NCBI GenBank assembly: GCA_002811645.1
Contig: PDIP01000089.1
Span: forward strand, 88,303-152,302
From: Corallochytrium limacisporum Hawaii
Lineage: Eukaryota; Protista; Pluriformea
Length of the DNA stretch: 64,000 nucleotides
Direction: 5' to 3'
The notes beneath the pieces were generated by a model. The model worked only from the letters and a program-made list of their open reading frames with translations. It searched no databases and was not told where the DNA came from. Position 1 is the first letter of the stretch, and each line of letters opens with the position of its first letter. Of the stretch, positions 1 through 64,000 are shown piece by piece. The position numbers and the translations under genes were made by a program.

Positions 1-2
1 AA

Positions 3-101
3 GACGCCCGTTTGGGCGCAAAACGCAAGCGCCTCAAGAGCTTCTATCGTGAGATGGGCATGAAGGAGGAGAAAGCACGACAGAAAGTTCTCAACCAGTA
101 A
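3..101 (+). CDS. Probable 3' end of a gene entering from the left edge (product unknown)
   Basis: Open frame from the window edge reads DARLGAKRKRLKSFYREMGMKEEKARQKVLNQ-TAA, followed by A-rich 3'UTR-like sequence. Too short to identify. Confidence 0.35.
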   Translation, partial: DARLGAKRKRLKSFYREMGMKEEKARQKVLNQ

Positions 102-1003
102 AGACAAGATCCTTACGCGCGTTGCCTTCAAAAGAAATACAGACATGTTAGCAGAAAAGAAAAACCAAGACAATGACAAAGATCATCTTACATGCCATTA
201 GACGTCATCAACTCACTACTAGGGTCAGAGATGATGTCCGTGTGAGTAATACGCTGGCCATCTGCACTTTCGAGTTCACCTCCACGGCAGGCCGGCCCCA
301 GCTGTCGGTAGCGCGCTAGAGCCAAACGGAGCCGGCCCCCCCCCTCCCTCTCCGCTCCTGGTCCCAGGGACCCCCTTTTCCCCCAATCCCGGCCATTCGC
401 GTACCAAACAAAATTCCATGCTCAATGACCCGTACTTCGCCACCCTAATCCCACGGATTGATACTGAATACATGGCATTGAAACGAGGAGCCGGGCCCCT
501 CCGTCTCATTTTGGACAAGGCTCGACGTCTGTGCGCCTCCGGTGTCCTCGCCTGAATGGGGCGGTACAAGGGAGTGCCTGGCGGGGCGCGATGGTCGCGG
601 GCGGGGTAGCAAAACATTGCGGCACAGTTGGATCTCAGAGCCTGTAGGGACATGTTTTTATATCATTTATGGTTCTGGATGTGATGGATGAGTTATTGAA
701 GGTAATTGATGGAATTGATCTGCTTAACTTTGGTAGGGGAATGCTTTCTGTTATTCACGCGAGACCAGGCTCAGCCCTATTAGTTCGTGGTATGGACGTA
801 TTTTGATGAGCTGGTGCTTACGTTTGAGCGAAATAGCATAGAGAACTCAAGCCGATATAGAGCATGTGGTTAGAATCTTAGTGCAAATGGAATTTGGATC
901 AGCATAAGGAAGGCCTAGTTTGCCTGCGTAGAATATTTAGTCCATTATAGGAAGTGATCGGTCGGCAGTGCATAGAGAAAGTAACAAATTTGTACTCGTC
1001 ACC

Positions 1004-3664
1004 ATGTCGGGACCAAGTCCACTCAACGCGCTCAGCAATTTGGCACAGGACGTGGCCACTAGCATTGAGGGTGCGGCAGCAAAAATAAAGATCCTTGCAG
1101 ATGGACATGGCTCCAAACGTGCGGCCTCCGGTAGCGGGACAGAGCTCGGAGTGATGATGGACTCAGACTCGGACGCGGACAAATACATAGCTATGCGTCG
1201 TGTAACAGCCATGATGCTCCGGGGCGAAGACGTCATGCCCTACTTTGCACCGGTTGTAAAGAATACATTCCACCCGGCCGTGGAGATGAAGAAAATGGTG
1301 GCTATGTACCTGGCCCGCAACGCTTCCTCCGAACCGGATCTCGCGCTGTTGAGTATCAATGCATTTCAGAAGGACCTGAAGAGCAGCAATGCACTGCTTC
1401 GTGGGTCTTCGTTACGGGCACTGTGTGGTATTCAGCTCGAAGTGATCACTCCGCTGGTTATGCATTCATTGAAACAAGCATCTGCTGACATGAGCCCGTA
1501 TGTGAAGCAAATTGTAGCGCAGAGTCTGCCTCAGATGTACCGCCGCGATCCGGACGGAAACGAAGACACGGTCCTTGAAATTTTGCAGAAGTTGTTAGGT
1601 GATTTTAATCTAACCGTTCAGGGCAGCGCATTGGCGACGTGGTTGGATATTTGCCCAGCGCGGTGGGATTTTATTCATCCGATCTACAGCCGCCTGGTGC
1701 GGGCGCTACCAGACATGGATGAGTGGACGCAAATGACAGCGATGGTTGTGCTGATTCGGTATGCACGGACATTCTTTGCGAAGCCCGCAGGCTTCAATGC
1801 TGTGGAGCGAAAACTTCAGGGACTGAGCACTGAAGATGATGACATTGGTGAGATGACGCAAATGATGGGCACTATGAGCGCATTTGGTGAGAGTGCGGGA
1901 GGCGCCGTACCGGTCAATGTGCACAAGACTATGGAAGGTTTTTTCAGCGATGACGATAATGAGGATGAAAATGGTGTGACGCCAACAAAGAACAACGTCC
2001 CCGACTTGATTCTGCCGGGAAATGGTCAGAGTTCGATGTCCCCGACTCTTGGTGATGATGACGAAGAGGAAGACGACGAAGGGAACAGGAACGATGGCAT
2101 CGGTGCACTTGAGTCTCCAAGTGGCAGGGTGTCCAACGCTGAGGCGGACCAGGATCTGCAGCTTCTGCTCCGAAATTCTGTTTTCTTGACATATTCTATG
2201 AATCCTGGCGTGCTCCTTGCCGTGATTCAGCTCTACATGTACGTCGGAGGTCCCACGGAGCGTGCCCGGGTTGCACCGTTGCTGATGCGTCTCATGCGCC
2301 ATCATCGCGAGGTGCAGATCGTCGTGTTAGCCATCATTGAGAGAGTTATTCGCACTGATCATCAAGTCTTCCGTCCACACTTGCGCCGGTTCTTTGTCTT
2401 TGATGATGACAGTGAAGAAATGAAGCGGCGAAAGCTTCGCATTCTCATTCGGCTTGCCGACTCAACATCCATTAACATTTTGCTGAAGGAATTCCGAGCG
2501 TACACTCGGTTTGCGGATAAGGGTTTTGTCAAGGAGGCCATCATTGCTATCGGCCATTGCGCGATTCAGATCCCGGACGTTACGGAGGCCTGCGTGGCGT
2601 TCCTGGTCGGAAATTTGAATCAGGAGGCCGACGAAGTGATCGGGGAGAGCATTGTTGTACTGCGACGGTTGCTGCCGCTCATTGTCGGCACCCACAGCGA
2701 TGTAGTCGGCAAGTTGGCCACTATGGCAACGGAAATCAAACAGGCGAATGCTCGGGCGTGCGTGCTTTGGATGATGGGTGAGTACAATCATTTGGTACAA
2801 TCCATGGCTCCGGATGTGCTCCGCCTCTTTGCGAAGTCCTTCCCGGACGAAGAGCCCGTGGTGAAACTGCAAATTGTAAACTTGGCGGCTAAGATGCGCC
2901 TGGTACAGCCGGAGAAGATTGGCAAACTGTACATCTACATCATGGAACTAGCGAGGTACGACTCGAGTTATGATATTCGCGATCGCGCCAGAGTGCTGCG
3001 TGCATTGCTGGAGCAGCACGAAAGAGACAATCACGGGGCTCCGGAACAGGGGACGGCGGCTGCTGAGCCGGGTGCAGGAAACCACATCGATCCAGCGCGC
3101 CGGTTGCTTCTCAGTGCCAAACCGGTGCCAATGTCGAGCAGTCTGATTGTCAATGATCAAAGTTCAGACCCTATAGGAGAAAAGGGTGCATTCATGCTCG
3201 GTACCATGGCCGACGCACTGCACAGCACGACACCGGGCTACGTTGGACTGCCAGACTTCCCGGCCGAACACGATCCCGAGGCCATGCAGATGCGTCGCCA
3301 GGCCGCAGAGGAAGAGCGTCAGAAGGAGCAGGAGCGCCTTCTGCACGAGCGTAAGGCTGCAGAGGCTGCTGCACAGTCCCGAATCGGTACTCTGTCAACA
3401 GGAACAATGGGTCGCGGCTCCGGGTCTTCGTTTGGACAAGGCAGTGGCAGCTACGGCAATTTCTTTGACTCTTCGGACGAGTACGAGAGTGACGATTATG
3501 ATGAGGACGAGTCTGATGAGGAAGACTCGGACGAATCCGACGACGATGATGATGAGGACGATGATGATGACGATGAGTACGAGGACAGTGAGGATGAACT
3601 TCTCACCGATGAGGAGGACGAAGAGGACTCAGATGAGGACTCTGACAGGCCTATGATTCAGTAA
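1004..3664 (+). CDS. AP3B: AP-3 adaptor complex beta subunit (adaptin trunk plus acidic tail, no ear domain)
   Basis: Adaptin_N motifs EPDLALLSINAFQKDL, N-x-LLRGSSLRAL, DMSPYV, DMDEWTQ, LWMMGEY, APDVLR, KLQIVNLAAK and LARYDSSYDIRDRAR are typical of AP-3 beta. First ATG is at 1004 (accATG); the track start at 968 is GTG. Confidence 0.92.
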   Translation: MSGPSPLNALSNLAQDVATSIEGAAAKIKILADGHGSKRAASGSGTELGVMMDSDSDADKYIAMRRVTAMMLRGEDVMPYFAPVVKNTFHPAVEMKKMVAMYLARNASSEPDLALLSINAFQKDLKSSNALLRGSSLRALCGIQLEVITPLVMHSLKQASADMSPYVKQIVAQSLPQMYRRDPDGNEDTVLEILQKLLGDFNLTVQGSALATWLDICPARWDFIHPIYSRLVRALPDMDEWTQMTAMVVLIRYARTFFAKPAGFNAVERKLQGLSTEDDDIGEMTQMMGTMSAFGESAGGAVPVNVHKTMEGFFSDDDNEDENGVTPTKNNVPDLILPGNGQSSMSPTLGDDDEEEDDEGNRNDGIGALESPSGRVSNAEADQDLQLLLRNSVFLTYSMNPGVLLAVIQLYMYVGGPTERARVAPLLMRLMRHHREVQIVVLAIIERVIRTDHQVFRPHLRRFFVFDDDSEEMKRRKLRILIRLADSTSINILLKEFRAYTRFADKGFVKEAIIAIGHCAIQIPDVTEACVAFLVGNLNQEADEVIGESIVVLRRLLPLIVGTHSDVVGKLATMATEIKQANARACVLWMMGEYNHLVQSMAPDVLRLFAKSFPDEEPVVKLQIVNLAAKMRLVQPEKIGKLYIYIMELARYDSSYDIRDRARVLRALLEQHERDNHGAPEQGTAAAEPGAGNHIDPARRLLLSAKPVPMSSSLIVNDQSSDPIGEKGAFMLGTMADALHSTTPGYVGLPDFPAEHDPEAMQMRRQAAEEERQKEQERLLHERKAAEAAAQSRIGTLSTGTMGRGSGSSFGQGSGSYGNFFDSSDEYESDDYDEDESDEEDSDESDDDDDEDDDDDDEYEDSEDELLTDEEDEEDSDEDSDRPMIQ

Positions 3665-4677
3665 TATTTTCCCAGCAGGCCTGGTGTCCGTTTTCTTGAT
3701 TTTTAGCAAAATATTCCACATAAAGTGACTGAGGTGTCTCGAAAGATGCAATTGATTGTGACGGTGCGCGCGTGAGAGATAGCTCACAAGTTAGTTTGTT
3801 TGAATCTGGTCATAAGATTGAGGTGCATGTGGGTGGGAGAGGAAGCGAAAGAAGAATGAGTAAAACTTATACGTGGCATGCGAAGCATCCTTGGGCTGGT
3901 AGGTGTTCCCGGGATAGCTCACAGTGCCACGACTGATCTCGCGCACTCCATTTTAAACCAGGAGACATTTCCCGAGGGACTCTCCGGTTAGGTAAAAGAA
4001 CGCTGAGTTTTAATAGTTTAAATGGTTCTAAGTAAGTAAAGATCAGCGACAACAACCACTCAATGTTCCGTACACAGTCTGTTTTGAAATAGCTGCATTC
4101 AAAAACTCAGGGTTCAAAAGACAATTTTTCATATCTCCAAACAATAGAGAAAGGAGCCCCAGGTACACTGCATGCATGAAGGGTGAGTGAGTTGCCACCG
4201 ATTCCCCCTTCCCCAGGGACCACCTGCGGTGTTACCTCCCCTCTATCACAAATAACACACAACAAATTTCACACACAACCAGGACCAACAAAAAATTCTG
4301 CAATATATTTTGACGAAATTTTGCGTAGCAAAAGTGAGCGGCGGGGGAGTTCATTTGCAGTACATAATGCACTTGAACCATCTGAAGAACAGTTCCCAAT
4401 ACTAAATGTATGTCTGCCCTAGTTTCAGTATCGCCGCTGAATGGGTGCCACCTGTGAGCGCTGGTTATTGGAGACTTTCCAGTATAAACCTTGTCTTCAA
4501 CGCCCATCCAATAGTTTCGACATAACAAAAGTATGTACCAGAGAGAACTCCTATAGGAGTATTCACTATACAGCGAATGGTATTTGAGATCAGCACGTAC
4601 TAGTAACTACCCGCTCATAGTCCGTGCCATTGTGTTTCATATCTCGGGACTACACAAACTACGTACATTAAGCAATC

Positions 4678-5127
4678 ATGCCTGGTGCCACCGTCAAGGA
4701 CGTTACCCCCTCTGAGTTCATCACTGCCTACGCTGCTTTCCTGAAGCAGTCCGGCAAGATGGACGTTCCCGCCTGGGCTGAACTGTGCAAGACTGGCGTT
4801 AACAAGGAACTGGCCCCATACGACCGCGACTGGTTCTACATCCGCTCTGCTGCCGTGGCACGCCACGTCTACCTGAAGTCCAAGACCGGCAACCCTGCTG
4901 GTCTCGGTGTGGGCCGCATCTCTCGCATCTTTGGTTCCACTTTCCGCCGCGGTGTCCGCCCTGAGCACTTCCGCGCCGGATCCAAGTCCGTTGCCCGCCA
5001 CTCCCTTCACCAGCTCGAGAAGTGCGGTGTTGTCGAGAAGGCCCCCAACGGTGGTCGCCGTGTGACCGCTGAGGGTCAGCGCGATATGGACCGGATCGCC
5101 ACTCAGGTCCTGAACAGCCGCCAGTAG
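4678..5127 (+). CDS. RPS19: 40S ribosomal protein eS19
   Basis: MPGATVKDV, KELAPYDRDWFYIRSAAVARHVY and GRRVTAEGQRDMDRIA; strong codon bias. Confidence 0.98.
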   Translation: MPGATVKDVTPSEFITAYAAFLKQSGKMDVPAWAELCKTGVNKELAPYDRDWFYIRSAAVARHVYLKSKTGNPAGLGVGRISRIFGSTFRRGVRPEHFRAGSKSVARHSLHQLEKCGVVEKAPNGGRRVTAEGQRDMDRIATQVLNSRQ

Positions 5128-5524
5128 GTGGTGAGTCAAGGTCCCTCAGCATCGGGTTTTTGACAACATTTAATCATCTTCGCATAATCCTAGCATCTTT
5201 TAACATGTACCATCATCGTATTATGACATAGAAAATACCCATACGGTTGATCCTGGGGCTTATAAGCAAGGATCAAACTACCCACAATTCATTACAAACG
5301 GCTCCGGAGACTGAATCATCCATCGTGATCATTGCAGTCTCGTCCAGGAAGTCTAGTAAGTTTGCCATGTTCTTTACAAAACATGGGTAAATTGTCTTCC
5401 CCTTTTTCGTGTTTTGTGTTTGCTTAGCCGTGTATGAGATCATTTTGTAAAGAAGGCACGGTGAGTTTGATGTTGCATATGGATTTTCTTTTATTTTTAA
5501 AACGGGAACATGACGGACGAGCTC

Positions 5525-8500
5525 TTACTCCACAGTGGACCGAGTCGCGAGGTTTGGGACGGATGAACACATAAGTCCGATGTTCTCCAAGAATGACATC
5601 CACCGCGTCTTTTCGTCGGCATTGCGCATCATCATGTACAGCGTGCCCGTCTCCAGTTCGCCAGTGCACGGAGGCGTTCCGCTAGAACACTTCTTGTGGC
5701 AGGTAGTGCTGCACAGCTTACAACTGTATGCTGACTGTGTAATGCCGATCGCCTCAGCGCAGACTTTGCACCACTCAGATTTCAGGCCCTTGGAGACATG
5801 GTTGAGAACGTGACCGTTAACTTTGAGTGCGTTCTTTTCGTCGTTTCCATTAGTCAACAGGTTGCGGGTCTGCCCAGACTTCTTGGAGAAGAGGATGAGA
5901 ATAATCTTCTCCACGGCTGTCTTGTTGATGTGGATAAGATCAATGCGGGTAGCCTCGCGAACAAAGACAATATCCTGGATGTCAATAATTTGAGTCGGCT
6001 TGTGCGCTGTCTTGTGGTCGAGGTCATCGAAAATCATTAGGCTCCTGTTCGTAGCCACAGCATAGAATTTCTTCCAGCTGGACTTGTTCTTGGACTTGCC
6101 CTTGGGCAGTTTTACCCAGTCCTCGAGACGGTTTGAGCCATCGATGTTCTCAACACTCACGGCCAAGGAGCGCATGTTCATGTTCATGTCCAGATCAGAA
6201 GCCTCCGATATGTAGACATTTCCATTGCTTGATCCGGCATCGATGTCCTGGCTGCAACTCTTACTAGGAGGCATCAACAATGACATGGACGAGCCACCTC
6301 CGCGGGACACTTCGCCAGATTCGCGCAGACCAGGGGGACCCAGGCGCTTCGCAGACTCTACAATTTGGTGCTTCAGAGCCTCGTACCGCTTCTTGTAATC
6401 TGATGCTTCGGTTTGGGCAGCGTCCGCCATCATCTTGAGGTCGTTTCTTTCCTTCTCGGACCTGTTGAGAGCCATCTGCACAGTCTTGATCTCATACTTC
6501 AGTGTCTTGAGTTCCTTGGCTTGCTTCAAGGTGTCCCTGTTGAGCGGGCGCACAGCGGCAAGCTCGGCAATCTTGCGCACCGACTGCTGCTGCTTCTCCT
6601 TCTCAATCTTGAACTTGGATCGCAGTTCGCTCATCTCCGCTTGTGCATCTTCCAAGGACTTCTTCATGGTGTCCAGTTCAACTTGCAGTGTCTCGCGGGC
6701 AGCCTCCACGTCCTCAATTTCGGCTTTGAGCTCATCCTTATCGCTCTCAAGGTTGCGGATACTGCTCTGCAGATTGTCCACAACAATGTCCTTGTTGCTC
6801 ATTTCACTCTCCATCTTGTCAATTGTGGCGTTGAAGTCGGCAACCTTGGCATCGCGATCGGCAGTTAGGCTGGTAATTTCCTTCTCCAGGTTGGACAATT
6901 TTTTCTCCAGGTCGGGTACAACGGCAGCCTTCTCTCGCTCCGCGTCACGGACGGCCTCGAGGACGCTGACTTCCTTGCGGAGCTTCTCAAGCTCGTCAGC
7001 ATTGCCTGCCTTGGCCTTGGCCAAGTCGTCCTGGACCTTGCGCAAGGTGTCTGCAGCGGCGGCAGAGTTTTCGGCCATTTCGTCTTCGACGCTGCGCACA
7101 CGCTGGCGCAAATCTCCGATTTCCTCCTCTAACGAGTGCTTCTCGTTCTCAGATGCTCTTGCCGCTGCCTTGGAGGTGCTGAGCTCCTTGCGCAGGCGAT
7201 CCAGATCGCTCTGCAATTCCTGGACTTGCTCATGTGATTCCACGCTCGTGATTGTGGCCGCCTTCTGTGCAGAATCCAGCTCTCCGGACATGCTCTCGAG
7301 CTGAGCCTGCAGCTCGTCCGCACGAATCTTCTCCTTTTGAATGTCCGAACGCATGGCCTTGACACTATCTACGGCGGCTGCCTGGTCTTTGAAGGCCTTG
7401 TCAAGTTTCCGCTTCATGTCGCTCTTTTGGGACTCCAGGTCCAGAGCGCGGTTTTCCGCTTCAGTCTTCTCCTGGAAGATGTTGCGGCCTTTGGCCTTCT
7501 CCTCGCGGAGCTTCTCCTTCGTCTTTTCGAGCTCGTCTTTCACCTCCTCCTTGGTCATTCCGTCGTCGTCTCCGGCAGGTTTGGCGGTCTCCAGTTCCTC
7601 TTGCAGTTCTTTCACCCGCTTCTCCATCTGTTGGCGGGTCTGCGTCTCAGATTCAAGGGTCCGTTTTGCTTTCTTCAACTCCAGGTCGGCATTGGCATGG
7701 TCCTTCATCAGCGTAGCATTCTTAGACTGCAGCTCTTCGAAGAGCTTCTGGGAAGAGTCCTGCTGACGCTGTAGACGATCCAGATGCCGTTGTGCCGTGC
7801 GCTTCTCTCCCTCTAGAGCCATCTTGGCCATGGCCTCTGCTTCGTACTTGGCACGCCAGTCCACGCCCTCTTCATCTGGCAGACTGCTTGTGGACCCCTG
7901 GGATGTGACTTGCGGTAGTGCGTCACCGTTTGCGGGCACACTGACGGGAGTCACGGTCGCTGTTCCGTTTGCCTGTCCACAGCTGAAGGTGTCGTTCTTG
8001 ATGTAGGTGTAACCCACGAAAGGCAACTGGTTTCCAGCGAATCCCTTGGCTGGCAAGAACTCTTCACTTTCATTCTCATCGTCGAAGTCATCAAAATTGG
8101 AGGTGTCGTCATCGCTCTTGACTTCAGGGACGATGGGTGGGCTCATCTTGCGAATCCTATCCCAATCAATTCCGGTGAAGAAGCTGTGGTTCTTGAAATC
8201 AGCGGTGCCGTGGTGCCCAAGACGAACCTTACGGTCACAAAGTAGTGCACGGATCAGCTCCTTGCTGACGTCACTGACTTTCACTTCGGCCTCGGCATCA
8301 TTGAATTGTAGCTTGTTCTTGTGGTCCATAATGTTTGAGTACGTGCCCAGCAAATCATCAGAGTAGAACGGCGTCTCACCATAGTACATTTCGTACATGA
8401 TGATGCCGACGCTCCACCAATCAACTTCCCGCCCATATTCAATAGGCGCACCCTGGCTTTCAAGTACCTCAGGACTAATGTAGTCAGGAGTACCGACGGC

Positions 8501-9208
8501 CGCAGACGACTTGATCAAACCGCGTTCATCAAGCTTCACGGCAGAACCGAAATCTGTAATCCTCAAGTGACCCGTCCGGTCAAGAAGAAGATTGTCTGGC
8601 TTCACATCTCGGTGGACGTATCCCATCTCGTGAATATGATTTATGGCGCAAATGGTCTCTGCAATGTAGAAGCGAACCCAGTCTTCCGTGAAGGTAAACT
8701 TGCACATCAAGGTGACCAAATCACCGCCCGGCATGTATTCCATGCAGAGATACAAGAATTTTTCGTCATGGAATGCGTAGTGCAGGCCAATCGTCCAATG
8801 GCTGTTACTGAAGGCTAGGATGTCACGCTCAGCCCAGTACAGCGCAGTCTCTGATTTTTGCAACATGACAGCCTTATTGAGCAGCTTCATGGCGTAGACT
8901 TTCTTGTTCTCATTGTGCCTAACAACATGAACCTCACCAAAGGCACCACGGCCGATTACCTTGAGCAGTTCAAAGTCACGGCGGCCTACCCGATTCTCAA
9001 GCATACGTCCGTAGTGATCCTTATAGTTTTCGCAAAACATTTGTACTGGTTGCAGCTTCTGTAAAGCAGGAACCTGCAGCTCCTTGTACAGAGCCCAGAG
9101 GGCGTCCATAAGAGAGTCCATGTAAATTTTGGAGTCCTTGCGGGTCGCAACCTCTTGGAACAGGGTTCCCACCCTGGCATCCAATGCACTCGCCTTTGTC
9201 GGTGCCAT
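5525..9208 (-). CDS. ROCK: Rho-associated coiled-coil protein kinase
   Basis: AGC kinase (IGRGAFGEV, HRDVKPDN, DFG, AVGTPDYISPEVL), AGC C-tail (DDTSNFDD, FAGNQLPFVGYTY), long coiled coil, RBD-like QQSVRKIAEL, and a split PH domain with an inserted C1 finger (H...CKVC...CKLC...CHKKC...PC). First ATG is 9208; the track start at 9247 is TTG. Confidence 0.93.
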   Translation of the reverse strand: MAPTKASALDARVGTLFQEVATRKDSKIYMDSLMDALWALYKELQVPALQKLQPVQMFCENYKDHYGRMLENRVGRRDFELLKVIGRGAFGEVHVVRHNENKKVYAMKLLNKAVMLQKSETALYWAERDILAFSNSHWTIGLHYAFHDEKFLYLCMEYMPGGDLVTLMCKFTFTEDWVRFYIAETICAINHIHEMGYVHRDVKPDNLLLDRTGHLRITDFGSAVKLDERGLIKSSAAVGTPDYISPEVLESQGAPIEYGREVDWWSVGIIMYEMYYGETPFYSDDLLGTYSNIMDHKNKLQFNDAEAEVKVSDVSKELIRALLCDRKVRLGHHGTADFKNHSFFTGIDWDRIRKMSPPIVPEVKSDDDTSNFDDFDDENESEEFLPAKGFAGNQLPFVGYTYIKNDTFSCGQANGTATVTPVSVPANGDALPQVTSQGSTSSLPDEEGVDWRAKYEAEAMAKMALEGEKRTAQRHLDRLQRQQDSSQKLFEELQSKNATLMKDHANADLELKKAKRTLESETQTRQQMEKRVKELQEELETAKPAGDDDGMTKEEVKDELEKTKEKLREEKAKGRNIFQEKTEAENRALDLESQKSDMKRKLDKAFKDQAAAVDSVKAMRSDIQKEKIRADELQAQLESMSGELDSAQKAATITSVESHEQVQELQSDLDRLRKELSTSKAAARASENEKHSLEEEIGDLRQRVRSVEDEMAENSAAAADTLRKVQDDLAKAKAGNADELEKLRKEVSVLEAVRDAEREKAAVVPDLEKKLSNLEKEITSLTADRDAKVADFNATIDKMESEMSNKDIVVDNLQSSIRNLESDKDELKAEIEDVEAARETLQVELDTMKKSLEDAQAEMSELRSKFKIEKEKQQQSVRKIAELAAVRPLNRDTLKQAKELKTLKYEIKTVQMALNRSEKERNDLKMMADAAQTEASDYKKRYEALKHQIVESAKRLGPPGLRESGEVSRGGGSSMSLLMPPSKSCSQDIDAGSSNGNVYISEASDLDMNMNMRSLAVSVENIDGSNRLEDWVKLPKGKSKNKSSWKKFYAVATNRSLMIFDDLDHKTAHKPTQIIDIQDIVFVREATRIDLIHINKTAVEKIILILFSKKSGQTRNLLTNGNDEKNALKVNGHVLNHVSKGLKSEWCKVCAEAIGITQSAYSCKLCSTTCHKKCSSGTPPCTGELETGTLYMMMRNADEKTRWMSFLENIGLMCSSVPNLATRSTVE

Positions 9209-9899
9209 TGTGTTCTGATTTCTGTTCTTTAGTATGCCAGTCCCCAAGGCTTCTCTAGCAGTCCTCTATTTGCATATCACGGCAAATGCCCTTTCCTTGC
9301 GCGTCCGGACGACGTTATGTACTGACTTGAAAAAGGCGCCAACAGTGCTTCGTTCCCGTCTGTATTCTTGCAGTTCGGAAGATTATTCTGCGGAATCCGC
9401 TCAAACTTCAACTAGAGTACAAACACCGATTCGGTTTGTTACTATACTTCCGATGTAATCTGGCCTTTGGAAGCCGATTTTTCCCATGATATCACTAGCC
9501 TTTCGTCACCCAGGAAAGAGGTCAATGGTTCCCAAGTACCAACCGGGTTGAAGGATCACTGTAATTGTGTTTGCTATATGTCCACGACGAAACAACGAAA
9601 TGTCTCCACTGCTTAAACATAATACTGTGTATGAGTTTCCAGAAGGAACACGACCAATTTTTCTTCGCTCTTGTCGGTTTTTTTTTGTTTTCATTTGTCC
9701 AATGATCCTCCTCGTCCGAATGGTTCAGTGTCATTCCCCGCTCTCTCTCTCTCTGCCCCTCCGGTGCCCGACCGTTCCGAAAAGGGGAGCGGGGGGGTGG
9801 CAGAACTGGTCGGACTGAGACCCCTCCCCCAACCCGTTCCCTTCCGTTCTTTCGGGCGCGAAGTTTCGGGCCCAAGTGTTGCCTTGAGTCGCGCCCACC

Positions 9900-9911
9900 T
9901 TTGGCGGGAAA
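9900..9911. promoter_or_regulatory. E2F-consensus site TTTGGCGGGAAA about 690 bp upstream of the ROCK ATG
   Basis: Exact match to the overlapping E2F consensus (TTTSSCGS on both strands). Function not demonstrated. Confidence 0.35.
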
Positions 9912-12301
9912 TCCCCAGTCTTTCTTCTCCTTCCCTTCCCCCCCCCATCGCTAACCCCCCCCTCTTTTTGCACGGCAGTGCTTGGGTGGTGGTGGTGGTG
10001 GTGGTGGGTGGTTGTGTGTGTGTGTGCCTCTTTGTCTCACTTTTTCTTTTGCTTTTTCGCCAGGGCGTCCGCCCCTTTTTCTTTTTCTCTCTCTCTCCCT
10101 CTCTCTCTCTCTGTTTCTTTTATTCTTTTGTTGTCTTTTTGAGACCCCCGCCGCATCCTTGTTGATGGCATGCGACCAATTCCCGACGCGAAAATCAATT
10201 CATTCGGTATGGAAAAGGACCAATCAATTCCGAGGCCGCGGGGGGGAGGGGGAGGAGAGAGAGAGAGAGAAGGGAGGAAGAGAGGTAGAGGGGGGGGGGA
10301 AGGGAGACGGGTGGCCCACCACCGCTCATGCGCGTTCGGTCTCTCGGGTTTTTTATTTTACTTTTGTAAATTCGTCGCAAGGGAGAAGGCAGGAGGAACA
10401 TATCTCCTCAGCAACGGGAAATATTGCCTCACTTCCATCCGTATATTCAGTACTGGAACTGGCGTGGAGCTGAGAAACCAAAGAAAAAGCGGGTTGGGAA
10501 GGGGGGGAGGGGCGCGTTTGGATGGGAGGAAGAGAGGAGGGGGGAGGGGGGGAAACGCGTAGTTCCCTGAGCGACCGGAATAAAATCTTTGTGCGCGGCA
10601 AGAAAAAGAGAGAGAGAAAGCTGCCTGTTTTCAGATTAAAACCCGGGCAAGAATGGGAACTGGCACGCGTTCTTGTGCGCGCTTGACTTCACTTCGCCCG
10701 GCCCCGGGAGCGGAGGGGGGGGGGGCTTGGGACCAGCGAACGAGCAGCGGGGCCCCGGGGGGAAGGGGGGGAAATGACTGTTCTTCCTTCGTTTTCATTC
10801 CCGCGAGGCTCACGGTTTCACAGAGTTTTTTCCGGCCAATCACCGTTGCTGCCCAGGGACTGGGCGGAAACGGAGAACCACTCCCCGAGGGTGAGTGCAC
10901 CGGGAAAAATAGCAATGCAACAAACTCCAGCATTGGCCGACCCTCTCTTCAGGCGGGGGGCGCGGGCTGGCTGGCTGGCCTGGCCTGGCCTGAATTTAGA
11001 CTTTTGCTTTTTTTCATTCTCGGAAATTCTCTAGAATTAAAGGAGCGCAAAAAAAAACATTCGACAGTCATTCCTGCTCTCTTGCTGCTGGCTGCCTGAC
11101 TGGCCGGCCCTGTCTCTCCTTTTTCGTTCCGTTCCCCACAAAGGAAACGAAAGAAAACCTCCCCCTTTTTTCCCCTTTTCCTTTGGTCTCCGTCTCTGTC
11201 TCTCTACCCCGTGCCTGCGTTTATGAGCCTTGGCCCGGGCCATATTTCTCCCAAGCGCCCGCGCAGCCCCTTTTGCGCGGCGCCCGGAGTAGGAAGAACG
11301 AGAGAGGAAACGCCGTGCACCGGCTTCCCTTACTGAAAGTACCGGAATGCCGTCCAAAAAAGCCACAAGCCCTCCCTGCCATCGGTCCTTCTCGTCCCGG
11401 GTGATTTCTTGGGGAGCCGGGCAAAAGGAAAAGAAAGAAAGAAAGAAAAAAAATGAAAAGAGGGAGAAGAGGGGGGGGGGGGACCGAAAAGGCTGTCGCG
11501 GCTCTGTCCTGTCCAACCCTTCCTGCGCCACACCATTCTCCCCCCCCCTTCCCCTCTTCCCGCCGTTTCCATCTTTTTTTATTAAAAGAAAATTGCTACT
11601 ACTCTGGGCGTCTCCTTATCTTTTGTTCCAATATACACTGTGCACAGCATAACAACCCCTTCCAAACTATTTTTGTAACCAGTTCTCTTCGCTCGCCCTC
11701 TCTCTCTCTCTCTCTTTCGCTGTATCCTGTGTCTCCCTCCCTTTCCATTATTATGAAGGGTGTCATTTTTTTATCCCCTTGTGCCCATCACGCGGGTCCG
11801 TTCCGGAGCTCTCACTCCCAGCGCTGGGGTTTTGTTACATGGACCGGAGTGGACCAGTTAGTTCGGTATGGCCCCTAAATTCCTTCCCCCGACTCTCTTC
11901 CCTTGTATATATTTTCTTTTTATTTTTCTTTCTTGTCTATGTGAACAGATTTTGTCCCGTCCCTTTTTTTGTCTTTTTATATTTCCAGGTAATACTTTCT
12001 TTTTTTATTCTCTGTCTCTCGTCCCCCCCCCCTTCCCCCCTTCCCTCCGCTTTTTATTTTGTATTTTTTTTTTAATTCTTTGGTAGCGCTCCGCGCGTCG
12101 CTTGGAGAAGGGCACGGAGGTTGTCGGGGGTCGCATTTTCCAGCGTGCCGCTGATTGGCTGCAGCCGTGCGGCCATGGCAGCCCACCCAGCCAGATTGCA
12201 ATGGGTGCGTTTGGCTGGGAGGGACAAAACCGGGGGAAGTCGGGAGGTGGAAGGGAGGGGAGGAGAAAAGAGGGGGGTGGGGAGTTTTCTTCAGGCGGGT
12301 C

Positions 12302-12347
12302 GGGAAGGGAAGGGAAGGGAAGGGAAGGGAAGGGAAGGGAAGGGGGG
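12302..12347 (+). repeat. (GGGAA)8 tandem repeat followed by a G run; potential G-quadruplex
   Basis: Read directly: eight GGGAA units then a G run. Confidence 0.85.
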
Positions 12348-12833
12348 TTTTTTGGAGACGAAAGGGAGGTGAGCACGGGCGGGGTGGAGCCGTAGTCCGT
12401 GGGCTGTTCCGGAGGGCGGAGTCGTTGCTGGAGGGGACCAAGCGGCCCACGACCAGGCATGGATGACAGTGCTTTAGGCTGAGTTTCTTTTGTTTAAGCA
12501 TGCTTGCATTCCGTGGTGTGATGCGGATTTAAGACAATGTTGTTACTGTAACAATGATTGGGGGAAATATGAATGAAGAGGGAAGGGCAACGCATATGCG
12601 GATTTGGCTTGTGTGCCCACAGTTTGACCAGTCACCATCGTTGCCTTCATCGGGAATCGTCCATGCACACATCATCGAACACTTAAATGACGCCCACCAG
12701 TTTAAAACAAAGCGTCCTGCGGAGATTGGGGACCTTGGGCATGCTAAGCTAAAGTACTGTGTATATGTTACTATTCGTTATGGTGAAGTTTTGGTACGCA
12801 GAAAGCCCCATGTGTTTGTTGATGGCTCGCGGT

Positions 12834-15236
12834 CTATACCGATTCGACTGAGGGAGACCGTTCGGACAGGGGTTCCACACCGGGCACTTTCTGGCCGTTC
12901 AAGAAGGAGTTCAGCACGTAGCCGTGCTCATCTGCCTGCAGAGTCACGTTCTTGATCGCTTTCAACTGCTCATTCGGGAGGATATATCTGAGACCCTGGC
13001 GCAGCAAGTCTTCACTCGTTTGGGAATACTTGCATTCTTCGGATGCCCGCTCCCGATGAAGGGCACGGATAGCCTCGCTCAGATACTGCAAAGTGGCCTT
13101 GTTGATGGGCTGGCCACCAAATTTGCGTAGTGCTCCAGTGTGTGGACGCCAGTCATGCGCCATGCGGAAATAGACGTCCTGTAGCAGTTCAGCGTACTCT
13201 TGTCTTTTCGATTTCTGAACGACTGGTGCACGTACCTTCTCGAGCATCGACACAAATTTTGCATCACTCCACAGCCGTGTTATGATTACTGGATGCTCTA
13301 CTTCCCCATGGTGAAGCCTGAATGCAAAGAGGGCTGTTGCAAACTTTCTGACCGTCTCATCGTCGGCAAAGCCTAGATCCTCTGGCCAAAGATTCAATCC
13401 CTTCAAGATATCCTCCCTTACATCTCTCAATACAATTGAATTGGCACCCAGCACGGATGGATGCGCCATCATAAACATAATCTCAATGGCATCCTTTAAA
13501 GCAACATGGCGCCTGCGCCTTTCTGTCGCATTCAAACCGAATGCAGATGCAGTGTTGGCTTCGATAAACTTCGGGATGGACGGGATAGTCATATGTGCCA
13601 CAATGTTGTCGATACTGTTGACCTTAGAACACGCTTGATAACAATGGAAGATATCGATGCAGGCTTTCAGATACTTCTGCACTTCAACGTGCTCAAGGTT
13701 GTCACTGAGAAAAACGGTCTCGTCAGGCGTTTCCTTACCGTCATCCTCAGTGTTTCCCTCGGTTTCATCCGCATTCTCCTCTTGTTGACTCTCCTCGGCT
13801 TGGATGACGGTGGTCGTTTTCGTCCTCCCTAAAACCTTCTGAGTCAGATCCTCCACTGCCATCCATCGAATATAGTGGATGTGTCGATCACGGATGAGGG
13901 TAGGGTCAGGTACGGGAGGCTTCCATGCCCTCTCCAAGACAGCAATGATGCGTTTGGAAAGCTGACGCCTCTTCTGGTTGTCCGGCATTTGCAGATGCAG
14001 CTGGATCCACAAGAATATCAGATTGTGACTCTTTCTGCGGGCCACACTCAAGTCAATCATATGAATCAGTGAATTCTGCTGTTGCTCCTTGTTAAGATGT
14101 CGATTCACCAACTTGATGTAAGGTTCTACGACCTTGATCGCCAACGATGTTGGCGGTACCTGCATCATCCAAAGGTCACCAAGTTTATCAAAGTGGACAT
14201 CTACGAACTCGGAGAGCAGGCGTTGAAAGCCATCCGCAAGGGTTCGCCACTTAAACCCAATGGGCTGCAGTGGCCCTGTCGTGAAAGCCTGTTCCAGTAG
14301 TTGAGCTCTAAGATGTAGACGCAGCAACGGGTCACCCTGGAGGAGAGACAGTTTCCCAAACAGGTCAGCGCATAACCTGAAATCCACTTTGTAGAGGTGA
14401 CAGTCCTGCATTGCTTGTTCCATCATGCGATTATGGATATCGCTCACTTCAAGCAGGGTCTCTTCGGAGTCGAAACTCCAAGGAGTAGTGTATCCACTCG
14501 CTCTACAGTCCGCCAGGTACAGTAAATATGGAATGGCTTTGTACCTCAGAACACCATTAGGATCATCGACAGCACGAGAAAGACTCGAATACAGTTGCTG
14601 CGTTTGTCCCACTTTCTTTATACCTTCAGTGAGCACCATTGCGCCAGTGTACGTCAAGGCTGCTCCTTGTGGTCGGGTAGCTTGTGCAAACTCACCGGCC
14701 CGCGGCAAGTTTGTCTTCTTTCTAGGAGCTGTCGCCGGTGACGAAGAGTCCTTGCTCTGCTTTCCGGAATGTATTGGCCTTCCGGAGCCCTTCGTCTCCG
14801 ATTTTGAAGGTGAACGCTTCGGCCTTTTCGCAGATCCTTCAACATCTAAGATTTTCTTCGCACTACGCTTAGCACGGATACCGCTAATCCTCCGTACCTT
14901 TACAACTATAGGTGGCTTCACATCCGCTACGACCACATTTGGCGGTGTCTCAGTCGCAGATTCCTTCAGAATGACCTGCAATGCTTTCTTCATTTCTTCA
15001 ACCTTGGCAGTCTTAAAGCCTTCAAGCGATTGTTTCTTCGTTGTGATTCTGTCCGTTTTGCTACCAGCTTTACTCACTTGGCGTTTTTCGAGTGATTTAA
15101 CTTTCCTTGCCGGCTCAGTGAGCTTTACCGGCTTGGGAAGGCTGGGATGCTTTGGTGCGGTTGTTGACAGTCCTGCGACCCATGGTATCTGCCAGCGAAT
15201 TAAGTGGGGCCTTGAGGCCCTCCAAATCAATGACAT
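12834..15236 (-). CDS. Hypothetical 800-aa protein, possibly mitochondrial
   Basis: Long ATG-initiated ORF. Arg-rich, acid-free N-terminus (MSLIWRASRPHLIRWQIPWVAGLSTT), K/S-rich disordered region, then a helical-looking body. Family not recognised. Confidence 0.8.
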   Translation of the reverse strand: MSLIWRASRPHLIRWQIPWVAGLSTTAPKHPSLPKPVKLTEPARKVKSLEKRQVSKAGSKTDRITTKKQSLEGFKTAKVEEMKKALQVILKESATETPPNVVVADVKPPIVVKVRRISGIRAKRSAKKILDVEGSAKRPKRSPSKSETKGSGRPIHSGKQSKDSSSPATAPRKKTNLPRAGEFAQATRPQGAALTYTGAMVLTEGIKKVGQTQQLYSSLSRAVDDPNGVLRYKAIPYLLYLADCRASGYTTPWSFDSEETLLEVSDIHNRMMEQAMQDCHLYKVDFRLCADLFGKLSLLQGDPLLRLHLRAQLLEQAFTTGPLQPIGFKWRTLADGFQRLLSEFVDVHFDKLGDLWMMQVPPTSLAIKVVEPYIKLVNRHLNKEQQQNSLIHMIDLSVARRKSHNLIFLWIQLHLQMPDNQKRRQLSKRIIAVLERAWKPPVPDPTLIRDRHIHYIRWMAVEDLTQKVLGRTKTTTVIQAEESQQEENADETEGNTEDDGKETPDETVFLSDNLEHVEVQKYLKACIDIFHCYQACSKVNSIDNIVAHMTIPSIPKFIEANTASAFGLNATERRRRHVALKDAIEIMFMMAHPSVLGANSIVLRDVREDILKGLNLWPEDLGFADDETVRKFATALFAFRLHHGEVEHPVIITRLWSDAKFVSMLEKVRAPVVQKSKRQEYAELLQDVYFRMAHDWRPHTGALRKFGGQPINKATLQYLSEAIRALHRERASEECKYSQTSEDLLRQGLRYILPNEQLKAIKNVTLQADEHGYVLNSFLNGQKVPGVEPLSERSPSVESV

Positions 15237-15741
15237 CTATAGTTTCATATGAAAGAGGCCCAAACGCGCCTTCGCGAACCCTATGGCCAACAATCAAGAC
15301 CCAACCCGGTCTCAAATTGTCGCTGTATCCGTGTCATTCTTCGTCTTCTGTGGTTCGATCTCCCATCATTTTCCTCATACACAATGCATCGATCCAGGTC
15401 GTCATTACATTACATACTAATTCCCAAGGAACCATTCTGAAATAGCTCAGTGTTGACCTAAAAAACGCGTGTCCCGCCAAAACACGTCTTAGAGTACCCT
15501 GCTGCGCGACTGCTTGAGACCCGCCTCAGGCCCCGATTGCACGCGGGACTCTACGCGATATTAGGGCTTGAAAATGGACTCCTGTTTCCGCTTCCCCCCC
15601 TTGCTCCACTGCCCGCTCAGCCGTGGCTGTGAGCACTCGCAACAAACACGGCAATGAGGAGCTCTGCGTATTTAGAGTGCTTCTAACTCTTCGTTGCGGT
15701 CGTGCTAGGAAGATTTTGTCAATTAGACACGTAATGCAGTC
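15237..15741. promoter_or_regulatory. Putative bidirectional promoter between the 800-aa gene and UFM1
   Basis: 505-bp head-to-head interval containing ACGCGT (15465-15470) and E2F-like CCCGCCAAAA (15473-15482). Confidence 0.45.
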
Positions 15742-16011
15742 ATGGCAGATGGAGGGAATAAAGTGACCTTCAAGGTCGTCCTTGGATCGGATCCAAAGCT
15801 GCCCTACAAAGTGCTGAGTGTGCCAGAGGAAACGCCTTTCTTTGCAGTGATCAAGTTTGCAGCAGAGGAATTCAAGGTGTCGGCAGCCACTTCAGCCATG
15901 GTTACGGGAGAAGGTGTTGGGATCAACCCAAAGCAAACGGCAGGGAACATTTTCCTTAAGTACGGAAAGGAATTGCGACTCATTCCACGTGATCGAGTAG
16001 GCACCAGCTGA
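15742..16011 (+). CDS. UFM1: Ubiquitin-fold modifier 1
   Basis: [23 protein letters not shown]...[16 protein letters not shown]...LIPRDRVG, with a 2-aa pro-extension (TS) after the conjugating Gly. Confidence 0.97.
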
Positions 16012-16083
16012 ATGCAACTTCGAACTTAGTTGGCGTAATAAGAATACTGTACACTTTAATTATTGCTAAAGAGTCTGGTCTGT

Positions 16084-18480
16084 TTAGGCAGAACGCCTCT
16101 TCTGTTTGTCGAAAACCTTCATGATCTTCTTCTTACGGTTCTTGCTCAGTTGTTTACCGTCCCTGTCGTGCGTTGGGTAACCCTTGTCATCGAACTCAGA
16201 GAATAACGTCTCTCGCTGTTCGTAAGCCTCCTGCGGGCTCACTTCCACGATACCGTCTGCATCAACGGCCACGGGCTTCGCCACGGACTGCGGTACCTTG
16301 ACTTCATCGGCACTGGCCTTGCCACTAGCACCACGCATGGGCGGGTGCCGCACGGCTTCAAACGGTGACTCAGAACCCTCCGCGGTGCTCGCGGCCCGTG
16401 CGCTGCTCAGGGTAGCGGCGTACTGATTCGGGCGGCCACCAGTGAAGCTGCGCTTATCAAAGATTGCCCATGAACTGAAGTCCTTGTAGTCCTTGATCTC
16501 AACACCAATGTCGACCAAATGTCGGTCCCTCAGTTCGTCACAATATCTAAGTATGTCCGTTGGATCAGCGGTGCCGTCTTTGCTGCCGCTGACATCCGGT
16601 CCCTCTTGACGATCCTCAGAAGTGACTGCCGCGGCGGCGGCGGCGGCGGCAGCCTTCTTGTTCCTCTTGCCGTGCCGCTTGCTCTCGCGCAGACGCTCAA
16701 TGCCCAGGTTCCGCACTGCGGAACGGAAATCAACCATACGATCCAGCAATTTGTCGAGAATCGGTTCCGTCGTTGTGATGGTGCTGACACCAGCCTCACG
16801 CTTGACGGTAAGCTCAACACCAAAATGGCGTAGAGTGTTGTCTACAAAATAGCTCAGGTTGAAAAGGAGCTCACGGGGCGGCTGCTCAGGAGCTTCCAGG
16901 TCTTGGGAAGGCTTTGAGAGGTATACATTGGTCTCATTGACCAGGTCGACCAAAATTTGTAGAGCAGTGGGGGTGTCAAAATCGTCCTTGATGGCATCCA
17001 CAACTCGCTGACGCGCGTTCTGCAGCTTGAGGTTCAGGTCATATTCGTCGTTACCCCAAGTCCGTGAAGGCCGCTTCATCTCCTCCCCTTTGCGCATACG
17101 GATAGCAAGATTGTTGAAGTAATCCGTGAATTTCTTCTCTATAGTTGTGGCCTCCGCCATTGATTTCTCATTGAACTCAATGACGCTCGAATACTTAGAC
17201 TGTAGGCAGAAAATGCGGAATTGTGTGCCTGAATACTCCCGCAGGAACTGCTTCACCGTAGTAAAGTTCTTCAGACTCTTGCTCATCTTTAATCCCTGGA
17301 TGTTCAGATGTCCCGCATGCATAAAGTAGTCGACCCATTGGTCGCAGTCATGGAACGCCTCGCACTGGGCGATCTCATTGTCATGGTGGGGGAATGCAAG
17401 GTCTGCGCCCCCGGTATGCAGAAGCATGTGCTTGCCAAAGAAACGGCTGCTCATTGCAGAGCATTCGACATGCCATCCTGGACGGCCTGCTCCCAGGGCT
17501 TCAACTTCCCAGCTCGGTTCACCGTCTCGTGCATGCTTCCACATGGCAAAATCACGAGGATCTTTCTTCCATTTCTGATTGCCGACTTCGTCTTGAATTT
17601 CAGTGGCCTCGTCTTCAGCAATGGAGGGATTGGAAGCAATGTTCTTCTCCTGCTGCTGTTGCTTCGCCTGGAAATCCTTCTGCCGATCTGGTCGCAGTCG
17701 GCCGTAGTTTGGACCGTGCGCACCTACGTCGAAATACACATCTCCGATGTCATTACGGTATGCTTTCTTTTTATCCAGCAGTTGTTTCACAAAGTCCGCA
17801 ATCTCAGGCACGTGTTCGGTGACCCGCGTAATGGCATTCGGGGGTCGCACATTCAGCTTCTGCATGTCTCTCATGAACTCAATTTCAAAATACCTTGCTA
17901 GCGTGTGCGAATGGACATTGAATTCCTCCGCCCGGGCGATTATCTTGTCGTCCACGTCTGTCATGCCAAGTACCAAAAAGACATCCAGGCGGAAAAAGTC
18001 CACCAGCAGTCGACGAATAATGTCGAAGCGTACGTAGCAGCTGGCATGGCCCAAATGCGCCTGATCGTAGACTGTGGGTCCGCACTGGTACCACTTGACA
18101 GGCCCATCCGTCGGAATGATAAATGGTACTTTGCATTTTGTGAGACTATTGTAGACCTTGATGCCCATGTCCCGGCCCATAGGAGGTTTCCAGTCATTGG
18201 GAAGCTTTTTAGGAGGTCCCTCCTCTGCGGGTGTATCTTTCTTTGCTGTCCGATCAATCCAGGGTGCACCACCCCAGGCATTACCACGAATATTTTCTCC
18301 TCGGAGACGATCATTACTAAACACCGCCGTCGATTTCCACGCCGCCTGGTTGAAATGTGGGAAAGCTGGGACCACAAGGCGAAGCCGGCTCAGCGTCCGT
18401 CTTGTTGTCGTAGGCCCATAGCCTCGAAAGGCTCGCAACGCACTTTTTTGTAGCATTGTGTTGAAGAGTTCACTACACAT
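16084..18480 (-). CDS. CARS2: Cysteinyl-tRNA synthetase with mitochondrial (CARS2)-type core and N-terminal presequence
   Basis: CGPTVYD, HLGH, TDVDDKII, GRPGWHVECSAM, DLAFPHHDNE and KMSKSL. Arg-rich presequence; alternative ATG at 18456. Confidence 0.92.
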   Translation of the reverse strand: MCSELFNTMLQKSALRAFRGYGPTTTRRTLSRLRLVVPAFPHFNQAAWKSTAVFSNDRLRGENIRGNAWGGAPWIDRTAKKDTPAEEGPPKKLPNDWKPPMGRDMGIKVYNSLTKCKVPFIIPTDGPVKWYQCGPTVYDQAHLGHASCYVRFDIIRRLLVDFFRLDVFLVLGMTDVDDKIIARAEEFNVHSHTLARYFEIEFMRDMQKLNVRPPNAITRVTEHVPEIADFVKQLLDKKKAYRNDIGDVYFDVGAHGPNYGRLRPDRQKDFQAKQQQQEKNIASNPSIAEDEATEIQDEVGNQKWKKDPRDFAMWKHARDGEPSWEVEALGAGRPGWHVECSAMSSRFFGKHMLLHTGGADLAFPHHDNEIAQCEAFHDCDQWVDYFMHAGHLNIQGLKMSKSLKNFTTVKQFLREYSGTQFRIFCLQSKYSSVIEFNEKSMAEATTIEKKFTDYFNNLAIRMRKGEEMKRPSRTWGNDEYDLNLKLQNARQRVVDAIKDDFDTPTALQILVDLVNETNVYLSKPSQDLEAPEQPPRELLFNLSYFVDNTLRHFGVELTVKREAGVSTITTTEPILDKLLDRMVDFRSAVRNLGIERLRESKRHGKRNKKAAAAAAAAAVTSEDRQEGPDVSGSKDGTADPTDILRYCDELRDRHLVDIGVEIKDYKDFSSWAIFDKRSFTGGRPNQYAATLSSARAASTAEGSESPFEAVRHPPMRGASGKASADEVKVPQSVAKPVAVDADGIVEVSPQEAYEQRETLFSEFDDKGYPTHDRDGKQLSKNRKKKIMKVFDKQKRRSA

Positions 18481-19055
18481 AGGCTATTCCAGCATAACAC
18501 TCGCTCTACACAATACTACAGTAGGTTCATGTTGCAGTTCTTTGCCCCTCTGGTTCCACTTTCTCCGCAGGACGTTACACAAAATCCCATTTCAAAATTT
18601 CTTTATGAAAACCCTGTTTCTTTATGCTCCAAGTTCCTGCAAGGGCTCATGATCACTTACTTCTAGCCCGCGACGACTTAAGGACCTCAAACTCGCTCCA
18701 CTCGCTACCATGTGACCGTGCCAAAAGGAAAAGTGTAGAACTCAAGGTCTCACGAAGCAAACACCGGGAAAATGGGACCCCGGGCGGTGCGCCCGGGGGC
18801 GCTAAATATTGGGGGCGCTAGGGTCCGGTGCCGTTTAGGGCTGAGTGTTTCTCCGGCGGGGCCCGCTGCGGGGAGCCTGAGCGAACGATCGGGCGGGAGG
18901 GACGGGAAAGACTCGTAGGGACGTCCACGAAGAAGAGAGCTTGGTGTGGATCTGAACCATCGCATGAGCTTTTGTTTGTTTTCCATCTTCTGTACAACGT
19001 GTGCTAGCCGACTATATATCTATTTACTTAGACAGTGAGATGTGGAGCGATTCAT

Positions 19056-20666
19056 TCACGGCTTCATACTGCGCATGCGGCCGGTGGCAACCCAATCTGG
19101 GCGGGTACTGGAGCTCTTACGTGTTAGCTGTGGTAGGCGCACCTCTGTCCAGCGGGAGTACTGTGCGGACTGCGCAATGGCATCCACAACATGCTGAGTG
19201 TACAGCGACGTCTCCAAGGTCGGAAGAACGGCTGACATGGGCCGGATGAGACTACCCTTGAGCACAGGAATGTACGAGGCCGGGTATGGCAGAGGTGCAG
19301 GCGGCTGTTTCTTCACCGCGATCGCTCGTAAGGTCTCCTTGACTTCCTGCCACATCGATTCCAGGGCTGGTGAGCTGTTTGTGGGGGGCACATGGAACAG
19401 CAGGTCATCACTGTTGTCGTTGCTGACCTCTCCCGCATTTGTGTTCACGAGCAGCCGCTCCCCACCGAAAGGAGCATAGAAGACGCCTTCTTCTGTTAAT
19501 TCAACCGATCCCTCTGAGCCCACACACAGGATGCTCACCAGAGAGGATTCATGATCTGCATGATCTCCTTTTCGCTGTGGACGCGGGTTCAAGCGGCTCA
19601 CCATCAGGTTAATGGGCATCAGAGTGCCCTCCGTGACCATGTGAGCACACACCAAGTTGTCGCTGCTGATGACCGTAAAGTTCACGCCCGGATCTCCGGT
19701 CGTATTCGTGACCTTCACACCCAAGGCTCCACTGCGACCGAGTACAGTATCATCGCTGAGGCGTCTATGATGCCCACGATTGCTCCCCGTGAAGGAATCC
19801 TGTGGTGTGATGTCCCCTGTGGCGCTTCCCGGTTTCAATGATTTCGGTGGCAAAGGAGCAGGCAATGATTGCTTGCACGTCCTCAGCAGTCCACTGGCCC
19901 GTAGGATTCGTGTCGGAAGAACTGTGACGAGAATATCTACCAAGAGCTGTACCTCTGTACGCAGGACACCGCCACCAACGATGGCATCATCGCGCCAATT
20001 GTAGCGCCGGAATGTGCCGTCCGTACTCAGTTCTGGATAGGGGAGCATGACTTCTGCTTTGATGTATTGCAGCTCACCGATGTAGTACCCGTGTTCCTCA
20101 GGGAGTATGCTGGATGCCGTGGTTTGTTCCGAGTCAATGGCGGCATTCATAGTGTCCGCGTTCCGTCTCTGCATGGCCGGTGTCAGAACCGATGCCTCCA
20201 GGATGGCCTGCAATAGCCGGACCTTCGGACTGAACAGCTCTGCACAGCAGACAAAGCAAAGTCGTCGGTCGTTTTGCTGGACAGCATTGAGCACACTCAA
20301 GGCCTCCGCACGCGTAAGAGCAATCGGTTTCTCGATCAGAACGTGGTGACCCAAGTTGATTGCTTTGATCGCGTAGTCTGCGTGTGTGTGCGGTGGAGTG
20401 CAAATGACTATCACGGACGGAACAGCCACTTCACGCAGTACATATTCAAGATCTGTACTCGCTAAATTTGCCGGATGTTCATCGATGAAAGTAGCCAGAG
20501 AGTTGCGAGTCCTACCCCAAACAGCCGCGACTTCGAACCCCGCTGACTTGGCTGCTATGTATTGCAAGGTTGCACGTTTTCCGGTACCGACAATGGCCAC
20601 CGCTGGCATAGGTTCATCCTCTCCCACCGGCGTCCCGCCGTTGGCACTGCCCATTGAGGACCGCAT
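19056..20666 (-). CDS. Gfo/Idh/MocA oxidoreductase-family protein (GFOD1/2-like)
   Basis: VAIVGTG Rossmann start, ICTPPHTH, HVLIEKP and YNWxxDxxxGGGVL. First ATG is 20666; the track start at 20693 is TTG. Confidence 0.82.
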   Translation of the reverse strand: MRSSMGSANGGTPVGEDEPMPAVAIVGTGKRATLQYIAAKSAGFEVAAVWGRTRNSLATFIDEHPANLASTDLEYVLREVAVPSVIVICTPPHTHADYAIKAINLGHHVLIEKPIALTRAEALSVLNAVQQNDRRLCFVCCAELFSPKVRLLQAILEASVLTPAMQRRNADTMNAAIDSEQTTASSILPEEHGYYIGELQYIKAEVMLPYPELSTDGTFRRYNWRDDAIVGGGVLRTEVQLLVDILVTVLPTRILRASGLLRTCKQSLPAPLPPKSLKPGSATGDITPQDSFTGSNRGHHRRLSDDTVLGRSGALGVKVTNTTGDPGVNFTVISSDNLVCAHMVTEGTLMPINLMVSRLNPRPQRKGDHADHESSLVSILCVGSEGSVELTEEGVFYAPFGGERLLVNTNAGEVSNDNSDDLLFHVPPTNSSPALESMWQEVKETLRAIAVKKQPPAPLPYPASYIPVLKGSLIRPMSAVLPTLETSLYTQHVVDAIAQSAQYSRWTEVRLPQLTRKSSSTRPDWVATGRMRSMKP

Positions 20667-21003
20667 GTGTTCTACAGAATCTAATCGAAACAAATCTTCG
20701 CGATCACATCCTGGACTCGTATATGCTGCACTGATTTCTTCCCCATCAGAATCACAAATCCCTAAGGATCGTTGTAACTGTTACCTGTATTATAGAAGAA
20801 TACGGTCTAAAAAAACCATCGGCGCCCGTGAAGTAACTAGTCGTGCTAACGCGGACTGTTTGAGGCCAAAGCCACTGAGACTTCCCGGCCTCTGGAACCC
20901 TAATTCCCTGGGGGACATAACGACGGAGACTTCTAGCTTCCCGCCCTCTCGCTTCCTTCCATTTCTTCCTCTTCACTTGCTCCCTTTGTGTTTCGTCCTC
21001 TTT

Positions 21004-21004
21004 G

Positions 21005-21035
<31 letters not shown>

Positions 21036-21112
21036 GTCTCTCTGTCTCTCTGTCTCTCTGTCTCTCTCTGTGTCCCTCGCTCTGTCTGTCCCTTTCTCTG
21101 TCTCTGTATCTC
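21004..21112. repeat. Imperfect (CT)n/(CTCTGT)n microsatellite
   Basis: Seen directly, upstream of the GFOD-like gene. Confidence 0.8.
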
Positions 21113-22522
21113 TGGCAGTATATCTCTGGCCGCCCTGCATATCTGTGTGTCTCCGTGTATCTCTGAGTCCGTGTGTGCCGCTTTCTAATTATCTTTCTGC
21201 GGTACTGCTCCCTTTAACCCCTCGTCCTCTGGGTATCTTCCTCTGTATCTCACCCCCTGCCCCCCCCCACAGGGGAAGGGGGCTGGGGGACTACCCTTAC
21301 ACCCCCTCTAAATGTATGGGGTCCCTACGTCCCTCCCTCCGGCTTCCCTTTGGGGCCCGTCCCTCCACCGCACCCCAACCCCGAACCGGACGCGCCCAAA
21401 AAGGGGCAACACAGAACTCAGCGGTACAATAACTGATAACCTAGTTATATGAATTAGCCAGAGGACGCCGAGAAAAATCTTTGGAAAAAAAAAAGTTTTT
21501 GGGTGTGGGTGTGTGGGGTGGGGTNNNNNNNNNNNNNNNNNNNNNNNNNNNNNNNNNNNNNNNNNNNNNNNNNNNNNNNNNNNNNNNNNNNNNNNNNNNN
21601 NNNNNNNNNNNNNNNNNNNNNNNNNNNNNNNNNNNNNNNNNNNNNNNNNNNNNNNNNNNNNNNNNNNNNNNNNNNNNNNNNNNNNNNNNNNNNNNNNNNN
21701 NNNNNNNNNNNNNNNNNNNNNNNNNNNNNNNNNNNNNNNNNNNNNNGGGGGGGGAAGACGAGCGGGTGAGCGTGAAGAAGAAAAGGCGGGGGGATGGGGA
21801 AGCTGGCCTCTCAGGTATCGTGATGAAATCAAATTCTTGGTGCGAAGTCAGGGGGATCAGCAGGGGGTAAGAAGGAAAAAGTGGAAGCATTCACGGAAAA
21901 TAAAAAAAAAGGGAAGCCGGGACGGAGACAGCTTTGCTTACCGGGCAGAAAAAGAATTAATTTTTTGTGGGTTCCTCTGGATGCAGGGCATTAGTAGATT
22001 GGGTATGGCAATGGCGGTTGATAGGATGGGGCAGGACCTGTTAATCACGTTAGACCTGGCACCTGTGGTCCACCCCCAGACAAACCACCCCCCGCCGGGT
22101 GGGGAGAAGGGGGTGACGCACGGGTGGTTGCTGTCCTACACAGACGCGCAGATAAGGCAGAGCTGAAGACCAGTGGCGCAGTGCTGCCACTGCTGACACG
22201 CTCCCGGAAGACCTCGAAAGGCGCGTAGGGACGGGCCAGGGAGCGGTGGGTTTTTCGTGTTTGTTTGCGCTGTCAGGAGCGACAAGGACACCAATAGAAA
22301 CACACCCACACATACAAGCCCGGCGTGTTAGTGCGTGTCATGGTGGTATTTCCATAGGGATATGGTCTAAAGGGAATGGCCCCAGTTCAGATCCTTGATA
22401 ACAGGTCAATGTGTGCTGAATGGCCGTCCAAGTATTTATGGGCCAGTGTGGGAAAGCATGTTAGACAACTTCATTCAGTAGTAGATTAAACCGTTAAAGA
22501 AACTTACAACTAAAGAATCAAT

Positions 22523-24286
22523 ATGACACAACCACAGAATATCAGAGACGCGCTAAGCGACGCCCGGGATCGGGCAAAGAAAGTGTTGGATCTTTTGCTA
22601 GACGGACGGCCACGCTTTGCTGAAGAATTCGCAGACCGAGAGATCAATTCCCATGTGATTGTACATGGAATAAAGTCACCAACCTTGCTTGTGGCCAAGG
22701 GAATGTGCAGTATCATGAATGCATTTATGTCCTTTGAAGATGACGATATGGAAAATGCTAGATTGGCCATGATGGTTGTCGAGGAGAACCACCAAAACCG
22801 GGAGCGTTTCGTCCACGGCACTGGCATTGCTAGCTGGTTCGGCTTCAACGGATCCTTTGACGATGCAGTCAAGAAGAACCCAGATGTTAAATATTTGAAG
22901 AGCAAGGAAGTAGAGTATGAATTTGAAGTTTGCTATGCAGATTCCCAGCAGTTCAGGGCACTGCTGCTCTTCCTCAACCAGGACATTCGCGGACTCATTC
23001 GCGGTGGATTGATGATGCGGAGCGCCTTGAAGCAGTACCATAACTGTGCACAGTTGCGTGAAAGCATCTTGAAAAGGAACTTTCTTGCGATGGAGGCGAA
23101 TCTAAAGGATGCTGTTAACTTGGGATTAGGCAACATGAACTTAATTATGAGTCTGATTCCTCCTCGTTACCTTAAGCTGCTCAGTTTCATGGGCTACAGC
23201 TCTGACAAAGAGAGCGCGCTAGAACGCCTGCGACAATGCGCTGAGAGCCCAGACCCGCGTTCAGGCTGGTCTAATTTGACTTTGATTTGGTACCTCGGCT
23301 TAATGGAACACTACTACATGATGCCCAACTACTCACCAGAAGTTGGAGAGATGCTAGTGGACAGAAATTTGGTTGACTATCCCGACAGTGTCCTGATCCG
23401 CTGGTTTAAGGGCCGCATGGAAAAAATTCGAGGCAATTTTGGCTCCGCCATAGAAAACTTCCAGCTAGCCTACGACGGATCCAAGGACGTCCGGCAGATC
23501 CAGCACATGAGCGCATACGAATTGGGGTGGTGCCATATGCTCGCAGGAACTTTTGACGAAGCTTTAGAGCACTTCGCCATGATGGCCAAGGAAAACAAGT
23601 GGAGCAATATGTTTTATCAATACCTGTGTGCCATTTGCTATGCCATGATGGGCAATGATAAGGGGATGCAGGAGTTGATCGACAGAGTTGTGGACACGCG
23701 ACCTCGCAAAATCGCTGGAAAGGACATGCCTATGGAGCGCTTTTTGAGCTATCGTGCTCATCAGGTGCAGGGCATCATGAGGAACGAGAAAGTCAAGATC
23801 TTTCTGTGCCTAGAAGTCTTCTATCTTTGGAACTTCGTGGAGTCTCTTCCAGTGGAATTGCAGGATGAGTACTGTTTCACATTGGAGCACCTTGCCCTGG
23901 ACGAATGCAAGAACCCGGAAAATCCCGAGGCTAGTAACAAAGAAAAGGAAAAGGCCCATGAGATGCAGTTGGATTTGTACTATACATCACGTGTGATTGT
24001 AGCGCACATCCACCGCGTTCGTGGCCGCCTGGACCAAGCTGAGGCCGTCCTTAACGAAGTGCTGCTTAGCGAGAGCGACATCCCATCCATCAGCAACGCT
24101 CTAATCAACGCCTATTTCGAGAAGGCTAGCTATCACTACGCTTGCAAAGAGTACAAAGAAGCTCTTATCTGGGCCAACAAAGCCAACAAAGCCAAGGGAG
24201 ACGCCCTCATGGACGGACGGGTGGCCACCCGCAGCCACGTGTTTGCGGGTGTCGTGGAGAGGATCTTGGCTGAAGGTAACGCCTAG
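22523..24286 (+). CDS. TTC39: TTC39/Iml2-family tetratricopeptide repeat protein
   Basis: EVCYADS, LIRGGLMMR, LGLGNMNLIMSLIPP..LKLLSFMGYSSDKE, YPDS, YELGWC, WSNMFYQY and RKIAGKDMPMERF. Confidence 0.85.
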   Translation: MTQPQNIRDALSDARDRAKKVLDLLLDGRPRFAEEFADREINSHVIVHGIKSPTLLVAKGMCSIMNAFMSFEDDDMENARLAMMVVEENHQNRERFVHGTGIASWFGFNGSFDDAVKKNPDVKYLKSKEVEYEFEVCYADSQQFRALLLFLNQDIRGLIRGGLMMRSALKQYHNCAQLRESILKRNFLAMEANLKDAVNLGLGNMNLIMSLIPPRYLKLLSFMGYSSDKESALERLRQCAESPDPRSGWSNLTLIWYLGLMEHYYMMPNYSPEVGEMLVDRNLVDYPDSVLIRWFKGRMEKIRGNFGSAIENFQLAYDGSKDVRQIQHMSAYELGWCHMLAGTFDEALEHFAMMAKENKWSNMFYQYLCAICYAMMGNDKGMQELIDRVVDTRPRKIAGKDMPMERFLSYRAHQVQGIMRNEKVKIFLCLEVFYLWNFVESLPVELQDEYCFTLEHLALDECKNPENPEASNKEKEKAHEMQLDLYYTSRVIVAHIHRVRGRLDQAEAVLNEVLLSESDIPSISNALINAYFEKASYHYACKEYKEALIWANKANKAKGDALMDGRVATRSHVFAGVVERILAEGNA

Positions 24287-25192
24287 TTATCCTTTTAACC
24301 GTTCCCTATTACATATTACATAACCATTAAAGAACCACATCCATATTCCACTATATCATCTGTTTATCCCCTTAGATGTCTGTGAACAGTTCTCTCGCCC
24401 TGAATCTCCAACAAAGGAGTGTGAGGCAACCCCAACAAGGTACCCAACTTCGACTGAGCCAATCTATGGCGACAAATCCCCTGTGAGCACCAGCGTTGCT
24501 CAGCGGCCCCCCCCNNNNNNNNNNNNNNNNNNNNNNNNNNNNNNNNNNNNNNNNNNNNNNNNNNNNNNNNNNNNNNNNNNNNNNNNNNNNNNCCCCCCCC
24601 GGGAGGGTCTCCGCCGGGGGCCTCTCGCCTCGGGGAGGGGGGCCAGGAGGGGGGTCCTTGCAAGTGTTTTGTGCTTTTCCGGCGGCAAATATTCAAATGA
24701 ATGGACCACTCGCGAACAACGCTCCCGGTCCCCAACCCCTCCCCCTTTCTATTTGCGTCCACTATCCCCGGTGTGGGTCTGGGTCATCCCCTCAATATCG
24801 CTTCCGTGTATCACCCGTGGGTGGAGGCGGTGGAGTAGGGGGGTCTCACCGAAACCGGTAGGGCTGGGCGGGCGGTGGTGGGAGGATTCCAGTGTGCAGG
24901 AAACGGGGAAGGTGACGGACGTCTGGAGAAAACAGTTTGGGAAATGGGTTGTGTTGTGTTCTGGAAGATTTTGAAGTGCATTGTTGGGATCATAGCTACT
25001 TTAGAAGGTGCAAGAGGCACAGGTTTGCAGGACAGAATGAACATCTAAATAAGGGAATCTACGATCTGCAGGTCGACCCGGAGTTGGTTCGGTAAACAAT
25101 AAATGTGCGTACGAGTTGAGGAGTGCCTAGGGAGCATGTAATTCACTTGGCATAACACTGAACACGGTGAGATTCCTTCCTACGAAAAAAAA

Positions 25193-26494
25193 ATGTCAAA
25201 ACGGAAGGCAGGGGACAGTCCCGAAGCGGACGGCTCCATCGAACAGGCGGGCAAGATTGACGGGAAGAAGACACGGGGTGGTGGCTCCGCGGCACAGATT
25301 GCCTTTTTTGCCAATGCACAACAACGACGAACCCTGATGAACCATGAAAGACCTATCGTGCCGGAACTGAGCTTTGTTAGTCAAGAATTGCACGAACTGC
25401 GCAGGAATTACGGGTTATATGTGACTCGACCACGAAGGAACCTTCAACACCCGGCAAGGCGGTATTACCCGTCCTCATTATTTTCACGCATTCCAAGGCC
25501 GAGGCGAAACTGTAATTGCTTCAAATCAAAATGTTTAAAGCTGTACTGCGAATGTTTTGCGATGGGTGAGTACTGCAATGATCGATGCCAGTGTCTTTTG
25601 TGCGGCAATACCGGGAGCTACGACCGGACCAGTCGCTTCGTGGCGATCATGCAGACATGGGAACGCAAGCCCAAAGATGCATTTCAACCGAAACTGGCGC
25701 AGATTCTGGACCGTGAAGAGTCTTCAAGCAAGGATGTTCGTACAGACCTTCTCATGAACCAGTCCTCGTCTTCCATTGACAAGGACACCTCAGGAGTACT
25801 CGGTCTCCACAAGGGTTGTCAATGCAGTCGTTGCCACTGTCTCAAGAATTACTGTGAATGTTTCCAGGCTGGTGTCCGCTGCACTGATCTATGCCGATGT
25901 ATTGATTGCAAGAACATCGAGAACACACGCGACCACACAAACGTGCTTGATCAGCTCTATACCAAACAGCTGGTTATGAAAAGCTATACAGAAACTCTGA
26001 ACAATCCCAAGATTGGCGTTGTGAAAGGTCCCCATAACGAGGAGGATGATATCAAGAAGACAGAAGACAATCGTTCGGTGGTTATGGCCAGCGAACTGCG
26101 TGGTCGGAGGCTGCGTCGTGCGCTCAAAGTCACCACCACCCCACAAATGCTACAAAAACTTGGCCGTGCTCTATATTCATCCGTAGAGCCCCACATCGAG
26201 AAAACAAACGGCAACAATGACAAACGTAAGCAGGCAGACACTCTGCAGTGTGAGGAAGACCTTGACATCACCGATGATGGCACGGAGGCCGTGTTGGTAA
26301 CCCACCAGAGTAAGCGTCGTAGACTTGAGCAGGAGCTTAATGACCCGACAAAGCTAGAGGAGCTCAAACAAGACGAGGCCAAGGTGCTCTCTCTGTTCTC
26401 CGACGTGCTGGACAGTATCGTTGAACAATTCTTTGCGACCGCCAATGCTGATAAGGAGCCACTGGTGGCTCGGGATGAGACTGCAGTCGACTAG
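25193..26494 (+). CDS. LIN54: Tesmin/TSO1 double CXC (CRC) domain protein, LIN54-like
   Basis: CNCFKSKCLKLYCECFA..C...C.C..C.N and GCQCSRCHCLKNYCECFQ...C...C.C..CKN, with linker ERKPKDAFQPK (variant of RNPxAFxPK). Confidence 0.88.
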   Translation: MSKRKAGDSPEADGSIEQAGKIDGKKTRGGGSAAQIAFFANAQQRRTLMNHERPIVPELSFVSQELHELRRNYGLYVTRPRRNLQHPARRYYPSSLFSRIPRPRRNCNCFKSKCLKLYCECFAMGEYCNDRCQCLLCGNTGSYDRTSRFVAIMQTWERKPKDAFQPKLAQILDREESSSKDVRTDLLMNQSSSSIDKDTSGVLGLHKGCQCSRCHCLKNYCECFQAGVRCTDLCRCIDCKNIENTRDHTNVLDQLYTKQLVMKSYTETLNNPKIGVVKGPHNEEDDIKKTEDNRSVVMASELRGRRLRRALKVTTTPQMLQKLGRALYSSVEPHIEKTNGNNDKRKQADTLQCEEDLDITDDGTEAVLVTHQSKRRRLEQELNDPTKLEELKQDEAKVLSLFSDVLDSIVEQFFATANADKEPLVARDETAVD

Positions 26495-27160
26495 TGAGGG
26501 AGCATTCAATAACCATGTGTAACCACCCCAGAATTGGACCACATGTTTTGGGTTCCATAATAATTTTGACATTCATCATTGTATCATAACATAAGCACCA
26601 TAAATTTGAAGTAGTCAGTGTTGTTACACACTAATGCCGTGTGCCATCCCCCCTCGGCTTCGCACAATGCGTAGCAGTTCTCATGATTGCGAACAAGGGC
26701 TCAAACCGTCCTTGGCCTCCATCTGCATGTCAAGCTAGACCCGTTGCAGGTACCTCGAGCCTGAGGGTCGGTGGACAGTGTCCATTACAAAGCATCCCGC
26801 TAGCAATGGAAAATGTGCGGCACGGCAGGGGAAGGGGGGGAAGGAAGAAGAAAAAAATTTCGCCTCCGAAGGAACGGAGGTCTCTCTGTGCAGCCCGGTC
26901 CCTGTCCGGACGTAGCGAACCACGACAGCGGCTGAGACACACAAGAGTAAGCGAAGGCCAGCAACTGGGTATTTTGGGTATCACGAAGCGGTCTGCAGCA
27001 TTCCCTGTTAACGCTTTCGATTGTGTAATTCTGAATGGCATTTTTGCAAAGCACGAAGATCACCCGCGGGAGAAAATACTGACCACCGAGAATCTAGTCG
27101 CACGATGCATACATTGGTTGTGAAAACATAGAAAAGCAAAGCGTATACTAGAAGGATATA

Positions 27161-28669
27161 ATGTCTCAGGACGTGTCATTAAACACAGTTGGGCGGCCGG
27201 AAAGCCAGACCGATCCACGTTCCTATGAAGATGTCCCAGGCGTCGTCCGATCTGGTCGGGTGTTCAAGGTCTGCCTTACGGGCGGCCCTTGCGCTGGAAA
27301 GACCACGGTTCAGTCCTTGCTCTACGAAACTTTGACTGAGCGGGGCTACAAAGTCTACCGACTACCCGAAGTGGCGACCGTTTTACTAGGTGCGGGTGTA
27401 TCGTTTGCATCGTTGAGCAAGGAGCAAGCCAACCGCTTCCAAGAGGATCTGCTGCATACCATGCTCAAACTTGAAGATACATTTGAGAACATGGCCAATT
27501 TAGAGCCACAGAGCACGAAAGGCACAGTGATTATCTGTGATCGTGGTGCCATGGATCCTTCTGCCTACGCAGACCCGGAAGAATGGGACTCAATGTGCAA
27601 GAAGAACAAGTGGCATGAGACGGATCTGCGCGACAATCGCTACGATATGGTGGTCTATCTGGTCACAGCAGCCAAGGGAGCCGAAGCCTTCTACTCCACC
27701 GAATCGAACAATGTCCGCTCAGAGGGCATTGAATTGGCCCGGGAATTGGATACTAAAGTAGGACGGGCATGGGTCGGACATCCGTACTTGGAAATTGTCG
27801 ACAATTCAACAACCTTTGACCTGAAATTGAAGCGTGTGGTAGCTGCAGTTGCCACTCGGCTGGGAGAGCGTGATTTGCAGGAGATTGTTGGGGATGCAAA
27901 AGCCCGTGATGTGAAGTATAAATTCCTGCTCAAAGCACCACAGATCTGCTACGGCGGCAAGAAACCCAGCCCGTTTGCCGTCAGCAACTGCGGCAACAAT
28001 GCCGTGGACAACGACCTAATTTATGAACTGGAAAAAGAGGTCGGCGATGATAACCTGGAGGTCATGTCCTTTGATGTGGTAAGCGATTTCATTTCCAGTT
28101 CCGACGGCACGCAGCAGCGTATCCGTCGCCGCGGTCGGAACGGGTCTTATACGTTCACCCACACTACACGCTATCCCCACAAGGACGGTCAGAGGGTCGA
28201 AGTCAAGCGCAGCATCAGTGGCCGAGAGTACGTTGTGCTCCGGAATAGTATGCGTCGCACCGATAAGCATACGGTCTACAAGACACGCTTTTGTTTTATG
28301 TGGGCCGGACGCTACTGGACGATAGACCGATACGAGGAGCCGGCGCCGCCTCGATGCAAAGGGTTGATGCTCATGGAGGCATATTTTCCGCGGGAGGCAA
28401 GCAAACAGGTCGTGGACGAGTCCATCCCTAAGTTCGTGGATGTGGTCAGGGACGTAACAAACGAGCCGGAGTATTCTATGTACGAGTTAGCCAAGGTTCT
28501 ATCTGGTGACGTAGATCACATGGACTTTGGTCGCAGCTCCGCGCTATCTCCAAGTCTCCGGAGCGCCCAGCCGGGACCAAGTTCTTCAGATGCCGATACC
28601 ACTGGGTTCGTCAGCGAATGGACATTAAAGGAAGCCGACAAGTTCATGCCCCCGGCGAAGGATAAATAA
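27161..28669 (+). CDS. TTD14-like protein (AAA_28/NadR-type P-loop domain plus CYTH-like domain)
   Basis: Walker A LTGGPCAGKTT, ICDRGAMD, LRDNRYD, LVTAAKGAEAFY, AWVGHP. The C-terminal RIRRRG..YTFTHT..RVEVKRSISGREY..KTRFCF segment is CYTH-like. Confidence 0.85.
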   Translation: MSQDVSLNTVGRPESQTDPRSYEDVPGVVRSGRVFKVCLTGGPCAGKTTVQSLLYETLTERGYKVYRLPEVATVLLGAGVSFASLSKEQANRFQEDLLHTMLKLEDTFENMANLEPQSTKGTVIICDRGAMDPSAYADPEEWDSMCKKNKWHETDLRDNRYDMVVYLVTAAKGAEAFYSTESNNVRSEGIELARELDTKVGRAWVGHPYLEIVDNSTTFDLKLKRVVAAVATRLGERDLQEIVGDAKARDVKYKFLLKAPQICYGGKKPSPFAVSNCGNNAVDNDLIYELEKEVGDDNLEVMSFDVVSDFISSSDGTQQRIRRRGRNGSYTFTHTTRYPHKDGQRVEVKRSISGREYVVLRNSMRRTDKHTVYKTRFCFMWAGRYWTIDRYEEPAPPRCKGLMLMEAYFPREASKQVVDESIPKFVDVVRDVTNEPEYSMYELAKVLSGDVDHMDFGRSSALSPSLRSAQPGPSSSDADTTGFVSEWTLKEADKFMPPAKDK

Positions 28670-28818
28670 ACGAGCATGCATGGTATGTGTTTTTTCATTT
28701 GCAAAGTGAGGCTTTCTATGAGAATGAAAATTTTCAAATGATTATGTATTGTACACATGAACTGGATAATAGCAAAGAGAATTGGAAGCAAGTGAAAAGG
28801 AGCTTCCAAATAGTAAAC

Positions 28819-29700
28819 CTAGTAAAGCACAGAGGTAGTGTTGCCATACTGCAGACTGTTCTGCGAGTCCGCCAGGTACGTCTCCTGTCGTTCACTCGCT
28901 CGCTTGTTCTCCTGCTTCTTATTGGTGATGCGGTGTGTCGCGAAGCCTACCGCAAGACCGATCGCGACGGTCGCGGCAACTCCAACAACGATAATGACTG
29001 TCAAGGCGACAGTGCTGATACCGGAGCTTGAGCCGGAACCATCATCGACGGCCTGGGCAGTGACCTCGTCTCCGCCGCCCCGGACTGGAGCTCCAGTAAG
29101 TCCATCACCGGTAACGGTGTTTGCCTCCGTCGTAGTAGGGGTGTCAGTGGATGCTTCCAAGCTAGCGACGGCTTCCGGACTGTGCTGGACAGCGCACACG
29201 CCATGGGATGGCAGGGATCCAAAGTTTGGTTTCGGTCCCTTTTCGCCGGCGAGTGATCCTTCATCCCACATGACATGTCCACGAAGAATGGCAACTCCCT
29301 TGTTAGTGGAGAGATGGATGGGAGCAGTACTGATTTCCAGCTTGTTGTTATTAGACATACAAGTGAATGAGGTGGTGGGACTGTCGTGAGGCGACCACCT
29401 GCCGCGACAGTATTCGTTTTCAGCACTGTCCAGGGCATCAAACTCGACCCCGGTCAGGATCCAGTCCTGACAAGCACCGCTGTCTGGATGGAACTTGGGT
29501 GCCACTGCACCACGCAGGCCCATGTAGAGAATTCCGTTGTGGTTATCAATTGTGTCTTCAAAGAGGAGTTTACGATCGGACGCGAAGATCTCAGAGCACG
29601 GTACCTTGCCATTCTCATCGGGTTGAAGATCACATTGAGCAGCTACCAAGCCCAGGCCTGCAAAGCCGAGGATGGTTGAAAGGTTGAACTTTGGTGCCAT
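28819..29700 (-). CDS. Orphan type I membrane protein
   Basis: Signal peptide (MAPKFNLSTILGFAGLGLVAA), 6-Cys ectodomain, S/T/G-rich stalk, TM helix ISTVALTVIIVVGVAATVAIGLAVGFA, basic stop-transfer segment, and a short tail with 3 Tyr. Confidence 0.8.
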   Translation of the reverse strand: MAPKFNLSTILGFAGLGLVAAQCDLQPDENGKVPCSEIFASDRKLLFEDTIDNHNGILYMGLRGAVAPKFHPDSGACQDWILTGVEFDALDSAENEYCRGRWSPHDSPTTSFTCMSNNNKLEISTAPIHLSTNKGVAILRGHVMWDEGSLAGEKGPKPNFGSLPSHGVCAVQHSPEAVASLEASTDTPTTTEANTVTGDGLTGAPVRGGGDEVTAQAVDDGSGSSSGISTVALTVIIVVGVAATVAIGLAVGFATHRITNKKQENKRASERQETYLADSQNSLQYGNTTSVLY

Positions 29701-32240
29701 GATATTTTCCCTTTTGGTTTCCCTTTCCTCTCTTTCTTACGTCCAGATCGCCCTATTGCATTGGACTCACACTAATTGCGCCGGTCGGTTCGTTCAGCAC
29801 CACCTGATCTTTGAAATACTACGAATGCCCAACACACACTCGCCGTGCATCACTGCTCTGATCCAAAAACAGACTACAGCTAAACAAAATGACGCAAACA
29901 AAATTGTTTAAACCCCCGGAAAGAAACAGAGAGTAGAGAGTAGAAAGTCCGTCCGTACGCAACCAGCAACTCTTGCTTTCCCGTCCAGTCCCTTCCCCCC
30001 TTCCTCCCTCTCCCTTTCCCAGAGACCCACCTAGGCAACCCCGCCCTCCCCGTCGGTTCCTTCCTTACCACCTTTTCCCTTGGGTGCCCACGCACCCCTC
30101 CCCCCTCCAACCCCCAAGAAAAACCGAAAGAGAAAAAGCTGACCAACACACCCAAACTACACACTCCTCCCCCCCCCCTCCCTCTCTCCAAATAAAAAAG
30201 AAACATTAAAGAAAAAAAAAAGGAAGAGAACAAAAAGAGAAAAAAAAACCTTTTGCCCCGCCGAGGGCCGGCAAGGCAAGGGCGGCGTGTGTGGGGGGGA
30301 GAGAAGGAGAGAAACAGAGAGCGAGAGAGCGAGAGAGAGAGCCAGGGGGGGGGGTCGTTCACTTCGCCTGCCGTTCTGGATCCTACACACAACACACACG
30401 CTGGGCAGGTGCGCAAGAACGCCCCCCCCCTTCCGCGGGGCCCACAACAACAACAAGAACGCCAAGCCCGGGCGAAGCAGAAGATGGTCTTCAAAGTGAA
30501 TAGGAAACAACGGGGGTTTGCTGGTACCACCAGCATCCAAAATCTTGACATTTGTGCCATCGCACATCGAAGCTAGGCAATTGTACCTTCGCCCCCCCCC
30601 CTCCCTCCNNNNNNNNNNNNNNNNNNNNNNNNNNNNNNNNNNNNNNNNNNNNNNNNNNNNNNNNNNNNNNNNNNNNNNNNNNNNNNNNNNNNNNNNNNNN
30701 NNNNNNNNNNNNNNNNNNNNNNNNNNNNNNNNNNNNNNNNNNNNNNNNNNNNNNNNNNNNNNNNNCCTCCCTCCCGGGTATCATCCACCGGTCCCAAAAC
30801 ACCCGCCCCGTCCCTCCTCCTCCTTTCCCATCCAAGTTGTGGTCCCTGTTTAAATCCAATAGTAAATACACTGTAATTTTTCTGGAAATCGTCATCCCTT
30901 CGCGATAATAAGCACACGACAGTGGACGGTCCAACCCCCCCCGGGGAGCAGAAGGGGGGATGTCCGGAGACACCGGGGAAAAGGGGGTGGGGTGGGTACT
31001 GCTTAGCGTGAGTGAGTGACGAGGAATTGCCAATCAAAAAGCGGGGAGTAAGCTAATTGCCCGAACTTCCTAAAAAACCTGGTCCTTTCTCGGTTCCGGT
31101 GTTTTGCTTAGTGGAAGGTTGAAAGAATGTAAAACAGAAAAAGGACAAATGGGTCCTCACCCCCGGCGCGGGAACGTTTACTACTGAAAAAAAATAGAAA
31201 AGGGAAAACAAACCGAAAGAAGGAGAAGACGAAGGTGGAGGAGGGGGGGAGGGGAGGTGGGTTATGGCCCAATAGTTTTATGTGCGGTTTCTATTTAGAA
31301 TGAGCAGCCGAAAGGGGAGGGGGGGCCTAAAGGGAAAGAAAGAGGGAGAGAGAGGCTTGGTGTAGAGGAAATTCCACCCCTTGTCTTCTTCCTCTCCTTG
31401 CCTTTTATAATACCAGCTCCCGGTTCATTTTGGCGGTGAGGGAGGGTCAGTGACCCACGGCGGTTTTTTTTTTTCCTTTCCAAATTCCCCCCCCCCCCCC
31501 CCCCNNNNNNNNNNNNNNNNNNNNNNNNNNNNNNNNNNNNNNNNNNNNNNNNNNNNNNNNNNNNNNNNNNNNNNNNNNNNNNNNNNNNNNNNNNNNNGGG
31601 CGCTCTCTCCCTTTCTCCCTCTCTGTGTCTGACTCTGTGTCTCAGTTTTTCGTTTTCCTTTTTTTCCGTCTTTCCTTGCGAGATCCTTTGTTCTCGTAAT
31701 TTTGTGTCACTTCGCCAAGCCCGGGCCGGCGTGTTCGGTTGGGGAGGGGAGGAGGAGAGGGGTTTTTAGAAAGTTCTGGTCGCATAAATTACAGCCCAGC
31801 CCGGCGTGCTTGGTACGGGGGTGGGTAGTAGGCAAGGCTTGGGGTTCGGATCTGGCCCCTAATCATGTACCCCGCCGCCCTTGTTGGTGCTTGCCCCATT
31901 GCACAGAGCAAAATAGCGGCGTGTCAGCTGCTCTGTCCGGTACACTTCGTCGTCCTACCGAGACAGCTGGAGAACCTTGTTCGTCTCCCTTGCTGGCATG
32001 CTGGTTTATTGAGGTTCCGTTCCGCATTTAAGGCATAACCGCGAAGACAGGTAAAAGATGGAGGAAGTGTTTTTGAATGAGTCCTTAGGTCTTTAGTGAA
32101 GTATTTCTTGGACCGCTGCTGGCCCCAAGCCTATGTTAGTCTTTGTTTAGTCGCCGTGTGATGTGTCTGGTATGGAGGACTGTATAGAAGGGTCTGTGTA
32201 CATGCAGTGGCTGCTGATTTCATTGCGATTCATACACTAC

Positions 32241-34325
32241 TTAGTGTTCCATTCCGTTGCTCGTGTTCGGGGAAATGGCTTCGCACTCACGGGCCAGCCA
32301 CTGCAGAACCTTCTCCTTGCCCTGGGCCTCCAGCAAGGGCTTCAGGGTCTTATAGACCTCTGCGTTGTAGTCATTGAGCCACTGTAGTTCCTGCTGGGTG
32401 AGCAACGACGGCACAACCAGCTTGGTCTGGATTGGGGTCATGGTAATGGTCTCGAAACCGAGGAATCCCTTGTTGCCAAAGTTGTGTTCCCGCTCCACTG
32501 GTACGATAATGACAATGGTCTCGATGCGAATGCCAAATTCGCCATCCTCATAGTATCCCGGTTCGTTGCTACAGCACATGGTGGCTTGCAGGGGGACAAT
32601 CTGGTCGCGGTTAATGTTCGGGGTGATGCCTTGAGGTCCTTCGTGTACGTTCAGGAAGGCACCCACACCGTGACCGGTACCATGACGGTAGTCGAGACCG
32701 ACGTCCCACAGAGCCTTGCGCGCAAAGGCGTCGACGCAATGACCGTTGGTGTTGTTCGGGAAGGTCAGTGTGGCCAGACCGATGTGTCCCTTGAGCACGC
32801 GGGTAAAGCACTCGCGTTGGAATTGAGTGGGCTCTCCGAAATGGACAGTGCGAGTCACGTCTGTTGTACCGTCGATGTACTGCGCACCCGAATCGCACAG
32901 GTACATCTTGTCTGGTACAATCTGAGCACAGGACCCCTTCATGGGGCGATAGTGAATGATAGAACCGTTGCCGCCAACACTGGAGATGGTTGGGAAGGAC
33001 AGCGACACAAAACCTTCCTGCTCCTCACGGTAACGCTGGAGCTGGTCCGAGCCGTCCACTTCATCCAAGGTGGCACCGGAGGCGAGTTGCTCCTCCAGCC
33101 AGCAAAAGTACGCGCACAGGGCGACACCATCGCGGCGGTGGGCTGCGCGCATACCCTCGAGCTCGGTCTCGTTCTTGAGCGCTTTGGCCAGTGTGATCGG
33201 GTTCGGCTGCAGCACCCGCTTGTCCTTCGGAATCATGCTGACAATCGCCTCGCTGCTGCGGTTGCTGAGCAAAACGTGGGATGATTCCTCGATCATAGCC
33301 GGCAGGGCCCCAAAGAATTCGTCGTAGTCGTGCAGTTGGACCGAATCGCCGCTGAGGTGCTCCTTCACTTGCGTAGTCTGTGCAGCAGGTGCAACGAAGA
33401 GGTGGCACTGTTCCTGGGTCAGTACTACGTAGCTGAAGAAGACAGGGTTGAAGTCAATATCAGTGCCACGCAGGTTCAGCAGCCAGGCGATCTCGTCCAG
33501 GGCGGAGACGATGAGCATGTTGGCACCCTTCTCTGTCATGGCCTCCCGGGTCTCTGTAAACTTCTCGCCAACGCTCTTGCCGGTAGTGCCGATGGTCAGG
33601 CAGCGCAGAGCGTTGTCAGGCCTCGGCGGGCACCGAGCGGGCAAACCGGCATCGCCATTGGCAGCGGCGTCGCCGTTAGTGGTAGCATCGTGAATGTTGC
33701 CCAGCTCGTTCCAGGCCTGACGCACCAGGTTCTGGGGTGTCGTGGACACGAGCTCCAGGTTTGCAAGCTTAAGTTCTTTGCGCAGGGCCTTGCACTTGGA
33801 TTGGCTGACCGTGGTGGCATCGAAACCAACCCTCTGTCCCTTCTCAAGTACCTGGCAGAGCCACTTGCCGGCACTGGGCGTCTTCTCAACTCCCATCTTC
33901 ATGAGCATCCAGCCCTCATCAAGCTGCTGGGAGGCCTGCAAAAAGTACCTTCCGTCAGTCCACAGCGCAGCCTGTGTCTGAGTAACCACAGCCAGACCGG
34001 CGGAACCATCAAAGCCAGAGATGTAGGCACGGAGCTGGTCGCAGGGCGCCAGATACTCGCTCATGTGTGCGTCCTCGGAAGGAATGTAGTAGGCATCGAG
34101 GCCATGCTTCTTCATTTCTGCACGCAGCTGCGTGAGGCGGGCACTGGTGTCGACGACCATGATTCTGTCTTCTGGGGACTGTTGATTACTACTGGTGCAG
34201 TATTTAGCCCCTCGGTGGTGTGAAAAGTATAGCGGAACTAATGGAGTGCCCTTCGTGGCTCTCCTCAGTGTGTTTGCGAATAGTAGCTGACGATCGGACA
34301 CTACCAGCAGTCTCTTAAAGAGCAT
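32241..34325 (-). CDS. XPNPEP1: Xaa-Pro aminopeptidase 1 (M24B) with N-terminal presequence-like extension
   Basis: DAHMSEY, SGFDGSAG, WTDGRY, DSGAQYIDGTTDVTRT, HGTGHGVG, VHEGP and NEPGYYEDGEFGIRIE. Second in-frame ATG at 34160. Confidence 0.95.
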   Translation of the reverse strand: MLFKRLLVVSDRQLLFANTLRRATKGTPLVPLYFSHHRGAKYCTSSNQQSPEDRIMVVDTSARLTQLRAEMKKHGLDAYYIPSEDAHMSEYLAPCDQLRAYISGFDGSAGLAVVTQTQAALWTDGRYFLQASQQLDEGWMLMKMGVEKTPSAGKWLCQVLEKGQRVGFDATTVSQSKCKALRKELKLANLELVSTTPQNLVRQAWNELGNIHDATTNGDAAANGDAGLPARCPPRPDNALRCLTIGTTGKSVGEKFTETREAMTEKGANMLIVSALDEIAWLLNLRGTDIDFNPVFFSYVVLTQEQCHLFVAPAAQTTQVKEHLSGDSVQLHDYDEFFGALPAMIEESSHVLLSNRSSEAIVSMIPKDKRVLQPNPITLAKALKNETELEGMRAAHRRDGVALCAYFCWLEEQLASGATLDEVDGSDQLQRYREEQEGFVSLSFPTISSVGGNGSIIHYRPMKGSCAQIVPDKMYLCDSGAQYIDGTTDVTRTVHFGEPTQFQRECFTRVLKGHIGLATLTFPNNTNGHCVDAFARKALWDVGLDYRHGTGHGVGAFLNVHEGPQGITPNINRDQIVPLQATMCCSNEPGYYEDGEFGIRIETIVIIVPVEREHNFGNKGFLGFETITMTPIQTKLVVPSLLTQQELQWLNDYNAEVYKTLKPLLEAQGKEKVLQWLARECEAISPNTSNGMEH

Positions 34326-36008
34326 GCATCAAACTTGCAGACTAGTCTAGACCCCTCGATCACTGTCCTAGTGCTGCTGAGATCTTGACCCTTGTGGACT
34401 CTGTCTTCAGCTTCGGACTCGAACGCCTCAGACGTACCTGCAAGCCGTTGCAGATTCGGGTAACTCTATCCATTGCAACAAACAAGGTGTTCCATCAGCG
34501 TACACTCACCTGTGTTTATTCATCGAATTAGCCTATTTGTTTCTCTTCGTCATTCAACTCCTCTAATTGCGTGCGATAGTGCCTCTTGCGACACGATCAG
34601 CGGAGCAAGAGATCACAAGAGCCAGCCAAGGACCATATTCAACGGCTACCACGCGCAGGTGGGCAAACCAAAGCGCACATCGATCGAAAGCCCGCGTATT
34701 AAATTTCCAGAGGGCGCACATCCATACACCCGCACACATACACACTCCAGCCACACATTCATCGACACACACAGTCACACCCTTTCAGCAGGCGCCGATT
34801 GAAAAAAAAAAGGGGGACCCAGGAGCTCTGTGCCTTCTATGCGCCACCCGACATTCGGACTCTGAGAGGTGTTTCTTCGGGCCGTGTGCAATGGCGCCCC
34901 GTGGGACTTACTCCGCCCGAGTCCTTACGACCTCCGAGTGGGGTGTGTTGGCTAAGGGGAGGGGGGGCATCAGTTTTTTCCCCTTGCTTCCTGCCTTCCC
35001 TCTGGAAGGGGCCCCCCACCCCCCCCGGGGGACTCCTTCGCCGCTCATTTGCCTACTCTGCGGATTCCCTTGCCTCGCCGTTGTAATCATCAAAAGCAAT
35101 ACACCACACCGGGAAAACACTGCCAGAAGAAAGGGTGACCAAATCACTACTTCCCCACCCATTGTTGCTCCGTTTCGGTCTGCTGGCGTTGGGAGGGGGG
35201 GTTCTCTGGGTAGTCAATGTACGCGGAATATTCAGCCGGGCTTTGGGGGGGTAAGCTCGCCTCGTGTCTTTGTTCCGGTACCGAAAGGACAAAGTTGCTG
35301 CAGTGTGAGTGTGAGCCGATGCCAGGCCGGCCCCTTCCCCGGTTGTATTTGAGTGGCGGAGTGGGCCCCCCCCCCCCCCCCNNNNNNNNNNNNNNNNNNN
35401 NNNNNNNNNNNNNNNNNNNNNNNNNNNNNNNNNNNNNNNNNNNNCCCCCCGGGGAGGTAATGTTTTCTCTCCCGGGGAGCGCAGCGATTAGGGCTTAGAG
35501 TGAGGGAGGAGGAACAGAAGTTTGGGGGGGGGGGAAGGGAGGCGCAATTCCCTGCTTGCCCTGGTGGGCCCCGGTACTACGCAATGAAAATATATTCTTT
35601 TGAATCAGTAGAATACACTCCACCGCGGGGTTTCACTGACGGTGCGCGGTTCAAGGAATGGTGGTAGGCATCATGATGCCTTGCATCCTGTGTCGGTCGC
35701 CAGATTGAGTCCATCGTTGTAGGCACAAGCGTCTTGGTTTAAATGTTGAAGCAGATTACAATGGATAGATGTTCAGATTCCGTGACGTTTTGTAGAGAAA
35801 ACCATAGAAAGCAAAAAGGACTAGTGTTCTGTTGCTGGTTTGTGTGGAGGTATCTGGAGGCATTCAGGATGCTTCAGTATGTCCACGATTGTGTTAATAA
35901 GGTGTATTTTTAATTTTTGAACTGAAGAGTATGGGAGTATATCTTATGAGTACAAACAACGGCTGACGAGTTCGAAACCAAGATGTGACTCGTCGCAGAG
36001 TTCTTCAT

Positions 36009-36512
36009 TTACCTTTGTTCAATGGTAATCTTCTTGGTTTCCGGTTTCTCAGGTTCGGAAGTCCTGGGAATAGCCACGCGTAGGAGGCCATCGCCATAAG
36101 AGGCCTTGACCTGGTCCTCGGTTACACCAGCAGGCAGACCGAAACTGCGCTGGAAGCTGCCATGATAGCGAGAGTAGAAGGTAGATCCATCATCCATCTT
36201 CTTTTCCTGCTCTTCGCCGTACTTGCCACTCACCACCAAGTTGTTGTCATTGACCTCGATGGAGAGATCTTCAGGCTTAATACCAGGCATCTCACCTTCG
36301 ATCACCCACTGACCTTCGGTTTCCTGGACATGCCAATGCGGCTGTGCCTTCTTGTGGGCCTCAGTCACGGGCCAGCTTTGCTGGAACGGTCTCCAGACGG
36401 TGGGACTGAAGAACTCGTCATCAAAGAAGCTACGCATTGACGGAACAAGAGACATGGTGGATCTTGTGTTTGTCGGAGTAGTATGTACGTTTCTAAGGAA
36501 TGTTCTAAGCAT
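36009..36512 (-). CDS. Small heat-shock protein (HSP20/alpha-crystallin domain)
   Basis: EMPGIKPEDLSIEV, LVVSG, RYHGSFQRSFGLP, VKASYGDGLLRVAIP and C-terminal IxI (ITI). The main start may be the second ATG at 36455. Confidence 0.95.
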   Translation of the reverse strand: MLRTFLRNVHTTPTNTRSTMSLVPSMRSFFDDEFFSPTVWRPFQQSWPVTEAHKKAQPHWHVQETEGQWVIEGEMPGIKPEDLSIEVNDNNLVVSGKYGEEQEKKMDDGSTFYSRYHGSFQRSFGLPAGVTEDQVKASYGDGLLRVAIPRTSEPEKPETKKITIEQR

Positions 36513-37031
36513 CTCTTAGGTTACTCTTAGTAATCTAGTCTGGATCGGTGGGCACCGATACGCCAGTCCACAGCCCTTTAAGTACCCGTCGCTGCGCTCA
36601 GAGTTTCCCATCGGTGCCCGTTCCAGAACACTAACTTAAGAGGTGGGTTCCCAAACAGCACCAAAAAGTTGTCCGACACACCGGACGTTCGTGTGAGTCC
36701 CATTCATATGCGCAGTGGTCGCAGCCTGGCGCTCGTTCCAATCATCGCTTCGGTCGGTGGTCCGTCCGTACGTAGTGACCCCCGGGCTGCCCGTCACTTT
36801 GCGCAGTACTTTCCATACCGGAGCAAATCCCCCCCCCCCCTTTTCCCCCTTCCAAGTCTCCCCGAACAGGGGCAGCGGTGAAGCGAGGTTGTGCGCAGCG
36901 GGAAATTCCGCGCTCTGTTCGTCAGTTCCTGGAACAAAATATAATGAATGTATGGGAGTTTTGGAACAGGAAGTTGACAGGGAAAATTCCGACGGGGCGG
37001 AAAATTTCGTCGTTGCCGGCTGGCTGAAAAG

Positions 37032-37064
37032 GTCTCGAAAAGTCTCGAAAATTCCAGTACATTT
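37032..37064. promoter_or_regulatory. Heat-shock-element-like array between the divergent sHSP genes
   Basis: Triplets in 5-bp phase: GTC-GAA-GTC-GAA-TTC-GTA-TTT. Further HSE-like units at 36621-36628 (TTCcaGAA), 38083-38100 (GAT-TTC-GTA-TTC) and 38170-38179. Confidence 0.55.
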
Positions 37065-38600
37065 TCAGATATTGTGTATGTATTGTTAACCTCGTTGTGA
37101 TATGGAAACTGTGTATGAGTTCAGTATAGTTTATAGAAAGTTATAAAGAACATATATGAATATGACCTATAGTAGACGTGACGGGGACCAGGAAAACGGG
37201 GAACGTGAGGCCAGTCTGAGGTCCCCGGCCTTGTGGATTCTGGGGGATCGGCTTGGCACAAGATCACAAGAGGGGTCGATTGCGTTGATGACCCGATTTC
37301 AGAGTTCGGTACATGAGAGCATGAGCATGGTGGAATCAGGAATCTAGAACATAAAGAAGTGAGCGGGAGAGTGGGCAGGGGATGAGTACGGGACTATGTG
37401 AGATGAGCGTAAGCAATGTAGGCGGTGATATTGTGCGCAGGGCCACAGTATTCGGCTCCTGCACACACCCAAATCACTGCAACAAACTTCTGGTCCACCG
37501 TGACGACCGGTTTCATGGTTGGCTCATTTTGTTGACCACACACCGGTGCTTTTAAACAGTGGACGGTATCATTGTTTGCGTTAGAGATCCGGTGCCAGGT
37601 CTGCACAGTCAAGTGACCCGCCCTCCTTCAAATAGGCCTCCAACCTCTCCCCCTTCAACAGAGAGCGTACACGGTAGCGCCGTTCCCTGCCTACAAAAAA
37701 AAGATCAGCAGTTTCGATTGAAATTGATGGAAAATAGATTTGATTGCGAAGCCGTCACCCGCCCCAACTTACCCCCCCCGCGCGCCCTCTCTCCCGCTGG
37801 CTTTTCTCCACGCGGGGCTCTCGCCGCGAACTCTCGGACATCCCCCCTCCCCCCGCCCGGGGGGGGGGGGGGAGCCGAGAGCGGCCGGTGACACCAGGCA
37901 GGGAGTCTCTCGTCTGTTCACCACTTTAGTACGAATTTTAGTACATTGGATACGGACAAGAAAGTTCATTCCCAACAGAGGGAGACGTAGTGCTCAACAC
38001 TTTTGAGCAATATTTGGTACCTAATGTATTTCGAGAAATTTTCGTGTCCCGAAACTTTCATTGGTCTGGGTCGAATCCCCCAGATTGTTCCAGTACATTC
38101 ATTATCCAGATCACGAGGCAAAGGTGCATCCTGCTCCATACTTGCATGGTCTCATTTTGTTCGGGTCGATTCCAGAACTCTCAGTTTAACCCCACTTATT
38201 TACTATAGAGAGTAGTCCCTTCTGTCATTTCGGGAACAAAACACGAGCATTGGAAATGACCTGGAATGTCCGGGTCGATGAGCGGGTAGGGACCGAAGAA
38301 CAAGGGGAGGGGAAAGGCAAAACCCGCCCGGGAGCGAAGCCTGTTGCCAACCGGAGATAAGCCGCAGCATCGCCCATCTCTACACTCTGTTGGGCATCCG
38401 TCTCATGATTTTTCATGACTGTGATGTTCCAAAGAATTGCATGACCTTACAATGGTACCATTTTTTAATCACATAATCTCTGGAAGGTATTTATATCGCT
38501 GCTTTTTGACATTGCTAAATGCTCTCTGATTTAGATCATCAAGTCTTTACATCAAGTGGTGGCTGAACAATCATCGTATAGGTGTTATCGAGATTCTAAA

Positions 38601-39065
38601 ATGGCTCTGTTTCCTGTAATTAATACGGTTTTTGACCGTATCTTCGAGGAACCTGTGTACGTGGTACCTGATCGCCGTCGCGTGCCTACTGATGGTTGCT
38701 GTTCCTCAGCGCGCAGAGTCGCCCGCTGGCACATCTCCCACCCCGTGGAAAACGAGGCCGTGATCGAGGGCGAGCTGCCTGGTGTCCGTGCAGAAGATGT
38801 CAGCGTGGAGCTCAAGGAAGAAGGTCTAGTGATCAGTGGTCACTGGCCTGTGGAGGACGCCTCTGATCCCTCTGCCGCTGCTGCGGATCTAGAGGGAGAC
38901 AAGAAACCGACTCCAGCGAGCTTCAACAAGGTTTTCAACCTGGCCGATGGTGTCACGGAAAATCACATACACGCAAAGTATGTAGATGGCCTACTGCGCG
39001 TGACAGTGACCCGCCCAGAGCCGGTCCAGCAACCCCGTAAGCAGATTAACATTGCCCGTCTGTAA
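38601..39065 (+). CDS. Small heat-shock protein (HSP20), divergent paralog
   Basis: ELPGVRAEDVSVEL, LVISG, SFNKVFNL, IHAKYVDGLLRVTV and C-terminal INI. First ATG is 38601; the track start at 38556 is GTG. Confidence 0.92.
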   Translation: MALFPVINTVFDRIFEEPVYVVPDRRRVPTDGCCSSARRVARWHISHPVENEAVIEGELPGVRAEDVSVELKEEGLVISGHWPVEDASDPSAAAADLEGDKKPTPASFNKVFNLADGVTENHIHAKYVDGLLRVTVTRPEPVQQPRKQINIARL

Positions 39066-39377
39066 ATCCGGCGGAGCTTTATTTGCTCTTCGGCTGTAGC
39101 ACCAAGTTGAATAGATCTTGATAAAATTTTCAGCCAGATAAATATATGTATTGCTCCAGTATTATACTTATTTTAGTGTCGATCAGTCTGTACTTCTTTC
39201 CAGCTCTGACTTCTTCCGTGCTGGGTCTTTGAATCGGTCTTTCACTTCAGCATGATCTTCAACGATTCACTGCAGAACGGTATGAACCAATGACTTCAAA
39301 GTGGCGGACTCTTCACTGTTGAATGAGGCTATGCACAATTATTCAAGCTCTCATGCATGTGCGGGACAGTGGCTGAT

Positions 39378-39812
39378 TCATGGATTTGCGGAGGGGTCGT
39401 CCAGAGGCTGGTTGGGGTGTTGCATTTGCTTGAGAGAGTGGTAAACAAAGTATGTGTAGAGAACTATGAAAATGGAACCCAACAGGATACTTGAGAGGGC
39501 ACAAAGACGTGCTCTGCGGCTGTTAGAATGGGCAACGAGATATTCACCCTTGACCTGTGCCTTCTGGGATAGGTGGTTGTAGTACAGAGCAAGCGCACCG
39601 AAGGGCCAGCAACAGCAAATGGTACCAAACAGGCTCGTACAGAAATGATCGCCAACGTCCGTCTGGGAATCATCAATTCTCATGTCGCGAAACGTGTGCT
39701 TGGGTTCCTCATCAGTGATACAGTCTTCAAGATCTCGGACATAGACAGGAGGAGCACCACCGTTGCTCTCCCTATTCTTCTCGTCGAGGGGTACCTTTTC
39801 GTAATCAACCAT
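39378..39812 (-). CDS. CD225/dispanin (IFITM-like) protein 1, short form
   Basis: DHFCTSLFGTICCCWPFGALALYYNHLSQKAQVKGEYLVAHSNSRRARLCALSSILLG matches the CD225 pattern (D-H..S.F..CC..G..A..Y......GD...A...S..A......I..G) and is followed by a TM helix. Confidence 0.9.
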   Translation of the reverse strand: MVDYEKVPLDEKNRESNGGAPPVYVRDLEDCITDEEPKHTFRDMRIDDSQTDVGDHFCTSLFGTICCCWPFGALALYYNHLSQKAQVKGEYLVAHSNSRRARLCALSSILLGSIFIVLYTYFVYHSLKQMQHPNQPLDDPSANP

Positions 39813-41549
39813 TCTTGTTGTTTGAGACTCTCCGAAGACCAGTATTCTAATGTGGATTGTAAGTTGAACTCACCAAAGACATGCGAGTGTGTGGCTAGAA
39901 ATACCAAGTTACCACCCTGGTCCCTCACTCAGTACCAAATCCTTGCACTTCTCCTGACACGACTGCCACGATAGCGCGATCCCCTTCCCCCCCCCTCCCC
40001 GCGGCAATCACGAAAAGGCTTTCTGGATTTTTTCTGTGATGTATCTGTGATGTGTCCGTCACGCACTGGAGGCGTCTGCTGTGGTCCCCCTTCCTCCTTT
40101 CCTCCTCCCCCTCCTCCACCNNNNNNNNNNNNNNNNNNNNNNNNNNNNNNNNNNNNNNNNNNNNNNNNNNNNNNNNNNNNNNNNNNNNNNNNNNNNNNNN
40201 NNNNNNNNNNNNNNNNNNNNNNNNNNNNNNNNNNNNNNNNNNNNNNNNNNNNNNNNNNNNNNNNNNNNNNNNNNNNNNNNNNNNNNNNNNNNNNNNNNNN
40301 NNNNNNNNNNNNNNNNNNNNNNCCCCCCCCCCCCCCCCCGTTAAAACGTCCATACACCCAGAGATTTTTGTGCGCAGTCATCGGGTCGTCGAGAGCGGGG
40401 TTGGCGGATGGGTAAATTATCAGCGTACGCATACCTTTGCCTGGTGACCAGCGAAAGCTCCAACGATGGGCGCGCCGCCGGTAAGTCCGAATGAAAACAG
40501 CCAAGACATGTTAATTGGTAGTGAAACGATAGGAAAAGCAACAGGCGAAGACTCACAGAGTGAGCATGAGGTCGAGAACTTTGTTGGCCGGCAGTGACCT
40601 TAAGAATTCGGTGCCCCCCCCCCCCTTCCCCCTGCCCAGGGACCCAAAATACTACTAAACGAACCCCCTGCACACTACCAATACTCGCGTTCTCGTGTTA
40701 ATACGATAGTACTGAAGAAATTGGGCGTGCCAGGTGGGTTTACACCTGCCATTTTGTATTAAGAGGGAGCTATATTGGGTCAGTGCTTTGTCCGACCGCG
40801 AGGCAACCAACACGACGACCGCAAACTACTAGGAAAAAAGATCGAAAGTGACAAACGGGGAATTTTATGAATTGGCTTTGTGTGCATATATTACCGGTAC
40901 AGCGTGTATCAAACGGAGGGGGCAGGGTCGGAGAAGGGAACACCATCTTTTAAACAAAGAATTCTTTGGCACATGGGAAACCCGCCATGTGTGTGTGTGT
41001 GTAACCCGGAGGCCACCCGTAGGCCACAGGAAGTCACAAGGAACCAAACCAACACAAGTAGAAAGACTAAAACGAAAAAGATTGGCCAAACGATAAAGGA
41101 GAAAACCCTCAACCCCCCAAGAGCAGCTTGACATACAGAAGAATCGGGCGGAAAAGCTAGTCGCGAACCAACACACACGAAGAGAGGACGATGGATACAA
41201 AAAGGCCTGGTGCGCACACGAACAACGAACTCGCATAGGACAGACAGGCACCGGTTGGCGCACTCTGGACATCATTTGATCTCTCCTCCATCATGAGGTG
41301 CCCTCGCCCTCGCCACCAAGGTTGGGAGAGGTGGTAGCGTACGGTGGGTCCCTTCCGGGAAGCGCGCCTGACATTTAAAGTAGGTGTTCCCCTGCCCTCT
41401 CTTCCTCTATCGCCATATCTCCTTTCTCTCCGGTCTTTCTCAGGTAGGTCGTCGCGGGGAGAAGGGGAGAGGAAGTAAATGTGGGGAGATCTGAGATGTG
41501 GGTTGGGAAACACCTGGTCCTCTCAAGATCTACGCCGGTTCGTGTCTCG

Positions 41550-42347
41550 TCAATGAGCACCGGTTCGCTCTCGCGAACTTGAGTCGAGGGATCCCATTGC
41601 GGGCCCTTTAGTTGCCATATGCGCGGGTATGGCAGGCACGGCTGTCACCTCTGTCATCTGTGGGAGGCCCTTCAGAGGGATTTGCTCCTTTATGAAGGGT
41701 GGAGACATGTAAGGGTCATCTAGAGAGTGATGCCGAGGTAGCCCTTCTTGAGGAAAGACGGAATGAGTGGATTCGTGAGGGTTGTGGCGCCAGGGGTGGT
41801 GGTGGTGGGCAGTTTTCACATGCGTGCAGGTTTGATCATCATGCCCTTTGCAGTACTCCCTCACAACTTCTTGGCATTTATCACTGGCCGGAGACAGGCG
41901 GCAGTAGAGGTTGTTGCAAGGAGTGGCGGGATCCTCAACGGGCCAAGGGCAGGTGTTGTGAGGTGGAGGAACGTCGACAGCCATGAAAGTCATGTAGGCC
42001 ACCAGACCATTGAAACCGACCAGGATGCTCATGATGGCAAAAGCGCGCGCAACACGGCTGTAGGAGTGGGCCCGGTGGTAGTCACCCTTGAGCTGTGCAT
42101 TCTGAGAGCGGTGGTTGTAGTACAGACCCAGCAGACCGAAGGGCATGCAGCAGGCAATTGTAGCAAACAGGCTCTTAAAGAAGTGGTCCTCAACCTCGGG
42201 CTGGATCTCAACGGATTCAATCTCAATGTCGCGGAGCATGCTCTTCGTCTCCTCCGTGTGGGAGCTCTTTTCGACTTCCCCGTAGGTAGGAGGAGCCTCA
42301 AATTCTTCTGTGGGCTCCTCCGTGGGTACCTTTTCGTACTCAGTCAT
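41550..42347 (-). CDS. CD225/dispanin (IFITM-like) protein 2 with one 6-Cys C-terminal module
   Basis: DHFFKSLFATIACCMPFGLLGLYYNHRSQNAQLKGDYHRAHSYSRVARAFAIMSILVG; Cys module at 41826-41951; His-rich tail. Confidence 0.9.
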   Translation of the reverse strand: MTEYEKVPTEEPTEEFEAPPTYGEVEKSSHTEETKSMLRDIEIESVEIQPEVEDHFFKSLFATIACCMPFGLLGLYYNHRSQNAQLKGDYHRAHSYSRVARAFAIMSILVGFNGLVAYMTFMAVDVPPPHNTCPWPVEDPATPCNNLYCRLSPASDKCQEVVREYCKGHDDQTCTHVKTAHHHHPWRHNPHESTHSVFPQEGLPRHHSLDDPYMSPPFIKEQIPLKGLPQMTEVTAVPAIPAHMATKGPAMGSLDSSSRERTGAH

Positions 42348-42351
42348 GGTT
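42043..42351. repeat. 309-bp perfect direct repeat, copy 1 (copy 2 at 44003-44311)
   Basis: Base-for-base identical at an offset of 1960; covers the first ~101 codons of CD225 genes 2 and 3. Confidence 0.9.
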
Positions 42352-42903
42352 TAGTGTTATGAGCGCTTTCGTCTATTCTAGAAACTATAGTAGGCAATCC
42401 TGAACCGTCCCGAGATGGGGGGACTGATCCAACCGTATTGTCTTACTTACCAGAAACGATCATACCGAAAAGCGTGATGTTAGGCCGAATCAAGCCACAA
42501 ACGAAATAACTTTTTCAAAGTCTTTAAACGTCACTATTTAGCCACGTCAAAAGTGCGCCAAAGTACGGACTTCCGGATCTAAAGACACGCGACCAAAATT
42601 GATTTCGTCGGAGATATCCCATAAAGTATTCCATAGGCATTCCGTTCGGAGTGGTCGTTTTTTGCACAGTATCGTATGTACGAAACCGACGTCCACTAGC
42701 TAACTCTCAACACAGGTCAAGTATTCCTAAAACATCATTAATACTAAAAAACGCCTTTATAAACTGAGAGCGCGCAATAACCGAGTCCGTCTGCCATGAA
42801 ATACGTTTTACTAAAAATCAATCTTCATGGAAACTGTGCATGACTGTACAGCGGAACGGGGTGCGCCAAATGATCGACGGATGTTACGGAATATACCACT
42901 CAC

Positions 42904-44307
42904 TTAGAAACTCTCGCTGATCTTGTCCTTCAGACCTTTGAAAGTGTTCTTCAGGGTGTGCTTCAACTGCTTCAAAACAGGCTTGGCAGCCTCGTCAAGG
43001 TCTTCCTTTTCATGCTTGCAGCCTTCGTTATCCTTATTTTGCAAGCAGAAGTTGACCTTCTGGTACTGGCACTGCAGAGACTTCATGTCCTTCTTGCATT
43101 CATCAGTATTGCAGGGGTTCTGCTCGTCGGGCACGCCATAGTCGCAGAACTGGACATCGTCCTTAATGTGCTTCCTCAGGTTCTTCAGGGCCTTCTTCAG
43201 TGCCTTGTGGTCCTCACAGGTTTGGTCACCACCATTAGCTCCATCACCCTTAGTGCAGTACTTGCGGATAGCCTTGCGGCACTTGCGCTCAGCAAGAGAC
43301 TCCTGGCACTCGGGCAAATTGCAAGGGCTGTTGGGGTTCTCCTTGTCGAAGGGACACAGGTCGATCTGGATGGTCATGTCCTCAGGCACAGGGTCGATGA
43401 CGACCTGGGGCAGATCAGCGGGGGCTTCAATGGGGAGGACTCCGGGAATAACAGCGTTAAGGGACTGGATCTCCTCAGGGGTCAAGGGGCGAGCAGAGGA
43501 AATCTGACTCTTCAGGGCCGCTCCGTCCATGCCGCTGTCGACATTAATGTCCACGGGTTGCATGGGCACCAGAGGCAGAGGGATGATGGCCGGTTGCGGT
43601 TCGAAGCAAGGAGGAGGAGGAGGAGGAGGGTGCTCACCGCCGGGGGGAGGAGGAGGAGGAGGGTGCTCGCCGCCGGGGGGAGGAGGAGGAGGAGGAGGAG
43701 GAGGACCACAAGGAGGGCCATGGTGGTGGTGATGATGGCGATGATGGTGTCCAGGGAAAGGCATCTTGCCCTCACGCAAACGCCTGCAGACATCATCCTC
43801 GTGGCGCTCGTGGCAGAACTCCCTCACAACGTCGTGGCACTTCTCACTGGCCGGAGACAGGCGGCAGTAGAGGTTGTAGCAAGGAGTGGCGGGATCCTCA
43901 ACGGGCCAAGGGCAGGCGTGGTGAGGAGGAATGCCGACAGCCATGCAAGTCATGTAGGCCATCAGACCAGCGGTACCGAGAAGGATGCTCGTGATGGCAA
44001 AGGCGCGCGCAACACGGCTGTAGGAGTGGGCCCGGTGGTAGTCACCCTTGAGCTGTGCATTCTGAGAGCGGTGGTTGTAGTACAGACCCAGCAGACCGAA
44101 GGGCATGCAGCAGGCAATTGTAGCAAACAGGCTCTTAAAGAAGTGGTCCTCAACCTCGGGCTGGATCTCAACGGATTCAATCTCAATGTCGCGGAGCATG
44201 CTCTTCGTCTCCTCCGTGTGGGAGCTCTTTTCGACTTCCCCGTAGGTAGGAGGAGCCTCAAATTCTTCTGTGGGCTCCTCCGTGGGTACCTTTTCGTACT
44301 CAGTCAT
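42904..44307 (-). CDS. CD225/dispanin (IFITM-like) protein 3 with three 6-Cys modules and a poly-His/poly-Pro linker
   Basis: Same CD225 domain as protein 2. Cys modules at 43786-43914, 43216-43356 and 43018-43146. Confidence 0.92.
   Translation of the reverse strand: MTEYEKVPTEEPTEEFEAPPTYGEVEKSSHTEETKSMLRDIEIESVEIQPEVEDHFFKSLFATIACCMPFGLLGLYYNHRSQNAQLKGDYHRAHSYSRVARAFAITSILLGTAGLMAYMTCMAVGIPPHHACPWPVEDPATPCYNLYCRLSPASEKCHDVVREFCHERHEDDVCRRLREGKMPFPGHHHRHHHHHHGPPCGPPPPPPPPPPGGEHPPPPPPPGGEHPPPPPPPCFEPQPAIIPLPLVPMQPVDINVDSGMDGAALKSQISSARPLTPEEIQSLNAVIPGVLPIEAPADLPQVVIDPVPEDMTIQIDLCPFDKENPNSPCNLPECQESLAERKCRKAIRKYCTKGDGANGGDQTCEDHKALKKALKNLRKHIKDDVQFCDYGVPDEQNPCNTDECKKDMKSLQCQYQKVNFCLQNKDNEGCKHEKEDLDEAAKPVLKQLKHTLKNTFKGLKDKISESF
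43610..43704 (-). repeat. Coding (CCT)n microsatellite with a 33-bp tandem unit (PPPPPPPGGEH x2)
   Basis: Units at 43631-43663 and 43664-43696, embedded in GGA repeats on the plus strand. Confidence 0.85.
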
Positions 44308-44311
44308 GGTT
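44003..44311. repeat. 309-bp perfect direct repeat, copy 2
   Basis: Identical to 42043-42351. Confidence 0.9.
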
Positions 44312-47300
44312 GGTTTTGTAATCGCTTTCGTCTATAATAGAAACTATTAAAGACTATACCCATACTCTCCTTAGATTGATTGTCTTAAATAAGTGCATTC
44401 TTGTAAATACCAGAAAACTAATGATCTTATAAGGCCTTGTAATTATTGCCCACTATTTTGCAAACATATTATAGAATTAAAAGCCACGATGATACCAACT
44501 TCGAACATCTTATAAAACAATTAAGGGTCAGTCCGGACACGCACAAAAGCATCGCAACCCACACAAAGACACGCGACCAAAAAGTAACAAGAGCGGCGAA
44601 GAACCTACAGAACTCTTGGAATGGCAAAACCGCACGCACTTGGAGGCAACTCTGCACAGGGGCGAACACCCAGACACACCGCCCCGGCAGTAACTGGGCT
44701 CATTTTCCAGTACTTTCTCTACCGCGACAGGTTGCTCTGTCGTTTTCTAGCAAAGAATTTTCTTCTCCTGTCCTCTCTCCGCCCCTCGGTAAAATCATTC
44801 TGTGCCCTAGTCCCTTCGGGCCAAAAGGAAAAACATTGGCAAGCGCCGGAGGGTAGGGCGGAGGCAAACAAAAAAAAGAGGCGAACACAAAAAATCAGAC
44901 CGCCGCGTGAAAAATGTCAGTACTTTTAGTACTTAATGGGAACCGTCATGAATATTCTGCACGCCGGACAAGGACAGGCCTTGATGAAAAGATTTGTGAT
45001 GACGGGTCCCAAAAACCCCGCTCAATTGAGAGGGCGTGGAACCCAAAATTCGCTGGCCGCATAGTGCACGCCGGGATGCCACTTTGGTAAGTCCGGGAAG
45101 TAATTGGGCACTATTTTTATAATAAATGTATTACATTTGCTATGGTAAAACATGCCATGTTTACAAAATTGCGGTACAGCGCCCATCCCGTCCGAAGGGA
45201 GGTCGTCCAGACCTCGGGCGCCCTCTCCCAAGAAAAATTTCTTCATATTCACACTATGTAGAATCCCTCTGTCTTATCTCTCTCAAACTCTATATATTCA
45301 ATATACACAGATTCTCAAGACTGATATTACTATATCCACAATACCTATTTACAAAAATGTCCAAACTTACCCACCGGCCAGTCAGCAGTCCTGCGGCAGT
45401 ATTTCAGTACATTCACTATGAATCGTTCTCCCAATGACTGCCACATCACTTGTTGCCCTCGGTGACAACATTTCGACCCTAAAAGCCCTTCCGCGATCCA
45501 AAGCGCCAAGTCGGGGCTCGTTCGAGGGAAATTTCTCGGTTTGTTCAATATTAGAACAAGCCCAGCTTCGATCTTCCTGGTGTCCTACCACCACTTGTGT
45601 CCAGATGCTTCCTTTGTTTCACAAACGCCGTCACGCCAACCCATTTCGGGGCCCGTAGTAAGAGTACCGGACATCCGGTGCTGACGTTCGATGCATTCAC
45701 CTAATTTCTGGACGGATTCCACGGAAAATTCCCATACATTTACTATGTACAGCCCTTACTCAAAGCCGTCTTATTTCACCAGCGCCAGAACCCCTCTCCC
45801 CTCCCCAGTGGCATAACGCTGTAGCGGTGCTTCTGCTAAGGTCTGATGATTACAGCGCATGCGCTACCTCCACTGCATCATATTGTCCGCTTTTCATTAT
45901 TTACTCCGGTACAATGTATATTCAGAGATACCGATAATCATGGTTTTAGACCTATGCAAAGTACAGACGTTGCCCTTGAGTCGACCCAGTCTATCACGAC
46001 ATTTGCAGCCGGTCGGGTGAACAGAAGGGGACCCAAAGCTTTTCTTATCGCCGCTCCCCCTAAAAACAAAGGCAAAGAAATAAGCGGCGGCCGCCTCTCC
46101 TCCCTCTCCTTCTTCTTCCCTCCCCCCCCCTCCCCCTTCTTCGCCGGTGCCCCGAAAAGGGAGAGGGGAAGAAAGGGAGAACACGCCGCTTTCTTTCCTT
46201 TTATTTCATAATGAATATATGGCAGAAAAAAGACTCCCGAATTCACAATCCCCCACTTTGCCCCTTAACCTGATCACCTCGCTCCCCAAGCGGAAGCCGT
46301 GGCGTGGGGAAGAAGGGGGGGGGAGAGGAGAGGGGCGGGTTTTGGCGTTTCGCTTGGGTTCCCCCTGTCCAATTAATCCGGTACTGAACCCAGGGGCGAA
46401 AGTGATCGAAGGAACTACCAAGCGCAAAAATGCTCATTTCTATCATCATCATCGTCCTCGCCTGCTGTCCATGAACATTTGGCTCCATTCACCTCAGTAT
46501 ATTCGGTATGAGAATTCACGGGTCCTGTCGCCACATTTGCTTCTCACAGTGGCCCCTTGCTAAGACCAGAAGACTGCGGTGGGGGGGGTGTCCCCCCCCT
46601 CGCACACGAAGTCGATAATTGATTCACTATGACAACTTGCTGATTCTTCTTTCTCTTGTGATCCTTCTGGACGATACAAAGGGGGTTTTGAGATAACATG
46701 CAATCGATGACGATGGGGGGTGCCTTGCGCGCTATGGTAGCTCTGTTGATTTTGTGGGACTACAACGTCGCTCGGAAAAGGTTAGGTCATTTTCTATGGA
46801 AGTAACCGCACCACAGGGAAAAAAAATTACAAGGGAGCGAGAGAGGACCGAACAACCCCTCCAACAACACCCCCCCCCGGGGGGGAGGGGGCGCCATTGG
46901 CTCCTAATAGCTGTGCTACGGGAGCTGTGATTGTTGGAGTGGGTGTGTATGCCCCAGGGGTAACTGGTCAGTACTTAGACCTACCGTTTTTTGCAAAGCC
47001 CGTCGTTCTTACCTACGCTTCCTTTTTGTAGTATTCCCTTAAACCCCAGTTGGTTGCGGGGTGATTTCATTTATTCGGGGCCTATTTTACCTTCCGTCCC
47101 CCTACCGGGGAGTGGCAGGGATGCGAATAGTGCAGTATGGAACTGGCTGTTTGTTGAACTGGTGATGGGGATTGGGCTCATCGAGTGATGTTGTGTCTCG
47201 GACGGGGTAGTGGGTTCAGTGATGCTTTGAAGTTTCATCGTTGATGATGGATGTTGGTGTTGGTGGTGTTCACTCTGTACCCGAGATCTTGTGGGTCCGG

Positions 47301-48251
47301 AATCGTGGCCACTGAGCTGCCTGGTATGCTCAAGTTGTGTTGAGCGATTTACTTGGAGGTTCCGGGTTGTAATTGATGGTAGCAGCAGCCGTGAACGCAT
47401 CCTTTCAATATGTTGTGCATCGTCCTGAGAGACTCTTGGTTATGCAGATACCCCTAAATCCATGGCATCCGGAGGAAGGTTTCGGGGGTTTGGCTCTGCG
47501 CAGTTTCATCCGAATGGTTCTTCATCAGAATTCCGGACAGAGGACTGTTCATGATGGCGGTGGAGCACCCCTTGTGTCAAGTGTGGAGCTATCGCAACTC
47601 GTCTTACTCTGTCATGGTGCAGGGATTTCGTTCATCAATTGCGTCTGCATCTTTGGCTCTTAGAAGTCATCACTTACTCTTCAAGATCGTGAATGTGGTG
47701 GTCTCGCTGAAGACCTGATCCTCGTTTGCTACAATCGCAACCATGACAATGATCAGGGACAGTCGACTTGGACATGGTCGATGTTGTGGTACAGATTGTA
47801 CCGAATGAAGGGGTCCTGGCTTCTCTAACTCCGGAAAGAGGAAGAGTTACTGGCCATTCAGCCCGGCGCTGATATGACACATTCGTGTTTTGGTACGGAT
47901 CAAGACCAGTTGAAAAACTAAGGGCTCCCTAATTAGCTGAACCCTACATTTGTAAATTAAGGTTCACCTCTGAATCCCAGATTGAAAAATCCAGTGACTC
48001 TTTTGATCACTGGGGAGGGGGCACCGAATGGCACTTATCCGTATCCTTGTATATGTGCATGATAGATAGTTATGTTTCATGTCTTGTACTATACATCTGC
48101 ATGGTGATGCTATGGTTTTTGTGTATGTTGTTAACGAATATGGTATTTTTTACGAGAAATTCTGGTTGAAAATTGTAAAGCCGCCACAAATTCGACAAAC
48201 ACGGGAAGCCGTGGCTGGGCCGGATCAGATTAGCCAGGTTGGAATCTCACC

Positions 48252-48431
48252 ATGCCAGCGAAGAAGGTGGCGTGTAAAGCAGAGGCGTGTGCGATTCAAG
48301 AGTGTCTTGCTGCAAACGACTACCAAGAGTCGAAATGCCAGGAGACGATTGAGGCTCTGAAGGCATGCTGTCGTTTGCCTGGCTCAGCCGATTCACCCTG
48401 CTGTCCCAAGGCCTACAGAGAGGCAAAGTAG
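48252..48431 (+). CDS. CMC4: Cx9C motif-containing protein 4 (p8MTCP1 family), 59 aa, absent from the ORF track
   Basis: My translation: MPAKKVACKAEACAIQECLAANDYQESKCQETIEALKACCRLPGSADSPCCPKAYREAK. Twin Cx9C (C8/C18, C29/C39) and the C...AC.IQ.CL..N.Y.ESKCQ..I..L..CC family signature; accATG context; TAG TAA double stop. Confidence 0.92.
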   Translation: MPAKKVACKAEACAIQECLAANDYQESKCQETIEALKACCRLPGSADSPCCPKAYREAK

Positions 48432-48477
48432 TAAACAAAACAGTTTAGAATAGTTTCTACTATCGGCAATACTCCTG

Positions 48478-50520
48478 ATGAAAGTCATAAACATGGCAAC
48501 AGCTGATGAGCAAAACAAGAACAGTGATAAACCAGCCGCCCCGTCTCCTGCGGTGATACCCCCGTTCACGTTGAAGTTGAAGCGCTACTTCACGCAGCAG
48601 CAAACCAGCCATGTCCGCTCCAGTCACATTCAGGACCTGGTCATATGTTCTCTGCGCCAGTGCAAGCACAAGGCACCACAAGACACCGTGCCATGGATCC
48701 GTCCTCCAGACTGGATTGAAATGCACAAGCGACGAAGGCCGTCCACGGTCGTTTTTCTTGTACTAAGCGGTATGACCACTGAAATCTTTGAGGCAAAGAC
48801 TCGCTCTGTGCCGGAATTCGGCAAGGCCTTGCAGCGGTTTGGATGGCGGAACTCGGTGGATGTTGGGGCGACAGATGCAGAAGATTCTGTCGTTGATGGG
48901 TCACCGTTACCTTTCAGGTGCAGTAGCACAACCTACAAGGTTAACTGGGAGACGGACAGATTCCTGCGCAAGACAAAGAGCGAAAAGGAGCAAAAGAAAC
49001 GTGACAGTCAGAAACGGCTCATACACCAGCAGCAAACGAATTCTGTGACCAAGTCACAGCTGATTATGGCATTGGAGAGCATGCCAGGACATAATGTGCC
49101 CACCGATGGACTTTCTGACGCCCAAAAGACACGCTTGCGCCTCGTTGGTGGCTACGGAAGGCCGTCACCGACCCTAGCACCGTCGTCCGCAACACCGTCT
49201 CAAAAAAAGAAGCGGAAGAAACACCATCACAACACAGAAGACAGTAAGGATGGTAAGGACGCCGCTGATACGAAAGCAGACCCTACAGAAGACCTGGAAA
49301 CCCTTCGCGAGATCGGACGAATTAACAGCCTGCCCGTCTTTGCCATTGACTGCGAAATGTGCCGAACGGATGTCGGACTGGAACTTACACGCATCTCTGT
49401 TGTGGACGAGACTGAGAAAACTGTGTATGACACATACGTGAAGCCAGACTCGCCCATTAAGGATTACTTGACTCAGTTCTCTGGCATCACGCCGCAGCAC
49501 ATGGAGAACTGTACCACACGTCTAGAGGACGTCCAACACTGGTTTGGCGAGCACCTGTCTCCAAACAATACTATACTTGTTGGCCACGGAGTCAGCAACG
49601 ATCTGGTAGCTATGAAAATGTCAAATTATCCATTCCTTATGGACACGTCGCAACTTTACGGGGCGGACGTGGACGGCTATGCGGTGAAGCCCAAGCTGCG
49701 TAACTTGGCACGCAGTCACCTGAACATGGAGATCCAACAGGGCCATGGCCAGAGCACCGGCGACGGCGCAGGCCACGACAGTGTGGAGGATGCGGTGGCC
49801 AGTCTCCGCTTGGTCAAACTAAAAATGAAGAACGGCTTGGACTTTGGAAGGCTCGGTGGAGCTTCGGAAAGTGTAGTGAACCTGCTGGATGGCCTTGGTG
49901 TGTCGTCGACACTCTTTGACCGCGGGCATTTGCTCGCCAAACACTCTTCAACCTCTGCGGATCTTCACGCATGTGAAAGCGATGAAAGTGTGGGTCGACG
50001 GTTGGTTAACAACCTTGAAGCCAAGGCACGGCGGGAGAAGGATGCCCTGGCAAAGGATCAGGATGGGCAGCAGCAAGCTGACAAATGTCACCACGAAGAT
50101 GAGCAAGAAGACGAAGAAATTGAACCGGATTATCATGAGAACCAAGCCTGGCAAGGTGCCGGAGGCAACAAGAAGAAGAAGTACATCAACCGCTTCCCAC
50201 CGACGTTCATCTACGCCCGCTTTTCCGACTTGCACATGGGTTTCGATGGTCAAGAATGGGACCCTGAGACGCGAAGCACGGCTGATATTGATAGAAAATT
50301 TGAGCAGATTGCTAGCGTTCTGGACCGCGTGCGGGTGTCGCTACCGGAGAAGACGCTCGTGGTCATTACAACCGCCCCTGGTGTGTTCAGGTGCATCAGC
50401 CAGGCGCACCAGGCCATTAACCAAGGCCCCACGGTTGATCGGGCGGGACGCCAGGCCCACTGTGCGGAGCTGGTGCAGAAGCTGAGACAGGGGTATGCTA
50501 TCGTGCGCTACTTTCCCTGA
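48478..50520 (+). CDS. DEDDh 3'-5' RNA exonuclease, REXO5/Rex1-like
   Basis: AIDCEMC, ELTRISVVD, YDTYVKP..PIKDYLTQFSGIT, LVGHG..NDL, DTS and HDSVEDA. The true start may be 48493 (aacATGg). Confidence 0.9.
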   Translation: MKVINMATADEQNKNSDKPAAPSPAVIPPFTLKLKRYFTQQQTSHVRSSHIQDLVICSLRQCKHKAPQDTVPWIRPPDWIEMHKRRRPSTVVFLVLSGMTTEIFEAKTRSVPEFGKALQRFGWRNSVDVGATDAEDSVVDGSPLPFRCSSTTYKVNWETDRFLRKTKSEKEQKKRDSQKRLIHQQQTNSVTKSQLIMALESMPGHNVPTDGLSDAQKTRLRLVGGYGRPSPTLAPSSATPSQKKKRKKHHHNTEDSKDGKDAADTKADPTEDLETLREIGRINSLPVFAIDCEMCRTDVGLELTRISVVDETEKTVYDTYVKPDSPIKDYLTQFSGITPQHMENCTTRLEDVQHWFGEHLSPNNTILVGHGVSNDLVAMKMSNYPFLMDTSQLYGADVDGYAVKPKLRNLARSHLNMEIQQGHGQSTGDGAGHDSVEDAVASLRLVKLKMKNGLDFGRLGGASESVVNLLDGLGVSSTLFDRGHLLAKHSSTSADLHACESDESVGRRLVNNLEAKARREKDALAKDQDGQQQADKCHHEDEQEDEEIEPDYHENQAWQGAGGNKKKKYINRFPPTFIYARFSDLHMGFDGQEWDPETRSTADIDRKFEQIASVLDRVRVSLPEKTLVVITTAPGVFRCISQAHQAINQGPTVDRAGRQAHCAELVQKLRQGYAIVRYFP

Positions 50521-53500
50521 CACGCCTAGGAGTCGACAATTACAATTTGTTTGAATAGAGGAAAACACACAAATGCCCGGTAGTAGCCCATTTGGTGGGC
50601 GGACAGGTCTTTCTGAAAAATTCAAATCCTCTCCGTATATTAAATGACACTGTAGCATTTTTACCGTGTTCGCCATTTCGACCACCCTTGATGAAATGGG
50701 TCTCAATGAAGGCGAAAACTGCAGCTATGCGATGTAGGACAGCGGAAATGGACAAGCAAAGGGACGGGCGGGTTTCAACGAGGCAACAACATTAGGTTAC
50801 CATACCTCGCTGCAGGCGACATGCAAGGATGATGGTCCACCTTTTAAGTCTTGGTATCTGCAAGATGGCAGTGATCACTGCGCAAGGGCAATGGAGCATG
50901 CCTCGCGGGAGGTGAGGACCTGTATGATCTCAGAGTTGATGAGACGACCAATGCCCCTTTGTGCACGGATCATACACCCGATCTGTGACTTTAGAGCACT
51001 CCTACCTATGCATAAAGAGTTTCTACCTGTAGTCTACATCATATTGCTAGTAGAGTAAATTTAATACTGAAGGATGGCCATGGATGTTGCTAGTTCGATT
51101 TCATATGGATCTAAGCAGTTTACAGTGGACGTAATCAAGTGACAGGCACCGATCCATATTCTAAGCAACTCCTTATCTTTGTATGCGAACATCATCAACT
51201 GTCCCAGTATGTCCAAAGGGCCCCCTATTACCATGGTGTCGAAGATGCTTCTATGATGTTAGCTGGTGTGGCGTCAGGTATCTTAACTTGGGCACGAGCG
51301 ACGAGCACTCAGAGCCAGCCGCCATGCAAGATGGCCTACAGGACCATATCTATTTGACCAGGTGCAACCAAAAGAGCATTCGTAATGTCGGTCACTAGAC
51401 ATGGACTGCAATCCATCTCCTAGGCAAGGCTTGAATTCGATCAATTGTTTCGATTACATTCCAAACTTTCACACTGCTTATGGTCCCAGTAGGCCCTGGT
51501 ATGCGGTCTTTCTCAGAAGACTTGTATCAGCAAAGGGACTGCATTACATGGTGTTACTTCGCACACATCCAAACATGTAGCTCATCCGGGTCGTGCGCGC
51601 CTGGGAACTGACTACAGGTTCTTTCAAAGAGTCTGAACTCGCTTAGGTGTCATCAAAAATGTCTCCATAATCCCATATCTGGGTAACCGGGTTCTGTTTT
51701 CAAGGCCAGCGAGTATGGATTGGCTCCAAATGGTTAGCGGATGAATTACCAGGCTCTCAACCATCGGAACGTTCATCTCATTCCCTGCTATGCTTTCGAC
51801 TTCTTCGATATGGATGCAAGGCTCAAACTTGAAATTGCAAATACGTTGTTCATGCCCATGCATTCCGCATGTTGAGAAAGCGCCCCAAACACTGCACCGA
51901 TGGGCGAACGCCTACGTCGCGCTTCCCATCGCCGCCCACTTCTCACCAGTCCCGCAGCTTGACTCATTTGTCCAGCACGCCCTCCTCCGCCCCAGTTACC
52001 GCGGTGCGACCAGCCCTACATGCTGCACAGGGAAAAGTCAGGTGAGAACACAAAGTACGAAGCACACAGATCGATCTTTGTACTACTTGGTGCTTGATTT
52101 CCTCTTCTTCTGCTTCCATACGTATTTCTGAACCCAATTGGAACTCACAGAGTGTTTGCAGCATGCATATCAATTGCCGGATTCCCGTAAAGAGCCCATA
52201 TCTTTGATTGCAAAAAAATTCTTGTGGGATAGCAGCTGGGGTGGTGAGCAGCAGTCGCCTGCTGCTGGCCGACAGAGTCCGCACTCGGTGCGGAAACACT
52301 AGGGAAAAATCATTTCTTTTCTGTCCCATTTCATCCGCAGCCCCCTCGCGCCGAGTTTTCGCTATTGAGTGCACCACAAATCTCAAACTGTGGCTTATGT
52401 TCTTCCGTTCGATTTTCTTTTCTTGTAGCTTTTTTGACTCTCGCTGCCTTTTGAGCCCATGGGTCCGAAGTCCGGTAGTTTCACTATTCGAGCAGCTTCA
52501 GGTGGGCGGGAGCGGATGAAGTCATGCTGAATTCGAATTCGCTCTGCAAGTCTCTCAACAACCGACGCTACTACACTAGCAAGCGTTCCCAGTGCAGGAA
52601 AGAAGAAGAAAAAATTCTTTTTTTCTATGGCGGTTTCAAAGCTCCGGAGATGAGCCACCGCAGCCATCTTTATTGGGACTCAGGGTATGGTGGCATAAAC
52701 CCGCGATCTCATAGCATACTCAATGTGCCACCTGATGTACTTAAACCCCTAGACGTAGCTATACATGAAGAGATGTAAATGTACTATATAATCATGGTAC
52801 TACCGCGCCATCTAGAACAGGATGGTTGGAGTGAAGTGGTACATTAGCTTCGAGGGAAAACACGAGTGAAAAGGATGCAGACTGTGTGACGATGAAAACC
52901 CTGCAGGACCCCTCATCTGACCCGGGAAGCCCCGGTCGCTGACCCATGGGAAAGGAAGAAAAGAGTATTTGCCGGTGAATTTTCCAGGAACGCAAAGCAC
53001 TGGAACATTAAAATGCACGCCACACGTAATAAAACCAAATCTCGAGCCATAACCTCTACTCAGCAGGGTACACAGCCACCGCCCGCATGCGGGCACTTCT
53101 TTGGCGCGCAACATTCGAAAAACTGCCTGGTCCCTACGCACACTGGCAACCGATCGGCGGGCTTTGATCAATACATTTGCCCTAATGAATCTTGCCAGCA
53201 AATTCATGAACGGATGGCAAAAAAAAAAAAAAACAAGAGCAAAATGGACAGAGCAAGCCATAGAACTCGAATGGGACGGAATGGGTCACTGAGCACTGAA
53301 GCCGTGGACGTGTCCATGTACACGCTGTCGAAAAAGACCCTAACTCCAATGTCTGCGACAGGTGGCTGGTGTCCAACTGTTTCAGTACTGAAAACATTTT
53401 AAGTGACGCTGCTGAAAATTAAATGATCGCTAGCGAGTCCGCACACTCATTGTCGTAAAAAAAACAAAATTCTGTGTCAGAGAACCACGGCACTGATATG

Positions 53501-54804
53501 GATTTTTGCCATGGTTTCGGCCCCAAGATCGGCTACCCTGGCCCAGAGTTGTGACCCATCCGCTATCGTTTAGCAATTACATAATCTTGGGCCCTCAGAC
53601 TTCTCGCAGCCTTAGTGGTGATTTGTTCTTGGTCCCCCAGCATCCTACCAGCATGTTCACGTCTAAAGCTATGAGCTTAGATGGACGGATATCCAATGTA
53701 TGCACCATGTACGCGTGGTGACCATCCCTGCACTCGCAAAAGCGAGAGAATGATGGAATTGGGTTCTTGAGACAATTGACCCACAACGGACCTCTCCCTT
53801 GCCAGCTAGCCGCGTATCCCATGCGATGCAATCAACATGTCTCTGGCTTTTACTGTGTGGATAACACTGTTCTCGCCACAGTTGACTACTCGCGATTCCA
53901 CACCGGATCCCCCATATTAACGGTACCGTGTTTGCCACCACCGAACCTGCAACTTCGAGCCCATGCTCCTTCCCCCTGGGCCACCGCACACGGGGATAAA
54001 TTTCCATACTGAGAGTACCTGCTTTCCTCATTTGGCATTCACTAGATGAACGGGTTCAACCTGTGTTTGAGCGCCCTGCTCCGCAACGGTTTGATTGGAG
54101 GTTTGGGAAGTGTGAAGGTACCTGAATGTAGCGAGGCTGAAGGCATGGTTGAAGTGGCAAATGGCGTTCCAGGTTTCACAGTCGGCGCTCGATGATACTG
54201 ATGGTTTGGGGATTCGGACAAAGGTGAGTGAAAACTGTTTTGCGAGAGGCTGGTCTTGCTACGCTGAGCACAAGGAGTCCAGACATGGAATGAAAAGAAC
54301 CTTCATATGTTATGGAAAAAGGTAGCTACCATGAACTGGAATATTGGGTGACCCTTCAATTAACACGATGATATTGGATCACCACAGTTGTTCCATCTCA
54401 ACATTACTGGAAGTTCACTATTTTCACATCCTGCTGTTGTGAACAAGCTCTGAGCGGACGTGATGCGCCCACTTACATGGACACTACTGTCTTCTCGCCG
54501 TGGAAGGGAGCGTTCCACACTCGTTACTTTTTTCTTGTTTGTAGGGAGGCTCACCACAATACTGGAGGTGACGGACCGAGTTCAAGTGGACAGACACTCT
54601 TGGCAGTGGGAAATGTGAGTATATGAGCATTATGAATTAAGCCTTTGCGTCATTTCTCAATGCTCTTTCCTTGGCACCAGAGTCCTGGGATTTCGAACAC
54701 GGAAGAATTCAGCGAAACTAAACAAACCAGAAGCCGCGTCAAAACCCTCTTTCAAATTTCATTGCGGACTTCCTTAGGACGCTCGAGCTGTGTGATTATT
54801 ATCT

Positions 54805-55587
54805 ATGATGGATGCCGAATCGCAGCGAGTATGCTATATATCCCGTAGGCGACGTCAGTGGGGACGGCTGCTTTGGCTGTTGGCCCTTTCTTGTGGTGCC
54901 ATAGGTTCATTTGCAAATGCAAATACGGCTGACCTAAATGAAGAAGGACTCTCTCCAGCAACGACTTTGTTCACATTTGGCTATGCCATCGTGCGGGGGC
55001 TGTGAATCCCAAATGAATGAGTTACCATTTAGCAATCTGGTATAAAGAACCTTCATTAAGTTCGTCGTTGATCCTGAGCATCAGCCGTAGAATCACTAGT
55101 TCCTATATGATATCTACACTTATTCAGTCACCTGGGATGAGCAAAGCAAATTGGTATCCTCGGCGCTGAATAGCAGATTATTGCCTGGATTGCAACAATA
55201 AATCCAGGCTTAGTTCCAAACAAACTCGCTTCCAAGTTCTGATACCGCAACTATGACGTCTCCAAGTTATAGACTTGCATTCATCACCCGCCACACCAAC
55301 CAGAAGGTAAGGACGATACCGACTTCGCCATGAGCTTCCCCTATAACATATGGCTATGGAAAGTGAATGACCCGATACTCCAGTTCGAATATACAAGCAA
55401 TGTATGCTGCTACCGTAAGCCGGAATCGAGAGATTTTGGCACCAGCTCGGAGCCGAGATGTAGGATGTTCGCCTAGCAATATACGAACCATGCTGAGGTC
55501 CAGCAAATATCAGTGCGTCTGTAGCCTCATCACAAGAAAACTGCAAACCACACGAAGAACACTGTTCAGTTGACTCTTTCTTCCTAG
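54805..55587 (+). pseudogene. Possible decayed gene for a secreted or type II membrane protein
   Basis: Signal/anchor-like start (RRRRQWGRLLWLLALSCGAIG), then protein-like stretches in shifted frames interrupted by stops. No family recognised. Confidence 0.25.
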
Positions 55588-58500
55588 TACCCTGTGTGGG
55601 GCACAACATTTGGGATTCGCCGTATTCGGGAGTCCACAGATGAGAGAATCCGTTCGGGGACGGGTGCCTAATTTACACAGTTATGTTTCCCTCCGCACAT
55701 GGTTTTAGTTCTTTCTCAACACGACTATCCGGGATACCGATACACGCCAGAGCAGTACAAGTGATGCCCATGTGCCCGTAAGCCTCCCCGTTTACCACCA
55801 AATGGACGCCAGAGCGTGTCTTTTGCCCGGCACCGTAGATGATCGCCATGTTTGGCTCACCGTCCGGTCATCTCAAGCCGGCAAGCAAAGCATTCCGACA
55901 ATGCAAAAGCCATGATCCTGGATCTATTGTATCATCTGTACCGAGCACGAATGCCCGCTTAAGTCTCTACTCATTGTGCTAGCTCCAACACACGTCTCTG
56001 TACCCCTAAGATGTCTTCATACTATACAGTATTCATCGTGCTCTTTACGTCAACTTTATGAATTTTCTGTGGAAAATTGGGTCTTCGTTTATTACTATTA
56101 CTGTCTCCGTCAACGATGGAGATCGACACACCCTTAACTTGCTACCTCGTGTCTGCGGGTCGCGCAATAGCGAATGTATGCCAATTCACGGATCTCACTC
56201 TGCGTTCTCGAACGAAAGAAGAGAGAGAATTTTTTTCTTCCGTTTTTTACGTTACCACTGCCGGCTTCTGGAACGTCTCGGACGGCTCCTCACCCGAACG
56301 CGAAAGCTTTGACGTTCGCCCGGTAGTTGGGTACCTTATTCCCCTGCTCTAGCGCGTTCGGAAACGGCTCGGCTGTCATCAGTCTCCGCCAGAGCCAGCC
56401 CACATGGAAGAACGACGCTCTTCATCCACCCAGCACTTGCCCTGACTACTTTTTTTTCTTTTGTGTGGGTTGAGCATTGGAAGAGAAATTATCAAGCGCA
56501 GTCACAACGGAGAAAATTACACGTTCTTTGCGATCGAGGGCCGGTAACTAACGATTGGCACGTTGTTGGCCCAGGTGGCGCGCGAAGTTAACAACCGTCG
56601 GCTCGTTAGTACTGAAGCACCCAGCACGACAACCGTTCATCCGTGAGGTGGGATAGTGATTCAGACTCTTTGGGCGGGGAAGAAATTTACTTCCTAATGT
56701 TTTGTCGGCAAACATTAAAAAAACAGAGTGTATACATCCGCTGCCGCTCTGTTTGCCCGTCCGTACTCTTTCGCCCGCCCATACGACCCCATCGCCTTCG
56801 CTCCTGTTCGCGAACTTGTTCTCGACTCGCCTCAGTTCGTTGTGCGTCTCTTCTCACTCTCTTGGCACACACTCTCCCTCAGTGATTCCAGGGTCATAAG
56901 GTGCGCACAACTTACTTGCACTATGCCATCGCCCTACTGAGCGACAGTACCTACAATCCCCCCCTCCCAAGGTTCGAACGCCAGGTTGCTCGAGAAATTG
57001 GACTGAATTAGTTTTGTCATAGTGCAACAGACACAATTTTTTCGAATAAGTCAACCAAAAAAATCTCTTTTGGTAGTGTTGTGGACGACAAACCGTACCC
57101 TTAAACCCTGGTGGTGCTATTTTGCCAGATCTTTTTTCTCCCAAAGTTCAAAAGTTTTGCCCTCACCACCCACCCACACACACACACAGAAACTCACAGC
57201 CGGCGGGATCTGGGGCTAGCAGAGTAGGGGGAGGGGGGGGGAGCTCTCCGATTTTTGGGATCCAGTGATCCCCTCCACTACAGAAATTAGCCGCGGGCAC
57301 CTACGAAGAAATTCACTATAACAAACGATGGAATTGACCCGCAGTTCATCGGTAGGGGGGGGGTTTTNNNNNNNNNNNNNNNNNNNNNNNNNNNNNNNNN
57401 NNNNNNNNNNNNNNNNNNNNNNNNNNNNNNNNNNNNNNNNNNNNNNNNNNNNNNNNNNNNNNNNNNNNNNNNNNNNNNNNNNNNNNNNNNNNNNNNNNNN
57501 NNNNNNNNNNNNNNNNNNNNNNNNNNNNNNNNNNNNNNNNNNNNNNNNNNNNNNNNNNNNNNNNNNNNNNNGGGGGGGCGGGAAGGTCAGCTAACACTTG
57601 GCATAGTGTTTTGGCACGTCCTGGTTCCTGACCAAGCGACACTGAGAGACTGTAGAATGGAAAACTAACAGGATATTCCAAAAAGTTCGATTGATTCTTC
57701 GCAGCGAACGGTTCAAATTGTTGTACCTTACCCACCGGATTTGTTCAACCCACACACCGGTGTTTGGCACAGAATTTTCTGGCAAGGAAGCGAGAGGGCG
57801 GGTGAGTTAGGAAGTGAGTGAGTTAGTGAGTGAGTGAGAGTGTGTGTGGGGGCTGCCGTTGCCGGGGAACAAGAGAAAAAATTACACGGAAGGGGCCCTC
57901 GAGCAAAGGGCTCATCAGGCCGCCCTATGTAGAGCCCTCAAGATTTTCAATAGTGAATGTTCTGTGTTTAATTGCGAGGGCGGCGGTGGGGGGCTGGTCT
58001 TGGTTTCCTTCCACGGGTTCCCCTGACCGCACATACAGAGACCCAGCGGCACAGCACCACCAAATCTCTCGTTGATCCCTCCCTCTTCGGGATTCGGAGT
58101 TCATATGCGATCGAAAAATGTCGTACATGATGTACTGCAGCGGCTCTGCTTACACCGTGCTCCTCATGGTACTGTAAGAAAAAGGAAAGTGTCGAAATCC
58201 GGGGGCTGACAGTTGCGTAGTGAGTGAAAGCACAGGGACATGAACAGACGAGGAGAGAAAAAGAGGGGGCGGCGACGATGATCACCACTCCCAGTGTTTT
58301 GCTTCTCTCGCCGTTTTTTTTTGTTTTCAACACAAAGTTATTTCAGTATTGTGGTGCGCAAGCCCCTTGTCATGATGCGGATCCAATGGTATCAAATTTT
58401 ACTCCTGTTTCATTTGGCTGTCATTCGGGATGCTGCCTGCAAAGCAACATGGTCACTATTGACTTGGTGCCATAAAGCGCTGCTCGTCCAACTTGTGCTA

Positions 58501-61500
58501 TTAAGTGGTTTGGTTCGTGAGTTCGGCGGCGAGAACGCTGACCAGATTACCAAGTGGTCTGAGGTTCTCTCTGGATGCCACACATAGACATTTTTCACGT
58601 TCGGATTGTCGGGATGTTGTGGAATACAAAGACAAGCACATTTATCTACTTCCTGCTTGGTTTTGAGCAGGTGATTGTCAAGACAATGGAGATCTATCAG
58701 ACGTGGCTTGCACCGAGTTGTTCTTTCTGTTCTTCTATATGGCGTTCTCGATCCGGTGTGATTACTAAAAGGCAATGCGAATGAAGTCAGAACGAAGAAC
58801 CCATCAAGCAATTTAGCAGAGAAGCACACAGAACAAAATCGAATTAAGGGATATGGAGCCACTATGCAAGCTAGTCCCGATAATATAGGTACGCATTGAA
58901 TAGACTCCGTGACTGAATGATGATCGTTAGCCATTCTTCTCTACCCGCCTATGGAAACACGACGGCCATGAACAAGCCATTCGCAGCTGGGCAACAGGTA
59001 AATCTGGTCAAAGTCATAAAGAATTTCTTCAGTGACAGGCCAATCACACCGAAAAATGGAACCGAGTGTGTCCATAGTGGTTGCTGTTGACGTTCGGTGT
59101 GTGTCGTCGTACGCCAGCCACACAGCCTGTACAGACGAAACAGACAGCGCTCGTCTCCGCACCGCTCCCATTCTTCAAGCGGATGTCATGTTTAATTAAA
59201 ACTGAGGCCGACATCCCTATGATAAAAGTACTGGGTCTAGGAAGGTGTATTTCTGGGTGTGGCAGTGTTAGTGTCTCTAGATAGAGTCAGTCACTGTGAT
59301 GAAATGCATCGGAAAATTCCATACGAGTCCCTCACTGCCTATACTCTAACAATGACTCTACTCAAAAAAATGGATGGGACGGCCGAGCCGACTAGTATGG
59401 AATACCTTCGGGGGAAGTCGGGGTGGCCAAGGTCTGTAGGGAAAAGGAGGGGTCTCAATTTATTCTTGGGTCAGAGTTAATCAATACATTTTGTACCCGT
59501 GTTAGACAGACGCGGCCACCAAGATGTCGACGTACACAGGAGGGTGAGCCAGTTCTCCACACCCCGACCCACTCCTGTTGTCGATCCCCTCCCCTCGTTT
59601 GCCGGTGTTCAAACCTTTGCGGTTTGTGTCAGTCGATTAAGCATAGTACTGATTATAGAGGACCTTCCTCAGATCCAGCGTGAAATACGCCCCTCAATTT
59701 GCAGCTTCCGATACACACCCAAAAATGAAAATGAAACTATTGACAATTGGCTATCATAAACGACCACGGCCATTTAGTACCTAACAAAATAGTGCACACT
59801 CAGCACCGAAACCCACCCGGTTCCTCCTCTACCTGCTGACCCCACTCCGCTTCCGCCGGCGTGAAAAGCATCCGGTGCCCCCCCCCCTCTCCTCCTCCTC
59901 CTACTCCTTGCCTTTTTATTCATTGCTGTGAACCACCAGCTGGCTCCCATTTGTTATTATCTAGCGCCCGCTGATTTTCCTCCCTCTTTTGGACAGATAA
60001 TTTGCCTTTTCTTTTTTTCTCCTCGCGATTCATTTTCAGGCGACGAAAGAATTGATCGGTGGAATCGGAACTTCGTTTCTCACATCGCCCCGTTCGTTCG
60101 CTCACTGCAGAGTCGCTCGAGACCAATCATTCAGTCACACTCACATTTTGCGAACTTTGTTCAAGCGTGTGTTCCCGCGCATGCTGCTCGCGATTTGAAA
60201 ATATCAGACGCAGCCCAAATTTGTCTTTTAACCAGAGAGAAAAACGGCGAGGTTCCAACACCGTTTTACACCCAATTCGTTGAGTAGGGAGAAATTGAGA
60301 AATTGAAGGCGCGCCGTGGGTTAGGGAGGTATTTTCCTCTTTCATTCAAGCAGGCGCGCGGCTGTTATTTCGGGTGACAATCATCCAAAATTGCACAGGT
60401 ACCTGGAGCTGATGGCCAAATACGGAGAACAGTTTATATAGAGAATATACAGTGCTTTTTTCTAATGATTCGTCCCCTGCTCAAGACCCCAGTGCTGCTG
60501 AAAACCACGCCAGAATCAAGTGATGTGTGCTCGATCGGTATGGGAGTGCGTGGGTGCTCCAGTATCGCTCATGAGAAACCCTTGCCAATCAAGTGATCAC
60601 AGGTGTGAGGATGGTAGCCATGAAAAAATAGAGTTGTCTATGGTTTGTTGCGCTCTGTTCCTTACGAAGAGATGGAGAACTCTGTGAGCGTAAGGGAGTC
60701 GCAATTAGCGCTTGGATAAATTCACAGGTCTAATTAACCACCCTTTTATACCTGATTTGCGATGATGAGAACGACTTCACGATTACCGATGCTGGTCTGT
60801 GTATGCCTGCTTGCAATGCCTGAAGGAGGACTGGCAAAAGTCGGTTCCATTAAGCATGCTGATCTCGACATGGTGTCTCCTTGAGCTTTCATTTGCATCT
60901 GTTGGAGTGGCGCCCGGCCTGTTGGTTGTAAGGGTCGCGCACTTGCTCGCTGAGGGCGGTCAATTCTTGTCAATGGGGCAACGATGAATTGACCCGTACG
61001 CGATGCTCATAGCGAGGGTAATATGGAGGATATACTTATCACTATTACTCTGCCCTTTGTGATAGCCTCGCTCACTGCACAAGAAATTATACATAACAAC
61101 GTACACACACAAAAGCGCACACGCGCACGGTCAATTGAGATTCATTAAACGTCCGCCCTTATGCTTATGCTCTGCGCTGTCGTGTACACCAATCCGTTGA
61201 ACACTCCTGGTCCGTTCTGCACATTTTTCATACACACGCCGAAATACTTAATGAACGACCCTCACCTTCGAAATTAGAGGGGGAAAGGGTGTGTTGGATG
61301 TTGGCTCTCGACGAAGAAAATTAGGGAGGGGTGGGAGCAGAGGTGTGGGAGCTGCACGGGCGAACATATTCCATAATAAATAAAGGAAGAAGTAGAAGCT
61401 CTAAATTACAGTTTACGCGAAAGGAGTTGGCCGGTGGGGTCATGGACGGGGGATATTGCGGGGCAGAGTAATAGTGNNNNNNNNNNNNNNNNNNNNNNNN

Positions 61501-62270
61501 NNNNNNNNNNNNNNNNNNNNNNNNNNNNNNNNNNNNNNNNNNNNNNNNNNNNNNNNNNNNNNNNNNNNNNNNNNNNNNNNNNNNNNNNNNNNNNNNNNNN
61601 NNNNNNNNNNNNNNNNNNNNNNNNNNNNNNNNNNNNNNNNNNNNNNNNNNNNNNNNNNNNNNNNNNNNNNNNNNNNNNNNNNNNNNNNNNNNNNNNNNNN
61701 NNNNNNNNNNNNNNNNNNNNNNNNNNNNNNNNNNNNNNNNNNNNNNNNNNNNNNNNNNNNNNNNNNNNNNNGGGGGGGGGAAAGGCGGAGAGTGGGCGGG
61801 GGAAGAAGCTGAAGGAAAGAGGGGGGGGAAAGGGGGGGAGAGGGCTGAGGAGTAGGAAGGCCTTGGTTGGCACTCTATGAAGCGGTGCTTGTTTTGATGA
61901 TGGAAATAGTAGTAGTTTAACAACAGTGGAAGACGAAGCCCGCGATGACGGGCTAAAGGGGGGAAACACAGTCACAGCTTCCGTTCATGGACACCACCAA
62001 GTGTCGCGGACCGATCCTGGAGGAAAGCATTCTACTCGCGCTCGAATCTGTGGTTACTTCGAGATCACTTACTACTACAAAATGGCAGTCACCTTGGAAT
62101 CATACGTGGTATGCCCGGTATTCTTAACTTGAAATAGCGAGAAACTACCCGCATAAATCACCTTGTCAGGTAAAACCGACACGACTACTCGGGAACCAGA
62201 ACACAAGAGCGACATGCAGTCATAACGTAAGACAAAAGAACTGATCAGGAAAACACATACACAACCGAAA

Positions 62271-63278
62271 ATGACTCGGTCACTATCAAAAACTCCGGGA
62301 GCAGTGGGAGCACGGAAACGTCCCCTCAGCGATGACGCTGACTTCCATTACATGGATGTGGCATCAAAGCTTCAGAAGCTCGAACATGGAGCTGTAGCAC
62401 GGACAGTAGAACAGACCAATAGCGAGACCACACAGAAGAGCGGTGAGGCTAAGGCCAAGGCACCCTACGACCCTAGCCAGGCCATTGAGCAACTAGACAA
62501 GACATACCACACAGCATTTGGTGACTGGATCCGCGACCCCGCCAACTGCGAGCAGGCAGCGGCTCACTTAGCCCAGTATGCCAACGAATACGATATTGAA
62601 TCCTGTGTGCGTGGTCTGGTCTATGTCTGCACGAACTGGCCAGTACAGAAGATTGGACACATGGTGGCCGCAATCACGGAAACGAAGAAGAAGAGTTGGA
62701 CCGCAAAGCGGATTACAGAACTTGTGATGTCTCTATCTACGGCACTGTGGGGTAAGAAGCCGGAAAAGGAGCAGATGATTGGCCTCCTGTCCTTTGTGGG
62801 TCGGACCTTCACCGTTGTAGAAATGGTCTACATGCTGCGCCGGGTATGTCAGGACTGGCAGATCAAGGACGTGGCTCAGGCCATCCGCACCATTCGCAGC
62901 TTCCAATGGTGGTCCAGCAAGGCCTTCAGTGTCTTTATTCTCCACTTCACTGCAAAACTCGAGTCTACGCAGGCGTACACTTTCTTGCAGTGCATGGAAG
63001 AAGTCTACCACGAAGTGACTCCTAATGGCAACCTGATGGCTGACTTTAGCCATTTCTTGCGCCTGCGCATGCGCCAGAAGGCCGCTGCTTCCCAGGGTCG
63101 CCCTGCAACCCCACGTACTTGCGAGGAGCATGTACAGAAGGATCAGCGCCTAAACAACGCCCCCGAGGCAAAGAAGGGAGCCATTGCATCCGACTCGCAC
63201 AGCTTGGACTGCTGCGATGTTGCCGCCACCAAGCGCAGCTGCAACACCATGGACTTCGAGGAGGAGCAGGACATCTGA
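62271..63278 (+). CDS. Hypothetical 335-aa protein with short Trp-initiated helical repeats
   Basis: ATG-initiated ORF (aaaATG) with coding-like composition, RKRP putative NLS, and about eight 16-20-aa amphipathic repeats. Confidence 0.82.
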   Translation: MTRSLSKTPGAVGARKRPLSDDADFHYMDVASKLQKLEHGAVARTVEQTNSETTQKSGEAKAKAPYDPSQAIEQLDKTYHTAFGDWIRDPANCEQAAAHLAQYANEYDIESCVRGLVYVCTNWPVQKIGHMVAAITETKKKSWTAKRITELVMSLSTALWGKKPEKEQMIGLLSFVGRTFTVVEMVYMLRRVCQDWQIKDVAQAIRTIRSFQWWSSKAFSVFILHFTAKLESTQAYTFLQCMEEVYHEVTPNGNLMADFSHFLRLRMRQKAAASQGRPATPRTCEEHVQKDQRLNNAPEAKKGAIASDSHSLDCCDVAATKRSCNTMDFEEEQDI

Positions 63279-64000
63279 CAACCAACTTCCATATCACAAA
63301 CAACTAGAACAACACCTACATGGCATTACATTTTGAACATAGCATAATTCATCCATCCCAACGATACGCATCTCACAGTCAGTGTTTACATCAGTTGCTG
63401 CCTTGAAATGGCGAGAGGATCGCTGCCTCTGCACTTTTGCGGGATACCCTTGACAAACCATTGGGTCGGATCTAACCATCCCCGTTGTAGCCCATCACCA
63501 TCCTTATTGTGATGGTGTATATAGGCCCCTTCCAAACAAAGCACCCAAACTCGCCCACTAGACCAAATAAGCCCCACCTCCCCCCCCCCCCCNNNNNNNN
63601 NNNNNNNNNNNNNNNNNNNNNNNNNNNNNNNNNNNNNNNNNNNNNNNNNNNNNNNNNNNNNNNNNGCCCCTTCCAAAAAAAGCCCCCAAACTCCCCCCCT
63701 AAACCGAAAAAGCCCCCCCCCCCCCCCCCCCCCGGGGGGGAGAGAGGGGGCCGCGATTGCCGGCGAACGGGAGTGTTACCTCCAAACGGAGGGGAAGCCG
63801 AGATAAGATTCTTTCTCCATTATTCCTTTCGGTCTCTTCCTCGTTTCTCCTTTCCACCGCGGAAATTCTCCCCCGACTCCCTGCTAGCCCTCGTTTTCTC
63901 TCCGTTTCCGTAACCTGTCACCGGTCCTCTGGCCCTCCTCCCTGCTCACTGCACCCGCTCCGATTCCACGTCCCCCCGGGGGGGGGGGGGACCTCAGGGG

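What the first reader, a model, noticed from the sequence alone, without database searches (positions are those of the whole stretch)
39378..44307. Tandem array of three IFITM/dispanin (CD225) genes with graded, probably extracellular, Cys-module extensions in an intron-poor, apparently unicellular genome
Seen: three same-strand CD225 genes of 144, 265 and 467 aa carrying 0, 1 and 3 copies of a 6-Cys module after the C-terminal TM helix. Known: CD225 proteins (IFITM1-3, PRRT2, TRARG1, SynDIG) regulate membrane fusion; vertebrate IFITMs block viral fusion and sit in tandem clusters; their C-terminal tails are usually short and lumenal/extracellular. Inference: this is an independently expanded CD225 family in which a fusion-regulating anchor has acquired a variable disulfide-bonded ectodomain. 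It is a candidate pre-metazoan antiviral, cell-fusion or cell-recognition system, and the best candidate for an undescribed system in this window.
Basis: partly seen in the sequence, partly recalled or inferred. Interest (0 to 1): 0.85.

Follow-up and report, generated by a model that had tools for sequence, protein, structure and literature searches.

The report
CD225 membrane proteins with cysteine-repeat ectodomain
A single-celled relative of animals has three neighbouring genes of the family that includes the human antiviral IFITM proteins, and two of them carry an outward-facing tail built from a small, unnamed cysteine-rich domain; this is an apparently undescribed protein design, but nothing shows that it fights viruses.

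Summary
Three intronless minus-strand ORFs (144, 265, 467 aa) pass the Pfam CD225 cut-off and carry 0, 1 and 3 copies of a six-cysteine module. The gap is intergenic and unbridged. The genome matches Corallochytrium limacisporum (24.1 Mb, inferred). The module is not unique to this locus: about 250 copies occur in 72 proteins of marine protists and probably prokaryotes. Their recognised partner domains are extracellular types (Sushi, TSP1, REJ, LCCL), and none has CD225. It has no Pfam family and no fold match, yet folds confidently (pLDDT 88). This supports an outward-facing tail. The 'graded, variable system' is overstated. It looks like one main gene (467 aa), a plain paralogue, and a partial copy that shares an identical 309 bp. 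IFITM3-like PPxY/YxxPhi motifs, the di-cysteine and a similar helix segment are present. The Gly95 and Arg85 equivalents are absent, and modules did not change between two strains (little power). Best reading: a CD225 anchor displaying an adhesion or coat-type ectodomain at the surface or in the vacuole (about 45%); antiviral about 12%. Earlier scan notes cover only this same DNA.

The parts
39378..39812 (-). CD225 gene A, 144 aa: plain form with a 25-residue tail after the domain and no Cys module; YxxPhi at aa 4, PPxY at aa 21
   Evidence: RNA-like contigs cover 39133-39762
40121..40322 (.). assembly gap, intergenic, flanked by C-runs, not bridged by any contig laid
41550..42347 (-). CD225 gene B, 265 aa: partial duplicate of gene C with one module and an unrelated tail of about 75-90 aa; possibly weakly expressed
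41826..41951 (-). six-Cys module of gene B (aa 133-174)
42043..42351 (-). 309 bp identical to 44003-44311 (cytosolic N-terminus and most of CD225): recent gene conversion or duplication
42581..42598 (+). 18-bp element upstream of gene B, identical upstream of gene C, in otherwise diverged flanks; candidate cis-element
42904..44307 (-). CD225 gene C, 467 aa: acidic cytosolic N-terminus, CD225, then a predicted outward-facing tail of about 340 aa
44233..44253 (-). overlapping PPxY and YxxPhi motifs (aa 19-25), arranged as in IFITM3 residues 17-23; same in gene B at 42273-42293
43957..44151 (-). CD225 domain of gene C (aa 53-117)
43786..43914 (-). module 1 of gene C (aa 132-174), followed by an R-x-x-R site at aa 175-178
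43573..43767 (-). His-rich then poly-Pro spacer (aa 181-245: 49% Pro, 11 His)
43216..43356 (-). module 2 of gene C (aa 318-364)
43153..43206 (-). cationic amphipathic helix after module 2 (aa 368-385; hydrophobic moment 0.64, net +5)
43018..43146 (-). module 3 of gene C (aa 388-430)
42925..42978 (-). cationic amphipathic helix after module 3 (aa 444-461; moment 0.64, net +4); module plus helix is a twice-repeated unit
44565..44582 (+). 18-bp element upstream of gene C

Best explanation
A small local CD225 family in which the CD225 domain serves as a type II membrane anchor and sorting tag for a structural or binding ectodomain. Shown: CD225 domain, motif content, module copy number, transcription without introns, and the module's wide occurrence beside extracellular domains. 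Inferred: N-terminus and loop in the cytosol, di-Cys palmitoylated, tail in the secretory lumen and then at the cell surface or inside the large vacuole; the six Cys form three disulfides in a three-helix mini-domain; the poly-Pro rod holds two module-plus-cationic-helix units away from the membrane, where they bind cell coat, substrate, anionic surfaces or partner proteins; PPxY and YxxPhi let NEDD4-type ligases and adaptor complexes retrieve and turn over the protein. Gene C (467 aa) is the main product, gene A is the plain older paralogue, and gene B is a partial copy under relaxed or condition-specific use.
For: CD225 hits. Type II topology in the cryo-EM structure of PRRT1, the nearest solved relative (E 6.8e-5). 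Loop aa 77-102 has 5 basic and 1 acidic residue. Module found in 72 outside proteins, about 250 copies, 18 of 53 Met-starting ones with a crude signal peptide. Partners are Sushi, TSP1, EGF, ephrin-receptor-like, LDLa, F5/8, LCCL, REJ/PKD, GEX2 Ig-like and M11 peptidase domains. AlphaFold2 model of the module, pLDDT 88, three helices. At least four WW-plus-HECT ligases in the genome. Large vacuole in this organism (10.1101/2020.11.12.379420). Gene C has high codon bias and the deepest RNA-like contig (the tool warns that depth cannot rank genes).
Against: No function is known for the module in any protein, so 'adhesion or coat' is argued from company and from the Pro-rich rod only. No N-glycosylation sequon in any of the three proteins. 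Topology and disulfides were not measured. A plain TM helix would do as an anchor, so keeping an intact CD225 domain suggests that it has an activity of its own.
Confidence: 0.45

Rival explanations
1. Canonical CD225 role: a regulator of endosome, vacuole or secretory vesicle fusion (like PRRT2, TRARG1 and IFITM3 with SNAREs) or an auxiliary subunit of another membrane protein (like PRRT1 with AMPA receptors), with the tail as a lumenal sensor or cargo binder; the His run could sense pH or metal.
For: Family function (PMC11730294). Endocytic and ubiquitin-ligase motifs, di-Cys and a helix segment like IFITM3 59-68 (moment 0.41-0.44). Large vacuole.
Against: [quoted passage not shown] Both are needed for SNARE binding in IFITM3 and PRRT2. 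PRRT1 also lacks the second Gly, so this is not decisive.
Confidence: 0.2
2. IFITM3-like antiviral restriction factor: it stiffens endosomal or plasma membranes and blocks fusion of enveloped viruses, and the tail may bind virions.
For: Overlapping PPxY and YxxPhi arranged as in IFITM3, the di-Cys, and two of the three polar helix residues (Ser61, Thr65 equivalents) are kept. Even mycobacterial CD225 proteins give moderate influenza resistance in human cells (PMC4488726). Tandem arrangement.
Against: Gly95 and Arg85 equivalents are absent. Tandem pairs and long tails also occur in bacterial CD225 genes, so clustering is not diagnostic. No sign of rapid change between strains (little power). 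The genes appear transcribed in what are probably axenic cultures. I found no report of a virus of this organism (not searched in depth).
Confidence: 0.12
3. Gene C is a membrane-tethered precursor: a convertase cuts at R-x-x-R (aa 175-178) and releases the His/Pro-rich part with two cationic amphipathic helices that act on membranes, for example against bacteria.
For: R-x-x-R directly after module 1, and two Lys-rich helices of moment 0.64; each follows a module as a repeated unit.
Against: R-x-x-R is common by chance (also at aa 98 and 341). The helices could equally pack on each other as a coiled coil. No processing data.
Confidence: 0.08
4. Cell-recognition or mating-fusion system with interchangeable ectodomains on a common anchor, kept uniform by gene conversion.
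For: Codons 1-101 of genes B and C are identical, while codons 102-174 differ with dN/dS about 1 (24 N, 7 S). Outside relatives of the module sit with REJ and GEX2 Ig-like domains, which are known from gamete-surface proteins (that link is from my own knowledge).
Against: dN/dS near 1 on so few changes fits relaxed constraint on gene B equally well. No amino-acid difference in any module between two strains. Only three genes.
Confidence: 0.07

Closest known systems
CD225/dispanin family (Pfam PF04505)
   Same: Two hydrophobic segments, di-Cys, conserved loop; scores twice the curated cut-off.
   Different: Tail after the domain is 350 and 148 aa in genes C and B. Published eukaryotic members typically have under 10 aa (PMC3282796), and 14 of 16 bacterial examples checked have at most 16 aa. 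That paper's eukaryotic range was animals, Monosiga and Ectocarpus only.
IFITM3 (dispanin subfamily A)
   Same: Overlapping PPxY and YxxPhi in the N-terminus, helix segment with Ser and Thr kept before the di-Cys, tandem genes.
   Different: No Gly95, Arg85, Phe75 or Phe78 equivalents; three residues between the di-Cys and the conserved Gly, as in PRRT1; large ectodomain; no interferon context.
PRRT1/SynDIG4 (PDB 9zks)
   Same: Only solved relative found (E 6.8e-5 single sequence, 3e-7 profile); type II CD225 fold; also lacks the second Gly.
   Different: Its Pro-rich region is cytosolic and N-terminal; here the Pro-rich region is C-terminal and predicted outside. PRRT1 keeps the central Arg.
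Unnamed six-Cys repeat of marine microbial surface proteins (for example Mucochytrium quahogii UniRef A0A7S2S1U1, A0A7S2SN26)
   Same: Same invariant six Cys and near-invariant Pro; up to 36-45% identity per module.
   Different: There it is repeated up to 14 times in large secreted or surface proteins; none carries CD225. No Pfam family, no solved fold.

Membership tests
CD225/dispanin | PF04505 score over the curated cut-off | tested here: met
   59.5-60.8 bits against 27.1
CD225/dispanin | Two hydrophobic segments separated by a loop of about 25-30 residues | tested here: met
   aa 55-78 and 98-127
CD225/dispanin | Di-cysteine in the first hydrophobic segment | tested here: met
   C66-C67 (genes B, C), C66-C68 (gene A); palmitoylation itself not testable
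CD225/dispanin | Short C-terminal tail (typical, under 10 aa) | tested here: not met
   350 and 148 aa after the domain in genes C and B; 2 of 16 bacterial examples also have about 105 aa, so it is typical rather than defining
CD225/dispanin | Type II topology, C-terminus outside | not testable with these tools
   Inferred from PRRT1, loop charge and module partners
IFITM (antiviral subfamily) | G91xxxG95 oligomerisation motif | tested here: not met
   First Gly kept; second is Arg (B, C) or Val (A). Register set through the PRRT1 alignment and the family alignment; IFITM3 numbering from PMC7665892 and my own knowledge of its sequence, no direct IFITM3 alignment was run
IFITM (antiviral subfamily) | [quoted passage not shown] | tested here: not met
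   Gln in all three where PRRT1 has Arg
IFITM (antiviral subfamily) | Amphipathic helix 59-68 with polar S61, N64, T65 | tested here: inconclusive
   Ser and Thr kept, Asn replaced by Ala or Gly; moment 0.41-0.44
IFITM (antiviral subfamily) | N-terminal PPxY and YxxPhi motifs | tested here: met
   Overlapping at aa 19-25 in B and C; separate in A; WW-HECT ligases present
IFITM (antiviral subfamily) | Phylogenetic grouping with vertebrate IFITMs | not tested
   No animal or choanoflagellate sequences were obtainable by reference (searches returned only self)
IFITM (antiviral subfamily) | Inhibition of virus-cell fusion; inducible by infection | not testable with these tools
   Needs bench assays
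Any described Cys-rich domain (Pfam, NCBIfam, PHROGs, PDB) | Profile or fold match of the six-Cys module | tested here: not met
   No consistent Pfam hit among 142 copies; PHROGs only weak, unnamed hits; NCBIfam none; PDB sequence none; Foldseek PDB and viral none, VIA best Z 3.1, Atlas weak. For a 48-residue model this does not prove a new fold

The most novel reading that the evidence does not exclude
A unicellular holozoan outside choanoflagellates has a CD225 protein that couples IFITM3-like endosomal sorting and membrane-fusion control to a ligand-binding ectodomain made of an undescribed domain, acting as a pre-metazoan antiviral or cell-contact checkpoint.
Probability: 0.15. Interest if true: 0.85.

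Novelty: new variant of a known kind. Interest (0 to 1): 0.5.

Why it matters
First, it extends CD225 proteins to Corallochytrium, beyond the published eukaryotic range (animals, Monosiga, Ectocarpus; PMC3282796). It also shows IFITM3-like sorting motifs in a protist, whereas such signals were proposed to have been refined in vertebrates (PMC4488726). Whether this is ancestry or convergence is open. Second, it gives a CD225 protein with a large folded ectodomain, a design I did not find elsewhere. Third, it defines an unnamed, confidently folding 43-residue domain spread over marine protists and probably prokaryotes, which merits its own family model. The organism can be stably transfected, so location, topology and function can be tested directly.

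Tried and rejected
Word-index homologue searches with the three proteins returned only themselves (two had 8-14 candidates, so they say little). ESM Atlas feature searches gave nothing. A single-sequence fold of the last 157 aa was poor (pLDDT 55) and was used only as a hint of helices. Viral contigs gave no relative of gene A. Metagenome and genome scans gave one CD225 each at 33-35% identity. The module was not found in 401 planctomycete genomes. Frameshift origin of the gene B tail: a Pro-run in another frame resembles gene C weakly (E 0.02), but it is a by-product of the His codon run and the DNA score equals shuffles (27 against a median of 27), so rejected. Heat-shock co-regulation with the neighbouring small HSP genes through a TTCCAGTACWTT motif: the motif is enriched genome-wide (45 against 6 control), but by my reading of the N-termini its neighbours are mixed genes, and many copies lie inside ORFs, so no support. 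Collapsed or mis-assembled repeat: DNA contigs show single-copy depth over gene C and double depth over the shared 309 bp, so rejected. Circular RNA-like contig through gene C, the spacer and the shared 5' part: best explained by the identical 309 bp plus read-through in the assembly graph; not evidence of a circle. No tree was built, for lack of eukaryotic CD225 sequences by reference.
Full report
Observation. Each passes the Pfam CD225 cut-off by a wide margin (59.5-60.8 bits against 27.1). A six-cysteine module with spacing 10-4-8-7-(7 to 12) occurs 0, 1 and 3 times, always after the second hydrophobic segment. The assembly gap 40121-40322 is intergenic, flanked by C-runs and bridged by no contig of four runs. 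No frame depends on it, but the position of gene A next to B rests on the scaffold alone. B and C are joined by overlapping DNA contigs, with about double depth on their shared 309 bp, so both copies are real.

Organism. The assembly has 24,109,830 bases in 286 contigs and the window's long ORFs are unspliced. This matches Corallochytrium limacisporum (24.1 Mb, 0.0 introns per CDS kb; PMC5560861). The identification is an inference from these matches. The two RNA-like runs of 2015 differ from each other as two close strains would, in line with the India and Hawaii strains. The genome has one more, distant CD225 gene (107 aa, 22% identity). The module occurs nowhere else in it.

Expression and history. 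RNA-like contigs lie over all three ORFs without intron joints or coding indels, and leave the spacer next to the gap and most of the region upstream of C uncovered. Contig depth is about 3000-3700 over gene C, 360-640 over A and 14-25 over the part unique to B. The tool warns that such depth cannot rank genes, so this is a hint only. It agrees with codon bias, which is high over most of C and lowest in the tail of B (reference set from this window only). B and C are identical over codons 1-101, while their upstream DNA diverges beyond about 40 bp. This points to recent gene conversion on an older duplication. Over codons 102-174 dN/dS is about 1 on 31 changes, against 0.42 for A versus C. Relaxed constraint on B and diversifying selection cannot be told apart on these counts. 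The tail of B beyond about residue 190 has no detectable homology to C. Between strains, no module has an amino-acid change; C differs by four silent and two or three replacement changes outside the modules, and two of three changes in the tail of B are replacements. The counts are small. The 0-1-3 series is therefore best read as a plain paralogue, a main elaborated gene and a partial copy.

The module. A profile of the four copies searched against 1.84 billion representatives found 75 other proteins. With a wider profile, 72 of them hold about 250 copies, none has a CD225 match, and 18 of 53 Met-starting ones have a crude signal peptide. Six Cys are invariant across the 142 aligned copies (these were selected by their Cys pattern) and one Pro nearly so. 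Recognised partner domains are of extracellular type: Sushi, M11 peptidase, TSP1, EGF, ephrin-receptor-like, LDLa, F5/8, LCCL, REJ/PKD and GEX2 Ig-like. Hosts include Mucochytrium quahogii, eukaryotic contigs and contigs whose gene content looks archaeal or bacterial (inferred from neighbours). The module has no Pfam, NCBIfam, PHROGs or PDB sequence match of weight. AlphaFold2 with the 142-row alignment gives a confident three-helix mini-domain (pLDDT 88) with no clear fold match, which for 48 residues does not prove a new fold. Disulfides were not examined. Single copies score at most 39 bits against a threshold near 35.5, so CD225 proteins with one module elsewhere could have been missed.

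Topology. The nearest solved relative, PRRT1, is a type II protein with a re-entrant first helix and one spanning helix (10.64898/2026.06.24.734257). The loop before the last helix is basic and the N-terminus carries cytosolic-type motifs. With the module's company, this makes an outward-facing tail likely (about 90%, my estimate). In gene C the tail reads: module 1, an R-x-x-R site, a His run, a poly-Pro rod, a spacer, then twice a module followed by a Lys-rich amphipathic helix (moment 0.64). Such tails are unusual: under 10 aa is typical in the published survey. Of 16 bacterial examples, 14 have at most 16 aa and two, a tandem pair, about 105 aa without the module (one further locus was mis-read by my script and left out).

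IFITM likeness. B and C have PPxY and YxxPhi overlapping as in IFITM3 residues 17-23, a segment resembling helix 59-68 with Ser and Thr kept, and the di-Cys. WW-plus-HECT ligases that could read PPxY are in the genome. [quoted passage not shown] The register comes from the PRRT1 alignment and my knowledge of the IFITM3 sequence, not from a direct alignment. These are CD225 proteins, not IFITMs. That they might work like IFITM3 is not excluded, since even mycobacterial CD225 proteins restrict influenza moderately in human cells.

Mechanism. Most likely (0.45) the CD225 domain anchors and sorts a binding or structural ectodomain at the cell surface or in the lumen of the large vacuole, with turnover through PPxY and YxxPhi. 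Rivals are a regulator of vesicle fusion or an auxiliary subunit with a lumenal sensor (0.20), an antiviral factor (0.12), a precursor of shed membrane-active helices (0.08) and a recognition system (0.07). All functional steps are inferred.

Verdict. Real, transcribed, and an architecture that I found neither in the papers searched nor among the module's other carriers: a new variant of a known family, plus an unnamed domain. The antiviral, fusion or recognition 'system' has no direct support. Earlier notes of this scan on these features concern the same DNA and are not independent. Interest 0.5.

Noticed in passing
window 36009-36512 (-) and 38556-39065 (+): Divergent pair of small heat-shock protein (HSP20) genes directly downstream of the CD225 array.
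   Followed up: partly
window 37052, 38088, 44705; 45 exact copies genome-wide: TTCCAGTACWTT is about seven-fold enriched over its reversed control (45 against 6). Neighbouring genes look mixed, not chaperones; role unknown.
   Followed up: yes
window 42581-42598 and 44565-44582: Identical 18-bp element about 240-270 bp upstream of genes B and C, with only one near match elsewhere in the genome; candidate cis-element.
   Followed up: partly
L004:1399-1722 (G000:C277): A fourth, solitary and divergent CD225-like gene of 107 aa with a single Cys, just at the Pfam cut-off.
   Followed up: partly
G000:C274:74143-76200 (outside the window, about 52 kb from the array): A 1241-aa open frame with WW and HECT domains (NEDD4-type ligase) on the same contig; at least four such genes in the genome.
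   Followed up: no
P0003/P0078, P0012, P0018: The six-Cys module accompanies GEX2 Ig-like, M11 gametolysin-like and REJ/PKD domains in very large protist proteins; the domain deserves its own family model.
   Followed up: partly
L088 and L091 (G079:C56): Tandem pair of bacterial CD225 genes with tails of about 105 aa after the domain, unusual for the family.
   Followed up: no
L012:3551-7138, L013:2809-3825, L018:2092-4155: The module also occurs on contigs that look archaeal or bacterial, so it has a patchy cross-domain spread that suggests transfer among marine microbes.
   Followed up: partly
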